Of a stretch of DNA of 64,000 nucleotides, positions 1-64,000 are shown one piece after another (positions within the stretch are counted from its first letter, which is position 1; every line of letters starts with the position of its first letter). The notes beneath the pieces were generated by a model, which made no database searches, was not told where the DNA came from, and was given only the letters and a program-made list of their open reading frames with translations. A program made the translations under genes and the position numbers. This stretch comes from Mobula hypostoma (lineage: Eukaryota). The stretch is from assembly GCF_963921235.1 (NCBI RefSeq), contig NC_086097.1:112222001-112286000 (forward strand), written 5' to 3'.

Positions 1-240
1 CAAATTGCTTATTTATTATATTGACTGAGTTTATTTGCCTACTGACAAAAAATTATTTATATTATTTATTTATGTGTTAAAAAGTCACAGAAAAAGTCCC
101 TCAACAAAATGGTAGATTTGATTTCGGATAGGTATCTAGGTATAGGTAAGCCATAGCTTTCAGAATGTGTACAACAAGCTTTGCTACAAGAACCTATGCC
201 TCAAATTGTTGATTATCTGCTACATCTGATAAGAATACCA

Positions 241-495
241 ATGAGCTCACTTTCAATAACTCTTCATCTCATGTTCTTGATTTAACTATTGCTTATTTAT
301 ATTATTGTTTTTTTCTTTTGGCATTTGCACAGTTTGTTGTCTTCTGGTTGAATGCCCTAGATGAGGAGTCTTTCATTGATTATGTTATTATTATTTTTTT
401 GGATTTGTTGAGTATGCCCACAAGAAAAGTGAATCTCAGGGTTGTAGATGGTGACATACATGTACTTTGACAATAAAACTTACTTTGAACATTGA
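241..495 (+). mobile_element. LINE 3' tail fragment (Rex1/L2 group)
   Basis: Contains the tail GTATGCCCACAAGAAAA..GAATCTCAGGGTTGT..TGACATA..GTACTTTGACAATAAA..ACTTTGAAC, which recurs near 6280-6365, 46070-46152 and 46620-46680. Confidence 0.6.
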
Positions 496-1076
496 GGACC
501 AATTTAACATAGTTTTCTGGCTGGAACCAAATCAGCTGACAAAGAACGGCCAATGTTCTTTTGAAATAAAGGAAGACAATGAACAGTCAATCAGTAAGTA
601 CTGGATATGTACATGATGAGAATATTTTGAGCATTTTAACACTATTATTATTCCAGAGCATTACATTTCCTGATGCATAGTTTTCAGCTGTCAAAACCAG
701 TTCATGCATTTATCAGTGTTTGAAATTTTACATTTAAAGTTCATTCACTGGTATAATTTTAGCTGGGCCTGACTCATTCATAAGAACACAGATCATTTAC
801 ATTCCTCTCTCTAATGGATGTAGGAACATGTAAAGTCAAAGGTCTGATTTATAGGTTTATGGAGCAATAACAGATTTTTATCATGGGGGTGCACATGGAA
901 GAGCAAGCCAGGCATAATTCAGAAACTGGAGGGAAGGTTTAGGATGAAACATAGGCATTCAAACCTGCATTTGGAGTGCATATTTTTAAATGTATATTGT
1001 GGGGGTTTGTGACTGATGAGTTGCAAGCTCAAGTCACCACAACGCATATCTTGCTTGTGTAATCTAATCTTGTCAC

Positions 1077-1475
1077 TTCAGAATCAGAATCAGAATCAGA
1101 ATCAGGTTTTATATCACCGGTGTATGTCATGAAATTTGTTATTACGTGGCAGCAGTACATTGCAATACATAATAAAAACTGCAAATTACAATAAGTATAT
1201 ATACTTTAAAAAGTTAAAGAGAAAAAGAGAAAAAATTGTAGAGAGGTAGTGTTCATGATTTAACATCCTTTCAGAAATCTGATGGCAGAGGGGAGAAAGC
1301 TGTTTCTGAATCATTGAGTGTGTACCTTCAGGCTCCTGTACCTCCTTCCTGATGGTACAATGAGAAGATGAAATGTCCTGGGTAATGGGGGTCCTTAATG
1401 ATGGATGCCAACTTTTTGAGGCATTGCTCCTTGAAGATGTGCTGGATGCTGGGGAGGCTAGTGCCCATGAATGAG
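1077..1475 (-). mobile_element. Rex1/Babar LINE 3' end with (TCTGAT)n tail
   Basis: (TCAGAA)n at 1077-1104 on plus, followed by sequence homologous to the Rex1 C-terminal fragments at 35513-36490. Confidence 0.65.
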
Positions 1476-2007
1476 CTTTACATCTTTGGAGTCCAAGTAA
1501 ATTCTTAAACCACTATTGCACTGGATTGAAAGGCACATACTTTTTTTCTAAAACAAAGGACATCACTGCCATTTGCTAAATCTAAACTGTCTATAGGTGC
1601 AACAAGAAATTCTTCTGACTTCTATTCTAGCTTCCTTTTGGATGGATGTGCATGAAACTGGTTGAGAGAAATTAAAGTTTAAAGGTGAATACTTATATTC
1701 AAATTGGAAGGAAGTATGCAAGAGCATTCCCCTAGAGTTTACACATTTAGATACATATTTACCTGAAAATGGATATTCTTGCATAATCCCAATGTTTGCA
1801 GAAGACATGAAAGTCATAAATCTAGTAATCAATGACTAATGCATTTTGTTAGGAAGATAGTTGACAGGCAATATAAACCAGATGCCTCCAAGAGGACCAC
1901 AACCTTGCCGTAGGGTTTGGAGGCTTGTGTGCCTCAATGACCCGGAAAGCTATGATTGTCTGGAGCCAGAGATTTAAGCTTTGGCTCTTGGTAGGGTCAC
2001 GCATGTC

Positions 2008-3169
2008 TGTTACATATCCTGTGAGAATGATGTCATTGTCTTGTGAGCAGTATGTCATTATCTCATGATGGGTATGATGTAATGGTCTCATGATAGTGGG
2101 GTGATGTGATGTCACGTGATAGCATGTTCCAAACGGTAGTTAAACAAAGCCCGCCACTGTGACGCAGTTCTCATTTTTTATTTTTGTGCAATGTTGTTGT
2201 TGCCGGTCGGAAGTTTGGAGACACCGCCGGTTTTGTTTGTTGCACGTTTATTTTTTCCTTACAGTCCAGTACCAGAGTTATCTGAGTTCAAAGGATTGGG
2301 TAAAGTTAATGTTGTTCAGCTTCTTGGGAATCATCGACCTTTTTGTATCTTCGTTTGGCAGTTGCGGCATGCACATTTGATTTAAACCCCTGCAAGGTCG
2401 GGAAGGTTTGTGCAGTGACCACCTTCCAGTCAAAAGGTCAGTTCCTTTATTTCTTCGTGATTTCTTCGGCAAGGCATCTCTCAGCTGTGATCAGCAGATT
2501 ACTCCGAAGGAATCGTTGTTTCCGGGAAGTCTCTCCTTAATGACTGTATAAATCACATGGACTTTTGAATTTACCACTTTAAGTCTGGGGGAGCACGGTC
2601 CCAGTAATGTACCAAGGAACTTCCGAAAGGAAAAGACACTACTCCTGAAGGCTTAGTGGGACCACGCCCCCATGTGTCATTACGGATAGATGGAAGCTAT
2701 GCTAAAGCTGTCCTCGACACTGGAGCGCAGGTCAAGTTGTTGTACAGTTTGTTTTACAACCGGTGTCTGAAGCATTTACCCTTGATAACATTGAGCGCAC
2801 TGGAGATTTGGGGTACCAGTGCCCGTGATTATCCAGAAGATAACGATTGGTTAGTGAACCTGGAGTTCATGGGGTACATCACACAGCATCCACGCAAACT
2901 TGATTACCCAGTTTGGCGGAGCCGAAGTCTGCTTCTCCTAGACGACAGCGAGTTGAGCGAGCCTGAGGCTTACCAGGGGGCTACATATGATGACAACTCG
3001 TTAAGAACAGTTTATAAGTTTGTCTGTTTGTTTGATATAGTCGCCTAACTGTTAACTTCAAGTTAGTTGTTCATTTACTTTTTGACGTTTTGAGCACAGC
3101 TTAATAAGTCTCGTGGTTTGTTTATAAACCCTGTCTCAGTTTCATATCTGTTGCTGCTGGTTTATAACA
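2008..3169 (+). mobile_element. Internally deleted Gypsy-type LTR element
   Basis: TGTTACA...TATAACA termini. Imperfect 5-bp TSD ATGTC (2003-2007) / ATGCC (3170-3174). Contains a protease remnant. Confidence 0.7.
2656..2870 (+). pseudogene. Gypsy retropepsin (aspartic protease) fragment
   Basis: [29 protein letters not shown] carries the LDTGA active-site motif. Confidence 0.75.
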
Positions 3170-3685
3170 ATGCCAAACAGGTTAGAGGATAGAGGCCAAT
3201 CTAAAAGTGATCCATGGGTCCTCCAGGTTTGGGGGTTCAGCACAGGGCTAACATCATTGATTAGTAAGTTGTTATGGGAACAGCAATGAAGATTCCTACT
3301 ACATCTGAGTGTGAGGGTATTCCTGAGTCTCCACCGAAACTTGCATGACTGACAGTTCTGAAAACCAAGAGGAAGTTGCTGACACGATATAGGAAGCTCT
3401 GAACAGCACCAGAGAAGGAGAACTTTCAATGCTGCCCTAAACACTAGCAGCATAATGGGCAGTAAGTATAAACTAGATGGCACAAAGTTAGTGGAGATGC
3501 AAGAAGAAAGAGACCTGAAGATGTACTTGTGTAAATCTATAAAGGTGGCAGGATAAGCTGCGAAGGATATTAAATGGAAAGTTGATAAATAGAGGCAATG
3601 AATGGAAAGCAAAAAAGTTTGTAAGATATAGGTTAGTTCTAAGCTGGAGAAATGCGTTCATCGCAGTTTAGGAAGGATGTCAAGC

Positions 3686-4765
3686 GTTCAGATAATCAGG
3701 ATGCACAACCACTCCTCCCTGTCCATCATCCTCAACACGGGTGCCCCTCAGGGCTGTGTGCTGAGCCCATTTCTGTACACTCTGCTCACACACGACTACA
3801 CGGCCACAGCCAAAAACCCGAGTCATCACATTGTCAAGTTTGCTGAGAACACAGCAGTGGAGGGGCTCACCACCAACAGTAATGAGACCGCCTACAAGGA
3901 GGAGGTGGAAGAGCTCGAGGCCTGGTGCCAGGCAAATAACCTCTTTCTCAATGTCAACAAAACAAAGAAGATGGTCATCAACTTCAGAAGAACTTGCACC
4001 ACATTGGCGGCACAGCAGTGGAAACTACAAGTGGTTTCAAACTCGTGGTAGTGCACACCTCACACAACCACTCATCATCCCAGAACACATCCTACATTGT
4101 CAGGAGAGCTCACAGACTCCTCTGCTTTCTGAGGAAGCGGAAGAGAGCTGGACTATGCACATCCATATGCCATTCTACAGATGGCAGGAGAGAGCATCCT
4201 AACAAGCTGCGTCACTGCATGGTACGGAAACTGAACAGGGGCAGACAAGAAGGCTCTATAAAACTGCCCAATGCATCACAGGCACCAGCATACCTACCAT
4301 CAAGGACAGATGTACAGAAAGGTGCCAGAAATAGGCTCGAAACATCATGAAGGATCTCACCCTTCCTGTTCATGGTCTGTTTGTCCCACTACCGTCGGGC
4401 AGGAGGCCATGTAGTATCCACACCAGATCACCAGATTCAAAAGCAGTTACGTTCTCCAAGCAGTAAGGCTGATCAACATCTCCACCCACTAACCCATCCT
4501 TCCACACCCCCAATCACCACTACTTTATCATTTCACCTTAAGTACAGACACCCCTGTGCCTAGTGTCACTTTATGGACATACAAACAAAATATCTATATA
4601 AACTACCATATGTATTTATATTTATTGTGTTTTTTTATTATTATTGTATTCTTCATCTTATTGTGCACTTTTTGTGCTGCATCTGATTTGGAGTAACAAT
4701 TATTTCATTCTCCTTTACACTTGCATACAGGAAATTATATTAAACTGTCTTGAATCTTGAATCTT
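3686..4765 (+). mobile_element. 5'-truncated Rex1/Babar LINE (decayed RT)
   Basis: LNTGAPQGCVLSPFLYTLLTHD..VKFAENTAVEGL (FADD motif decayed), frameshifts, (TCTTGAA)n tail at 4748-4765. Confidence 0.85.
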
Positions 4766-5609
4766 AGGGTGAAAAAGCAATTTATTAGGTTGGTACCCGC
4801 ATGGATACAGTTATGTGGAGAGATTAGTACAGAGGGAACTTTACTCTAAGCTAAAATATTCGACAGAAGTTTTTCTAATCACAAATTGTCACATTGGGTA
4901 TAGGCTGGTTGTCTCCAGTATCAGAAGGATTTCTTACCAGGGAACGCAGTTAAGCTGATTTATAAAACAACTATCTGACCTACAAAAACAATGAATTGTT
5001 GGAATACATTGCCAGTAGAGGTGATGGAAGAGTTTTAACCATTGATTTCAAAAGATAATTGGATAACAATTTGAAGACAAATAATGGTTAGGAATTTTTT
5101 TTAAATCGGAGCATGGGACCCATAGATGGTTCTACCAAAGGGCTAGCATTGACATACTGTAATGGACTGTTGAATTCTATGACTCCCTGTAGGCTGCAGT
5201 TTTAACATGAAATAAGAACTGAGAGTGTGGGATTGAATTTAACATAGTACCCTTGTGGAGTGTGGAGTGTGGAGTACAGGAGTTCTCTGAGCTACAAATG
5301 TAAGGTTCAAAGTTTAAAGTAAATTTATTATTGAAGTACATATATGCCACCATTTACAGCACTGGGATTCATTGTCTTGTAGGCTTTTGCAGTAAATACA
5401 AGAAACACAATAGAGTAAATGAAAGACCACCCCAACAGGACAGACAAGCATTCAATGTGTAAAAGACAGCACACCATGCAAATATCAAAAGAGAAAAAAA
5501 GACCATTATAATAAATAAATAATAAATATTGAGAACATGAGAAGAAGAGTCCTTGAAAGTGAGTCTATAGGTTGTGAGAACTCTTCAGTGATAGGGCAAG
5601 TGAAATTGA

Positions 5610-5762
5610 GCAACACACATCAAAGTTACTGGTGAACGCAGCAGGCCAAGCAGCATCTATAGGAAGAGGCGCAGTCGACGTTTCAGGCCAAGACCCTTCG
5701 TCAGGACTAACTGAAAGAAGAGTGAGTAAGGGATTTGAAAGCTGGAGGGGGAGGGGGAGATG
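5610..5762 (-). mobile_element. Penelope terminal repeat (pLTR) fragment
   Basis: Near-identical to the reverse complement of 61005-61157 and homologous to the 3' end of the Penelope at 31544-33488. Confidence 0.85.
5672..5709 (-). ncRNA. Minimal type I hammerhead ribozyme motif
   Basis: Minus strand reads UAGUC-CUGACGA-A-GGG-UCUUGG-CCU-GAAAC-GUC-GACUG: intact core, helix I, helix II and palindromic ACGU helix III. Confidence 0.8.
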
Positions 5763-5959
5763 CACCATTCAGCCAGGTTTTCAATCTACCTCCTATATGC
5801 TGGTCTGTCACCACCTTTGATTTGGTCTACAGCAGTGGTGCTATCAGCAAACTTAAATATGGCATTGGAACTGTGCTTAGGCACACAGTCATAAGTGTAA
5901 AGCTGGTAGAGCAAGGGGCTAAGCACACAGCCTTGTGCTGTTGGAGATCATGGCCACCA

Positions 5960-6980
5960 CTCAGGCCATGCTCTCTTCTCACTACTGCTGTCAAGAAGAA
6001 TGTTCTCACACCACCAGGTTCAAGAGCAGTTATTATCCCTCAACCATCAGACTTTTGAACCAGAGAACATAACTTTACTCAAAGTCACTTGCCCCATCAC
6101 TGAATTGTTTCCACAACCTATGAACTCTTCATCTCATGTTCTTGACATATTTTATTTCTTCTTCTTATTTATTTTTTTTCCTTTTGTATTTGCATAGTTG
6201 CCTTTTGCACACTGGTTGTTTGCCCTGCTGGTGCGATCTTTCACTGATTCGATGATAGTAATCGTATTTATTGAGTATCCCCACAAAGAAAGGTATCTTA
6301 GAGTTGTATATGGTGATATATACAGTATGTACCTTGAGAATAAATCTACTTTCAACCTTGAACTTTGGGGGTCCTTGATGATGGTTGCTGCTTTCCTGTA
6401 ACAGCTCATTGGTGGGAAGGGCTTTACCCGTGATGGACTGGGCCATATCCACTACTCTTGTAGGCTTTTCTGTTCAACGGCATTGGTGTTTCCATAACAA
6501 ACCATGATGCAACCAGTCAATATACTCTCCACAATACATCTATAGAAGTTTCTCAAATATTTAGATGACATGCGCAATCTTCCTAATCTAAGAATGAAGA
6601 AACACTGCTGTACCTTCAGTATAATGACACTTATTGCTCGACCCAGGACAGATCTTTTGAAATGGTAACACCAAGGAATTTAAAATTGTTGAACCTTTCC
6701 ACCTCTGATCCTCCAATGAGGACTGGGTCATGTATCTCCAATTTCCTCCTCAACTTCTTGATGGTGCTGACATTGAATGAAAGCTTGTTGCTGAGGCACC
6801 ACTCAGCCAGATTTCCAATCTCCCTCCTATATGCTGACTTATCATCACCCTTGATTTGGTCAATGGCAATGCTGTCATCAGCAAATTTAATATGGCATTG
6901 GATCTGTGCTTAGCCTCGCAGTCAAAAGTATGAAGTGAGAAGAGCAGGTGGCTTAGCACATAGACTTGTGGTGCCCCTGT
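5960..6980. mobile_element. Two tail-to-tail Rex1-type LINE fragments (5960-6365 plus, 6366-6980 minus)
   Basis: Plus part has the TTRFKSSYYPSTIRLLN-type C-terminus and tail. Minus part has KFADD and KAATIIKDP remnants. Confidence 0.65.
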
Positions 6981-7664
6981 TTCGGGTTGAGAACCCTCTT
7001 CAGGAAAAGGGTTCTAGTGTGAAATGTCGACTGTTTGTTCATTTCCATGGATGCAGCCTGACGTGCTGAGTTCCTCCAGCATTTTGTGTGTGTTTTTTTC
7101 AAGTCAATTGAAGTATTTTAACTTCTACACAATTTATCCAATAATCTTTCAAAATGGCATTATAAATACCTTCACAGCAGTTTGCCTCATCATTAGTCTA
7201 ACTTGCTAAATAAGATTTTTTGTGAAATAGTTTTAAAAGTAATATTAAACCAAATTGACTCTATAGATAGAATCAAATAAAAAAGTATCTTTCCACATAT
7301 TCAGCAAAAACTGGCATTTAATTAGCTGTGTTTCTTAGAAAGGCTGAAATGAAAACAGAATGGTGAGAAATGAACTTGTCCCAAAGCAATATGGATGTAC
7401 CTGAGGTAATCATATACAAAGGAGAGCACACTTTAAATGTGCTGTATCCATCAGGGAGAATGTAATGATGAGAAAAGTTAAGAAGTATCTGGGTAGACAA
7501 ACTTCACCTTGTCTCAGAAAAAATTGCAAAAAATTGAAGCTCATGTTTACAGTTCTAATATTTTCCCTGAATTATTTTTTCAGTCATATGGATAATACAT
7601 TATTAACAGAACTCATAATGTAAGTTCAACACCAACACATCCTATACCTGACTGAAAGTTCACA

Positions 7665-7920
7665 CTCAATCGTTTTGTGTCGTGTCGTATGACATAGGTG
7701 ATCATGGTCTTACCATGACCATTATTGTTCTTGGAAAATTTTCTGCAGAAATGGTTTGCCATTGCCATCTTCTGGGCAAGATAAGTGACCCCAGCCATTA
7801 TCAATACTCTTCAGAGGTTATCTCACCATCCACCACCTGATCGAGAGGTTAAGCTGGTGCTACAGGGGTGACCCACAGGCTGCTGGAGGGTAGGGGCGTA
7901 TCTCCACCAAGGCATTCTTT
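7665..7920 (-). mobile_element. SINE with RTE/BovB-type tail
   Basis: Minus strand AGAAGATGGCAATGGCAAACCATTTCTG..CATGGTAAGACCATG..GTCATACGACAC resembles RTE-derived SINE tails. Confidence 0.5.
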
Positions 7921-8282
7921 ACTCAGTTCTGAAGTTCCAAATTATTTAATTTACACTGAACAGGTTAGTGTTACTTTGATAATTGAGTATTGTCATGTTA
8001 GTAAGTCATACCTGAACTCTTGTTTGCTCCAGCAAATAATATTTATGGAAGGAATGAACATGACCTCAACATAAACATATTCCTTATAATCTACTTTGAA
8101 AAGATTTCTGCCATGAGATTATATACAGATGCAAGTCAAATTTGTATTTTATTTTTATTTCAGTCAAACTGTGTTGTATTAAGTTCTAACTGTATTCTCC
8201 TGGCTGCTTTCATTACTATTTTGGGAGTTCCATGTAATATTGAGTTGAATTGACAGTCAATGTAATATAGAGTACTCTCAAA

Positions 8283-9131
8283 TCAGCGTGAATTTATCAG
8301 TCGGATGGCCTGGTGGAAGAAGCTGTCCTGGAGCCTGTTGGACCTGGCTTTTATGCTGTGGTACCGCTTCCCAGATGGTAGCAGCTGGAATAGATTGTGG
8401 TTGGGATGACTTGGGTTCCCAGTGATCCTATGGGCCCTTTTTACACACCTGTCCTTGTAAATGTCCTGAATCATGGGAAGTTCACAAGTACAGATGCGCA
8501 GGGCTGTCCACACCACTCTCTGCAGAGTCCTACTATTAAGGGAGGTACAGATGCAGCCAGTCAGGATGCTCTCAATTGTTCCCATGTAGAAAATTCTTAG
8601 GATTTGGGGGCCTATACCAAACTTCCTCAACCGTCTGAGGTGAAAGAAATGCTGTTGTGCCTTTTTCACCACATAGCTGGTGTGTACAGACCATGTGAGG
8701 TCCTCGGTGATGTGGACGAAGGTCCTCGGTGATGTGGACCGAGGACCTCATGTGGTGAGGAACTTGAAGCTGTTTACCCTCTGAACCCCAGATCCATTGA
8801 TGTCAATTGGGATTAGCCCATCTCCATTCCTCCTGTAATCCACACCCAGCAACCTTGTTTTTGCGACATTGAGGGAGAGGTTGTTTTCTTGACACCACTG
8901 TGTCACAGAGATGACTTCTTCCCTGTAGGCCACCTCGTTATTGTTTGAGATAAGGCCAATCAATGTAGTGTCGTCAGCAAATTTTATGACAGGTTGGAGC
9001 TGTGGGTGGCAGGGGACTCAGTACCCTGAGGGCTCCTGTGTTGAGGGTCAGAGGGTTGGAGGTGAGGGAGCCCACTCTCACTACCTGCCGGTGATCTGAC
9101 AGGAAGTCCAGGTTCCAGCTGTACAAGGCAG
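8283..9131 (-). mobile_element. Rex1/Babar LINE fragment
   Basis: ORF pieces WNLDFLSDHRQVVRVGSLTSNPLTLNTGA, WCQENNLSLNVAKT and KKAQQHFFHLRRLRKFG..DSFFHQAIRLIN. Confidence 0.85.
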
Positions 9132-9439
9132 GTAAACAAAAATTAAATTGAAACATTTAATCAAAGCATTTAAGCATATAATAAATCTGTATGTAATTTC
9201 CAGTTCTTTTGTCAAGTGCCTTAAACCTGGACTTTCTGATCAGAGATGTAGCTGGTATGGGGGGAAAAGTAGCTGTAAATATCAGTTACACTTTAATCAA
9301 CAAGTTCTCGGTTTCTGAATAGCTCTTGTAAACTGAGATTACTTTGAAAGGTATCAGGTTATCATTAGCAATTAGACTTATAATTATTATATCATCAAAA
9401 TACTGATTTTCAATAATTATATTTGTTTTTTAAATTTGA

Positions 9440-9625
9440 AATACAGCTCGGTATTAGGCTCATCTGCCCCAAAGAGCCTGCACTATCCAATTTTATCCAT
9501 GTGATCAATTAACTTATTAAACCATACGTCTTTAGAACGTGGGAGGAAACTGGAGCACTTGGAAGAAACCCACGTGGTCACAGGGAGAATGTACAAACTC
9601 CTTACAGACAGTGGTGGGAATTGAA
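9440..9625 (-). mobile_element. V-domain SINE (HE1-like)
   Basis: V-domain core GGAGTTTGTACATTCTCCCTGTGACCACGTGGGTTTCTTCCAAGTGCTCCAGTTTCCTCCCAC on minus. Confidence 0.75.
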
Positions 9626-9721
9626 TTAGAGAATATCCATTTGGATTTCTCACACTTCCTACAAGGTTCTCCTTCCTTGGAGGTGATAATGGCAAGGGAG
9701 CAGGCCTCTGTTTTGACAGTT

Positions 9722-9960
9722 CGAGTCACAGAAAAGTGCAGCACAGAAACAGGCTCTTCAGCCCATCTAGTCCATGCTGAACCATTTGAACAGCTTACTC
9801 CCATTGACCTGCACCCAGACTATAGCCCTCCATACCACTCCTATCCACGTACCTATCTAAATTTCTCTTAAATGTTGAAATCAAGCTTGCATGCGCCACT
9901 TGTGTTGGCAGCTCGTTCCACTTTCTCACCACCCTCTGAATGAAGGAGTTTCCCCTCAAG
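9722..9960 (-). mobile_element. CR1 LINE 3' fragment
   Basis: RGNSFIQRVVRKWNELP..FKRNLDRYVD, the CR1 ORF2 C-terminus. Confidence 0.8.
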
Positions 9961-11499
9961 CTGTTGCAGACACAATTGTGCCATTCTGGATGGATGAATT
10001 GGAGAAGGTCAGTAGAATCAATACCCCCCAGGCATTCTGGGTGGCGTAGGGGGTGGGTAGGGAGTGTTGCAAGGCCGGTGCCATTGGTAAAATCTGTCAT
10101 TAGTCTGATAGTAGATGGCGATGGGTTTAGCATGCGAGGTTATTTGGAGGGGGGGGGTGGTATCGGTGATTCCCTAATGAGCTTGTTAACAGTGACAACG
10201 GATATTGGAATGTAAGCTGTTTCTCCTCTCACATATGTGGCCTAACCTATTGAGTATTTCAAGCACCTTTTCTGTTTTCATTTTAAATCTCCTTCTGTAT
10301 TTTTTTAATTTTTAAGATTGCTGACACTTATTGATATACACATCAGCATACACATCACAACGCCTTTGATAATCGTTCAAAAATACTTAAAAAATTGATG
10401 CCAGCAGGTTGCCACTCTTCCAGAAAGTCTGGATATTGGCTGGTTGGGAACAGAACAGCTGAGAATGATACAATACATGCTTCTGATCAGGCACCACCTG
10501 GGGATTAATGGAGTGGTAACTCTTTCTATTAATGAAGGCCCCACTGTATGGTCATCCGAAAGCAGAATTTATGCAGTCAATGACTTTCTATGTACAAGTG
10601 ATCCCTGTTACTCATGGACAGATCCAGACTCCAAGTCAAATGCAGCTCTGTACTGTGCATCCCTAGCAAACTAACTATCTGTCTCATGCTCAATGCAGTT
10701 GTGCACTGTGAAATGGGATTTGCAGATATCTGCCTCTTACGGGAAGGTGTTATAAACGCTTAGAATCAAAGAGCCTTAAATTCATACAGCACAGAAATCA
10801 GCACTCCAACCCACCATCTTCAAACTACCCATTGTATTTACTTCAATAATCCCATTTACCCATGGCTTCTTTGCCCTTGATCCCTGTTGCAGAAATATCT
10901 GCCTCCACCAGTTTTTGAGGGAGCACACTGCAGATTCCAACCATCCTCTGTATAAAAACATCTCCCCTCAGGTCCCCTCTAAAAGTTCTTCCTCCCACTT
11001 TACATCTATGCCCCGTTGCCAAGAGCTGTAGTGACTTCTGGAGCCTTTACTAGAATATGGGTTCTGGACAGGTAGAAAGAGGACCTGTACAGTCCACAGC
11101 AAGAAGCACTGCTCCTCAGAAAGGTCAAAGACCTCCCATTAAGCACTAAAGAATCACAAGGAAATCAGAGTGGGCCTCTGAAGGCGCTCTTTGGCTCTTC
11201 AATTTACCAGGCAGAGACGGACAGAAACCTAGGTTGCACAGCTCAGCATGACACAGAGCTGTTATTAAGCTCAAAGGTGAGCAGCTAAATTGAAAGGTAC
11301 AGCAGACAAATATTACAATTATTCAGCGCTCCAGTGATACGAATACACTTGTGCTGGGGTTAATTAAAATCATCCTATCTGCCAGGTTTAACAGCTTACC
11401 AAGCATATTCTCTCAAAAGTGGATTCAATGCCCACTAATTAAATAAGTATAATCTATATATACAGCCGGTAGGCTAAATTTCTCTTTAAAGTAATGGAA

Positions 11500-11792
11500 T
11501 ATTTATTTACTTATTGATTGAGATGCAATGTGGAATAGGCCCTTCCGGGCCTTCGAGCCACACCATCCAGTAATCCCCAGATTTAATTCTAGCTTAAGCA
11601 GGGGACAATTTACAATGACCAGGTATCATACCACCCAGTATGCCTTTGAACTGTGGGAGGAAACCAGAGCACCCAGAGGAAACCAACGCAGTCACGGGGG
11701 GAATGTACAAATTCTTCACAGGCTGCATCAGGAATTGAACCTGCGTTGCCTGTTCTGTAAAGTGTTGTGCTAACCACTACACTACCATACCG
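11500..11792 (-). mobile_element. V-domain SINE, near full length
   Basis: tRNA-like head (GGTAGTGTAGTGGTTAGCAC..GGTTCAATTCC), V core, and a CR1-type tail GCTCGAAGGCCCGGAAGGGCCT. Confidence 0.8.
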
Positions 11793-12016
11793 TGAATTAG
11801 TCACAGTTTTAATAGAAAGAAAGAAACATTTCCCAGACTTATTGGTCATTGAGGCAAAATCATCCATTTCAATGTATGTTTTGATAGTTCAATATACAAA
11901 GGACAAATAAAGATAAAGAAAAAAATTACCTTTAGAATTAGAATCAGATTTAATATCACTGGCATATGTCATGAAACTTGTCACAAGTGCATTAAAATAT
12001 ACAGTGAATGCATTTA

Positions 12017-12130
12017 ATGGCAGAATGGCCTGACGTACCCCACAGAGGCGAAGACAAGACAAGACAGGACCCCCCGCAGGGCAACGGCAGAACGGCCTGA
12101 CTTACCCCACGGAGGCAAGGACAAGAAGAT
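12017..12130 (+). repeat. Two-unit tandem repeat (~68-bp period)
   Basis: GGCAGAATGGCCTGACGTACCCCACAGAGGCGAAGACAAGA is repeated as GGCAGAACGGCCTGACTTACCCCACGGAGGCAAGGACAAGA. Confidence 0.7.
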
Positions 12131-12134
12131 ACAA

Positions 12135-13500
12135 GCTTTTAAAATACAAACAAAAGGCAACTAAAAGCTATAAGAAGGGAAAAGATGAAATATGAAGTCA
12201 AACTAGCCAATAATATAAAGCAGGATACTAGAAGTTTTTTCTGTTATATAAAGAGTAAAAAGAGGTGAGAATTGATATTGGACCACTGGAAAATGATGCT
12301 AGTGAGGTAGTAATGGGAGACAAAGAAATGGCAAATGAACTTAATGGGTACTTTGCACCAGTCTTCACTGTGGAAGACACTAGCAGTGTGCCAGAGGTCT
12401 GTGAGTGTCAGGGAGCAGGAGTGAGTGCCATTGCTATTACAAAGGAAAAAGTGGTAGGCGAGCAAACTCAAAGGTCTTAGGGTGGATGTCACCTGGACCA
12501 AATGGACTACATCTCATAGTCCTGAGAGAGGTTGCTGAAGAGATAATGGATGCATTGGTCATGATCTTTCAAGAATCACTTGATACTGGCATGGCCCCAG
12601 AGGACTGGAAAATTGCAAATGTCACTCCACTCTTTAAGAAGGGAGGAAGGCAAAAGAAATGAAATTGTAGGCCAGTTAGCCTAACCTCAGTGGCTGCGAA
12701 ACTGTTGGTGTCCATTATTAAGGATGAGGTTTCAGGATATAGACTATTGCCTGGATAAGGAGAAGGTTCAAACATCTGAGGAACAAAGGGACTTGGGAGT
12801 CCTTGTGCAGAGCTCCCAGAAGGTTGAATTGCAGGTTGGGTCGGTGGTGAGAAGGGCAGATGCAATGTTGGTGTTGACTTTAAGGGGAACAGAATATAAA
12901 AACAAGGAGATAAAGCTGAGATAAAGATACTAGTTAGGCTGCACTTGGAGTACTGTCAACAGTTTTGGGCACCATACCTCAGAAAGGATGTGTTGTCATT
13001 GGAGAGAGTCCAGAGGAGTTTCATGAGGATAATTCTGGGAATGAAGAGGTTAATGTATGAGTAGTGTTTGGCAGCTTTTGCCCTGTATTCACTGGAAGTT
13101 AGAAGAGCGCATGAGGATCCCACTGAAACTTACCGAATGTTGAAAGGACTAGATAGGGTAGATGTGGAGAGGATGTTTTCTCTGGTGGGAGGGTCCAGAA
13201 ATAGAGGGCACAGCCTCAAAATTGAGGAGCCACCTTTTAGAACAGAGGTAAGGAGGATCTTTTTTTAGCCAGAGTGTGATAAATCTGTGGAATGCTCTGC
13301 CACAGACTGTGGCAGAGGTCCAGTCTGCGGGTATATTTAAGATGGAAGTTGGTAGTTTTCTGATCAGTCAGGGCATCAAAGGACATGGCGAGAAGGCAGG
13401 TGTATGAGGTTGAGTGGGATAATAAATCAGCCATGATGGAATGGTGGAGCAGACCCAATGGGCTGAATGGCCCAATTCTATTCCTATGTCTTATGGTCTT
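12135..13500 (+). mobile_element. Decayed CR1 LINE with internal deletion
   Basis: SPGPNGLHLIVLREVAEEI..DWKIANVTPLFKKG jumps near 12740 to post-RT sequence. CR1 3' UTR ends TTCCTATGTCTTATGGTCTT. Confidence 0.85.
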
Positions 13501-13504
13501 ATTC

Positions 13505-13908
13505 TGTCTAATCCCATCAACTCGCACCTGGATCATAGCCTTCATGCCCTTCCCATCGATGTCCAATGAAAGCTTCTCTTAAATGTTGCAATTGAACCGG
13601 CATCCATCATTTCTGCTGGCAGCTGGTTCCACACTCACACCTCCCTTTGAGTGAAGAAATTACCCCTCAGGTTTCCCTTAAGTATTTCACTTTTACCCTT
13701 AACCTATAGTTCTAGTCTTAGCCAACCTCAGTGGAAAAAGCCTGCTTGCATTTACCCTATCTAGATCCTTCATGATTCTGTATTCCTCTATCAAATCTCC
13801 CCTCACCCTCCCATGCACCAGGAAATAAAGTCCGAACCTATTTAACCTTTCCATGTCCTTAAGTCCCAGCAACATCCTTGTAAATTTTCTCTGTACTCTT
13901 TCAATCTT
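13505..13908 (-). mobile_element. CR1 LINE 3' fragment
   Basis: IERVQRKFTRML..RVRGDLIEEYRIMKDLDRVNASRLFPL. Confidence 0.8.
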
Positions 13909-13950
13909 AGGGGCGTGGGATCCAGGGAAACTTGGCTCTCTGAATAGATA

Positions 13951-13959
13951 ACACACACA

Positions 13960-13995
<36 letters not shown>
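13951..13995. repeat. (AC)n microsatellite
   Basis: Directly visible. Confidence 0.95.
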
Positions 13996-14000
<5 letters not shown>

Positions 14001-14159
14001 TTGGAGGTACTCAGCAGGTCAGGCTATGGAGGGGAATAAACAGTTGGCACTGAGATCCTTCATAGAAACATAGAAACATAGAAAATAGGTGCAGGAGTAG
14101 GCCATTCGGCCCTTCGAGCCTGCACCGCCATTTATTATGATCATGGCTGATCATCCAAC

Positions 14160-17100
14160 TCAGAACCCTGTACCAGCCTTCCCTCCATACCCTCTGATCC
14201 CCCGAGCCACAAGGGCCATATCTAACTCCCTCTTAAATATAGCCAATGAACTGGCCTCAACTGTTTCCTGTGGCAGAGAATTCCACAGATTCACCACTCT
14301 CTGTGTGAAGAAGTTTTTCCTAATCTCAGTCCTAAAAGGCTTCGCCTTTATCCTCAAACTGTGACCCCTTGTTCTGGACTTCCCCAACATCGGGAACAAT
14401 CTTTCTGCATCTAGCCTGTCCAATCCCTTTAGGATTTTATACATTTCAATCAGATCCCCCCTCAATCTTCTAAATTCCAACGAGTACAAGCCTAGTTCAT
14501 CCAGTCTTTCTTCATATGAAAGTCCTGCCATCCTAGGAATCAATCTGGTGAACCTTCTTTGTACTCCCTCTATGGCAAGGATGTCTTTCCTCAGATTAGG
14601 GGACCAAAACTGCACACAATACTCCAGGTGTGGTCTCACCAAGGCCTTGTACAATTGCAGTAGTACCTCCCTGCTCCTGTACTCGAATCCTCTCGCTATA
14701 AATGCCAGCATACCATTCGCCTTTTTCACCGCCTGCTGTACCTGCATGCCCACTTTCAATGACTGGTGTATAATGACACCCAGGTCTCGTTGCACCTCCC
14801 CTTTTCCTAATCGGCCACCATTCAGATAATAATCTGTTTTCCTATTTTTGCCACCAAAGTGGATAACTTCACATTTATCCACATTAAATTGCATTTGCCA
14901 TGAATTTGCCCACTCACCCAACCTATCCAAGTCACCCTGCATCCTCTTAGCATCCTCCTCACTGCTAACACTGCCGCCCAGCTTCGTGTCATCTGCAAAC
15001 TTGGAGATGCTGCATTTAATTCCCTCATCCAAGTCATTAAATATATTGTTTGTAAACAACTGGGGTCCCAGCACTGAGCCTTGCGGTACCCCACTAGTCA
15101 TTGCCTGCCATTCTGAAAAGGTCCCGTTTATTCCCACTCTTTGCTTGCTGTCTGCTAACCAATTCTCTATCCACATCAATACCTTACCCCCAATACCGTG
15201 TGCTTTAAGTTTGCACACTAATCTCCTGTGTGGGACCTTGTCAAAAGCCTTTTGAAAATCCAAATATACCACATCCACTGGTTCTCCCCTATCCACTCTA
15301 CTAGTTACATCCTCAAAAAATTCTATGAGATTCGTCAGACATGATTTTCCTTTCACAAATCCATGCTGACTTTGTCCGAAGATTTCACCGCTTTCCAAAT
15401 GTGCTGTTATCACATCTTTGATAACTGACTCTAGCAGTTTCCCCACCACCGACGTTAGGCTAACCGTTCTATAATTCCCCGGTTTCTCTCTCCCTCCCTT
15501 TTTAAAAAGTGGGGTTACATTAGCCACCCTCCAATCCTCAGGAACTAGTCCAGAATCTAACGAGTTTTGAAAAATGATCACTAATGCATCCACTATTTCT
15601 TGGGCTACTTCCTTAAGCACTCTGGGATGCAGACCATCTGGCCCTGGGGATTTATCTGCCTTTAATCCCTTCAATTTACCTAACACCACTTCCCTACTAA
15701 CATGTATTTCGCTCAGTTCCTCCATCTCACTGGACTCTCTGTCCCCTACTATTTCTGGAAGATTATTTATGTCCTCCTTAGTGAAGACAGAACCAAAGTA
15801 ATTATTCAATTGGTCTGCCATGTCCTTGCTCCTCATAATCAATTCACCTGTTTCTGTCTGTAGGGGACCTACATTTGTCTTTACCAGTCTTTTCCTTTTT
15901 ACATATCTATAAAAGCTTTTACAGTCAGTTTTTATGTTCCCTGCCAGTTTTCTCTCATAATCTTTTTTCCCCTTCCTAATTAAGCCCTTTGTCCTCCTCT
16001 GCTGAACTCTGAATTTCTCCCAGTCCTCAGGTGAGCCACTTTTTCTGGATAATTTGTATGCTTTTTCTTTGGAATTAATACTATCCTTAATTTCTCTTGT
16101 CAGCCACGGGTGCACTACCTTCCTTGATTTATTCTTTTGCCAAACTGGGATGAACAATTGTTGTAGTTCATCCATGCAATCTTTAAATGCTTGCCATTGC
16201 ATATCCACCGTCAATCCTTTGAGTGTCATTTGCCAGTCTATCTTAGCTAATTCACGTCTCAGACCTTCAAAGTTACCCCTCTTTAAGTTCAGAACCTTTG
16301 TTTCTGAATTAACTATGTCACTCTCCATCTTAATGAAGAATTCCACCATATTATGGTCACTCTTACCCAAGGGGCCTCTCACGACAAGATTGCTAATTAA
16401 CCCTTCCTCATTGCTCAAAACCCAGTCTAGAATAACCTGCTCTCTAGTTGGTTCCTCGACATGTTGGTTCAAAAAACCATCCCTCATACATTCCAAGAAA
16501 TCCTCTTCCTCAGCACCTTTACCAATTTGGTTCACCCAATCTACATGTAGATTGAAGTCACCCATTATAACTGCTGTTCCTTTATTGCACACATTTCTAA
16601 TTTCCTGTTTAATACCATCCCCGACCTCACTACTACTGTTAGGTGGCCTGTACACAACTCCCACCAGCGTTTTCTGCCCCTTAGTGTTATGCAGCTCTAC
16701 CCATATCGATTCCACATCTTCCTGGCTTATGTCCTTCCTTTCTATTGCGTTACTCTCGTCTTTAACCATCAACGCCACCCCACCTCCTTTTCTTTCATGT
16801 CTATCCCTCCTGAATATTCCTTTGATCCCTGGACATTGAGCTCCCATCCTTGGTCACCCTGGAGCCATGTCTCTGTGATCCCAACTATATCATAATCATT
16901 AATAACAATCTGCACTTTCAATTCATCCACCTTGTTACGAATGCTCCTGGCATTGACACACAAAGCCTTCAGGCGCTCTTTTACAACTCTCTTAGCCCTT
17001 ATACAATTATGTTGAAAAGTGGCCTTTTTTGATGCTTGCCCTGGATTTGTCCACCTGCCACTTTTACTTTTCTCCTTACTACTTTTTGCTTCTACCCTCA

Positions 17101-17212
17101 CTTTACACCCCTTTGTCTCTCTGAACTGGTTCCCATCCCCCTGTTGTGAACTAACCTCCTCTCGCCTAGCCTCTTTAATTTGATTCCCACCCCCCAACCA
17201 TTCTAGTTTAAA
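14160..17212 (-). pseudogene. CR1 ORF2: APE endonuclease plus reverse transcriptase, one frameshift near 16818-16825
   Basis: CVNARSIRNK and GITETWL lie in ORF 16769..17197. VYRPP, MGDFN, SDH, YLDFQKAFDKV, GVPQGSVLGP and KFADDTKL lie in the 895-aa ORF 14160..16847. Confidence 0.93.
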
Positions 17213-18139
17213 GTCACCTCAATAGCCCTCGCTAATCTCCCTGCCAGGATATTGGTCCCCCTAGGATTCAAGTGTAACCCGTCCTTTTCGTACAGGTCAC
17301 GCCTGTGCCAAAAGAGGTCCCAATGATCCAAAAACTTGAATCCCTGCCTCCTGCTCCAATCCCTCAGCCACGTATTTATCCTCCAGCTCATCGCATTCCT
17401 ACTCTCACTGTCGTGTGGCACAGGCAGTAATCCCGAGATTACTACCTTTGCGGTCCTTTTTCTCAACTCCCTTCCTAGCTCCCTATATTCTCCTTTCAGG
17501 ACCTCTTCCCTTTTCCTACCTATGTCATTGGTACCTATATGTACCACGACCTCTGGCTCCTCACCCTCCCACTTCAGGATATCTTGGACACGATCAGAGA
17601 TATCCCGGACCCTGGCACCAGGGAGGCAAACTACCACCCGGGTCTCTGGACTGCGTCCACATAATCGCCTATCTGACCCCCTTACTATCGAGTCCCCTAT
17701 CACAACTGCCCTCCTCTTCCTTTCCCTACCTTTCTGAGCTACAGGGCCGGACTCTGTGCCGGAGGCACGGCCACTGTCACTTCCCCCGGGTAAGCTGTCC
17801 CCCCCAACAGTACTCAAACAGGAGTACCTATTGTTAAGGGGCACAGCCACTGGGGTACTCTCTATTACCTGACTCTTCCCCTTCCCCCCTCCTAACCGTG
17901 ATTCACTGGTCTGCCTCCCATGGCCCCGGTGTGACCACCTGCCTATAACTCCTCTCTATCAACTCCTCACTCTCCCTGACCAGACGAAGGTCATCGAGCT
18001 GCAGCTCCAGTTCCGTAACGCGGTCCCTTAGGAGCTGCATCTCGATGCACTTGGCGCGGATGTGGACATCCGGGAGGCTTGGAGACTCCAGGGCCTCCCA
18101 CATCCGACACCGAGAACAACAAACTGCCCTCACACTCAT
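17203..18139 (-). pseudogene. CR1 ORF1: Cys-rich/coiled-coil N-terminus plus SGNH (GDSL-type) esterase
   Basis: ATG at 18139 (MSVRAVCCSRC..LELQLDDL). TGA at 17903-17905 and a +1 G in the run near 17884-17889. Then VIGDSIVRG, PGA, HIGTND and DGLHLN blocks. Confidence 0.9.
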
Positions 18140-18939
18140 ACTGCCCCTCTCCTCAAATAACAACAGAAAATGAATGCCAAACCTTCCTCGCCTCGCCCGT
18201 TTCCGCCTAAGCCCGGTGAGCCGAAGCCCTTAAGCCTTCACTCTGCTCCCGGCTCACTCCGCAGCCCGCTGTCTGAGGCTCTGTTCCTTTTAAATCTTCC
18301 GCGCTGCACTGCCCAATGTCACACGCCTGCGCAGTCCCGCCTCTCTGAACGCCGATGGAGAAAAAAACAACGAACATTTCAAAAATGTCTTCCTCCGCAC
18401 TCCCGCTCCGACTCTCAGACTTCACTAGGTCTCCAAAGAGAAAATAAAAATTTCTTCAGGGTAGCCATACCTCAATGAGACTTTGCAGTGGAGCAACGAA
18501 TCACAGACATAGGAGACTCTGCAGATGTTGGAAACCTAGAGCAACATGCAAAATGTTGGAGGGACTCAGCGGGGTTTTGGCCCAAAACATGGACTGTTTA
18601 TTCATCTCTATAGATGCTGCCCAGTCTGCTGTGTTCCTCCAGCATTTTATGCCTGGATGACTGACTCCAGTAGAATCCCCCAGACTGAGCCACACAGAGT
18701 TCTGTTGCCTAGTGATATTATGTTACTCATCAACAACCCCAATGATAGGTGTGTCACAGCAAATCATTCATTTGCTTCTGAGTTAGAAAGTTGTCAGTTC
18801 AAATCTCAGTCTATAAGGATGAGGCTAACATCCTCCATGCATTCTTAAGAAGGACAACGGGACACATCGGGTAGTAGTGGCCCGAAATATCATTTTCTTC
18901 CATTGATGCTGCCGACACATTCAGTTGTTCCAGCTAGTC

Positions 18940-19170
18940 TCTATTTTACTCAGAGAGTGGTAGCTGTGTGGAACAAGCTACCAGCAGAAGTGGTTGAGGC
19001 AGGTTCGATGTTGTTATTTAAAGTTAAATTGGACAGCTATATGGACAGGAAAGGAATGGAGGGTTGTGGGCTGAGTGCAGGTGGGTGGGACTAGGTGAGA
19101 GTGAGCGTTCGGCACGGACTAGAAGGGCCGAGATGGCCTGTTTCCGTGCTGTAATTGTTATATGGTTATA
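18940..19170 (+). mobile_element. CR1 LINE 3' fragment
   Basis: FTQRVVAVWNKLPAEVVEAG..FKVKLDSYMD followed by a CR1 3' UTR. Confidence 0.8.
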
Positions 19171-19249
19171 TCATTTGTGTCAAATCAAATCAGTGAGATT
19201 TGTGCCACATTTCCAGTGCCCACAACTCCCAATTCCTAACTAGACATCA

Positions 19250-19403
19250 TTAGTATGTGGGAGGAAACCAGAGTACTTGGAGGAACCTCGTGGACACAGG
19301 GAGAACGTACAAACTCCTTACAGACAGCAATGGGAATTGACTCCCAATCTCTGATCACCAGTACTGTAAAGTGATTATGTTAACTGCTATGCTACTGTAC
19401 TGC
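19250..19403 (-). mobile_element. V-domain SINE fragment
   Basis: Same core as 9440-9625. Confidence 0.7.
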
Positions 19404-19416
19404 CCTTAAAAAAGAC

Positions 19417-20387
19417 AGGTAGAAGCGCAAGAACTCATGGGCAGAGTTATGGAGACTGGAGCCCTTCCGTATTTCCTTCTTTTGCGATCTGTGTATGACA
19501 CCCTTCCTTCATCATTACATCTGTATACATGGGGGATGAGAGAGGACCTGTACTGTAAGCTTTGTGGTCAAAAGGGGACACTGGCTCATATACTGTCTAA
19601 CTCAAGGGCGGTATAGGTGGCACCATGATAAGGTGCTTCTGGCTCTTGCTGACACACTAGAGCGGGAGAGATGCAAGAAGAGGACGGCTGGCACAGATTT
19701 GAGGAAGGCCATCACCTTCATCAAAGAGGGAGCTAGGCCTTTTGTAACCAAACAACCAAAGCCCAATCTGCTACTAATGGCCAGGTCCTGGGAGATGAGG
19801 GTTGATGTGGGAAGGAGGTTGCAGTTCCCGGATGTGGTGCACACAACCCTATGCCTGGACATTGTACTGTGGTCAATGGAAGACAGGAAAAAATTCTGCT
19901 TAAGCTGACTGTGCCGTGGGAGGAGGGATGGGAAGAGGCCCACGAGAAAAAGACCTTGAAGTACCAGCCCTTATGCAGGAGTGTAAAGACAAGGGATGGC
20001 AGGCATGGTTGTTCCCTGTGGAGATCGGCTGCAGAGGTTTCTCAGCCAAATCAGCATGGCGGTTGTTGTCAGATCTGGGCCTGGATGAAAGGAGCAAAAA
20101 CAAGTAGCTCGTAGGATGGGGGAAGAGGCAGAACGAGCCTTTTGTTGGATTTGGAGTAGGCGAGAGGAGGGGAGCTGGAAGTCAGGAGCAGATGGGCAGT
20201 GATCTGGCCACCACTGCCAGCCCACTAACTGGAGAGTGTCGTGGTTAAGGGTCGAAACACTCTGTGAAGGTTGGGAATCACCTGATGACATCTGCTCCTG
20301 GCTGAAGGCTACGGTTACCTTATAAGGTTATCTGGAGAATGCACCCTAACAGGTGTATGTAACAAGTATAAAAATTTCCACACGTAA
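19417..20387 (+). mobile_element. 5'-truncated HERO-like (restriction-like endonuclease) non-LTR element
   Basis: WAELWRLEPFRISFLLRSVYDTLPS, CKLC..H zinc knuckle, GRYRWHHDKVL, DIVLWS..LTVPWEE..KY and FPVEIGCRGF. TSD AAAAAAGAC at 19408-19416 and 20388-20396. Confidence 0.85.
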
Positions 20388-20999
20388 AAAAAAGACTTCT
20401 AGAGAGCTATTAAATGGCAGCAACACAAGCAAAATGTGGGAGGAACTCAGCAGGCCAGGTAGCATCTATGGAAAAGAGTAAACAGTCGACGTTTCCTGCC
20501 ATTAAATGGCAGGTTATTTCTTTGGAAAGTGTTGTTTGATTAAGGAAAGCTGGTGGGGCTATCAATTTAAGTCAAGCTTGATACACTGAATACATGATTG
20601 AAAAGAAGAATCAGTGTAATACAATAGAGGTTACACCTTTAGATTTTTTGAAGCACTTAATGAAGTATCAGAAAGGAAGCTTATTAGGCAAATATGATTA
20701 AGCGTCAATTTACTGTACAAAAACAATATTGTCTCAGTGAAAAGAATCTAGGGATGGTGATGATAGATGGCTGATTTTCAGAATGACAGATAAGTTGCAA
20801 TAGTGTTCTCCCAGGAGGGCCCAATATTCATCAACCTGAATGGAGGAACTGCAAATTTTGCAGATGATAGGGGAGTTGACAGAGTAGTAGTTAATGATGA
20901 CAATATAGGAGAGTAATATGGGTGGAAATATTGTAATTGGTGCAATGTGGACAAGTTTGAAGTACTGCATTTTGGAGAAACTGAAATGGAAAGGAAGTG

Positions 21000-21630
21000 T
21001 CATAGAGTCACAGAAAAGTACAGCAGAGAGCCAGGCCCTTCAGCCCATCTGGCCCATGCTGAACATTCAAACTGCCTACTCCCATCAACCTGCACTGGGA
21101 CCATACCCCTACCATTTTACCATCCATGTATCTATCCAGTTAGTTACTGCCTGTTACGTAGCTGGCATTTATGACAGCAATATACTGTACCTACCTAAAC
21201 TTCCCTTAAACATTGAAATGGAGCTTGCATGCACCATTGTGCTGACAGCTCATTTCACACTCTCATGACCCTCTGAGTGAAGAAATTTCCCCTCATGCTC
21301 CCCTTAAACATTTCACATTTCACCCTTAACCCATGACCTCTGGTTGTAATCCCACCCAACCTTAAAAAGCCTGCTTGCAATATATCCCTTATAAATTTGT
21401 ATACTTCTATCAAATCTCCTCTGAATCTTTTATATTCCAAGGAATAAAGTCCTATTCTATTTAATCTTTCCTTATAACTCAGGTTCTCCAGAGCTGGCAA
21501 TATCCTTAAATTTCCTCTGTACTCTTTCAACCTTATTTACATTTTTCCTGTAGATAGGTGAACGAAACTGCACACAATACGCCAAATTAGGCCTTGCCAA
21601 TATCTTATACAACTTCAACATAACATTACA
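21000..21630 (-). mobile_element. CR1 LINE 3' fragment
   Basis: LSYKERLNRIGLYSLEYKRFRGDLIEVYK..RGNFFTQRVMRV. Confidence 0.8.
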
Positions 21631-22422
21631 TGGTGGTCCAAAAACTGCTCTATCTTATGCTCTGGTGTTAAAACAGCACAGTAGGACATCCTAGTGCTGT
21701 TTGTGATAGTCACATGCAGAGCAAGTTTAACTCAAAGATCATAGGCGGGGAAATTGAGCTTTCCAATGTACTGCTCTGCTGGAGCTGACATGGTCACTCT
21801 TAGCTTTCCGTTCCCTGTTGATGTATTGCAATTTCTTGTAGTTCTCAGCAAGCAGAATGGAAGTGCAATGTATTTGCAGCCAGCTCTTAAAGGAACATAT
21901 CATAATGAGAATAACCAGCTTCCAGATACTGGAGAGGAGTGTGGCGAGGAAGGGAGAGAGATTGGAAAGTTCTTTCAGGGGATCAGTGGGTCCCAGAGAA
22001 GCTGCTGAAGCTGAACGGCTACAGGAGCGCATCGCATTCTTTGTTTCACAAAGACTCTGCACTTATAGGCAAACACACCCCATAGCAGGAGGTTGTCAGA
22101 AAAATCATGAGTGCCTTCACTGTGAGGAAAACATGGCCTATAGGAAATTCTCTGCCTGCTTCTGTGGCAGATGGAAAGGTTTATGAAGCTTCTTTTCCTT
22201 GGCACAGAGTACAGAGGAGTTGCCCAATGCAGTGGGGAGAAAGAATATGATCAGTACTCCAGCTGAGAAGTTCAGAGACACCATAACCCTCATTACCATA
22301 GGCTAAGCAACTCGACCCAGCTGTAACATTTTAGTTGAACTTGCACGAAGTCAAAGACTTCAATGCTCTCAAGTCAAAGATTTGTCAAAGCTGGTTGCTC
22401 AGTGAGTAATTAAAAACTATTA

Positions 22423-23036
22423 CACACAATGGCCCCTTTATTAGGTACCTCCTGTGCCTTATAAAATGGCAACTGAACGTATTTCTGTATGTTCGTTGTC
22501 CCCTGCTGCTGTAGCCCATCAACTTTAAGGTTCGACATGTTGTGTATTCAGAGATGCTGAGGAATAATTGTTACACCAGCAATGAATTAAAGACAATCCA
22601 CTTGGATTTATCATACTTTCTCACCAGTTTTGTAACATGTAGTTATCAGAGTTAATGTCATCTTGAACCACTCTGGCCATTCTACTCTGACCCCTCTTGT
22701 TAACAAGGTATTTGCACCCTGAGAACTGCCGCTGACTGGATGTTTTTGTTTCGTGCATAACTCTCTGTAAACTCCAAAGACTCTAGTGCATGAATATTCC
22801 AAGAGATCAGCAGACATACTCAAACCACCCTGTCTGGCACCAACAATCATTCCACCGTCAAAGTCACTTTGATCCCATTTCTTCCCCACTCTGATGTTTG
22901 GTCTGAACAACAACTGAACCTTTTGACCATATCTGCATGTTTTTATACATTGAGTTACTGCCACATGATTGGCTGATTAGGAATTTGCATTAATGAGCAG
23001 GTGCACAAGTGTACCGAATAAAATGGCCACTGACTG
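22423..23036 (-). mobile_element. Tc1-family non-autonomous DNA transposon
   Basis: TA on both flanks. TIRs CACACAATGGCCCCTTTATTAGGTAC and CAGTCAGTGGCCATTTTATTCGGTAC. Transposase remnant SDFDGGMIVGARQGGLS. Confidence 0.8.
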
Positions 23037-23994
23037 TATTTCTTAGGCTTGGGAATGGAAATCGCAACACATACAAATTTTACATAGTGCACTCTGTTGA
23101 TGTCATGGGGGGAGTTGTACACAGGAAGATAAGTGTGCCGGGGGAGTGAAAGTCCTACTGAAGGGACACATTTATCGATGGATTTTAAGGTAAGGGATAT
23201 AAGCAAGATATGCACCTACCCAGGAATGAGGGAATAGGATCAAATGTGGAGATGGAACTATGCACTGATTTTCCTAAGCACCAGCACAAGCACAGCTAGA
23301 CAAGCAGCCTTTTCTGTGCTATATTTACAGTTACTCTATACAATTTGTCTACTGATCCTGTATCATTAATAAACTTCTTGAAATGTCTCAAAATATTAAG
23401 TAATTTTGGAATTCTGATAATTGACATTGCCAAATTTGTGAAGTATATTGTTAAATTAAGCTTAGATTCTAATTGTGATATTTCTGTCTCCTGGACTTTC
23501 AGAGATGTCTGGTTTAGTTGCTGTGCCACCGTAACATGCCAGATAGGAAAAGGTTCACAATAACGGTGTTGAATAGACTCAAATGAGTAAAAATTAAAAA
23601 TGCATTAAAATTGTGAAGCAAGGCATATGTGCACTCTGTTTATAACACTTCAATTGAATTGTTATCTTACAGGCTGGCATGGTTGTCGGTGTACAGATGT
23701 GGTTATTGTATGGATTTCATTATAAGAGGATATCTTCCTGATTGTTATTTCAGAACTGAATCCAAAGTCTAAGTTTTAATTAGATGGATCTGCTCATTGA
23801 AACTTCAGGATTCTGCAAAACAAATACACGTCAGATTGCATGAACCTAAAAATAAAATCTTATATAATGACGAACCTCATACCTGTGACTGTGATGAGAC
23901 TTACACAACAGATTAATGTCCTGTAGTGCATAATATTGTGTAAGATGGCTGAAATTGTGGTGATAATCACTGCCAGCTCTTAATTAATTAATTA

Positions 23995-24210
23995 GGAAAC
24001 TATGCCGAATAGGCCCTTCCAGCCGTTCAGGTCACGGTGCCCAGCAACCCCCGATTTAACCCTAGCCTAGTTGTGGGACATTTTACAATGACCGATTAAC
24101 CCACCAATCGATATGTCTTTGGACTGTGGGAGGAAACCTGATCACCAGGAGGAAACCCATGTGGTCACGGGGAGAACACACAAACTCCTTACAGACTCTA
24201 GCGGGATTCT
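23995..24210 (-). mobile_element. V-domain SINE
   Basis: V core plus CR1-type tail, as at 11500-11792. Confidence 0.75.
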
Positions 24211-24639
24211 AGATATTCTATTTGAAACCTTAATGAATAAAATTCATACAGACTTGGAATTGTGCTTGTATATCCACAGTAAAAACTAGATATTTATTAT
24301 TTCAATACAAGTGATAACTTAGTGGAGCTGATCTTCCATTTGCTACACCATATTAATAAATTTTGTTATGAGTAAAGACATCCAGTTCAGAGCTACTATC
24401 CAGACAACAATGACATGTTACTCCATCAGTTTCAGGATATACTATAGTTAAGGAGAAGGAAAGATGAAAGGAAAAGGGAGGGTGCACCTTATCAGTATAG
24501 AATTATAGAAGAGGGGCAGAGGATGAAATAAAAGTAATGAAATTCAGGGGGACATGTCCCACAAACATCCATGAATATTGGGTTTGCAGATCAGAAGTCT
24601 GCTGTTTGGCTTCATATGATTTCCCTCCTTTTGAGTAAA

Positions 24640-25385
24640 TCCATAAGCCCATAAGGTATAAGGGCATAAATAGGCCATTCGGCCCATCAAGTCTGCTACA
24701 CCATTCTATCGTGGCACATTTATTATCCCTGTCAACCCCATTCTCCTGACGTCCTGACTAATCAAGAAATGATCACCATGATCAACCTTTGCTTTAAATA
24801 TACTCAGTTACTTGGCCTCCACAGTTGTCTGTGTCAATGAATTCTGCAGATGGGCTAAAGAAATTCCTCTTCAAATCTGTTCTAGATGGATGTTCCTCTA
24901 TTCTGAGGTTGTACCCTCTGGCCTGAGACTCACCCAATATAGGAAACATCCTCTCCACATCCTCTCTCTCTCCCCATACCTTTCAATATTCATTCCCAGA
25001 AACATTCTTGTGCTGGCATTGGACTTCCTCCAATGCCAGCACATCTTTTCTTAGATAAGGGACCCAAAACTGTTCACAATACTCCATGTGCAGTCTGACA
25101 AATGCCTTATAAAGCCTCAGCATTAAATCCTTGCTCTCATATTGTCCTTTTAAAACAAATGTTTACATTTCATTTGCCTTCCTCACCACTGACTCACTGG
25201 CAAGTTAATCTTTCCAGAATCCTGCACAAGGTCTTCCAAGACTTTTTGTGCCTCTGATTTTTAAATTATTCCCCATTTAGAAAGTAGTCTATGCCTTTAT
25301 TCTTTCTATCAAAGTGCATGACCATACACTTCCCTACTCTACATTCAATCTGCCCCTTCTTTGTCCATTCTCCCAGTCTTCTAAA
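24640..25385 (-). mobile_element. Decayed CR1 3' fragment
   Basis: (CCATAAG)n tail and homology to the reverse complement of 12760-13500. Confidence 0.75.
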
Positions 25386-25589
25386 TCCAATCAACTAACA
25401 CCCAAATCCACTAAAATCAATGTGGAATGCGGGCCCACTCCAGCTGCTACATCACCTCTTGTGCCACATCCAACAATCTGGTACATTTTCTGATTAGCTG
25501 AGAGTGTGGATATGTATAGATGAATGCAAAAATGTCTTAAGGTTGCCTAAAAGTCTGAAAACAAACTGGATAAATTGATACTTCTTTTA

Positions 25590-25900
25590 ATTTATTTATT
25601 GAGCTTCAGCATGGAATAGGCCCTTTGAGACGTACTGCCCCGCATTACACCAGTTTCACCCTAGCCTAATCACAGAGCAATTTATAACGACCAATCAACC
25701 TACCAGCCAGCACGTCTTTGGACTGTGGGAGGAAACCAGAGCACCCAGAGAAATCTCACGCAGTCACTGGGGAAACATACAAACCAGAGCACCCAGAGGA
25801 AATCCACGCAGTCCCGGCAGAAGCATACAGCGGCGGGAAATGAACCCGAGTTGCCGGTACTGTAAAGCGTTGTGCTAATCAGTATGTGACTGTGCCGTCC
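25590..25900 (-). mobile_element. V-domain SINE with internal duplication of the core
   Basis: AAACCAGAGCACCCAGAG..AAATC..ACGCAGTC occurs twice (near 25733 and 25781). Confidence 0.75.
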
Positions 25901-26299
25901 CTTCTTCTGCATAAACAGAACTTAGCTGCTGATTAGAAATATCTACGGTTTAGCAGTCCACAAGCATCTTTTAGCAAAATTGGATATAAGCAAGGTACCC
26001 AATGCCCATCTAGTTAAGACATCATAATCAGTTAGGCCATTTACAAGCACATCATTTGAGTCAAACAAAAAAAAATTGCTATATTTAGAAATAAAGCTAT
26101 ATATCCATCTTTCAGCTACCAAACTAGATAACTGTCACAAGGATGAGAATAACCAGCATTTGCCTTCATAAATGTCCTATTTTAAATATAACCTAGTCAT
26201 AAGGAAATCTAATTTCCATCGTTTCTTCTATAATGAAGAACAAAATAAAGATTAGATGTAGGCCTGACCTTTAATTAAATTCAGATTTAGCTACAGATT

Positions 26300-28092
26300 T
26301 GGCTGACAAGGGAAATTAGGGATAGTATCAATTCCAAAGAAGAAACATACAAATTAGCCAGAGAAAGTGGCTCACCTGAGGACTGGGAGAAATTCAGAGT
26401 CCAGCAGAGGAGGACAAAGGGCTTAATTAGGAAAGGGAAAAAAGATTATGAGAGAAAACTGGCAGGGAACATAGAAACTGACTGTAAAAGCTTTTATAGA
26501 TATGTGAAAAGAAGAAGATTGGTTAAGACAAATGTAGGTCCCTTACAGTCAGAAACAGGTGAATTGATCATGGGGAACAAAGACATGGCAGACCAATTGA
26601 ATAACTACTTTGGTTCTGTCTTCACTAAGGAGGATATAAGTAATCTTCCGGAAATAGCAGGGGACCGAGGGTCCAGTGAGATGGAGGAACTGAGGGAAAT
26701 ACATGTTAGTAGGGAAGTGGTGTTAGGTAAATTGAAGGGATTAAAGGCAGATAAATCCCCAGGGCCAGATGGTCTGCATCAGAGAGTGCTTAAGGAAGCA
26801 GCCCAAGAAATAGTGGATGCATTAGTGATAATTTTTCAAAACTCTTTAGATTCTGGATTAGTTCCTAAGGATTGGAGGGTGGCTAATGTAACCCCGCTTT
26901 TTAAAAAAGGAGTGAGAGAGAAACTGGGTAATTATAGACCGGTTAGCCTAACGTCGGTGGTGGGGAAAACACCAGAGTCAGTTATCAAAGATGTGATAAC
27001 AGCACATTTGGAAAGCGGTGAAATCAGCGGACAAAGTCAGCATGGATTTGTGAAAGGAAAATCATGTCTGACGAATCTCATAGAAACAGCTGGGACCCCA
27101 GTTGTTTACAATATATATTAATGACTTAGACAAGGGAATTAAATGCAGCATCTCCAAGTTTGCGGATGGCATGAAGTTGGGCGGCAGTGTTAGCTGTGAG
27201 GAGGATGCTAAGAGGATGCAAGGTGACCAGGTTAGGTGAGTGGGCAAATTCATGGCAGATGCAATTTAATGTGGATAAATGTGAGGTTATCCACTTTGGT
27301 GGCAAGAACAGGAAAACAGATTATTATCTGAATAGTGGCCGATTAGGAAAAGGGGAGGTGCAATGAGAGCTGGATGTCATTATACACCAGTCATTGAAAG
27401 TATGCATGCAGGTACAGCAGGCGGTGAAAAAGGTGAATGGTGTGTTGGCATTTATAGCGAGAGGATTCGAGTACAGGAGCAGGGAGGTACTACTGTAGTT
27501 GCACAAGGCCTTGGTGAGACCACACCTGGAGTATTGTGTACAGTTTTGGTCCCCTAATCTGAGGAAAGACATTCTTGCCATAGAGGGAGTACAAAGAAGG
27601 TTCACCAGATTGATTCCTGGGAGGGCAGGACTTTCATATGATGAAAGACTGGATCGACTAGGCTTATACTCGTTGGAATTTAGAAGATTGAGGGGGGTTC
27701 TGATTGAAACGTATAAAATTCTAAAGGGATTGGACAGGCTAGATGCAGGAAGATTGTTCCTGATGTTGGGGAAGTCCAGAACGAGGGGTCATGGTTTGAG
27801 GATAAAGGGGAAGCCTTTTAGGACCGAGATGAGGAAAAACTTCTTCACACAGAGAGTGGTGAATCTGTGGAATTCTCTGCCACAGGAAACAGCTGAGGCC
27901 AGTTCATTGGCTATATTTAAGAGGGAGTTAGATATGGTCCTTGTGGCTAAAGGGATCTGGGGGTATGGAGAGAAGGCAGGTACTGTACAGTGTTCTGAGT
28001 TGGATGATCAGCCATGATCGTACTGAATGGCGGTGCAGGCTCGAAGGGCCGAATGGCCTACTCCTGCACCTATTTTCTATGTTTCTATGTTT
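26300..28092 (+). mobile_element. 5'-truncated CR1 copy (same subfamily as 14063-18419) with ~250-bp RT deletion
   Basis: Highly similar to the reverse complement of 14063-16106. CLTNLIE is joined directly to the LGPQLF-coding segment near 27085. TTCTATGT tail. Confidence 0.93.
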
Positions 28093-28139
28093 ACTCTCTA
28101 CCAAGCAGAAAGACAAATGATTCAGCATATCCTCAGACC

Positions 28140-28450
28140 ATAATTGGGTGGGTGGGACAACAACTAGAGGTCAGGCATTAAGGGAGAAATGGGAAAGTTT
28201 AAGGGGAACGTGAGGGGAAACTTCTTCACTCACAGTATGGTGAGGGTGTGGAATGAGTTGCCAGCATAAGTGGTGCATGCGAGTATGAGTAAGTTTAAGA
28301 AAAGTTTGGATAGGTACCTGGATAGTAGGGATATGGAGGGCTAGGGTCCCAGTGCAGATCGATGGAAGTAGGCAAGTTAAATGGTCCGAATGGTCTAGGT
28401 GGGCTGAAAGACCTGTTTCTGTGCTATATTTTTCTATATATGACTCTATA
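28140..28450 (+). mobile_element. CR1 LINE 3' fragment
   Basis: AAGTTTAAGGGGAACGTGAGGGGAAACTTCTTCACT..GTGGAATGAGTTGCCAG followed by a CR1 tail. Confidence 0.75.
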
Positions 28451-29821
28451 AGGGCATATATATGCACCATTTTTGTGACGGGAACTTGAATGCATACCTA
28501 TTAGATCAAATGCATGTTTCAAAAAATATAGGTGCAGAACTTCACTGACCACTGCAGTCAAATTAAAGCATGTAGCAAAGTTCCGTTGTAGAATACCTGT
28601 CATCCAAGCAGTGTTTAAGAGCAGCAGTTAAACTTGGAATGTCATAATCAGTTACAGATCAATTACACAATATAAGATTAATTAATGAAGTGAAAATAGG
28701 TGGTTTCTTTAATGAGTGGAAGACCTTTTCCAGAGAACTATGATCACACATGAACATGATAACAATTTTCGAGAAGACAAAAACTGCCCAGTGATAAATA
28801 CTTAGGTTGGTTGAATTCTGTCTAAAACAGATTCATCAGATAGCTCCTCAAGCCAGAGTCCCTGCTCAGTTAGATTGCGTCTGAGCTGTCAGTCAAAAGT
28901 GTTCATCTTCCCTTGACTCGTATACCTTTTCACCCCCACCCAGCCAAAATTTCAGTTTTATAAATTTTCATTGGCCTGGCACCCATTGCCTTTGCATTAG
29001 AAATAATCTCAATTTTCTAAATGATTTTGATCTAATTTTAAAATGATGCTCAGGATCCTCCAATGGAAATATTTTCACTGCATTCTGATTATTGGATTAT
29101 GTTATTGCTCAACCATCAAGCGCTTATAACAGTAATATTTCAGCATTCTCTAAATTCAACAGAGCACAATGAAATGTATTTAACTTGACCCTATATTTAT
29201 AATTATTTTGATGTATAAGGCTGTATAGGTTTCAAGGCAAGTCTACCTATTCTGAACTACAGGAGTCAAAATTAAATTTATACAAATATCCAAATGGTAT
29301 CTGACCTACGTTCTCTACAACCGGAACTCATTTATATATCCTGACTCAGTTGGGGTGAAGGTCAACATTCTATTTTTAAAATTATCTTTTGCATCTGTGT
29401 ATTGTCCTTTACTGATGTAAATGGACATCTTAATTCTTGTTACTTTCCAGCATCTAATCTCTTTCTTACCTCACACCTCCCCAGCTGAAACACCATCTCT
29501 TATTATTGTGTCCACTCACTTATTCTTTCTGTAACCTTTTTTATAACTTCTTGATAGCAAACTCACAACTTAGTGGCTCTTTGAACTTAATGGATTGTTT
29601 GGGTATCATCATCAAATATGGCTAAATAACTCTTTGTTCCTTCATTCAAATCAGTAATATGAATCACTCCAGTTGTAAGTTCATGGAAAATGACTTTGGC
29701 CACATCCCTTTTATTTTTATTGTTTGCCTCTTTCACAAAATTTCTGTTGACCCGGAATGACTTTGCTCTAATTTTAAAATTATACTCTTGTTCTGGATTC
29801 CCCAGCTATAGTAAGTGGAGT

Positions 29822-30850
29822 TATAGAGTTATAGAAAATTGCAGCACATAAGCAGGCCCTTTAGACCATCTAGTCTATGCTGAGCCATTTAATCTGTCTA
29901 CCTCCATCAACTTGTACCAGGAGCATAGCCCTCAATAGGGCAGGAGGAGAAGATGGCGACGTGACGCAGCGTGCGCAGTTCTCCAGTGAAATTATATCGT
30001 ATTTTTTAAATAGGGTATCGTGCACAATTCCGATTTGATGGAGACAGACGTGAGAAGGCACAGAGGAACATCTGGAGAAATTTCTGAAATGCCTGGTTCG
30101 CTGCCGCTGCTATTGTGCGATTGAGAATCTCTGGAGGGATGGCCCCAAAATCCCTGGCTTTGCCTGCAGCTGGCGACTGAGGCTGAGGACGAAGCGTTCC
30201 ACAGAGATGGCGCTCGGTACTCGGTGTCGGAGGGCTGATCGGAGCTCGAAGTTTTCGGACAACTCAGAGTCAGACTGTGGTCGGGCATGGCAGGGAGAGT
30301 TTTCTTCCTTCTCCTGTCTGCGTGAGATGTGGGACTTCCGAGAGACTTTGAACTTTTTTACTGTGCCATGGCCTGTTCTTCATCAAGTTATGGTATTGTT
30401 GTACTGTTGTAACTATATGTTATAATTATGTGGTTTTTGTTAGTTTTTCTGTCTTGGTCTGTCCTGTGTTTCTGTGATATCACAGCGGAGGAATATTGTA
30501 TCATTTCTTAATGCATGCATTACTAAATGACAATAAAAGAGGACTGCGTGTCCTCATAATCTAAAAAAAAATACCCCTACTATTCATGTACCTATCCAAA
30601 CTTTTCTTAAATGTTGAAGTCAAGCTCACATGCACCACTTGTGCTGGCAGCTCATTCCACACTCTCACAAATCTCTGAGTGAAGAAGTTTCCCCTCATTT
30701 TCCCCTTAAACTTTCCACCTTTCACCCTTAACCCATGACCTCTAATTGTAGTCACACCCAACCTCAGAGGAAAAAGCCTGCTTGCATTTACCCTATCTGT
30801 ACCCCTTATAACTTTGTATACCTCTATCAAATAGCCCCTCAATCTTCTAT
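29822..30850 (-). mobile_element. CR1 3' fragment interrupted by the 29938-30569 insertion
   Basis: RGYLIEVYKVIRG..RGNFFTQRFVRVWNELP at 30570-30850, with its tail at 29822-29937. Confidence 0.8.
29938..30569 (+). mobile_element. Non-coding non-autonomous retroposon (CpG-rich head, LINE-like tail)
   Basis: Starts GGGCAGGAGGAGAAGATGGCGAC and ends CAATAAAAGAGGACTGCGTGTCCTCATAATCT(A)n. It interrupts a CR1 fragment with a short AATA duplication. Confidence 0.65.
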
Positions 30851-31543
30851 GTAAAATAAATAGTTACTCCAATTAATTATTTTACTCTTTCAAATGCCAT
30901 CTAGTTAAAACAATGAAAATTCGGTGCTGTCTAAATAATACAACTCAACTGATATCAGGAAGCTAATTCTGAGGTAACCAGTTCTATTTATAGTGTACGT
31001 AAATCATTGCTGTCAGAAAATATCTCCACATTTTACAGCTCAAGGAAACATAGATGTAACATAGTGTCATTACAATGTCATGTGCAAACTTATGGAAATT
31101 TTATTCCCACTGGCATTTTTTCTTTGAGTTTCATAAAGTGCCTTTACTGGACAAATATAAAGACTTTAATGAGTGGTTGACATTTGAGGCTGAGATGCTG
31201 CATCAGGACTGGAAAGGAAGGGGGAGGAAGCAAAAATAAGAAGGTGGAGGGAGGGGAAGGAGGACAAGCTGGCAAGTGATAAGTGAAACTGGATGAAGGA
31301 AAAGATGGATGAGTGGGGGAGTGGGGAGGGGGGATGAAGTGGGAAGCTGAGAGGTGATAGCAAGTCTGGGTGAGCACATGGACAAAGAGTTGGAGAGCAG
31401 CAGTTTACAGAGGGGGGAGCAGTGAGAGAGGGTCTCACTGAAGCCCCGTTAAAGAGGAGATTTAAACTTCTTCAGGGTAGGCATTCCTTGAAGAGGCATT
31501 GCAGAGAAGCAGCAAGTCCACAGACACAATATATTCTGTAGAT

Positions 31544-33488
31544 CCACAAACCTGCCTGTCCAGTTAGACCCATTGTCTCTGCTTGCTCCTGCCCCACCGA
31601 ACTCATTTCTGCATACCTCGACAGTGTTTTATCCCCCCTTCTTCAATCCCTTCCCAGCTATGTTCGTGACACTTCTCACGCTCTGAATTTTTTCAATGAT
31701 TTTAAGTTCCCCGGCCCCCACCACATTATTTTCACCATGGATGTTTAGTCCCTATATCCCTCCATCCCCCACCAGGAAGGTTTCAAAGCTCTCCACTTCT
31801 TTTTGGATTCCAGACCTAACTAGTTCCCTTATTAGTTCTTACTCTTAATAATTTCTCCTTTGGCTCCTCCGTATGGGTCCCAGCTATGCCTGCCTTTTTG
31901 TTGGCTTTGTGGAACAGTCCATGTTCCAAGCCTATACTAGTATCCGTCCCCCACTTTTCCTTTGCTACATTGACAACTGCATTGGTGCTGCTTCCTGCAC
32001 GCATGCTAAGCTCGTTGACTTCATTAACTTTGCCTGCAACTTTCACCCTGTCCTCAAATTTACCTGGTCCATTTCTGACACCTCCCTCCCCTTTCTTGAT
32101 CTTTCTGTCTCTGTCTCTGGAGACAGCTTATCCACTGATGTCTACTATAAGCCTACTGACTCTCACAGCTACCTGGACTATTCCTCTTCCCACCCTGTCT
32201 TTGCAAAAATGCTATCCCCTTCTCGCAATTCCTCCACCTCTGCCGCATCTGCTGTCAGGATGAGGCTTTTCATTCCAGGATGAAGGAGGTGTCTTCCTTT
32301 TTTAAAGAAAGGGGCTTTCCTTCGTCAACCATCAACTCTGCTCTCAAACGCATCTCTCCCATTTCACGCACATCTGCTCTCACCCCATTCTCCCACCACC
32401 CCACTAGGGATAGGGTTCCCCTTGTCCTCACCTGCCATCCCACCAGCCTCCGGGTCCCACATATAATTCTGCGTAACTTCCGCCACCTCCAACGGGATCC
32501 CACCACCAAGCACATCTTTCCCTCCCCCTCCTCTTTCTGCTTTCCGCAGGGATTGCTCCCTACACGACTCCCTTGTCCATTTGTCCCCTCCATCCTTTCC
32601 CACCGATCTCCCTCCCGGCACTCATCCTTGTAAGTGGAACAAGTGCTACACATGCCCTTACACTTCCTCCCTCACTACCATTCAGGGCCCCGAACAATCC
32701 TTCCAGGTGAGGCGACACTTCACCTGTGAGTCGGCTGGGGTGATATACTGCGTCCGGTGCTCCTGATGCGGCCTTTTATATATTGGTGAGACCTGACGCA
32801 GACTGGGAGATCGTTCGTGTTTGTTTCGCTGAACACCTACGCTCTGTCCGCCAGAGAAAGCAGGATCTCCCAGTGGCCACACATTTTAATTCCACTTCCC
32901 ATTCCCATTCTGATATGTCAATCCATGGCCTCCTCTACTGTCAAGATGAAGCCACACTCAGGTTGGAGGAACAACACCTTATATTCCGTCTGGGTAGCCT
33001 CCAACCTGATGGCATGAACATTGATTTCTTTAACTTCCGTAAATGCCTCCCCTCCCCTTCTTACCCCATCCCTTATTTATTTATTAATTATTCCCTCCCC
33101 CTTTTTTCCCCCTTTTCTCTCTCTGTCCCTCTCACAATCACTCCTTGCCTGCTCTCCATCTTCCTCTGGGCTCCCCTACCCCTTTCTTTCTCCCTAGGCC
33201 TCCCATCCCATGATCTTCTCCCTTCTTCAGCTCTGTATCCCTTTTGCCAATCAACTTTCCAGCTCCTAGCTTTATCTCTCCCCCTCCTGTCTTCTCCTAT
33301 CAATTCGGATCTCCCCCTCCCCTTCCCCCTTTCAAATCTCTTACTATCTCTTCTTTCAGTTGGTCCTGACGAAGGGTCTCGGCCCGAAACGTTGACTGTA
33401 CTTCTTCCTATAGATGCTGCTTGGCCTGCTGCGTTCCACTAGCATTTTGTGTGTGTTGCTTGAATTTCCAGCATCTGCAGATTTCCTC
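31544..33488 (+). mobile_element. 5'-truncated Penelope-like element: RT plus GIY-YIG endonuclease (pseudogenised) and pLTR
   Basis: MGPSYACLFVG, CYIDNCIG (YxDD decayed), LPFLD, VYYKPTDSHSYL, CYTC..FTCESAGVIYCVRC..YIGET..FAEH..VATHFN..GSLQPDGMN. 13-bp TSD ATATTCTGTAGAT at 31531-31543 and 33489-33501. Confidence 0.92.
33361..33398 (+). ncRNA. Minimal type I hammerhead ribozyme motif in Penelope 3' repeat
   Basis: UGGUC-CUGACGA-A-GGG-UCUCGG-CCC-GAAAC-GUU-GACUG. Confidence 0.8.
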
Positions 33489-34704
33489 ATATTCTGTAGA
33501 TGCTGGAATTCCATAGTAACACACACAAAATACTGGAGGAACTCAGCAGCTCTGGCAGCATCTGTGGAGAGGAATGAATAGTCAAGGTTTCGGGCTGAGA
33601 CTCATCATCACTTGCCAACTTGTACACCTTCCCCTCCCTCCAACCTACTTACTCTGGTTTTTCCCCCCTCCTTTGCAGTCCTGATGAAGAGTCATGCACC
33701 AAAACTTCAACAGTTTATTCCTTTCCATAGATGCTACCTGACCTGCTGAGTTCCTCCAATATCTGATGTGCCTTGTTCTTAAAATCATACTAAACTGAAT
33801 GATTCTCAGTCGCCAACACTGCATTCCTCTTACTTCCCTTGATCCCAAAAACTGTTTTCAGTTCCACTTCTTGCTGATGTTAATTGTTTCAGAAGTGCCT
33901 GATAGGAATCTAATAATTCACAACTTTCCCCTGCCATTGGTGCCATTCCTGACATCTTCACAAGGGTTGGATGTATTTACAGTACCCCAAGAAATAAAAT
34001 CTTCTGCTCCTCTCGACTTTCTTAAGCACTCTGATTCTTACACCAATGTCAACCGTGACCCAACGGAAGATTACACCTTGCCTTGTGAAAAAGCCATCCA
34101 ATTAATAATCATCTGCTCTTTACTTATAATCTGACAAAATTCTCCTTTTCCAGATTATATAAAATTCCCAACAAACAAGTCCATTTCCACTACCCTCACA
34201 GGACTAAGTTCTTGAATAAAAATACCACGGCTAAAAAAAAATTATTTTCATCTCCATTCCAGTTCTTAAGCTATAATTATACTTTTGAAGGAACTAAAGA
34301 AAAAAACGTAAAAGTGGACCAAAATGGTGGGCTCTGTCAAAGTTACTTCCTGAATAATTGTTTATATATATTATTCATGTAATGCAAGATGACTTAACAT
34401 GGATTAACTTTACACCACTCTAGTTTCCTGATGCTCTGTGTTAATACCACATGCCAACTTTCATGTTGACAACGTCAACTTTGCTTGACCAAGGCGTGCA
34501 TTTCATAACATTAAAATACAAGACTGGCTGACAATTGAACCATATATAATTTGGCTTGGCTTTAATATAAAACAGATAACTTTAATGTGTCAGTGGAAGG
34601 GGCCTGAATTCATGACAAGAAGATACCATCAGAATCTAATCAGATCTTGGATCAGGCCTAGGATAAAAGTGTACTTTTTTTAAACTGACATCCGGAGCTT
34701 ACTG

Positions 34705-35497
34705 TGTACATACATCTATTGATGCTTCTGGACACATCTTCAGTGATGTTCCTGGAATCATCGGGTGTTTCGGGTCTTTCAACATCATACAGCCTCCTCC
34801 AGGTGACCCAGCCGGGGCTGATCAGACCCCAGCTTGTGTCCAGATGGCTAGCTACTTATGACTCCATGGCTCCCCTCTTCTGAGCCACAGCCATCTTGAG
34901 GCCCTCTCTGCTGCATTGGTGGTACTGTGGATGGCTCTCCTCTTCCTCTCTCCCTCGATGCCCAAATTGCTGAAGGCTCTGGCTAAAGAACGGGCTGCGA
35001 ATCCCCTATAACCAACCTCCACTGGGAGACACCTCGCTCTCCATCCAGCCTGCTGACAGTTGCTGCCAGTCCTGCGTACTTGGAGAACTTCCTTTCAAAG
35101 GCCTCTTCCAAGCTATCTTCCCATGGGACTGTCAGCTCCAGCAGCACTACTTGCTTAGTCGACTCAGACACTAGGACAATGTTTGGTCACAGGGTGGTGG
35201 CTGTGATATGGTTGGGGAACTTCGGCTGCCCTTCGAGGTCCACCAACAGCTGCCAGTCCCTTGCAGAGGTCAGAATACCTGCAGGTGTTCTTTTGGCAGG
35301 TATTGGCTGCTCCCCAGCTCTGACAAAGGCAATGGTCTGCTTGGAGAGTCGGGACCGCTTCGCCCACTCAACTCCTGCACTGATGGCTTCAGCGATGGTC
35401 TTCAGGACCTGATCATGCCTCCACCTGTACCGTCCCTCACCAAATGCCCTTGTGCAGCCGCTGAGGATGTGCTCCAGGGTTCCTCGCTTGGAAGATT
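34705..35497 (-). mobile_element. Second HERO-like element, 3' fragment
   Basis: GTLEHILSGCTRAFGEGRYRWRHDQVL, DWQLLVDL and VLLELTVPWEDSLEEAFERKFSKY. Confidence 0.85.
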
Positions 35498-35512
35498 CAT
35501 CTTGTGGAAATA

Positions 35513-36490
35513 TCAGAATCAGAATCAGATTTAATATCACCAGCACGTCGTGAAATTTGTTATCTGTACGGCAGCAGTGCAGTGAAATACATGATAAATA
35601 AATATGAAGGAAAAAACTGAGTTACATTAAGTATATATATGTCTATTAAATAGTTAAGTTAAACTAAGTAGTGTAAAATAACAGAAGTAAAGAAGTAGTG
35701 AGTTAGTGATAATGGGTTTAATGTCCATTAAAAAATCGGATGACGGAGGGTAAGAAGACGTGTCCTCCGAATGCTTGGACTTTATATACTGAATCGCCGA
35801 GTGTGCATTCAGGCTTCTGTACCTCCTTCCTAATGGTAACCCTGTGAAGAGGGCATGTCCTAGATGGTGGATATCCTTAATGATAGACCCTGCCTTCCTA
35901 AGGCACCGCTCCTTGAAAATATCTTGGATATTATGGAGGCTAGTACCCATGACAGAGATGACTAATTTTACAAGTTTCTGTAACTTATTTGATCCTGTGC
36001 AGTAGCCTCCCCTCCCCATACCAGACGGTGACGCAGCCGATCAGAATGCTCCCCACGGTACATGTGTAGAAGTTTTTGTTTAATTCCTTACTACACTTCA
36101 CCATTAGAATCAGAGTCAGTATATTCTCACTGACATATTGTATGTTGTGAAATTTGCTTTGTGGCAGCAGTACAGTGCAATACATGTAAAATTACTATAT
36201 GTTACAATAAGTATATAAAAATTAAATGGCGTAAAAAAGAAAGCAAAGTAGCAAGGTAGTGTTCATGGGTTCATGGGCCACTCAGAAATCTAATGGCGGA
36301 GAGGAAGAAGCTCCTCCTAAAATATTGTGAGTGTGTCTTCAGGCTCTGGTACCTACTCTGTGATGGTAGTAATGAGAACAAGGCATGTCCTGAATGGTGA
36401 GGGTCCTCAATGAGGGATGTTGCCTTCTTGAGGCACTGCCTTTCAAAGATATCCTTGCTGGTGGAGAGGCTAGTGCCTGGGATGGAGCTG
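35513..36490 (-). mobile_element. Two adjacent Rex1-type 3' fragments
   Basis: (TCAGAA)n tail at 35513. DIFKERCLRKAGSIIKDIHHLGHALF..GRRYRSL. A second tail starts near 36105. Confidence 0.7.
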
Positions 36491-38231
36491 AAGGCATGAA
36501 TTCATGAATGCATGGTTACAAAAACACCATTAATGTATAGAACTTGTAGAGTGTATTCTGTAGGCTATTGTGCAGTTTTGGCTCTTCAACAGTATCAGCA
36601 TACTGTATCATGATGACAATTACACAAACAGTATGTTGTGTTGTCTCATTTGATATTAGTTCATGAAGCCTTTGAGCCTTTGGGAAAACAGTGGAACAGA
36701 GCACAATGCTTCTAACTATGGATTTTATGTTCTTGTCCGCCAACTGTCTTTAGTGTTATAGATTACTATGAGCAAAACTGAGCAAGATATCCTTGAAGAC
36801 ATAAGCTATTATGATTTCTATTATGACATCTACTGTGATCTTGTTGCTAATGAAGCACACTTTGTTTTTATCTCAGGATTTATGCTTTCTATCAAGATTG
36901 CAGCTACTAGTCTAATTATGGAATCATTGTCGCTTATAATGAGTTTAGATGGCTTAAAAACATCTACAAATCAGATCTTTTGAACTTCTTAACCTTCTTT
37001 TCCTTTTAATCATTTGGATTATATGCCAAGACTTCATTTGTCCATTTAAATTTTATTGATAATAATAGATTCTGTAAGTTTGAACATTCTAATCTCAATC
37101 AAGAACTGCATAACTTACATAAATTTTGTGAATTTGAAGATTCTATTTCCAATCAAGAATCACATCAGAGAAGCTCTTATTCTCTTCCTACATAGGACAC
37201 ATTCACCTGAAACTGTGAGGCTCTGGTATCCATTATTTATGTAACTTCCATTAAAAAGTAAAATCTATAAATGCTAATGCAGGAGATAAAGTCACTGCTG
37301 ACAGATTATTAAATCACATCAGAAAAGTCCTTTCATTTTGTGTTATATATTCTTCCCTCAAACATTTTCCTGCTGGATGAGTTTAGAAACTCGTCTATTC
37401 CATGAATCAGTTAAACATGCCATAGAAAGTGTAGGCCTAACTTATGCCTAAATAGTTAGGCATAAGTATTAGGCCTAGGCCTAAATAGGCATACAGAATT
37501 CCACCGTGAGTTGGCAAAAACGAAGTCAGAATCCGAATCAGGTTTATTATCACTGGCATACAATATGCCAGAAATGTGTTGTTTTGTGGCAGCATTACAG
37601 AGCAAGACATAAAAAATTACTGCAAGTTAAATTAAATAAATAAAGCATGCAAAGAGAAATAATGAGTAGTGTTTATGGATTCATGGAATATTCAAAAATC
37701 TGAAGCAGAGGGGGATTCAGAATCCATACAATGAATATTTACATTTGTTTATTCCATGACTTTAGTCAGCTTTTTGCATTGGTTTTATTTTAGGTATCCT
37801 CAATCTGTTTACTTTCAGATAAAATTGTGTGAAGTCTTAAAAATGTATTTGTGTAATACAAAAAAATGGCAGCATATTACCTGATTTTGAAGGCTAGTTC
37901 CTGCTAATGTCAATGAAAGGAGTTAAATGGGGTTTCAAATGCAATAACCAGCAATCATTTTACTTATTTAATGGAAAGTGATTGAAAAAATTCCGTATTC
38001 TGATGCTAAAATGGCATTTCATTCAAAATATATATTAAGCAGATTTGAACAGATTGATAAAGTAATGGAGCTCCTACCATAATTATGATTGTGGTAATTA
38101 TGATTGGCAAATCGGTGTCCTAAATACAACCAGAGATGCAGAACATTATACTTCTATTGCTAACAATACCATCTATCTTGATGTTAGGCACAAATATGGA
38201 CATGTAGCTCTTCACTCTTACCATCCAAGAT

Positions 38232-38881
38232 AGAAACATAGAAACATAGAAAATAGGTGCAGGAGTAGGCCATTCGGCCCTTCGAGCCTGCACCGCCATT
38301 TATTATGATCATGGCTGATCATCCAACTCAGAACCCAGCCTTCCCTCCATACCCCGTGACCCCTGTAGCCACAAGGGCCATATCTAACTTCCTTTTAAAC
38401 ATAGCTAATGAACTGGCCTCAACAGTTTGCTGTGGCAGAGAATTCCACAGATTCACCACTCTCTGTGTGAAGAAGTTTTTCCTAACCTCGGTCCTAAAAG
38501 GCTTCCCCTCTATCCTCAAACTGTGACCCCTCGTTCTAGACCTCCCCAACATCGGGAACAATCTTCCCGCATCTAGCCTGTCCAATCCCTTTAGGATCTT
38601 ATACGTTTCAATCAGATCCCCCCTCAATCTTCTAAATTCCAACGAGTACAAGCCCAGTTCATCCAGTCTTTCTTCATATGAAAGACCTGCCATCCCAGGA
38701 ATCAATCTGGTGAACCTTCTTTGTACTCCCTCTATGGCAAGGATGTCTTTCCTCAGATTAGGGGACCAAAACTGCACACAATACTCCAGGTGTGGTCTCA
38801 CCAAGGCCTTGTACAACTGCAGTAGTACCTCCCTGCTCCTGTACTCGAATCCTCTCGCTATAAATGCCAGCATACCGTTCG
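38232..38881 (-). mobile_element. Young 5'-truncated CR1 copy
   Basis: Uninterrupted ORF2 C-terminus near-identical to 14063-14720. Perfect 10-bp TSD CATCCAAGAT at 38222-38231 and 38882-38891. Confidence 0.95.
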
Positions 38882-39290
38882 CATCCAAGATGATAATAAA
38901 TACAGTGACTCGTGGCTTACAACTAATCCTCTATAATGACAGTAGCAACATCCTGCAATTGGAGAATTAGACAATTATCTAAACTGTTTTCTGCTAGCTA
39001 CTGAGCTAATTGGCTCATGAGGTCAATGCTTCACATCAATTCAGTTTTAGATAATAATCCTTTATGAGCAACTGTCAAATGGATTTCCAAAATCCATACG
39101 GTGAACATTTACAAATACTGTTTATTCCATGACTTTAGTCAGCCTTTCAAAATATTTATGTTCAAAGTACATTTATTACCAAAATATGTATACATTATAT
39201 GACCTTGATATTTGTCTCCTTTTTGGCAGCCTCAAAACAAAGAAACCCCAAAAGAACCCATTAAAAAAAAGAATGTCAAACACCCTATGC

Positions 39291-39292
<2 letters not shown>

Positions 39293-39320
<28 letters not shown>
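39293..39320. repeat. (AG)n microsatellite
   Basis: Directly visible. Confidence 0.95.
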
Positions 39321-39326
<6 letters not shown>

Positions 39327-40269
39327 ATCTTGCAAACAATAGGAGTAAACTAAGAGGGTCAGATCTGATGAAGTTTTACAAAAGGCTCGAAGCCAGGCAT
39401 TACTGCAGCTGATCAGTTCACTGCAAAGCTGAGTAACTGTTGCGAGAGCACAGGAACGAAAACCGATCTTACTGGGAACTAGATAAGACTGAATAGAAAC
39501 ACATTGGAATAGGTTTGGTGCTGGGTAATTCAGCAAGTGTGACTCGGTAACTGTAGCCATGCAGTGTATTATTTCAAATGAAGAGTTTGATCAGCAGTAG
39601 AAACTAAATGTTTTTTTTCATAGAATGTCCACTTGGTTGATTCAATTACCTATATTTAGTTAAATGGGGTCCCAGCTAGCAAACACCATTAGCCTGAAGC
39701 TTAATGTTTCCAGATCTCTTTTGCCAATCTTACTTCAATACTGTCCTGTAGTTGGCAAGGTTCACTTGATGTAAATGAGACATGCCAGTGCCCTTATCCG
39801 GTATCATCTGTTCAAGCTTTCAATACTTTCAGGTTTTCAATACTAAAAGTTTAGATACACCTAATAATCTATTAAAAATGAAATAAACCATCCCATATTA
39901 TTAAAAATAATTAATTTAAATATATAAAATCTGTAATTACTAAAACATAGACATTTTAAGTTTTTAGAAGTATCAAAGTAAATACAAATAATGGAATAAT
40001 GCAGCTTTCTTCTTCACACCCATAAAATTGTACTTCAGATTTATGGGCCTGCAGATCCTTTACCAGGATCTGAGAGCTGATACTGACAAGCTTGAACAAA
40101 TCCTTGTTTTAGAGTTGGGCTCTTTATGAAGTGCCATAGTGGCAGAGTACAGCGGAATTGCTAGTGTCGGCACTGAGATTGATAGTTAAGCATTTGCAAA
40201 GTACTCCAGAAAACTGCAAAATAAGCATTGGCAAACCAAGCAAAAGGAGGAGAAACAAGGGTCTATGCG

Positions 40270-40612
40270 GGTCCTGGAATCTGGAGCGAAGTAACAAGTT
40301 CTGAAAGAACCCAGCAGGTCAAGCAGCATCTGTTGAAGTTAAGGGATGTTTGAAGTTTTGGGGTGAGACTCTACGTCAGGCGAAATGTGTAGGGGGCAGG
40401 TGGCCAGTTCATAAAAGTGGAAGGGAATGATATAGTTTGTAGTCATAATAATGGGAATGTTCTCTCTACCCTCCCCCCAGCTTTTAAATCTACTCCTCAG
40501 TTTTTCTTCTCCAGTCCTGCTGAAGGGTCTCGGCCTGAAACTGCGACCATACTTTTTCCCATAGATGCTGCCTGGGCTGCTGAGTTCCTCCAGCATTCTG
40601 TGTGTGTTGCTC
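40270..40612. mobile_element. Inverted pair of Penelope terminal-repeat fragments with decayed hammerheads
   Basis: Minus copy at ~40270-40380. Plus copy at ~40465-40612 contains CAGTCCTGCTGAAGGGTCTCGGCCTGAAAC. Confidence 0.7.
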
Positions 40613-42289
40613 AGTTAGCAGATTAATTGGTCGCATGGTGCAATTGGTGGTGTGGGCTCATTGGGCTGGAAGGGGTTGTTACCATGTTATATCTTTAAAA
40701 TAAAAATTTACAACTTGCTGTGTGCACATTGGTTGATACATCACTATCAGCAACCACACTTCAGAAATACATGTTTGACTTTTAGTTTGGAATGTCCTGA
40801 TTTTACGAAGGACGCAATATTAATGCAAATCTTTTCTCTTTCTGACTAACAAAGTTAAACATGGTGTCCATTTACATAAAATTTTAGGCTACATTGACGC
40901 CAAGACAATAAATAGACACACAACTTCAGTAATGGAATTGCAGTTCGGAAGAAAGCAGGCTTAGTAATTGATCTCTCAACAACATAATTTCCTAAGCAAA
41001 TTGAACACTGTTCTCCCAGAATTCAACAGACTTTAATGTATTATAATAATGGTTCTGTTGACAATACGCGTGAAGCTAATCAAGCCAATTTTGTAGGTTA
41101 GCTTGTCACACTTCTTTGTACAAGTGTAATTCTCAGGATCAGCCTCTGATATGAATATATGCTTCATGTTGCTGTATAATGACAGAAAAAAACAAAGCTA
41201 TTTCTAGCTGTGGAAACTTAAAGGACAAATAACAGCATCATTCCAAACAGATTATACACCTACATCATTACGCACAGGATTGTATGTCACCACACAGCTG
41301 GGGAAATGATGAGCAAACTCCAGGCATAACAGAGAACTGTTCTCTCTGGAACCAGCTAGAGAGAAACAAAAATCTGTTCTGAATGCTCTACACACAATAC
41401 ACAAACCTAAGAGTAATTCTTTGTATGTGTCTCAGAACTTTATAAACATCATTATTGTGAAGTATTTGCATGGTTTTCCGTAGATAGAAAAATGAAGGAT
41501 TACTGAGAAATGTTGCAATTTCAGTTAAGAATATTTCATGTGGTATTTTGATGATTTCTCAAAATATTACTGGTTAGATTTCACAATCCGAAAGAAGAAC
41601 AAAGGTTATGTTTTCATTTGTTCTCTACAGTGACCATTGTTCTCAAATGTTACCCCTCACCAGCAAATTTATTCTTATAACTTTTAATTCAAATCAGCTA
41701 ATAAATGCATCACTTGCAACAATTTACATTTTAAAATTCCATCCAGTGAAGCTTCCTTTTTTGGAACCGTCATTACAGTGTCTATTAATACACAGCACAC
41801 ATGACCTGCTAATGATGAAGTCTTTCTCCTAAGATCCATACCATTACAGAAGCAGTTGTCAGCCTATCCAATTCACTTCATTTAATATTATGAATAAGCT
41901 GAAAGCACAACATTTGGCAGAGGCTTTGGGCTCAAGCAATATTCTATCTGCAGTACTGAAGACTATTTATGTCTGCAGCCAAAGAGCTCTTTAACAGTTA
42001 CACCCTGTTAGCCATCTGACAATGTGAAAAAGTTGTTCCAAAAGAGGACAATTTCAAATCAGCAATTTCCTTCACACATCACAATTGAGGTTCCGAAATG
42101 ACATCCAATCAACTCATTGATAAGTATATAAAGTCCAAGCATTTGGAGAACACGTCGCAATCAACAGTGCACTGACAATGTCTCCTCACATGGTGATGAA
42201 ACGATTGCAAGTAAATTTCCGAGATCTGAGAACATATCAACCCAACCATCAACCACCTGAGATACAGACCTTCCAAATTATTACCATCA

Positions 42290-44870
42290 GCTAATTGTTA
42301 TCCAGTGTACTTTCAGTCATTAGCAAACTGATGGAAGGTGTAGTGAACGGTTGAATCAAACAGTACTTACTCAGTAGCAACCTGTTCACTAATATCCACT
42401 CAGGTTTCATCAGAAACACGTTGCTCCAGACTTCATTACACCCTTGGTCCAAACATAAATCAAAGAGCTGAAATCTAAAAGTAAGTCGGGAGTAATGTCA
42501 AGGCAGAATTTGACCAAGTGTGGCATTAAGGAGCCTTGATAATTCTTAGGTCAATGAGCATCAAGGACGTAATACTCCAATGCTTGAAATCTTATTTCAT
42601 ATAAAAGAAGATGACTGTGGTGTTTGGATGCCATTTATTCCAACCCCAGGACATCATTGCAGGAATTACTTGGCACTGTGTATCAGACCCAATTATATTC
42701 AGCTGCCTCATCATTGAACTTCCTTTCTTCACTTGGGTAGAAGTGAGAAGTGGGAACGCCTGTCAGTCGTATCTCCTGTGCAAATGAGGCAGCTCTTGCT
42801 CGCATGTAGCAAGATCGAAACATGAGCTGATAAACATAGAACATAGAAATCTACAGCTCATTATAGACCCTTTGGCCCACACTGTTGTGCTGACAATGTA
42901 ACCTACTCTAGAAAATGCCTAGAGTTTCCCTACCGCATAGCCCTCTATTTTTCTAAGCTCTATGTACCTATCTAAGAGGCTCTTAAAAGACCCTATTGTA
43001 ACTGCTTCTAACACGATTACCGGCAGTGCATTCCATGCACCCACCACTCTCTGAGTGAAAAACTTACCCCTGACATCCCCTTGATACCTATTTCCAAGCA
43101 CCTTAAAATATGCCCCCTCGTGTTAGCCTTTTCAGCCCTGGGAAAAAGCCTCTGACTATCCACACGATCAATGCCTCTCATCACCTTTCATCCTCTGTCG
43201 CTCCAAGGAGAAAAGGCCAAGTATACTCAACCTATTCTCATAAGGTATGCCCTCCAATCCAGGCAACATCCTTGTAAATCTCCTCTGCACCCTTTCTATG
43301 GCTTCCACATCCTTCCTATAGTGAGGCGACCAGAACTAAACACAGTACTCCAAATGGGGTCTGACCACGGTCTTCTATAGCTGTAACATTACCTCACGGC
43401 TCCTGAACTCAGTCCCACAGTTGATGAATACCAATGCACCATGTGCCTTCTTAACACCACTGTCAACCTATGCAGCAGCATTGAGTGTCCTATCGACACA
43501 GACCCCAAGATCTCTCAGATCCTTCACACTGCCAAGAGTCTTACCATTGATATTATATTCTGTCTTCAAATTGGACCTACCAAAATGAACCACTTCACAC
43601 TTATCTGGGTTGAAGTCCATCTGCCACTTTTCAGCCTAGTTTTGCATCCTACTGATGTCCCACTGTAACCTCTGATAACCCTCCAGACTATCCACAACAC
43701 CCCCAACATTTATGCCATCAGCAAATTTACTAACCCACCCTTCAACTTCTTAATCCAGGTCATTTATAAAAATCACAAAGAGGAAGAGTCCCAGAACAAA
43801 TCCCTGTGGAACACCACTGGTCACTGACCTCCATGCAGAATACGAACCATCTACAACCACCCTTTGCTTTCTGTGGACAAGCTAATTCTGGATCCACAAA
43901 GCAAGGTCTCCTTGTATCGCATGCCTCCTTACTTTCCGAAGGAGCCTTGCATGGGGAACCTTAAAAAGCTGAAATCTAAAAGTAAGTTGAGAGTAATATC
44001 AAGGCAGAATTTGACCAAGTGCAGTATTAAGAAGCCTTGATATCCTTAGGTCAATGAACATCAAGGACATAATACTCCAATGCTTGAAATCTTATTTCAT
44101 ATAAAAGAAGGTGACTGTGGTGTTTGGATGCCATTTATTCCAACCCCAGGACATCATTGCAGGAATTACTTGGCACAGTGTATCAGACCCAATTATATTC
44201 AGCTGCCTCATCATTGAACTTCCTTTCTTCACTTGGGTAGAAGTGAGAAGTGGGAACGCCTGTCAGTTGCAGCACAATGTTCAATTCTGTTTGTATCTCC
44301 TGTGCAAATGAGGCAGCTCTTGCCCGCATGCAGCAAGATCTAAACATGGGCTGATAAGGAATAACAAAAATTCATATCACATATGTGACAAGCAGTGACC
44401 ATCTCCAACAGGAGAGCATCTAAATTAACATTCAATGGCATTATCATTATTAAGTCTCCCGCCCTGTGGCAGGGAGAGTGGGGCGGGGACCAGTAGTTCA
44501 TTATTCATTGCAGCAGCTACATTGAGATTGTGGCTACAAGACCAGGTCACAGGATGAGTTTCCTATGATGAATGACTCACTTTCTATTGTCTGACAACCT
44601 TTCCACCATGACAATTATACATATTGGGAGCATCATGGATTACTCTCTATTGTTTCTAATGAGCGGGACTCTAGTAATACCCTACACGTTTTATATGATC
44701 TAGGTCAAAGCAGTTGGTTTCATTGGCACACAATGGTCCTAAACATTCATTGGCTCCACTGCCAAAACACAAGCAGCATAATGTCACTAGTCTATTCCAG
44801 TAGCATCTCCCACATCTGTAACATTTAACATCAGATGCTATCTTGTTGGCTTTTCACACAACTCTGGAAA
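42290..44870 (+). mobile_element. Ancient CR1/L2-group LINE RT remnant, interrupted and partly duplicated
   Basis: Decayed LSVISKLMEGVVN, PDFITPLVQT and AEFDQVWH motifs. Right boundary is approximate. Confidence 0.6.
42834..43966 (-). mobile_element. CR1 5'-truncated insertion
   Basis: ACATAGAACATAGAA tail at 42834, RGKFFTQRVVGAWNALP, and upstream GVPQG and KFADG remnants. Confidence 0.85.
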
Positions 44871-44887
44871 ATCAGGATGATCTTTAT

Positions 44888-46152
44888 CGATTACAGCTCA
44901 GCATTTAACACCATCATCCCCTCAAAACTAATCAGTAAACTCCAAGACATCGGCCTCAATACCCCTTTGTGAAATTGGATCCTGGATTTCCTCACTTGTA
45001 GACCCCAGTCAGTTTGGATTGGCAAAAGCATCTCCTCCACAATCTCTATCAGCACAGGAGTGCCACAGGGATGTGTTCTGCTCACTTCATACCTATGACT
45101 GTGTGGCTAAGTACAGCTCCAGCATCATATACAAGTTTGCAGATGACACCACTATTGTGGGCTGTATCAAAGGGGGTGATGAATCAGCATCAGAAGGGAG
45201 ATTGAAAACTTGGCTGAGTGGTGTAATAACAATAACCTTTCCCTCAATGTCAATAAGATCAAGGAACCGATCAGGAGCGGAAAACTAGAGGTCCATAAGC
45301 CAGTAAACATTGAGGATCATAGGTGGTTAATAACTTTGAATTCCTGGGTGTCACCATCTCAGAGGACCTGTCCTGGACCGATCACATAAATATTATTGCG
45401 AATAAATCATGACAGCACCTCTACATGCTCGGGAGTCTGCGGAGGTTTGGCATGTCATCAAAAACCTTGGCAAACTTCTTCAGATATGTGGTGCAAAGTG
45501 TGTTCTCTGGCTGCATTGCAGCCTGGTATGGGAACACCAATGCGTTTGATCAGGAAGTCCTACAAAAGATAGTGGATTTGGCACAGTACAACCATTGAGC
45601 ACATCTACGTGAAACATTGCCGTAGAAAAACAGCATTCATCATCAAAGATCTTCACCACCCAGGCCATGCTCCCTTCTCGCTGCTGCCAACAGGTAGAAG
45701 GTACAGGTGCCTCAGGACTTGCATGTTCAAGAACAGTTACTACCTCTCAACCATCAGGCTGTTGAACAAAAGGGGATACCACTCTTCCTTCAGTTAGTCC
45801 TGACGAAGGGTCTCGGCCTGAAACGTCGCTGCACCTCTTCCTATAGATGCTGCTTGGCCTGCTGCGTTCACCAGCAACTTTGATGTATGTTGCTTGAATT
45901 TCCAGCATCTGCAGAATTCCTGTTGTTTGCGTTAAGCTCATATAAGGACTCTGTTATATTGTTATTTCATGCTCGTTATTTATTGCTATTTAGTTATATC
46001 TGCGCAGTCTACAGTTAGCAGTTCCTGATGTTTACAGTTTCCAGTTACTGCTCTGTAGATTTGCTAAGTATGCCCACAGAAAAAGAAACTCAGGGTTGTA
46101 TATAGTAACTTATATGTACTCTGACAATAAATTTTAACTTGAACTTTGAACT
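44888..46152 (+). mobile_element. Rex1/Babar LINE fragment containing a Penelope pLTR at ~45781-45932
   Basis: [21 protein letters not shown] and IIKDLHHPGH motifs, ending in a (ACTTTGA)n tail. Confidence 0.85.
45795..45831 (+). ncRNA. Minimal hammerhead motif (1-nt deletion in helix I)
   Basis: UAGUC-CUGACGA-A-GGG-UCUCGG-CCU-GAAAC-GUC-GCUG. Confidence 0.7.
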
Positions 46153-46683
46153 TTGATCAAGACAAACAATAGTAACATCCTTGTCCCCTTGCAAGTCAGT
46201 AGCTGTTGTTACCCTATTGCTTCTGGGACAAATAACTGGAATTCCCATCCAACAATATTCAAACAGTATCCTCACTGGAAAGACTGCATGGCTGAAGGAA
46301 ATGGCTGACCAACACCTTCTCAGGTTCAGTTTGAGATGGACAGTAAAGGTTGGCCCTGCTGATAACCTCCACATCCCTAAAATACTAAAATACATTCTGA
46401 GAAAATCAAAGGACTCTATTTTCTTTAAGTCACCTCAACTCTGAACTGGTTCTGCAATCAATTGATTCGCTTTTAAGGACTCAATAACTCATCTACTATT
46501 TATTGGTTTATTTATTTATTGTACTTGCATAGCCTGTCCTCATTTGTACATTGGTTGCTTGTCGCTCTTTGTCTGTGTGTAGCTTTTCGTTGATTCTATT
46601 GTATTTCTTTGTTCTACTGTGAATGCCTGCAAGAAAATGAATCTCAGGGTAGGTTTTGGTGACACATATGTACCTTAATAATA

Positions 46684-49600
46684 CTTTTCCGAGGATTATC
46701 TCCTCGTCATTGTGGAGCAGCTGATGAGTTCCTGAGATCCTGAGAACAATGTCGTTTGGAGTTTTAGCTCCTGCTAGGTTCACCCATGTCCCTAAGGTCA
46801 AGGGAAAAGATCCAGACAAGACCTCAGTGATGGAACGGGCGAAAGATGATGACACACCAGTGAAGGTGGAAGAAGGCTGCAGCAGTGAGGAGTCCCTAGT
46901 TGTCTCGCATGCAATGCCACTGGACACTGACCCTGACCCTGACCCTGACCCTGACCTGTCAAGGTGGCTGCCCATGCTTCACTCTCCCCCTGATAAACAA
47001 AGTCACACATGGATGTTCTCCATTCAGGGAATCCACCCTACCATCCCGGATTAAGCCCTGAGCAAATCAGCCAGTGCCAAAAGGGACAGCATTGTGATGT
47101 CTGGAAGCCATTAGTCATGAGCAGGCACATTGGACGGTGGGTGTTTGATTCAGTCGCTGGGCTCTCGGACTGATGCAGAAAGAGCTCTTCGGTAGATACA
47201 CCCATGAGAAAGCAGCACTGTTTAGGATCCACACTGTTCATCCCACTTGGAAAAGGGGGCTGGAAAAGGTAACCTAATAATAGCCTGCCCCAAACTCTCC
47301 TGACTGTATCACCGTATGTAATCAGAGCCAAAGAAACATGGCCTTGAGAGCCTAGAATGTGCGCACTCTGATAAACCAATGCAACCAGTGATCAACCAGA
47401 GAGGACAACTGAGATCACTGCCAGAAACTGAAAAAGAGCCCTTCTATGATTGCCTTATTGATACACTGTCAATCATCTCCAAGGAGTATAGTATCATTCT
47501 CCTAGAGGACTTCAATGCCAGAGTCAGTCGGGACTTCAACCTTTGGAAGGGTACCATAAGAAAGGAAGGCATTGGTAACATCAACTCAAATGAAGAACTA
47601 CTTCGCACTGTATTTTCTGAGCACAATCTTATCATCACAAACACTCTCCTCCACCAGAAAAACAAAATCAAGGCATCTTGGCAGCATCCCAATCTAAAGA
47701 GTGACATCTTATTGACAAAGTCACTGCCTGAGCTAGCAACCACTGTGATGTGAGTATCACAAGGGCTATGATTGGCACAGATGAATGTTGGACAGATCAT
47801 TGCTGATCCGCCCCACTATATCAATCAGACAAATAAAACTAGGAGGATTCATAAGAAGTAGACTAGGCCAAGATAGAAACTTGAGTGCCTGCTTGACACT
47901 GCCACCCAGCAGCACTGTTAGACCTCATTTGGGGCAAACCTCCAATGGGAATATCTGGAGGTTATCAAAGAACACTGGGGTTTGCTTCAATCCACTATCC
48001 TCAATACTTGCAAAAATATCCTTGGGTACAAGTCCAGAAAGCATCAGGATTGATTTGATGATAATGACATGGAAATAGAACAAGTTATCGCCAAAAAAAG
48101 GAAAGCCTTTCGTGCCTGGCAGAATGACATTGGCAACAAGCTCAAAAGAGAAGCATATTCCAGAGCCAAGGCAAATATCCAGCAGAGGGTGAGGGAGCTA
48201 CAGAATTCTTGGTAGACTGCAAAAACCCTGGAAATCCAGAGACTGACAGGCTCTGGTGATATGAGAGGCTTCTTCAGTGCTACCAAAGCTGGCTACAGTC
48301 CAAGTTTCTGCAGATTAATTCCCCAGGACTCAAGGATAGGAGTAACTTGCTAAAGGATCAGAAAGATATCAACTCAACGATAGATGGAGAGAGGATTTTC
48401 AAGAACTTAATTGCAACAGGACTGCTGAACCAAAGATTATTAACCAAACCTTCCAGAGACCTGTGAGAGAAGACATGGGGGAGCCTCTCATTATGAAAGA
48501 GGTCCATGATACCATTAGGAGCCTGGAAAGCAACAAAGCCACTGGTCCTGATGGGGTCCCAGCAGACATCCTCAAGGAAAGTGGACCAGCACTCCAGTAT
48601 CACGTACATACCCTGCGTTTGAAAGTCTCGGAAGTGGAACAACTGCTCTCAGAGCTCAGAGATACTCTAATAGTGACCGTTTTTAAGAAGGGAGACACGG
48701 CAGATTGCAGCAGTAATAGACGAATCTCCCTCCTGTCAACAACAGGCAGAGTACTTGCACATATTCTTGCCAACCAACTCCTTCCGCTATCTGAAGAAGT
48801 ACTCACTTAATCCTAGTGTGGTTTCTGCCCAACCAGAGGTACACCACACCAATTTCAGGAAAACATCATGAACAAAGCCAACCCTGGAACTTGGCTTTCA
48901 CAGAATTGACAAAAGGCATCTAATACCATAGACTGTGAAGCTTTCTGGTATATAGTATCAAGACATGGCTGCCCTGACAAGTACTTGCGAAAACAGAGGC
49001 CACTGCATGATGGCATGTCAGCCACTGTACTAGCAATATTGATGCTGAATCAGAACCCTTCACTGTCAATGCAGGAGTCAAACAGGGCTGTATCACTGCA
49101 CCCACTATATTTGCCATCTTTATTGCTGTCATCCTTCAACTCATTGGTCAAGACCTGCTTCAGGGAATCCCAGACATGTATAGAATGGACAAGACATTTC
49201 AACCTCAGCCAATGCCCAACTAGCCACTTATCTAGCCCTCCATAAAAGCTGACAATATCACCCTTGAAAATGTAGATCACTTTCCCTACTTTGGCAGTGT
49301 TCTCTCCTCAAAACAGACAACAACTCAGAGATCACCACCGCCTGAGTAGTACTAGTGGGGCCTATGCAAAGTTAAGGAAAAGAGAATGCAACCTCCAGGC
49401 CCTAACAAAATTTTTGGTCTATAGAGCAGTCGTCCTTCCTATATCACTGTATGGAGCTTAATCATGGACCAGCTACAACAGGCACCCAAAAGTCCTGGAA
49501 CAATGCCACCAGAGAGCTGTACAAAAGATTTTGAGGATCATCTGGAAGGACACACGCACTAACACCAGTGTACTGGAGAAGGCCAACATGAACAGCATCT

Positions 49601-50048
49601 CCATCAAGATAAATCCACACTAACTCCGATGTCGTCCGGATGCCTGGCTAACTAACAGACAGATCCTTTGAAGGAAGGTCAGCAAGCCACTTATGGGCAA
49701 AGGGAATGCTTCAAAGATAACGTCAAAATCAGCTTGAAAAAAATTCAACATTACATCTAAAATGGGAAGACATTGCATTCAATAGATCACCGGGAGGAAA
49801 TTTTTTCAAGAGGGAAATGCGCTGCATGAGAGCAGTCTCCACTGTGTCGCAGGGAAAAATGGCAGCTGTGAAAGGAGAGACTGAACAACCAAAACCACAG
49901 CCACTGTTTACCCTTGCTCACCCTGCACCAGAATATGTGAACCCTGGATTGGTTTCTGCAGCTTCCAGAGGTCCCACCAATAGACAACACCTTAGGAGAA
50001 TGATCACACTCAACTCAAATGACCGCACCACTACTACTATTTTTATTA
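46684..50048 (+). mobile_element. Near full-length decayed RTE-clade LINE
   Basis: RTE-type 5' head. EN remnant IILLEDFNARV..NLIITNT..SWQHP. RT-proximal NKATGPDGVPADILK..FKKGD..RISLLS and GVKQGC. Decayed TSD CTTAATAATA / TTTGATAACA inside a LINE tail. Confidence 0.85.
46928..46956. repeat. (TGACCC)n hexamer repeat
   Basis: Directly visible inside the RTE 5' region. Confidence 0.9.
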
Positions 50049-50169
50049 TTTGATAACAAATTTACTTTGAACTTTGAATCTGTTGGTTTTAAATTACCTG
50101 CAGGCTAGTGCATTTATAGTGCTCACGGTTTTTGAAGCATACTAACGATAACATGAATGCAGTCTTGAA

Positions 50170-50740
50170 ACTACAGGAGATGGGATGTTATGTTGAAGTT
50201 GTACAAGACATTGGTGAGGTCAGATTTGGAGTATTATGCACAGTTTGGTCACCTACCTAAGGAAAGATGTAAATAAGGTTGAAAGAGTCAGAGAGAATTC
50301 ACAAGGATGTTACCACGTCTGGAAGAATGGCATTGTAAAGGAAGATTGAATAGGTTAGGACATTTTCCTTGAAGCGCAGAAGTTTGAGAGGAGATTTCAC
50401 AGAGGTATACAAAATTATGAGGGGTAAAGATAAAGTAACTGCAAGCAGGCTTTTTCCACTGAGGTTGGGTGGGACTACAATCAGAGGTCTTGGGTTAATG
50501 GTGAAAGGTGAGAAGTTTAAGGGGAACATGAGGGGAAACTCAGAGGGTTTCAGTTGTGAAAGTGCAGAACCAGCTGCTATCACAAGTGGCATATGCAAGC
50601 TCAATTTCAATGTTTAAGAGAAGTTTGGATAGGTGGATAGATGGTAGGGGCGTGGAGGCTATAGTTCTGGTGCAGGTCGATGGCACAGACCAGATGAGCT
50701 GAAGGGCTTGTTTCTGTGCTAAACTTTTCTATGATTCTAT
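50170..50740 (+). mobile_element. CR1 3' fragment
   Basis: RRSLRGDFTEVYKIMRG..RLFPL followed by a TTCTATGA tail. Confidence 0.8.
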
Positions 50741-52435
50741 GAAAACAAAATATAAAGAAATGACTCCATGTTCATAACTCTTTTCATAGGCCCAGTCCTT
50801 TGTTCTGCTAATCTGGTCCCATGGGAAAATAGTTCTGTATTTTAACATTTCATCAAGGACTGCTGGGTGAGTTCTTATGATATCTAACAGTTCCGATAGT
50901 ACTACAATGGAGTATAAATAGTACAGAGGCTGTGAGTAAAATAAAGACACAGCCCAGTCACAGGGGTAATTTCATTAGCAGGATCTCTCAGGATTTTGGA
51001 GCAGTGTTAAGAATGACTAACCAAATTTTTGGAAGTGGCAGTATGAAAGATAAGTTTTGGCTCAATTCCACTATTGGGTGTTTCCAATGGCTTGTTGAAA
51101 ATACAGAGAGCGTGTCTCATAAAATCATGGCTATTTTATCAGTGTTCTTTTTCAGGGTATTAGATGTCAACCACTTCAGCTTGGGATTTCCTCAACGATG
51201 TGTCAAATCTCAGAATAAATATTACAAAATGTTTTCACTTGAGAACACTGCCTGAGTCAGTGGTGGAGGCAGATACACTCGTGAAGTTTAAGAGACTACT
51301 AGACAGGTATATGGAGGAATTTAAGGTGGGGGGTTATATGGGAGGCACAGTTTGAGGTTAGCACAACATTGTGGGCCAAAGGGCCTGTAATGTGCTGTAC
51401 TATTCTATATAAAAAAAAACAAGATTTCTACAGCTATTCAATGCAGTTATTGGGTGTGAAGAGCAGAGTTCTTCATTTTTGGCTCGCCAGAGTGATACTG
51501 ATCAAAGTTGGTCATAACCTAGGGTTTTAAGGGAAGTTGGTCCAAATATTGTAGATCACCTTATTCAGATCTTCCACATTTGGAAAAGGTTGCCTCATTG
51601 GAAAACTCTATCTGGAAATGCTAAATAAAAATGGGCAAAGTGGGAGAAAATGGAACTCAGGAAAACTGCTCAAAATCTCATGCTGGAATGACTAAATATT
51701 AAGATGGAGTTCAATGTAAGCAAACATGAAGTAGAGAACAGAAAGCCTTCTATATGATGAGAGACTTGCAGTCCATAAACATAGATCATTCAAATGTCAC
51801 AGAAAGATGAGTATTAAATCAGAGATAAAGACAATAAGAAATTATACTACAGCAATAAAAAAGTTCTGTCTAGATATCATCTAGTGAGCAGTGAACAATT
51901 CTGCGCATCACATCTGAACTGGGATTACAAGCTGGTGCTATATGGACTAAATTACAAGTAGATATAATAAAAATCAAGGGCGTATTCCCTGGAAATAGAA
52001 TGTAAAAGGACAACTTAAATGAGGCTTTCAAGCTATTGAGTGAGATTAGCAAACAATAAATATTTCAGATAGTTGGGAGTCAAAGACTCCAGGGATTTGA
52101 TCTAAAAACAGAATCCTTTGATTTTCTATAATAATTCACAGAATGCTTCCACATACAGGGGGTGGTTGAAATTTGGAACTCATTTCTACATGAATATCCA
52201 TAGAACTATCAGGTGCTACTTGCAAAATTGCATGGGAAGCACAAAGTGGTGATTTTCTGCCAAAGCAAGAACTCTAACAGTGATAATTCTTAACAATTAC
52301 AGCCAGTTCAACTGGGGCAGTTAGACTGTAAAGCTGAGAGCAGGCATCAAGGATTTGAAGTTGGGGACCTGGTACAAAAATTGGTACGGTCATATCCTTC
52401 ATGACACACAGAAACATGTGTACACTTACACGTTA

Positions 52436-52463
52436 CACGCATGCGCATGCGCGCACGCGCACG

Positions 52464-52508
<45 letters not shown>
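52436..52508. repeat. (CA)n/(CG)n alternating purine-pyrimidine tract
   Basis: Directly visible. Confidence 0.95.
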
Positions 52509-52510
<2 letters not shown>

Positions 52511-53997
52511 AGCAGAAATTTCTATTGTACGTGAAAATATTGTTTGTTTAGTGATAAATGTCAAGTAGCACATAAAAACCTTGAGCTGTGATTATTTTTA
52601 GCTTTTGCTTTTCCATTATTGTTCTCTAAATGGGCATTATACCATTTAACACAGCTTCAGCTCATTTTTTTGGGTCTATTGTTATCTTATGCTAGCAAAA
52701 TGAACTAATTTTCTCTTCTCTGTCAGAAAGTGTTATGAATGCTTAGAGTTAATCATAATAATGATAAAGTACACGACAATGATACAAATGATATCTTGTT
52801 AAAAAGTCTGCAAGTATATTTAAAGATGGCTTACAGTTAAATAACAGGATTTACAACTGCAAACCAATCTCAGTTATTGAATGTTGTGTATTGCCGGTTG
52901 AAAAACTCTGGTTTACCAAACAAAACACTTAAGATTTCAAATCAGATTCAATATTGTATATTAACAGGCCTCTAGCCTTTCTGGAATCCCAAAGCCCTTT
53001 ACAACTATATATGGATCATGAAATGATCAATTAGTTTTCTCCTTTAGATTATTTGATAGGTGGATATTGGCAATCACATTCTGGCAAGTTATTTTTATGT
53101 AGTGTTGCATTGGCACATGGGAACTCAGTTTAATACTTCATATGAAATTGTTAGAATCTATTTTATCTTCAGCAGAAATGTTTGATCTTACAAGCCTGCT
53201 CCATCATTCAGTAAGACGATGACTGATCATTCAAAGTCAGGACCTTATTCTAGCTATCTGTCCATATTCCTTGATACTTCCAGCACTGGGAATAAAATCT
53301 AACTCATTCTTGAATTAATTTGATGATTTGATTTCAATTGGCTTCTGTAGTAGAGCATTCAACAAATTTTCTGTCATCTGTCTTAAATGTATACCCCTTA
53401 CCCTGAGGCTGTGGCTCCTGGTTCTAGACTCAGTTGCCATAAGGGACACCCTCCTACATCCAGTCTGTCTAGCCCTGTAATGGCCCTCCTCAGGACTTGC
53501 ACCATAAGGTTCAAGAACAGTTACTACACCCAACCATCTGGCTCTTGAACAAAAGGGAATAACTACACTTACTTGTCTATCCATTGAGATGTTCTCACAA
53601 GCAATTATCTTACTTTAAGGACTTTTTATCTTGTTATTTCATGTTCTCATTATTTATTGCCATTGATTTATACTTGAATTTGCACAATTTGTTGTCTTCT
53701 GCGCTCTGGTTGAAATTTCATTGATTCTGTTACAGTGACTGTTCTATGGATTTGCTGAGTATGCCCACAGGAAAATGAATCTCAGTGTTTTGTGTGATGA
53801 AATATATTGAAGAGCCTGATGGTTGAGGGGTAGTAACTGTTCTTGAACCTAGTGGTGTGAGTCCTGAGGTTCTTGTACCTTCTACCTGATGGCAGCAGCG
53901 AGAAGAGAGCATGAGCCAGGTGGTGAGGATCTTTGACGATGGATGCTGCTTTCCTATGACAGTGTTTCATGTAGATGTGCTCAATGGTTGGCAGGGT

Positions 53998-54270
53998 ATA
54001 AAACAAACAAAAAAAATATCCATTGAGCGGCAGCTCTGTGGGCAAAAATGCCTTCTTAATGATAAAGGTCAGAGGAGAATGGCCAGACTGGTTCAGGCTA
54101 ACAGGAAGGTGACAATAACTCAAATGACCATGTGTTACAACAGCAGTGTGCAGAAGAACAACTCTGAATGCACAAGACATTGAACCTTGAAGTGGATGGG
54201 CTACAGCAGCAGAAGACAATTAATATACACTCAGCGCCACTTGGTTAGCTACCGGCCACTGAGTGTATAA
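53998..54270 (+). mobile_element. Tc1-family fragment
   Basis: ERQLCGQKCLLNDKGQRRMARLVQANRKVTITQ, ending GGCCACTGAGTG-TA. Same family as 22423-23036 and 56270-56540. Confidence 0.75.
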
Positions 54271-56269
54271 CATGAAGAGTATTAATCCCTGTGGTATTCT
54301 GTTTGTCATTGCCTGCCACTCGATAAAAGGTCAGTTTATTCTTATTCTTTATTTCGTTGGCCAACCAGTTCTCTACTGTATCAGCAGGTTACCTTCAAAG
54401 TCTTGCGGTTCAAATAGACCAAATCCACTGGTCTCCCATATCAATTCGACTCTCAAAATATTCCTCTAGATCTGTCACAAATAATTTTCTACTGTTAACT
54501 CTAGCAAATATAATTCCCTGTTTTTGCTCTACCTCTTTTTCAAAATATTAAGCATTAATTATCATTTTTGAGTAGAATGTAGAAAGAAAAATACAGCTGG
54601 AATTTGAATAGTCCTAATAGAATTTGGCAGGGCTTTACTAAGAAAGGAGGTTCTGCAGATGCTGGAAATCCAGAGCAACACAAAAAATACTGGAGGATCT
54701 CAGCAGGTCAGGCAGTATCTATGGAGAGGAATAAACAGGTGATGTATCGGGCTAAGACCCTTCATCAGTACTTGGCATGATGATAAGTTTTCCTTCTTTT
54801 GGGGTCAATAGGTGGCAAACTCAGTGGGCTTTGTTATTGTAACTCTGTCATTCGCTTCCCGGGTTATGTTTAATAGTGAGATGGTAAACAAAAATGTTGT
54901 TTTACCTTTAGTAATCTACCTTTGCAGACATTGCAATACTCCCTTCGAGTTACACTGACATGTGAGGCTATGTAGAGATTCAACTTCTGTTGCCAGGCGT
55001 TAACATACAGTCTTCTAACTGAGAAGCTAGAATACTTTCACTGAGTTTAGATGAACACAGTTGGAGAGGTAAATGAAAATGAAATAAGCAAAATATTTTC
55101 GGACTCATGGTAACTTTACCCACCTCTTCCTTCTCTTTTTCCCAATTCCCCTTTCTTGTTCCCCTCTTAACCCTTCTATACTCCTTTCTGGCCCACCAAC
55201 CCCTCTGGTGACCTATTTCCTTCTTTTTCTTCCATGGTACACTCTCCTCCCCTGTAACATTTCTTCTTCTTCAGCCATTCACCTTTTTCATCTCCCACCT
55301 CTCAGCTTCTCAATTCATCAGCCCCCCCCTTCAGCTGGTCTCACCTATCCCTAGTGAGTTTGCACTCCTTCCTCTTCTACCTTCTTATTCTGGCCTCTGC
55401 CCACTTCTTTTCCAGACCTGACATAGGATCTTATCCTAAAACGTCACCTGTTTATCTCTCCATAAATGCTGCTTGAGATGCTGAGTTCAACCTGTGCTTT
55501 GTGGGTGTTGCTCTGCAAAATCTCTTGTGTTTAATATTCTTGAAAGGTCTTGCTAAATTTACAGTGTCCCAAAACGTATGAACTAAAATGTCAGAAAGAA
55601 GATCATATACAGAAGTCACAAGCAGCCACAATGTCACAATGCTACTGTGCACCAAGAACTTTCTCCCCAACACCCTTTCACTATTGGAAAACTAAAACTT
55701 CCTTTCAAACTCTTTAATAAAATTTGAGAACAGACAAAGTTTATGAATGATTAATTTCATACTGGCTTTAGGAAAAAATCTACGTATAGATTGATACCTG
55801 TTCCTTTAACACTTATAAATGATGTTTTGTAATAATTATTCAGCGATGCTTGTCTAGCATCTGCACATATCATTCAATAAGATACTATTAAAAAGGAGGA
55901 TAATTTAGTGGAAACCTTCCATTTTTCTCAAGCAGAGAACTAAGATAGAAAAATGCTTAGGAATCAAGCAGACTTTTATTCTTAGCAAACACGCAAAACG
56001 CTGGAGGAACTCAGAAAGTCAGGCAGCATCTATGGAAATGAGTAAACAGTCGACATTTTGGGCCGAGACCCTTCATCAGGACTGAAAAGGATGGGGGAAG
56101 ATACCCGAATAAAAAGGTGGGGGGAGGGGAAAGTGGCTAGCTGGAAGGTCACAGGTGAAACCAGGTTTCTTATTCTTAATTATTCTTAATTCTTATCTAT
56201 TCTATAAAAACAAACCAATGATTGAAGTAATACAGAAATGCATGCATAGATAAACAAACTGACGTACTT

Positions 56270-56540
56270 TGTCCTTAATAAAGTGGCCACTGTGTATATG
56301 TTCACGGTCTTGTAGCCTATCCACTTCAAGGTTTGACATGTTGTGCATTCAGAGATGTTCTTCCGAACATCGCTGTTGTAATGTGAGCATCACATAAAGT
56401 TACCGTCACCCTCCTGTCAGCTTGAACCAGTCTGGCAATTCTCCTCTGACCTCTCTCATTAGCAAGGCATTTCTGCCCACTGAATTGCTGCTCACAGGAT
56501 TTCTTTCAGTTTTTTGTACCATTCTTTGTAAACTCTAGAG
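56270..56540 (-). mobile_element. Tc1-family fragment
   Basis: Homologous to 22460-22780. Confidence 0.7.
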
Positions 56541-56544
56541 AAGG

Positions 56545-57095
56545 CTGCTTCCAACAAGGCCTCCTTTACATTGGCGAAGCCCATCCTAAATTGAAGAACT
56601 GCTTCATCAAGCTCCTTTGAACCATCCGCCACAAGTGCAACTTCCCCGAAGGCAAACATTTTAATTCCGATTCCCATCCTCATTCCGACATGTCTGTCCA
56701 TGGCCTCCTCTTGAGTCCACCCTCAGGGTGGAGGGGCAATACTCTGGGTAGCTTCCAACCTGATGGCATGAATATTGATTTCTCCTTTCAGTAAACAGAT
56801 TTCCCCTTCTCTCCTTCTATTCCGCACTATGACCTTGTACTTCTTTGCACCTATTACTTCCCCCTAGGTCCTCTCGTCCCCTCCTCCTTCCCTTTCTCCT
56901 ATGGTCCACTCTCCTCTCCTATCAGATCCCTTCTTCTCTAGCCTTTGACATTTCCTACCCACCTGGCTTCACCTATCACCTTCCAGCCAGCCTCTTTCCT
57001 CTCCCCCCACCTCCTCATTCTGCTATCTTCCCCTCTTCCTTCTCAGTCCTGAAGGAGGATCTCGGCCCAAATTATCTATTTGTAATACTCTCCAT
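56545..57095 (+). mobile_element. Decayed Penelope 3' fragment (GIY-YIG plus pLTR)
   Basis: GLLYIGE..HFNSDSHPHSDMSVHGL..GSFQPDGMNIDF, homologous to 32770-33400. Confidence 0.8.
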
Positions 57096-58261
57096 CAGCC
57101 TGGGGTGCGGAAGGAAGAGGAAGGAGTAAATAATTTGGTTCTTTTTTTTGTGTTAAACAAGAATTATTGGCCAGGTATTAGAACAAAACGAATATGGTGG
57201 TATCGGGGCTGCTGCTTACTTGGGACAACTTCTAAAGAACAAACACTAATCACAAAAATAGCAGGGATTCTCTACATTTACTTGGGACACCATGCCACTT
57301 AAGTGGGACAGGAGACCGTTGCTGAACAGATTCTAATTAGCGTCAGTCTCATGCACTTCTGTGGTTGTTATACACTACACCTTGTTTAGAGTGAACAGTT
57401 TTAAAATACCATCAGTTGTGTGTTCTTGGGCTGATGGACACTGATTCAAAAAGCAGTAATTTTTGATCATTTTATTTTGACTTAAAAAAGTATCAGCCCC
57501 ATGTCAAGATGCCATGAGAAGTTTTCCATGAGCTGAAATAATGACCCAACAGGACCAAATTAAATTACTTATCATCAGCTGGCAGAGATGACTGGAGTGC
57601 CAAAACCTACAACTTTATGCTTAATACATCAGCAAGATAAACAGCGAGAAGATTGGACATTACCTGAGGGACAACAGAAAACATCTCAGAAATGAAAATG
57701 AGAAGGTAAGGATCTAGATGTTGAAGATGCTCTCAGTCAGTAGTCTTCCACTGTAACTGGACAAGATATGTGTGTCGGTGGACCAGTGTTAGAAAAAAAC
57801 ACAAGTCAGAGGAGCTGGCTAAGAAGCTGGTCATGAAGATTTTAAAGCAACAGTTGGTTGTTTGTCTCAATGAAAATGTTGGCATCACATGAAATTCAAG
57901 GAAGCTCATGGTGAGAAAGATAATGCTGATACTGTAAGTGCAGAAATATGGAAATCTACTTAATTCCCCAAAATTTTTGTGCAGATGATAACTACAAAGT
58001 TGGCTGTTATACTTTGTAACTCTGTAAAATTAATTGAAAGAGAAACATGGGGAGACCATGTTTATTTATTAGTTTTGTGTTTAACGTAGCAACATAGAAA
58101 ACCTACAGCACAACTCAGGCCCTTTGGCTCACTTTACTTTAAGTGAGGCATGCACATATGACGTGGTGGCATAATGACGTATGCCATTCACTTACTTTTA
58201 CATATAACCCGTGATGAATTAGTTAAAAACAAAGAATGCTTAATCAAACAATATGTGTACA

Positions 58262-58332
58262 CAGTACTGTGTAAAAGTCTTAGACACGCACATATATATA
58301 GCTAGGGTGCCTAGGATTTTTGCACAGTACTG
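58262..58332. repeat. Short palindromic MITE-like inverted repeat
   Basis: CAGTACTGTGTAAAAGTCTTAGACAC..GTGCCTAGGATTTTTGCACAGTACTG, with TA on the right. Confidence 0.7.
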
Positions 58333-60370
58333 TATTTGTCAACGTGGAACAATGAGCTAGTTTGTAAATCTGGCGGGAGAAAAGGACGTTGGGAATGGTG
58401 GTGTTAGAGTGCCATGGGAAGGGTGTAGGACAGGTGGCAGAGAAGGAGAAGCAGAGACAGGAGGGGGGTGGTTTGGTTGCGGACACATCCATCCCTGAGA
58501 CACCAGGCAAGGTCATTTGATTCCAAACAATTGATGTATTGATTATTACAAAACACCCCTCTAGTTCTTCCCACTCCCTCCCCTCTCCCTTTCCCTTTTC
58601 CCAACCACGATTCCCTTCTTTCTGCCCCCTTACAACTCTCATTCCACAATGGAGACCCATATTAGAATCAGATGAGCTTATCACAGATGATATAAGGAAT
58701 CGAACTGGCTTTGTAAAACTTATGTGTGGCATTTTCATTTAATGCTATTTTACCTTTGACATGTTTGAGTTTTCCATTGCCATCTATGAACACTGCTGTG
58801 GCATCATCCAGTACGTTTATAATTTGCTACCAGTTGACTCTTTTGCAGGGATTGTGGCATGCAAATGGTGGATGGTTCTCCAATCAAGTTGTAGTTGTCT
58901 CAGCCAATCATGGTCCCACATGCTGGGTTTCTGATTTTACCACATACTAGCCAAAAATGGCTTGTTGGTTGTTGTATTTCTCTGTTATGAATGTCATTCC
59001 TACAGGAGTTATCTTTTCTCCACTAGAAGTTCTTAGTTGGATATCTGCAGGCTTCAATTCAATATCTTTAAAATGCCATTCAAACTCAGTTTGTGGAATG
59101 ACTGAAATAGCTGAGCTGCGTTCGGTTCCATTTAAATTATTTTACTGTTCACTTCTGGCGTAAGCCACATTGCTTGTCTGTTGTTAGTTTTCACATTGTA
59201 ATTCTCAAGGGTACACAATCCTGTGTCGCCCTCATCATTATTATATTTTTCATCAACAGCATGCAGATTAGTGCTCTTTTTGAAATTTGCAACTTGATTT
59301 TTTATCTTTTTCTCTTCCCTGTGCAGTCCATTTATTTTTGTCTGCCCAACATGCTCTTTGTATTTGTCCTATTTTGTTACATTTTCTTCAGTTTCGCCTT
59401 TAAATTTGCATTAGTCTGGTGTATGTGAGCCCCTGTCTCAATGGTAACAGAATTTGATCAGCCAGGTATGTTTCTGTTTCATCATTGCAATTTTGATATG
59501 GTCACTTTCCTTTCTGACTATAACTCAATTGCGTCTGTCTGCTGTTTCCATTGATGTGTCAATTTCAACTGCAATTTTAAAGGTAAGTTGTGCTTCAATT
59601 AGGAGTCATTTTTATACGATACTACAAACTACATAATCTCAGTGCATCATTAAGTCCTTCATTGAACTGACAATTCTCCGACAATGTCTTCAATTCAGCC
59701 ACATAAACTGAAATGGACTCCCTTTCTTTTTGATTCTGCTTATGAAACCTAAAGCATTTTCCCATCAATGATGGTTTCTGTTCTAAATATTTCTGCACTG
59801 CTTTCACAATATCTGCTAAGCTCATTTTGGCTGGTTTGACTGAAATACTCAAACTTCTAAGTAACTGGTATGCTTTCCTACCTATTACACTCAGCAAAAC
59901 TGGTACTTATTTCTCATTGGCTATTCCATTAGCTTTAAAATAATGCTCAATTTTCTCAGTGTACAATATCCTTGTGTGATCGAACACGTCTATCCTTCTG
60001 ATGTAGCCAGCCATTTCTGCTCTTTTTTTAAAATTTATGATTATTATCACCCGGTACTCACTGTTTATGAACCCATGAATTTGTCTATTTTCTATTGTTT
60101 TTTAAAATCAACTCTGTCTGTCCCTCCCCAAGTAAGTACGTGCTGCATTATACTGTATTTTTACTCAATCATTTCTCACTGCACTTTCTTTCACCTTGAA
60201 TGTCTCTTTTCCCTTTGCAAAGAAAAAAAATGTACTGCATTGCAACAGGTAGGTAGTCATCTCAGTTTTGTTTTATATCTTGCTCATCACCACTGATATG
60301 TTTTATAACTCCATAAACTAATCAAAAGAAAAACATGGGCATCCTGGGATAACATGTGTAGGAAGAGGTG

Positions 60371-60408
60371 CAGTCGATGTTTCAGGCTGAGACCCTTCGT
60401 CAGGACTA
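60371..60408 (-). ncRNA. Minimal hammerhead motif (ACGU palindrome mutated to ACAU)
   Basis: UAGUC-CUGACGA-A-GGG-UCUCAG-CCU-GAAAC-AUC-GACUG. Confidence 0.7.
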
Positions 60409-61056
60409 ACTGAAGGAAGAGTGAGTAAGGGATTTGAAAGTTGGAGGGGGAGGGGGAGATCCAAAATGATAGGAGAAGACAGGAGGGGGAGGGATAGAGC
60501 CAAGAGCTGGACAGGTGATAGGCAAAAGGGGATACGAGAGGATCATGGGACAGGAGGTCCGGGAAGAAAGACAAGGGGAGGGGGGTGACCCAGAGGATGG
60601 GCAAGAGGTATATTCAGAGGGACAGAGGGAGAAAAAGGAGAGTGAGAGAAAGAATGTGTGCATAAAAATAAGTAACAGATGGGGTACGAGGGGGAGGTGG
60701 GTCCTTAGCGGAAGTTAGAGAAGTCCTCCCCCTCCCCATCGTAGACTTCTCTAACTTCCACTAAGGCCCCACCGCCCCCTCGTACCCCATCTGTTACTTA
60801 TTTTTATGCACACATTCTTTCTCTCACTCTCCTTTTTCTCCCTCTGTCCCTCTGAATATACCTCTTGCCCATCCTCTGGGTCACCCCCCCTTGTCTTTCT
60901 TCCTGGACCTCCTGTCCCATGATCCTCTCGTATCCCCTTTTGTCTATCACCTGTCCAGCTCTTGGCTCTATCCCTCCTCCTCCTGTCTTCTCCTATCATT
61001 TTGGATCTCCCCCTCCCCCTCCAACTTCCAAATCCCTTACTCACTCTTCCTTCAGT

Positions 61057-61094
61057 TAGTCCTGACGAAAGGTCTCGGCCTGAAACGTCGACTG
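61057..61094 (+). ncRNA. Minimal type I hammerhead ribozyme motif, intact
   Basis: UAGUC-CUGACGA-A-AGG-UCUCGG-CCU-GAAAC-GUC-GACUG. Confidence 0.82.
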
Positions 61095-63289
61095 CACCTC
61101 TTCCTACAGATGCTGCCTGGCCTGCTGCGTTCACCAGCAACTTTGATGTGTGTTGCTTGAATTTCCAGCATCTGCAGAATTCCTGTTGTCTGGGATAACA
61201 TGTGTACTTCTTAGTTTCATTTTTACTTTAAGTAAGGCGTGTGCATATGACGTGGTGATGTAATGACGTGTGCCATTCACATACTTTTACATGTAACACA
61301 CAATGAATTCAACAACAAAGAATGCTTAATCAGCAATATATTGTTAGTATTACTGAAATACTAAATACACAACACTGACATTTTTTGTTGTGCCATGGTG
61401 AATATTTCCCTTGGCTACAAACACACAACACTATCAGCTTGAAAGAAAGCAATGGATCTCATAATGGATTGATTATCTGCATTAGATGTCTCATTGATTT
61501 TGTTCATTTACATGCAATCAAAAGAACACAGCAGTGTACACTGGCTGAATTCGTCCATCAATAGATTTTAGGAAATAATACAGTTTTATAGTACAGTAGC
61601 TGCATTACTAGTGTTCTAAGTTTTTCTGTATTTCATTTAAATACATAGGTTGTTACTCAGTTACATGGTAGTTTGTCTTTTTATAGCCCTTTTTAACTAC
61701 TTCCATGAAACTTTGGCTAATTGAGGCAGCCACTTAATTGTGCCAAAATGTACTGGTTCCGATGTGCCCCAATTAACTAAAATTCACTGTACTCCTTTCT
61801 GGTTTCACATTTGGCCTTTACATGTAAATGCAGGCAGGCGTGACCTATCAGTCCATTTGTACCCAATGATTCCAGATGGTACTGGGATAAATGGGTATGG
61901 TTCTCATTTCAGCAAAGGAAATCATTTGAGGGTGATTGGAGGAAAATATAGAGGGGATATCAGAAGTCTGTTTTTATACATAGAGAGTGGTGGGATTCCT
62001 TGCCAGGGGTGGTGAAGAGGCACATTGGGGGCATTTAAGAAACCCCTAATGGCACAGGGATGATAGAAAGGAAGGGTTAGATTGACTAGAGAACGTTAAA
62101 AGTTCAGCACAACATCATGGGCTGAAGGGCCTATACCATGGTGTAATCTTCTACGTTCTAAATGAGGAAGAAAGATGTCTCCTTTCCCTCTTTTTCAATA
62201 CTTTGAACAAGGGATAGTGAAGTACATTAGATCTATTCTAAACAATCAGGTAGTTTCTTTGTTTATCAAATGTTTTTGTCTGAGCTTCACTAACTTGATT
62301 ATGCATTGAGAGATTTGACACAAGAGTTCACTATTCCACATGTTATTTCCAATCGATTATGCTGTATGTATGACCTATATTAGCACTCCTCTACCAGGAC
62401 ACTGTTTCTGAAAGTGCAGGACTCCCTAAAAAAAATTAAATGGCGGCTTAAGTTAAATATTTGCCCTGACGTTTTCAGTTTCATATACGGTAATTTCTGT
62501 GGTGTTATGCAATTAAAAAAGCATTTTATTTCACAGCAAAATGCGATGATGATAATGCCAATTAGGTTTTACTACCACTGTGCAGAATAAGGACGTCTGC
62601 CAAGTAAGTAAAAAAATTATATTGAATGTTGGCTCCTCTCCATTATCAAATTGTATTGCATTAAAAGTTCATTCAAAATCAATCTATATTTACCCCAACC
62701 CCCATCAACTGATATCATTTAAACTTCCGAGGTCAATGTCTCAGTCACCTTGGCCACAGCAAAGGCCTAATTAGGCCTGCAGCCACCAGCCATTCTGAAA
62801 GGACGACTGGAGGCACATTTTTGCTGTCAAAAGTGTTTGACGATTGTATTATCTAGCACACTCAATCATTGCACTAGAATTTCAAAGCAAATATACACAA
62901 CAACTGAAATAACAACACGATTAAAAAAAAACAACATAGCCCATGGTGTCAAAGAGAAATGCACACTAAGCATGAATGGAAATGATGACCAAAAGCTTGT
63001 CCAAAGTGATATTACCATGATACGGACAAGTTAAAAGAAGAAAGAAAGGTGTGGAAATAATGAAAGAGAATTTCTGAGCTTGGGGCAAGACAGCTCAAAG
63101 GTCAAAATTGAGTGATTACTTTTATGGATAACCCAGTCTAGATTATGTTCGACTGAGGAAATGGTACTTGAAGGCCTCACATCCGGGACAAAGTTCATGG
63201 TTTACCACCAGTGAATCCTGACCTCCTGTATAGCTCTAAGGCCTGGGCTGCTTTCAGTTGGCATTTCCCGGCATGGTAAAAATATGTAC

Positions 63290-63451
63290 AGTCATAGGGT
63301 ACTACAGCATGGAAACAGGCTCTTTGGCCCAACTAGTCCATGCTGACCACGGCATCCACCCTTCGAGTCCCTGTTGCCCAGATTCAGCCCATAACCCTCC
63401 AAGCTCCTTCTCTCCAAGTGCCTGTCCAAATGGATCTTAAAGGTTGCAATT
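63290..63451 (-). mobile_element. CR1 3' tail fragment
   Basis: FKIHLDRHLERRSLEGYG followed by a CR1 3' UTR. Confidence 0.7.
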
Positions 63452-64000
63452 GGGGTGTTTGGGGTGTCAGGGAGGGGTAGCACCTCTGCTGGGGGAACAT
63501 GTCGCGTCCTTTTCAAGGCGGTTAGTCCACCTTAGGTCCCCACCTGGCACTCATCTCTCACCTGTGGCTCCCCGTAGCTGTTTGTATGCGACAGCGGCCA
63601 CACCCCGGGCGACAGCTTCGACAAGCCGGCTAAACCAGGTGAGGGTTGTCGACGGGTCTCAAACCCTCGGTGAGATAGGGAGTTGTCTATCCCAGCATGT
63701 GAAGACATACTCCGGCGGATTGAGTGGACTAATGGAAGGTCCAACGGTCAAGAAGGCAGTCTCTGCAAGCACCGTGGAATGTGTAGAGCAGGACAAGACA
63801 CAGAAGACGTCCTGGTCATCCACTGCGCCTGGTCCCATCTCCAGCCATCTCGACTCTGTCTTGCCACTGGATCCAGATGGGAATTGGGAAGAGAGAGTGA
63901 GGCTGACGCTGCACAACTCTCCCTCACTTAAATCCAAATCATGCGCTAGTCGCGACACCAGCATAATGGTGTTGAGGTCCTCATCGACGTTGACGATGGA
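63452..64000 (+). mobile_element. GC/CpG-rich non-coding retroposon, probably an RTE/RTE-X 5'-derived element; runs to the window edge
   Basis: Abrupt GC-rich insertion into a CR1 tail with no convincing ORF. Family assignment is from recall only. Confidence 0.45.

What the first reader, a model, noticed from the sequence alone, without database searches (positions are those of the whole stretch)
17120..17221. Candidate -1 ribosomal frameshift (U_UUA_AAC) fusing the CR1 esterase ORF1 to an AUG-less ORF2
Seen: on minus, ORF1 ends ACU UUA AAC UAG, with the heptamer at 17212-17206 directly before the stop. The -1 frame reads UUU AAA CUA GAA UGG UUG GGG.. and stays open into the endonuclease motifs CVNARSIRNK and GITETWL. 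That frame is closed by a UGA just upstream (17221-17219) and has no AUG before the endonuclease domain. Five nt after the heptamer lies a G-rich segment, UGGUUGGGGGGUGGGAAUCA, which could form a short stem or G-quadruplex. Established: X_XXY_YYZ heptamers, including UUUAAAC in coronaviruses, drive -1 frameshifting, whereas LINE ORF2 translation is usually explained by termination-reinitiation. Inference: this CR1 may express a gag-pol-like ORF1-ORF2 fusion (Cys-rich/coiled coil, SGNH esterase, APE, RT).
Basis: partly seen in the sequence, partly recalled or inferred. Interest (0 to 1): 0.85.

Follow-up and report, generated by a model that had tools for sequence, protein, structure and literature searches.

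The report
Conserved frameshift signal in CR1 retrotransposons
A jumping gene of the CR1 type ends its first gene with the same "slippery" seven letters that coronaviruses use to shift the ribosome back one base, and this signal is kept letter for letter in distant CR1 relatives, so it probably controls how the second gene is made.

Summary
On the minus strand, ORF1 of a 4.4 kb CR1 LINE (14061-18423) ends ACU UUA AAC UAG. The heptamer U_UUA_AAC (17212-17206) is in the canonical phase. ORF2 lies in the -1 frame, closed by UGA two codons upstream, with no AUG before the endonuclease.

It is not chance. The 9-mer TTTAAACTA is invariant in 11 representatives of CR1 lineages: five from this genome and six bird/reptile-type metagenome loci with 30-38% ORF1 identity. 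Six different codons precede it, all ending in T. Across all copies fetched, 95 of 107 keep TTTAAACTAR.

ORF1 proteins named from sharks, rays, chimaera, coelacanth, frog, snake and bird end in -LN. The residue before LN varies but almost never lacks an NNU codon.

ORF2 is in the -1 frame in all lineages tested. Its hypervariable linker (39-95 codons) stays open. An AUG near the stop is sporadic and absent from the window's family.

No stable downstream RNA structure exists; instead an invariant G5 run lies 9-10 nt downstream.

Best reading (about 0.6): programmed -1 frameshifting gives an ORF1-ORF2 fusion. Main rival (about 0.3): stop-coupled, AUG-independent restart. I found no paper describing this for CR1; older papers were not readable.

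The parts
14061..18423 (-). CR1-type LINE copy (family A), about 4.36 kb; dead copy with one frameshift in each ORF
   Evidence: The 5' limit is the furthest 5' reach of 29 other copies. The 3' limit is the octamer repeat.
17203..18139 (-). ORF1 (311 codons in intact copies): Cys-rich motif and coiled-coil-like part, then the esterase; start ATG at 18139-18137; broken by a frameshift between 17903 and 17955 in this copy
   Evidence: The best database hit P0001 is 311 aa.
17257..17703 (-). SGNH/GDSL esterase domain of ORF1
   Evidence: PF13472, E 6.6e-17, residues 85-233 of the 250-aa frame
17219..17221 (-). TGA closing the ORF2 (-1) frame two codons before the heptamer; it sets the upstream limit of any entry into the ORF2 frame
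   Evidence: Other lineages have a -1 frame stop 1-6 codons upstream, or none nearby.
17206..17212 (-). Slippery heptamer U_UUA_AAC in canonical phase (last base of ACU, then UUA, then AAC)
   Evidence: Invariant in 11 lineage representatives. TTTAAACTAR is kept in 95 of 107 copies.
17203..17205 (-). ORF1 stop codon (TAG) directly after the heptamer; TAG or TAA in every lineage
17199..17201 (-). ATG one base after the stop, in the +1 frame (opens an 8-codon ORF only); not in the ORF2 frame and absent from lineage B
17184..17195 (-). Conserved G-run motif GGGGGGUGGGAA, 10 nt after the heptamer; the G5 core is invariant across lineages
   Evidence: No stable fold. A two-tier G-quadruplex is predicted in only 5 of 11 representatives.
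16955..17202 (-). ORF2 linker: open in the -1 frame from the heptamer to the endonuclease motif NARS (codon 87), with no AUG; the first 59 nt are lineage-B-like and the rest is lineage-E-like
16344..16954 (-). Apurinic-type endonuclease domain of ORF2 (frameshift in this copy at 16769-16853)
   Evidence: PF14529 and PF03372; frames
14838..15494 (-). Reverse transcriptase domain of ORF2; ORF2 stop at 14160-14162
   Evidence: PF00078, E 1.1e-31
14061..14084 (-). 3' terminal octamer repeat (TTTCTATG) x3

Best explanation
The ten bases U_UUA_AAC_UAR at the end of CR1 ORF1 are a programmed -1 ribosomal frameshift site. Most ribosomes read Leu-Asn and stop, giving ORF1p (Cys-rich motif, coiled coil, esterase). 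A minority slip back one base while tRNA-Leu and tRNA-Asn sit on UUA and AAC, re-pairing on UUU and AAA. They then read CUA and continue through a variable linker into the endonuclease and reverse transcriptase. The result is an ORF1-ORF2 fusion in a fixed low ratio, like retroviral Gag-Pol. Shown here: the anatomy, the phase, the lack of a usable AUG in this family, and deep conservation of the heptamer, the adjacent stop, the -1 relationship and the open linker. Inferred: that slippage occurs, its efficiency, and the existence of the fusion protein. The stimulator is open. No stem-loop is present. The conserved unstructured G5 run 9-10 nt downstream may act by binding a protein, or the adjacent stop codon may contribute.
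For: (1) The heptamer is in phase and is the only one in the 342-codon ORF1 frame. (2) TTTAAACTA is invariant in 11 representatives: lineages A to E of this genome and six metagenome loci whose ORF1 is 30-38% identical to the window's and 52-66% identical to hummingbird proteins. The surrounding columns vary. (3) Synonymous sites are frozen. The codon before TTA is ACT, AGT, GGT, GCT, GAT or TCT, always ending in T. Elsewhere in ORF1, third-position T is 0.20-0.28, TTA is 0-6 of 13-33 Leu codons and AAC is 0-4 of 3-9 Asn codons. (4) There is a protein-level footprint. 61 of 120 ORF1 homologues end in LN, as do 58 of the 83 with a complete C-terminus. Of 150 representatives of 50%-identity clusters, 96 have a C-terminus near the catalytic motif and 49 of those end in LN (the two sets overlap). 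The residue before LN takes 11-12 forms but lacks an NNU codon in only 2 of 61 and 1 of 49. This compares with 36 of 61 and 14 of 49 one position earlier. (5) ORF2 is in the -1 frame in 4 of 4 testable metagenome loci and in all five lineages of this genome. (6) The linker (39-95 codons, not alignable between most lineages) has 0 stops in the ORF2 frame in 12 of 13 copies, against 3-11 stops in each other frame. In bird/reptile-type loci it evolves under dN/dS 0.24-0.41 in that frame, against 0.35-1.99 in the shifted frames. (7) An AUG is dispensable. Families A and B have none before the endonuclease. Family A is a chimera that lost lineage E's UAAUG, yet it is the young, abundant family. (8) The -1 frame is closed 1-3 codons upstream of the heptamer in A, C, D, L083, L085, L086 and L091. 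Entry must therefore happen at or after the heptamer.
Against: No stable or unusual RNA structure follows the site: z scores run from -0.73 to +1.60 for 16 sequences at two lengths. A two-tier G-quadruplex is predicted in only 5 of 11 representatives. No long-range partner of the G-run stands out (best -23.1 kcal/mol against -21.2 +/- 2.5 for shuffles). The G5 run lies 9-10 nt downstream, further than the usual 5-9 nt. The stop codon is always directly adjacent, which fits a termination-linked mechanism as well. An in-frame AUG one or two codons after the heptamer exists in lineage E and in L081, L082 and L088. The shark-type linker shows no purifying selection on its residues (dN/dS 1.3-4.9 for A against E, few sites). 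No transframe protein, ribosome profiling or reporter data exist. LINE ORF2 translation in L1 and SART1 is explained in print by restart after termination (passages in PMC3708506 and PMC5009743).
Confidence: 0.6

Rival explanations
1. Termination-coupled, AUG-independent restart. Ribosomes finish ORF1 at UAR, are not fully recycled, re-position by one base (for example the P-site tRNA-Asn re-pairing from AAC to AAA, or restart on a nearby AUG or near-cognate codon), and then translate ORF2 as a separate protein.
For: The stop codon is directly adjacent to the heptamer in all 11 lineage representatives, and -LN is the exact C-terminus in 58 of 83 complete homologues. Lineage E has UAAUG, and L081, L082 and L088 have an in-frame AUG two codons after the heptamer. 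Near-cognate codons (UUG in A and B, AUU in C/F, GUG in L083 and L085) lie in frame close to the stop. Restart after termination is the published explanation for SART1 (UAAUG plus a downstream structure) and for human L1, where the AUG is dispensable (passages read in PMC3708506, PMC3894237 and PMC5009743). Re-positioning of post-termination ribosomes to codons cognate to the P-site tRNA is recalled from Skabkin et al. 2013, which I did not read here.
Against: Restart gives no reason to freeze the first U and the UUA of the heptamer at synonymous positions in six codon contexts. The AUG is missing in A, B, C/F and D, all of which multiplied. The conserved G-run lies downstream of the stop, on the entry side of a terminating ribosome. 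Known tethering motifs for restart lie upstream (recalled, not tested).
Confidence: 0.3
2. The conserved TTTAAACTAR and G-run serve another RNA- or DNA-level role (for example a binding site for an element or host protein used in packaging or regulation). ORF2 is started independently inside the linker by internal or non-AUG initiation.
For: No frameshift-stimulating structure was found. Lineage C/F has in-frame AUGs 33 codons before the endonuclease motif. The G-run is conserved as bases (NNG GGG GNN GGG with varying residues) and not clearly as protein.
Against: It does not explain three things: the exact phase of the heptamer with ORF1; the constant -1 relationship; or why a hypervariable linker of 39-95 codons stays free of stops right up to the heptamer in 12 of 13 copies, while the other frames carry 3-11 stops. 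Families A and B have no AUG before the catalytic motif.
Confidence: 0.07
3. Chance: a heptamer that happens to sit at the end of ORF1 in one young family, inherited by its copies without function.
For: The 10-mer occurs at least once in 35 of 100 shuffles of the window. Copies 97-98% identical share it by descent alone.
Against: It is invariant across lineages with 30-60% ORF1 identity, from this genome and from unrelated metagenome samples, at saturated synonymous sites. There is also the -LN and NNU footprint in proteins named from sharks to birds.
Confidence: 0.02

Closest known systems
Coronavirus/arterivirus -1 frameshift signal (U_UUA_AAC or G_UUA_AAC plus pseudoknot)
   Same: Identical slippery heptamer in the same phase. 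The downstream ORF encodes the polymerase and has no start of its own.
   Different: No pseudoknot or stem-loop follows here. The zero-frame stop is directly adjacent. The conserved downstream element is an unstructured G5 run at 9-10 nt.
Retroviral and LTR-retrotransposon Gag-Pol frameshifting (including domesticated PEG10, G_GGA_AAC)
   Same: The logic is the same: an abundant structural or RNA-binding first protein, and a rare fusion that carries the enzymes. The Atkins et al. 2016 review (PMC5009743, passages read) covers retrotransposon-derived cases.
   Different: CR1 is a non-LTR element without protease or capsid. ORF1p is an esterase with a coiled coil. A fusion has not been shown.
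Luteovirus/dianthovirus frameshift sites where the heptamer is directly followed by the ORF1 stop (e.g. G_GGU_UUU_UAG)
   Same: The slippery heptamer abuts the zero-frame stop codon. (Recalled from memory, not checked in a paper here.)
   Different: Those sites use an adjacent bulged stem-loop with long-range pairing to the 3' end. No comparable partner was found here.
Protein-stimulated -1/-2 frameshifting (arterivirus PRRSV C-rich motif about 11 nt downstream; cardiovirus 2A-bound stem-loop 13-14 nt downstream)
   Same: A conserved linear motif at an unusually long spacing, with no RNA structure of its own. (Recalled; the listing shows PRRSV frameshift papers, but I did not read them.)
   Different: The motif here is G-rich, not C-rich, and no binding protein is known. 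This is an analogy only.
Termination-reinitiation of LINE ORF2: SART1 UAAUG with downstream structure; human L1 AUG-independent ORF2 translation
   Same: Bicistronic LINE RNA with ORF2 entry next to the ORF1 stop. Lineage E of this genome even has UAAUG. Passages were read in PMC3708506 and PMC3894237.
   Different: Those elements have no conserved slippery heptamer. In the window's family the nearby AUG is in the wrong frame, and lineage B has none.
Dictyostelium TRE5-A/TRE3-A non-LTR retrotransposons
   Same: [quoted passage not shown] A -1 shift in a non-LTR element is therefore not a new idea.
   Different: They belong to a different clade and host. I saw no heptamer or conservation data for them.

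Membership tests
Canonical -1 programmed ribosomal frameshift signal | Slippery heptamer X_XXY_YYZ in phase with the upstream ORF | tested here: met
   U_UUA_AAC at 17212-17206 with UUA and AAC as zero-frame codons. It is the only in-phase heptamer in ORF1.
Canonical -1 programmed ribosomal frameshift signal | Downstream ORF in the -1 frame, short overlap, no own start before essential domains | tested here: met
   TGA two codons upstream. The first in-frame Met lies at codon 100-216, after the NARS motif at codon 87, in 9 of 9 open copies. ORF2 is in the -1 frame in all lineages tested.
Canonical -1 programmed ribosomal frameshift signal | Heptamer conserved among relatives, including at synonymous positions | tested here: met
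   TTTAAACTA is invariant in 11 lineage representatives. Six preceding codons all end in T. The -LN and NNU footprint supports this.
Canonical -1 programmed ribosomal frameshift signal | Stable stem-loop or pseudoknot 5-9 nt downstream | tested here: not met
   Folds of 60 and 100 nt downstream have z from -0.73 to +1.60. A G-quadruplex is predicted in 5 of 11. There is no Rfam match and no long-range partner. Pseudoknots were not searched by a dedicated program.
Canonical -1 programmed ribosomal frameshift signal | Transframe protein made at a set ratio | not testable with these tools
   Needs a reporter assay, mass spectrometry or ribosome profiling.
Termination-reinitiation (stop-start overlap type) | Start codon of ORF2 overlapping or within a few bases of the ORF1 stop, in the ORF2 frame | tested here: not met
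   In the window's family the ATG at 17201-17199 is in the +1 frame. Lineages B, C/F and D have none. It is met only in lineage E and in L081, L082 and L088.
Termination-reinitiation (stop-start overlap type) | Upstream motif pairing with 18S rRNA, or a downstream structure needed for restart | not tested
   I did not compare with 18S rRNA. No downstream structure stands out.
CR1-clade LINE | ORF2 with apurinic-type endonuclease and reverse transcriptase | tested here: met
   PF14529, PF03372 and PF00078
CR1-clade LINE | ORF1 with Cys-rich motif, coiled coil and SGNH esterase | tested here: met
   PF13472, E 6.6e-17. The CxxC...CxxC motif and a heptad-like stretch are aligned in A1. The coiled coil was not tested by a program.
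CR1-clade LINE | 3' end with a short octamer repeat and no poly(A); copies 5'-truncated | tested here: met
   (TTTCTATG)x3 at 14061-14084. 25 of 29 other copies stop short of the full 5' end near 18421-18423.
CR1-clade LINE | Placement in the CR1 clade by reverse transcriptase phylogeny | not tested
   No tree was built. Assignment rests on domain order, the 3' repeat, and ORF1 relatives named from CR1-rich taxa.

The most novel reading that the evidence does not exclude
All canonical vertebrate CR1 LINEs, the main retrotransposons of sharks, reptiles and birds, make their endonuclease and reverse transcriptase only as an ORF1-ORF2 fusion. They would do so by -1 frameshifting at U_UUA_AAC directly before the stop. 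The stimulator would not be an RNA fold but a protein bound to the invariant G5 run 9-10 nt downstream (a host G-run binding protein, or ORF1p itself as feedback). The fusion would tie the enzyme physically to the ORF1p coat on its own RNA, giving a simple basis for cis-preference and for the ORF1:ORF2 ratio. Sister families ending in -QGN may use G_GGA_AAC in the same way.
Probability: 0.2. Interest if true: 0.88.

Novelty: new variant of a known kind. Interest (0 to 1): 0.74.

Why it matters
How LINEs translate ORF2 from a bicistronic RNA is a long-standing open question. A 2013 review of non-LTR protein biogenesis (PMC3894237) does not contain the word frameshift. A 2016 recoding review mentions only HeT-A, TART and L1 among non-LTR elements.

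A signal conserved to the base, with a defined heptamer, stop and G-run, makes the question directly testable for CR1, the dominant LINE of many vertebrates.

If the fusion is real, LINE biology gains a Gag-Pol-like strategy, and vertebrate genomes gain thousands of copies of a coronavirus-type slippery site in cellular RNA. If instead restart is used, the same ten bases define a new kind of restart signal.

It also matters for annotation. ORF2 of CR1 should not be searched for by its first AUG. In the window's family that AUG lies inside the endonuclease domain.

Tried and rejected
- Downstream RNA structure: minimum-free-energy folds of 60 and 100 nt after the heptamer were run for 16 copies of all lineages. 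None was more stable than dinucleotide shuffles. A hairpin CCAGGC..GCCTGG occurs only in some bird/reptile-type loci and starts about 27 nt downstream.
- G-quadruplex: a two-tier form starting 6 nt after the heptamer is predicted in 5 of 11 representatives and not in B, D, L082, L085, L086 or L088. I rejected it as the general stimulator.
- Long-range pairing of the G-run within the 4.36 kb element: the best duplex is no better than for shuffled motifs.
- Rfam: only three chance-level matches (E 3-7.6), none to a frameshift element.
- Expression: no RNA holder listed. The 24 runs found are contigs whose RNA status is a guess.
- Laid contigs of 4 runs showed no insertions or deletions anywhere in 16950-17450. 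No listed base variant lies between 17177 and 17215, but 32 variant rows were not shown. This argues weakly against transcript slippage or editing and says nothing on translation.
- More DNA from other hosts: scans of genome contigs and viral contigs gave no relative.
- The -QGN families could not be fetched.
- Fused forms: a search for longer proteins gave 13 hits. The esterase-endonuclease fusions among them (P0122, and P0025) read ..GFKL.., that is, single copies with an indel, not a fused lineage.
- dN/dS of the A against E linker is above 1 on about 18 differences. This gives no evidence that its residues are constrained.
- The idea that lineage B has a TGA in the linker was rejected. 15 of 22 copies have CGA there and 7 have TGA, which is CpG decay.
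- The idea that the ATG after the stop starts ORF2 in family A would need one G fewer in the G6 run. 27 of 30 close copies have G6 (one has 5 Gs, one 7, one an interrupted run), and lineage B lacks the ATG.
- Literature: six full-text searches found no paper linking CR1 to a frameshift or to UUUAAAC.
- Haas et al. 1997, Kajikawa et al. 1997, Kapitonov and Jurka 2003, Khazina and Weichenrieder 2009 and Kojima et al. 2005 are not held. They may bear on novelty.
- Earlier notes of this scan held nothing relevant.
Full report
**What is there**

Read on the minus strand, window 14061-18423 is one copy of a CR1-type LINE.
- Its 5' limit is the furthest reach of 29 other copies (18421-18423 in four of them; the rest are 5'-truncated).
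- Its 3' end is the octamer repeat (TTTCTATG)x3 at 14061-14084.
- ORF1 starts at ATG 18139-18137 and ends at TAG 17205-17203. It holds a Cys-rich motif, a coiled-coil-like stretch and an SGNH/GDSL esterase (PF13472, E 6.6e-17).
- ORF2 holds an apurinic-type endonuclease and a reverse transcriptase (PF14529, PF00078).
- This copy is dead: each ORF has one frameshift.

**The observation**

The sequence reads ...GAG GTG ACT TTA AAC TAG AAT GGT TGG GGG GTG GGA ATC....
- The heptamer T_TTA_AAC (17212-17206) has TTA and AAC as zero-frame codons, which is the phase that tandem slippage requires.
- The -1 frame is closed by TGA at 17221-17219. From TTT it runs open into the endonuclease.
- An ATG one base after the stop (17201-17199) is in the +1 frame and opens only eight codons.
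- In three intact ORF1 copies the heptamer is the only in-phase X_XXY_YYZ in 342 codons, and it sits on the last two.
- The 10-mer alone is not improbable in 64 kb. The argument therefore rests on position and conservation.

**Copies in the same genome**

The genome (G000, 3.48 Gb) holds thousands of copies; the first look found 3883 candidates.
- The 29 best besides the window's own are 97-98% identical, and all keep TTTAAACTAG.
- A search with the esterase model gave 28 more copies of this family (A) and two of a sister lineage B, 83% identical.
- Twenty more B copies show AGT TTA AAC TAG and no ATG after the stop. Their linker is open when CpG decay is allowed for: CGA in 15 and TGA in 7 of 22 copies.
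- Queries with ORF1 proteins of other elasmobranchs brought out three further lineages:
  - C/F: GGT TTA AAC TAA.
  - D, old and decayed: GCT TTA AAC TAA.
  - E: GAT TTA AAC TAA TG, with an in-frame AUG overlapping the stop.
- In every lineage the endonuclease lies in the -1 frame.

**Relatives from elsewhere**

A scan of metagenome contigs with an ORF1 alignment gave 27 loci with 29-53% identity to the window's ORF1 over the matched parts. The seven loci that reach the ORF1 end match at 30-38%.
- The six whose ORF1 I compared (all seven but L081) are 52-66% identical to proteins named from a hummingbird, so they are bird/reptile-type CR1.
- All seven (L081, L082, L083, L085, L086, L088, L091) read (G/T)CT TTA AAC TAG.
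- In the four that clearly hold both ORFs, the endonuclease is in the -1 frame.

**Strength of conservation**

Eleven lineage representatives were stacked on the heptamer.
- TTTAAACTA gives nine invariant columns in a row, and a GGGGG run 9-10 nt downstream gives five more. The remaining columns are variable.
- Over all copies fetched, 95 of 107 keep TTTAAACTAR. The losses are scattered single changes in old copies.
- The codon before TTA is ACT, AGT, GGT, GCT, GAT or TCT. These encode five different residues, and all six codons end in T.
- Elsewhere in the same ORF1s, third-position T is 0.20-0.28. TTA is 0-6 of 13-33 Leu codons, and AAC is 0-4 of 3-9 Asn codons.
- Protein-level selection for Leu-Asn cannot explain this. 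The constraint is on the RNA.

**The protein footprint**

- Of 120 ORF1 homologues, 61 end in LN. Of the 83 with the catalytic Asp-Gly-x-His motif in the last 45 residues, 58 end in LN. In 53 of these the end lies exactly 26 residues after the Asp.
- The database names of these proteins include skate, stingray, sawfish, zebra shark, catshark, sawshark, elephant shark, coelacanth, Xenopus, hummingbird and a snake.
- Teleost relatives of L2 type end differently (..LRTI).
- A profile search of 1.84 billion cluster representatives gave 96 proteins with a C-terminus near the catalytic motif, and 49 of these end in LN. This set overlaps the first.
- The residue before LN takes 11-12 forms. It lacks an NNU codon (K, Q, E, M, W) in only 2 of 61 and 1 of 49. 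One position earlier the figures are 36 of 61 and 14 of 49.
- This is what a required U at heptamer position 1 predicts.

**ORF2 entry**

- The linker between the heptamer and the endonuclease motif NARS is 39-95 codons long. It cannot be aligned between most lineages.
- Even so, it has no stop in the ORF2 frame in 12 of 13 copies, while the other two frames carry 3-11 stops each.
- In bird/reptile-type loci it evolves with dN/dS 0.24-0.41 in the ORF2 frame, starting five codons after the heptamer, against 0.35-1.99 in the shifted frames. In the shark-type pair A against E it shows no constraint on residues (dN/dS above 1 on few differences).
- In A, C, D, L083, L085, L086 and L091 the -1 frame is closed 1-3 codons before the heptamer. 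Entry must therefore occur at or just after it.
- In family A, 9 of 30 copies keep the -1 frame open for all ~553 codons held. In all nine the first in-frame Met (codon 100-216; codon 216 in six) lies after NARS at codon 87, so no AUG-started product could hold a whole endonuclease. Lineage B is the same.
- An AUG close to the stop exists only in lineage E and in L081, L082 and L088.

**A natural experiment**

- Family A is a chimera. Its ORF1 end and the first 59 nt after the stop resemble lineage B (80% and 81%).
- From nt 60 on it is 91% identical to lineage E, starting at E's nt 6, just past E's UAAUG.
- The join removed the AUG and kept the heptamer and the frame. Family A then became the young, abundant family; many ORF1 copies are intact and score identically.

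**What stimulates the shift**

This is the weak point.
- Folds of the 60 and 100 nt after the heptamer are no more stable than shuffles (z from -0.73 to +1.60).
- A two-tier G-quadruplex is predicted in 5 of 11 representatives.
- No long-range partner of the G-run stands out, and Rfam has nothing.
- The G5 run is held by bases, not residues. The -1 frame reads NNG GGG GNN GGG, with Leu/Gln/Arg/Lys before and Gly/Asp/Val/Glu after.
- A linear motif at about 10 nt recalls protein-dependent stimulators of arteriviruses and cardioviruses. This is recalled knowledge and an analogy only.
- LINEs need little ORF2p, so a low rate from the heptamer, perhaps helped by the adjacent stop, could be enough. 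This is inference.

**Mechanism and rivals**

- I put programmed -1 frameshifting with an ORF1-ORF2 fusion at about 0.6. It alone explains the frozen full heptamer in phase.
- Stop-coupled, AUG-independent restart or re-positioning, giving a separate ORF2p, gets about 0.3. It explains the invariant adjacency of the stop and fits what is published for SART1 and L1 (passages read). It does not explain the first four bases of the heptamer.
- A non-translational role with internal initiation (0.07) and chance (0.02) fit poorly.

**Comparison with what is known**

- The heptamer is the coronavirus one.
- The heptamer-plus-stop layout recalls luteoviruses (recalled).
- The logic is that of Gag-Pol.
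- A -1 shift has been asserted for Dictyostelium TRE5-A and TRE3-A non-LTR elements (PMC5911963).
- As a member of the canonical class it fails one defining feature, the downstream structure. I therefore file it as a new variant that works like -1 frameshifting.
- For CR1 I found no description. Six full-text searches and passages in CR1 papers gave nothing. The papers were PMC13343379, PMC4316615, PMC11303007, PMC4120745 and PMC3905857.
- The founding CR1 papers of 1997-2003 are not held and may mention it.

**Limits**

- No expression or translation data could be obtained.
- The runs found are contigs of uncertain kind.
- The lineages share ancestry, so counts of lineages are not independent trials. 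The changing codon before the heptamer shows repeated retention of the U.

Noticed in passing
window 16955-17202 (minus); L013, L072, L124: Family A is a recombinant. ORF1 and the first 59 nt after the stop are lineage-B-like (80-81%). The rest of the linker and ORF2 are lineage-E-like (91%). The join lies inside the linker, just past E's UAAUG. As a result family A carries two G-run motifs (17195-17186 and about 17135-17123).
   Followed up: yes
proteins P0184-P0186, P0191, P0194, P0195, P0197, P0238, P0257, P0258: Ten of 96 more distant esterase ORF1 representatives end in -GN, nine of them in -QGN. This can be encoded as CAG GGA AAC, that is G_GGA_AAC, another classical slippery heptamer. 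Here the residue before it is one that can end in G, the mirror of the NNU rule in the -LN families. No DNA could be fetched to check.
   Followed up: partly
window 14061-14084 (minus): The element ends in three copies of the octamer TTTCTATG, the kind of 3' microsatellite described for CR1. Directly beyond lie a different CR1 3' fragment and a (TG)n run (13699-14010).
   Followed up: partly
window 12405-12662 (+), 13699-14010 (-), 18849-19094 (+): Further short reverse-transcriptase or C-terminal fragments of CR1-like elements flank the full-length copy. This is an ordinary nest of 5'-truncated LINE copies.
   Followed up: no
proteins P0015, P0020, P0062, P0063, P0122: Public gene models that are really CR1 ORF1 or chimeras with it carry these names: 'SGNH/GDSL hydrolase family protein [Pseudomonas aeruginosa]' on a 4.2 kb contig (likely contamination), '40S ribosomal protein S24 isoform X2', 'transmembrane protein 204 isoform X3/X5' and 'hydroxyacid oxidase 2 isoform X1'.
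   Followed up: no
L025-type gene models P0025 and P0122: Two stingray gene models read ..GFKL(N/D).QGAGIQ.. across the junction. They are copies in which a one-base loss before the heptamer fuses ORF1 to ORF2, and they show TTT AAA CT in yet another ray lineage.
   Followed up: partly
L082, L086, L091 about 27-52 nt after the heptamer: Bird/reptile-type loci share a hairpin CCAGGC..GCCTGG (-12 to -13 kcal/mol) with some changes on both arms. It lies too far downstream for a usual frameshift stimulator and is absent from the shark-type lineages. Covariation was not tested formally.
   Followed up: partly
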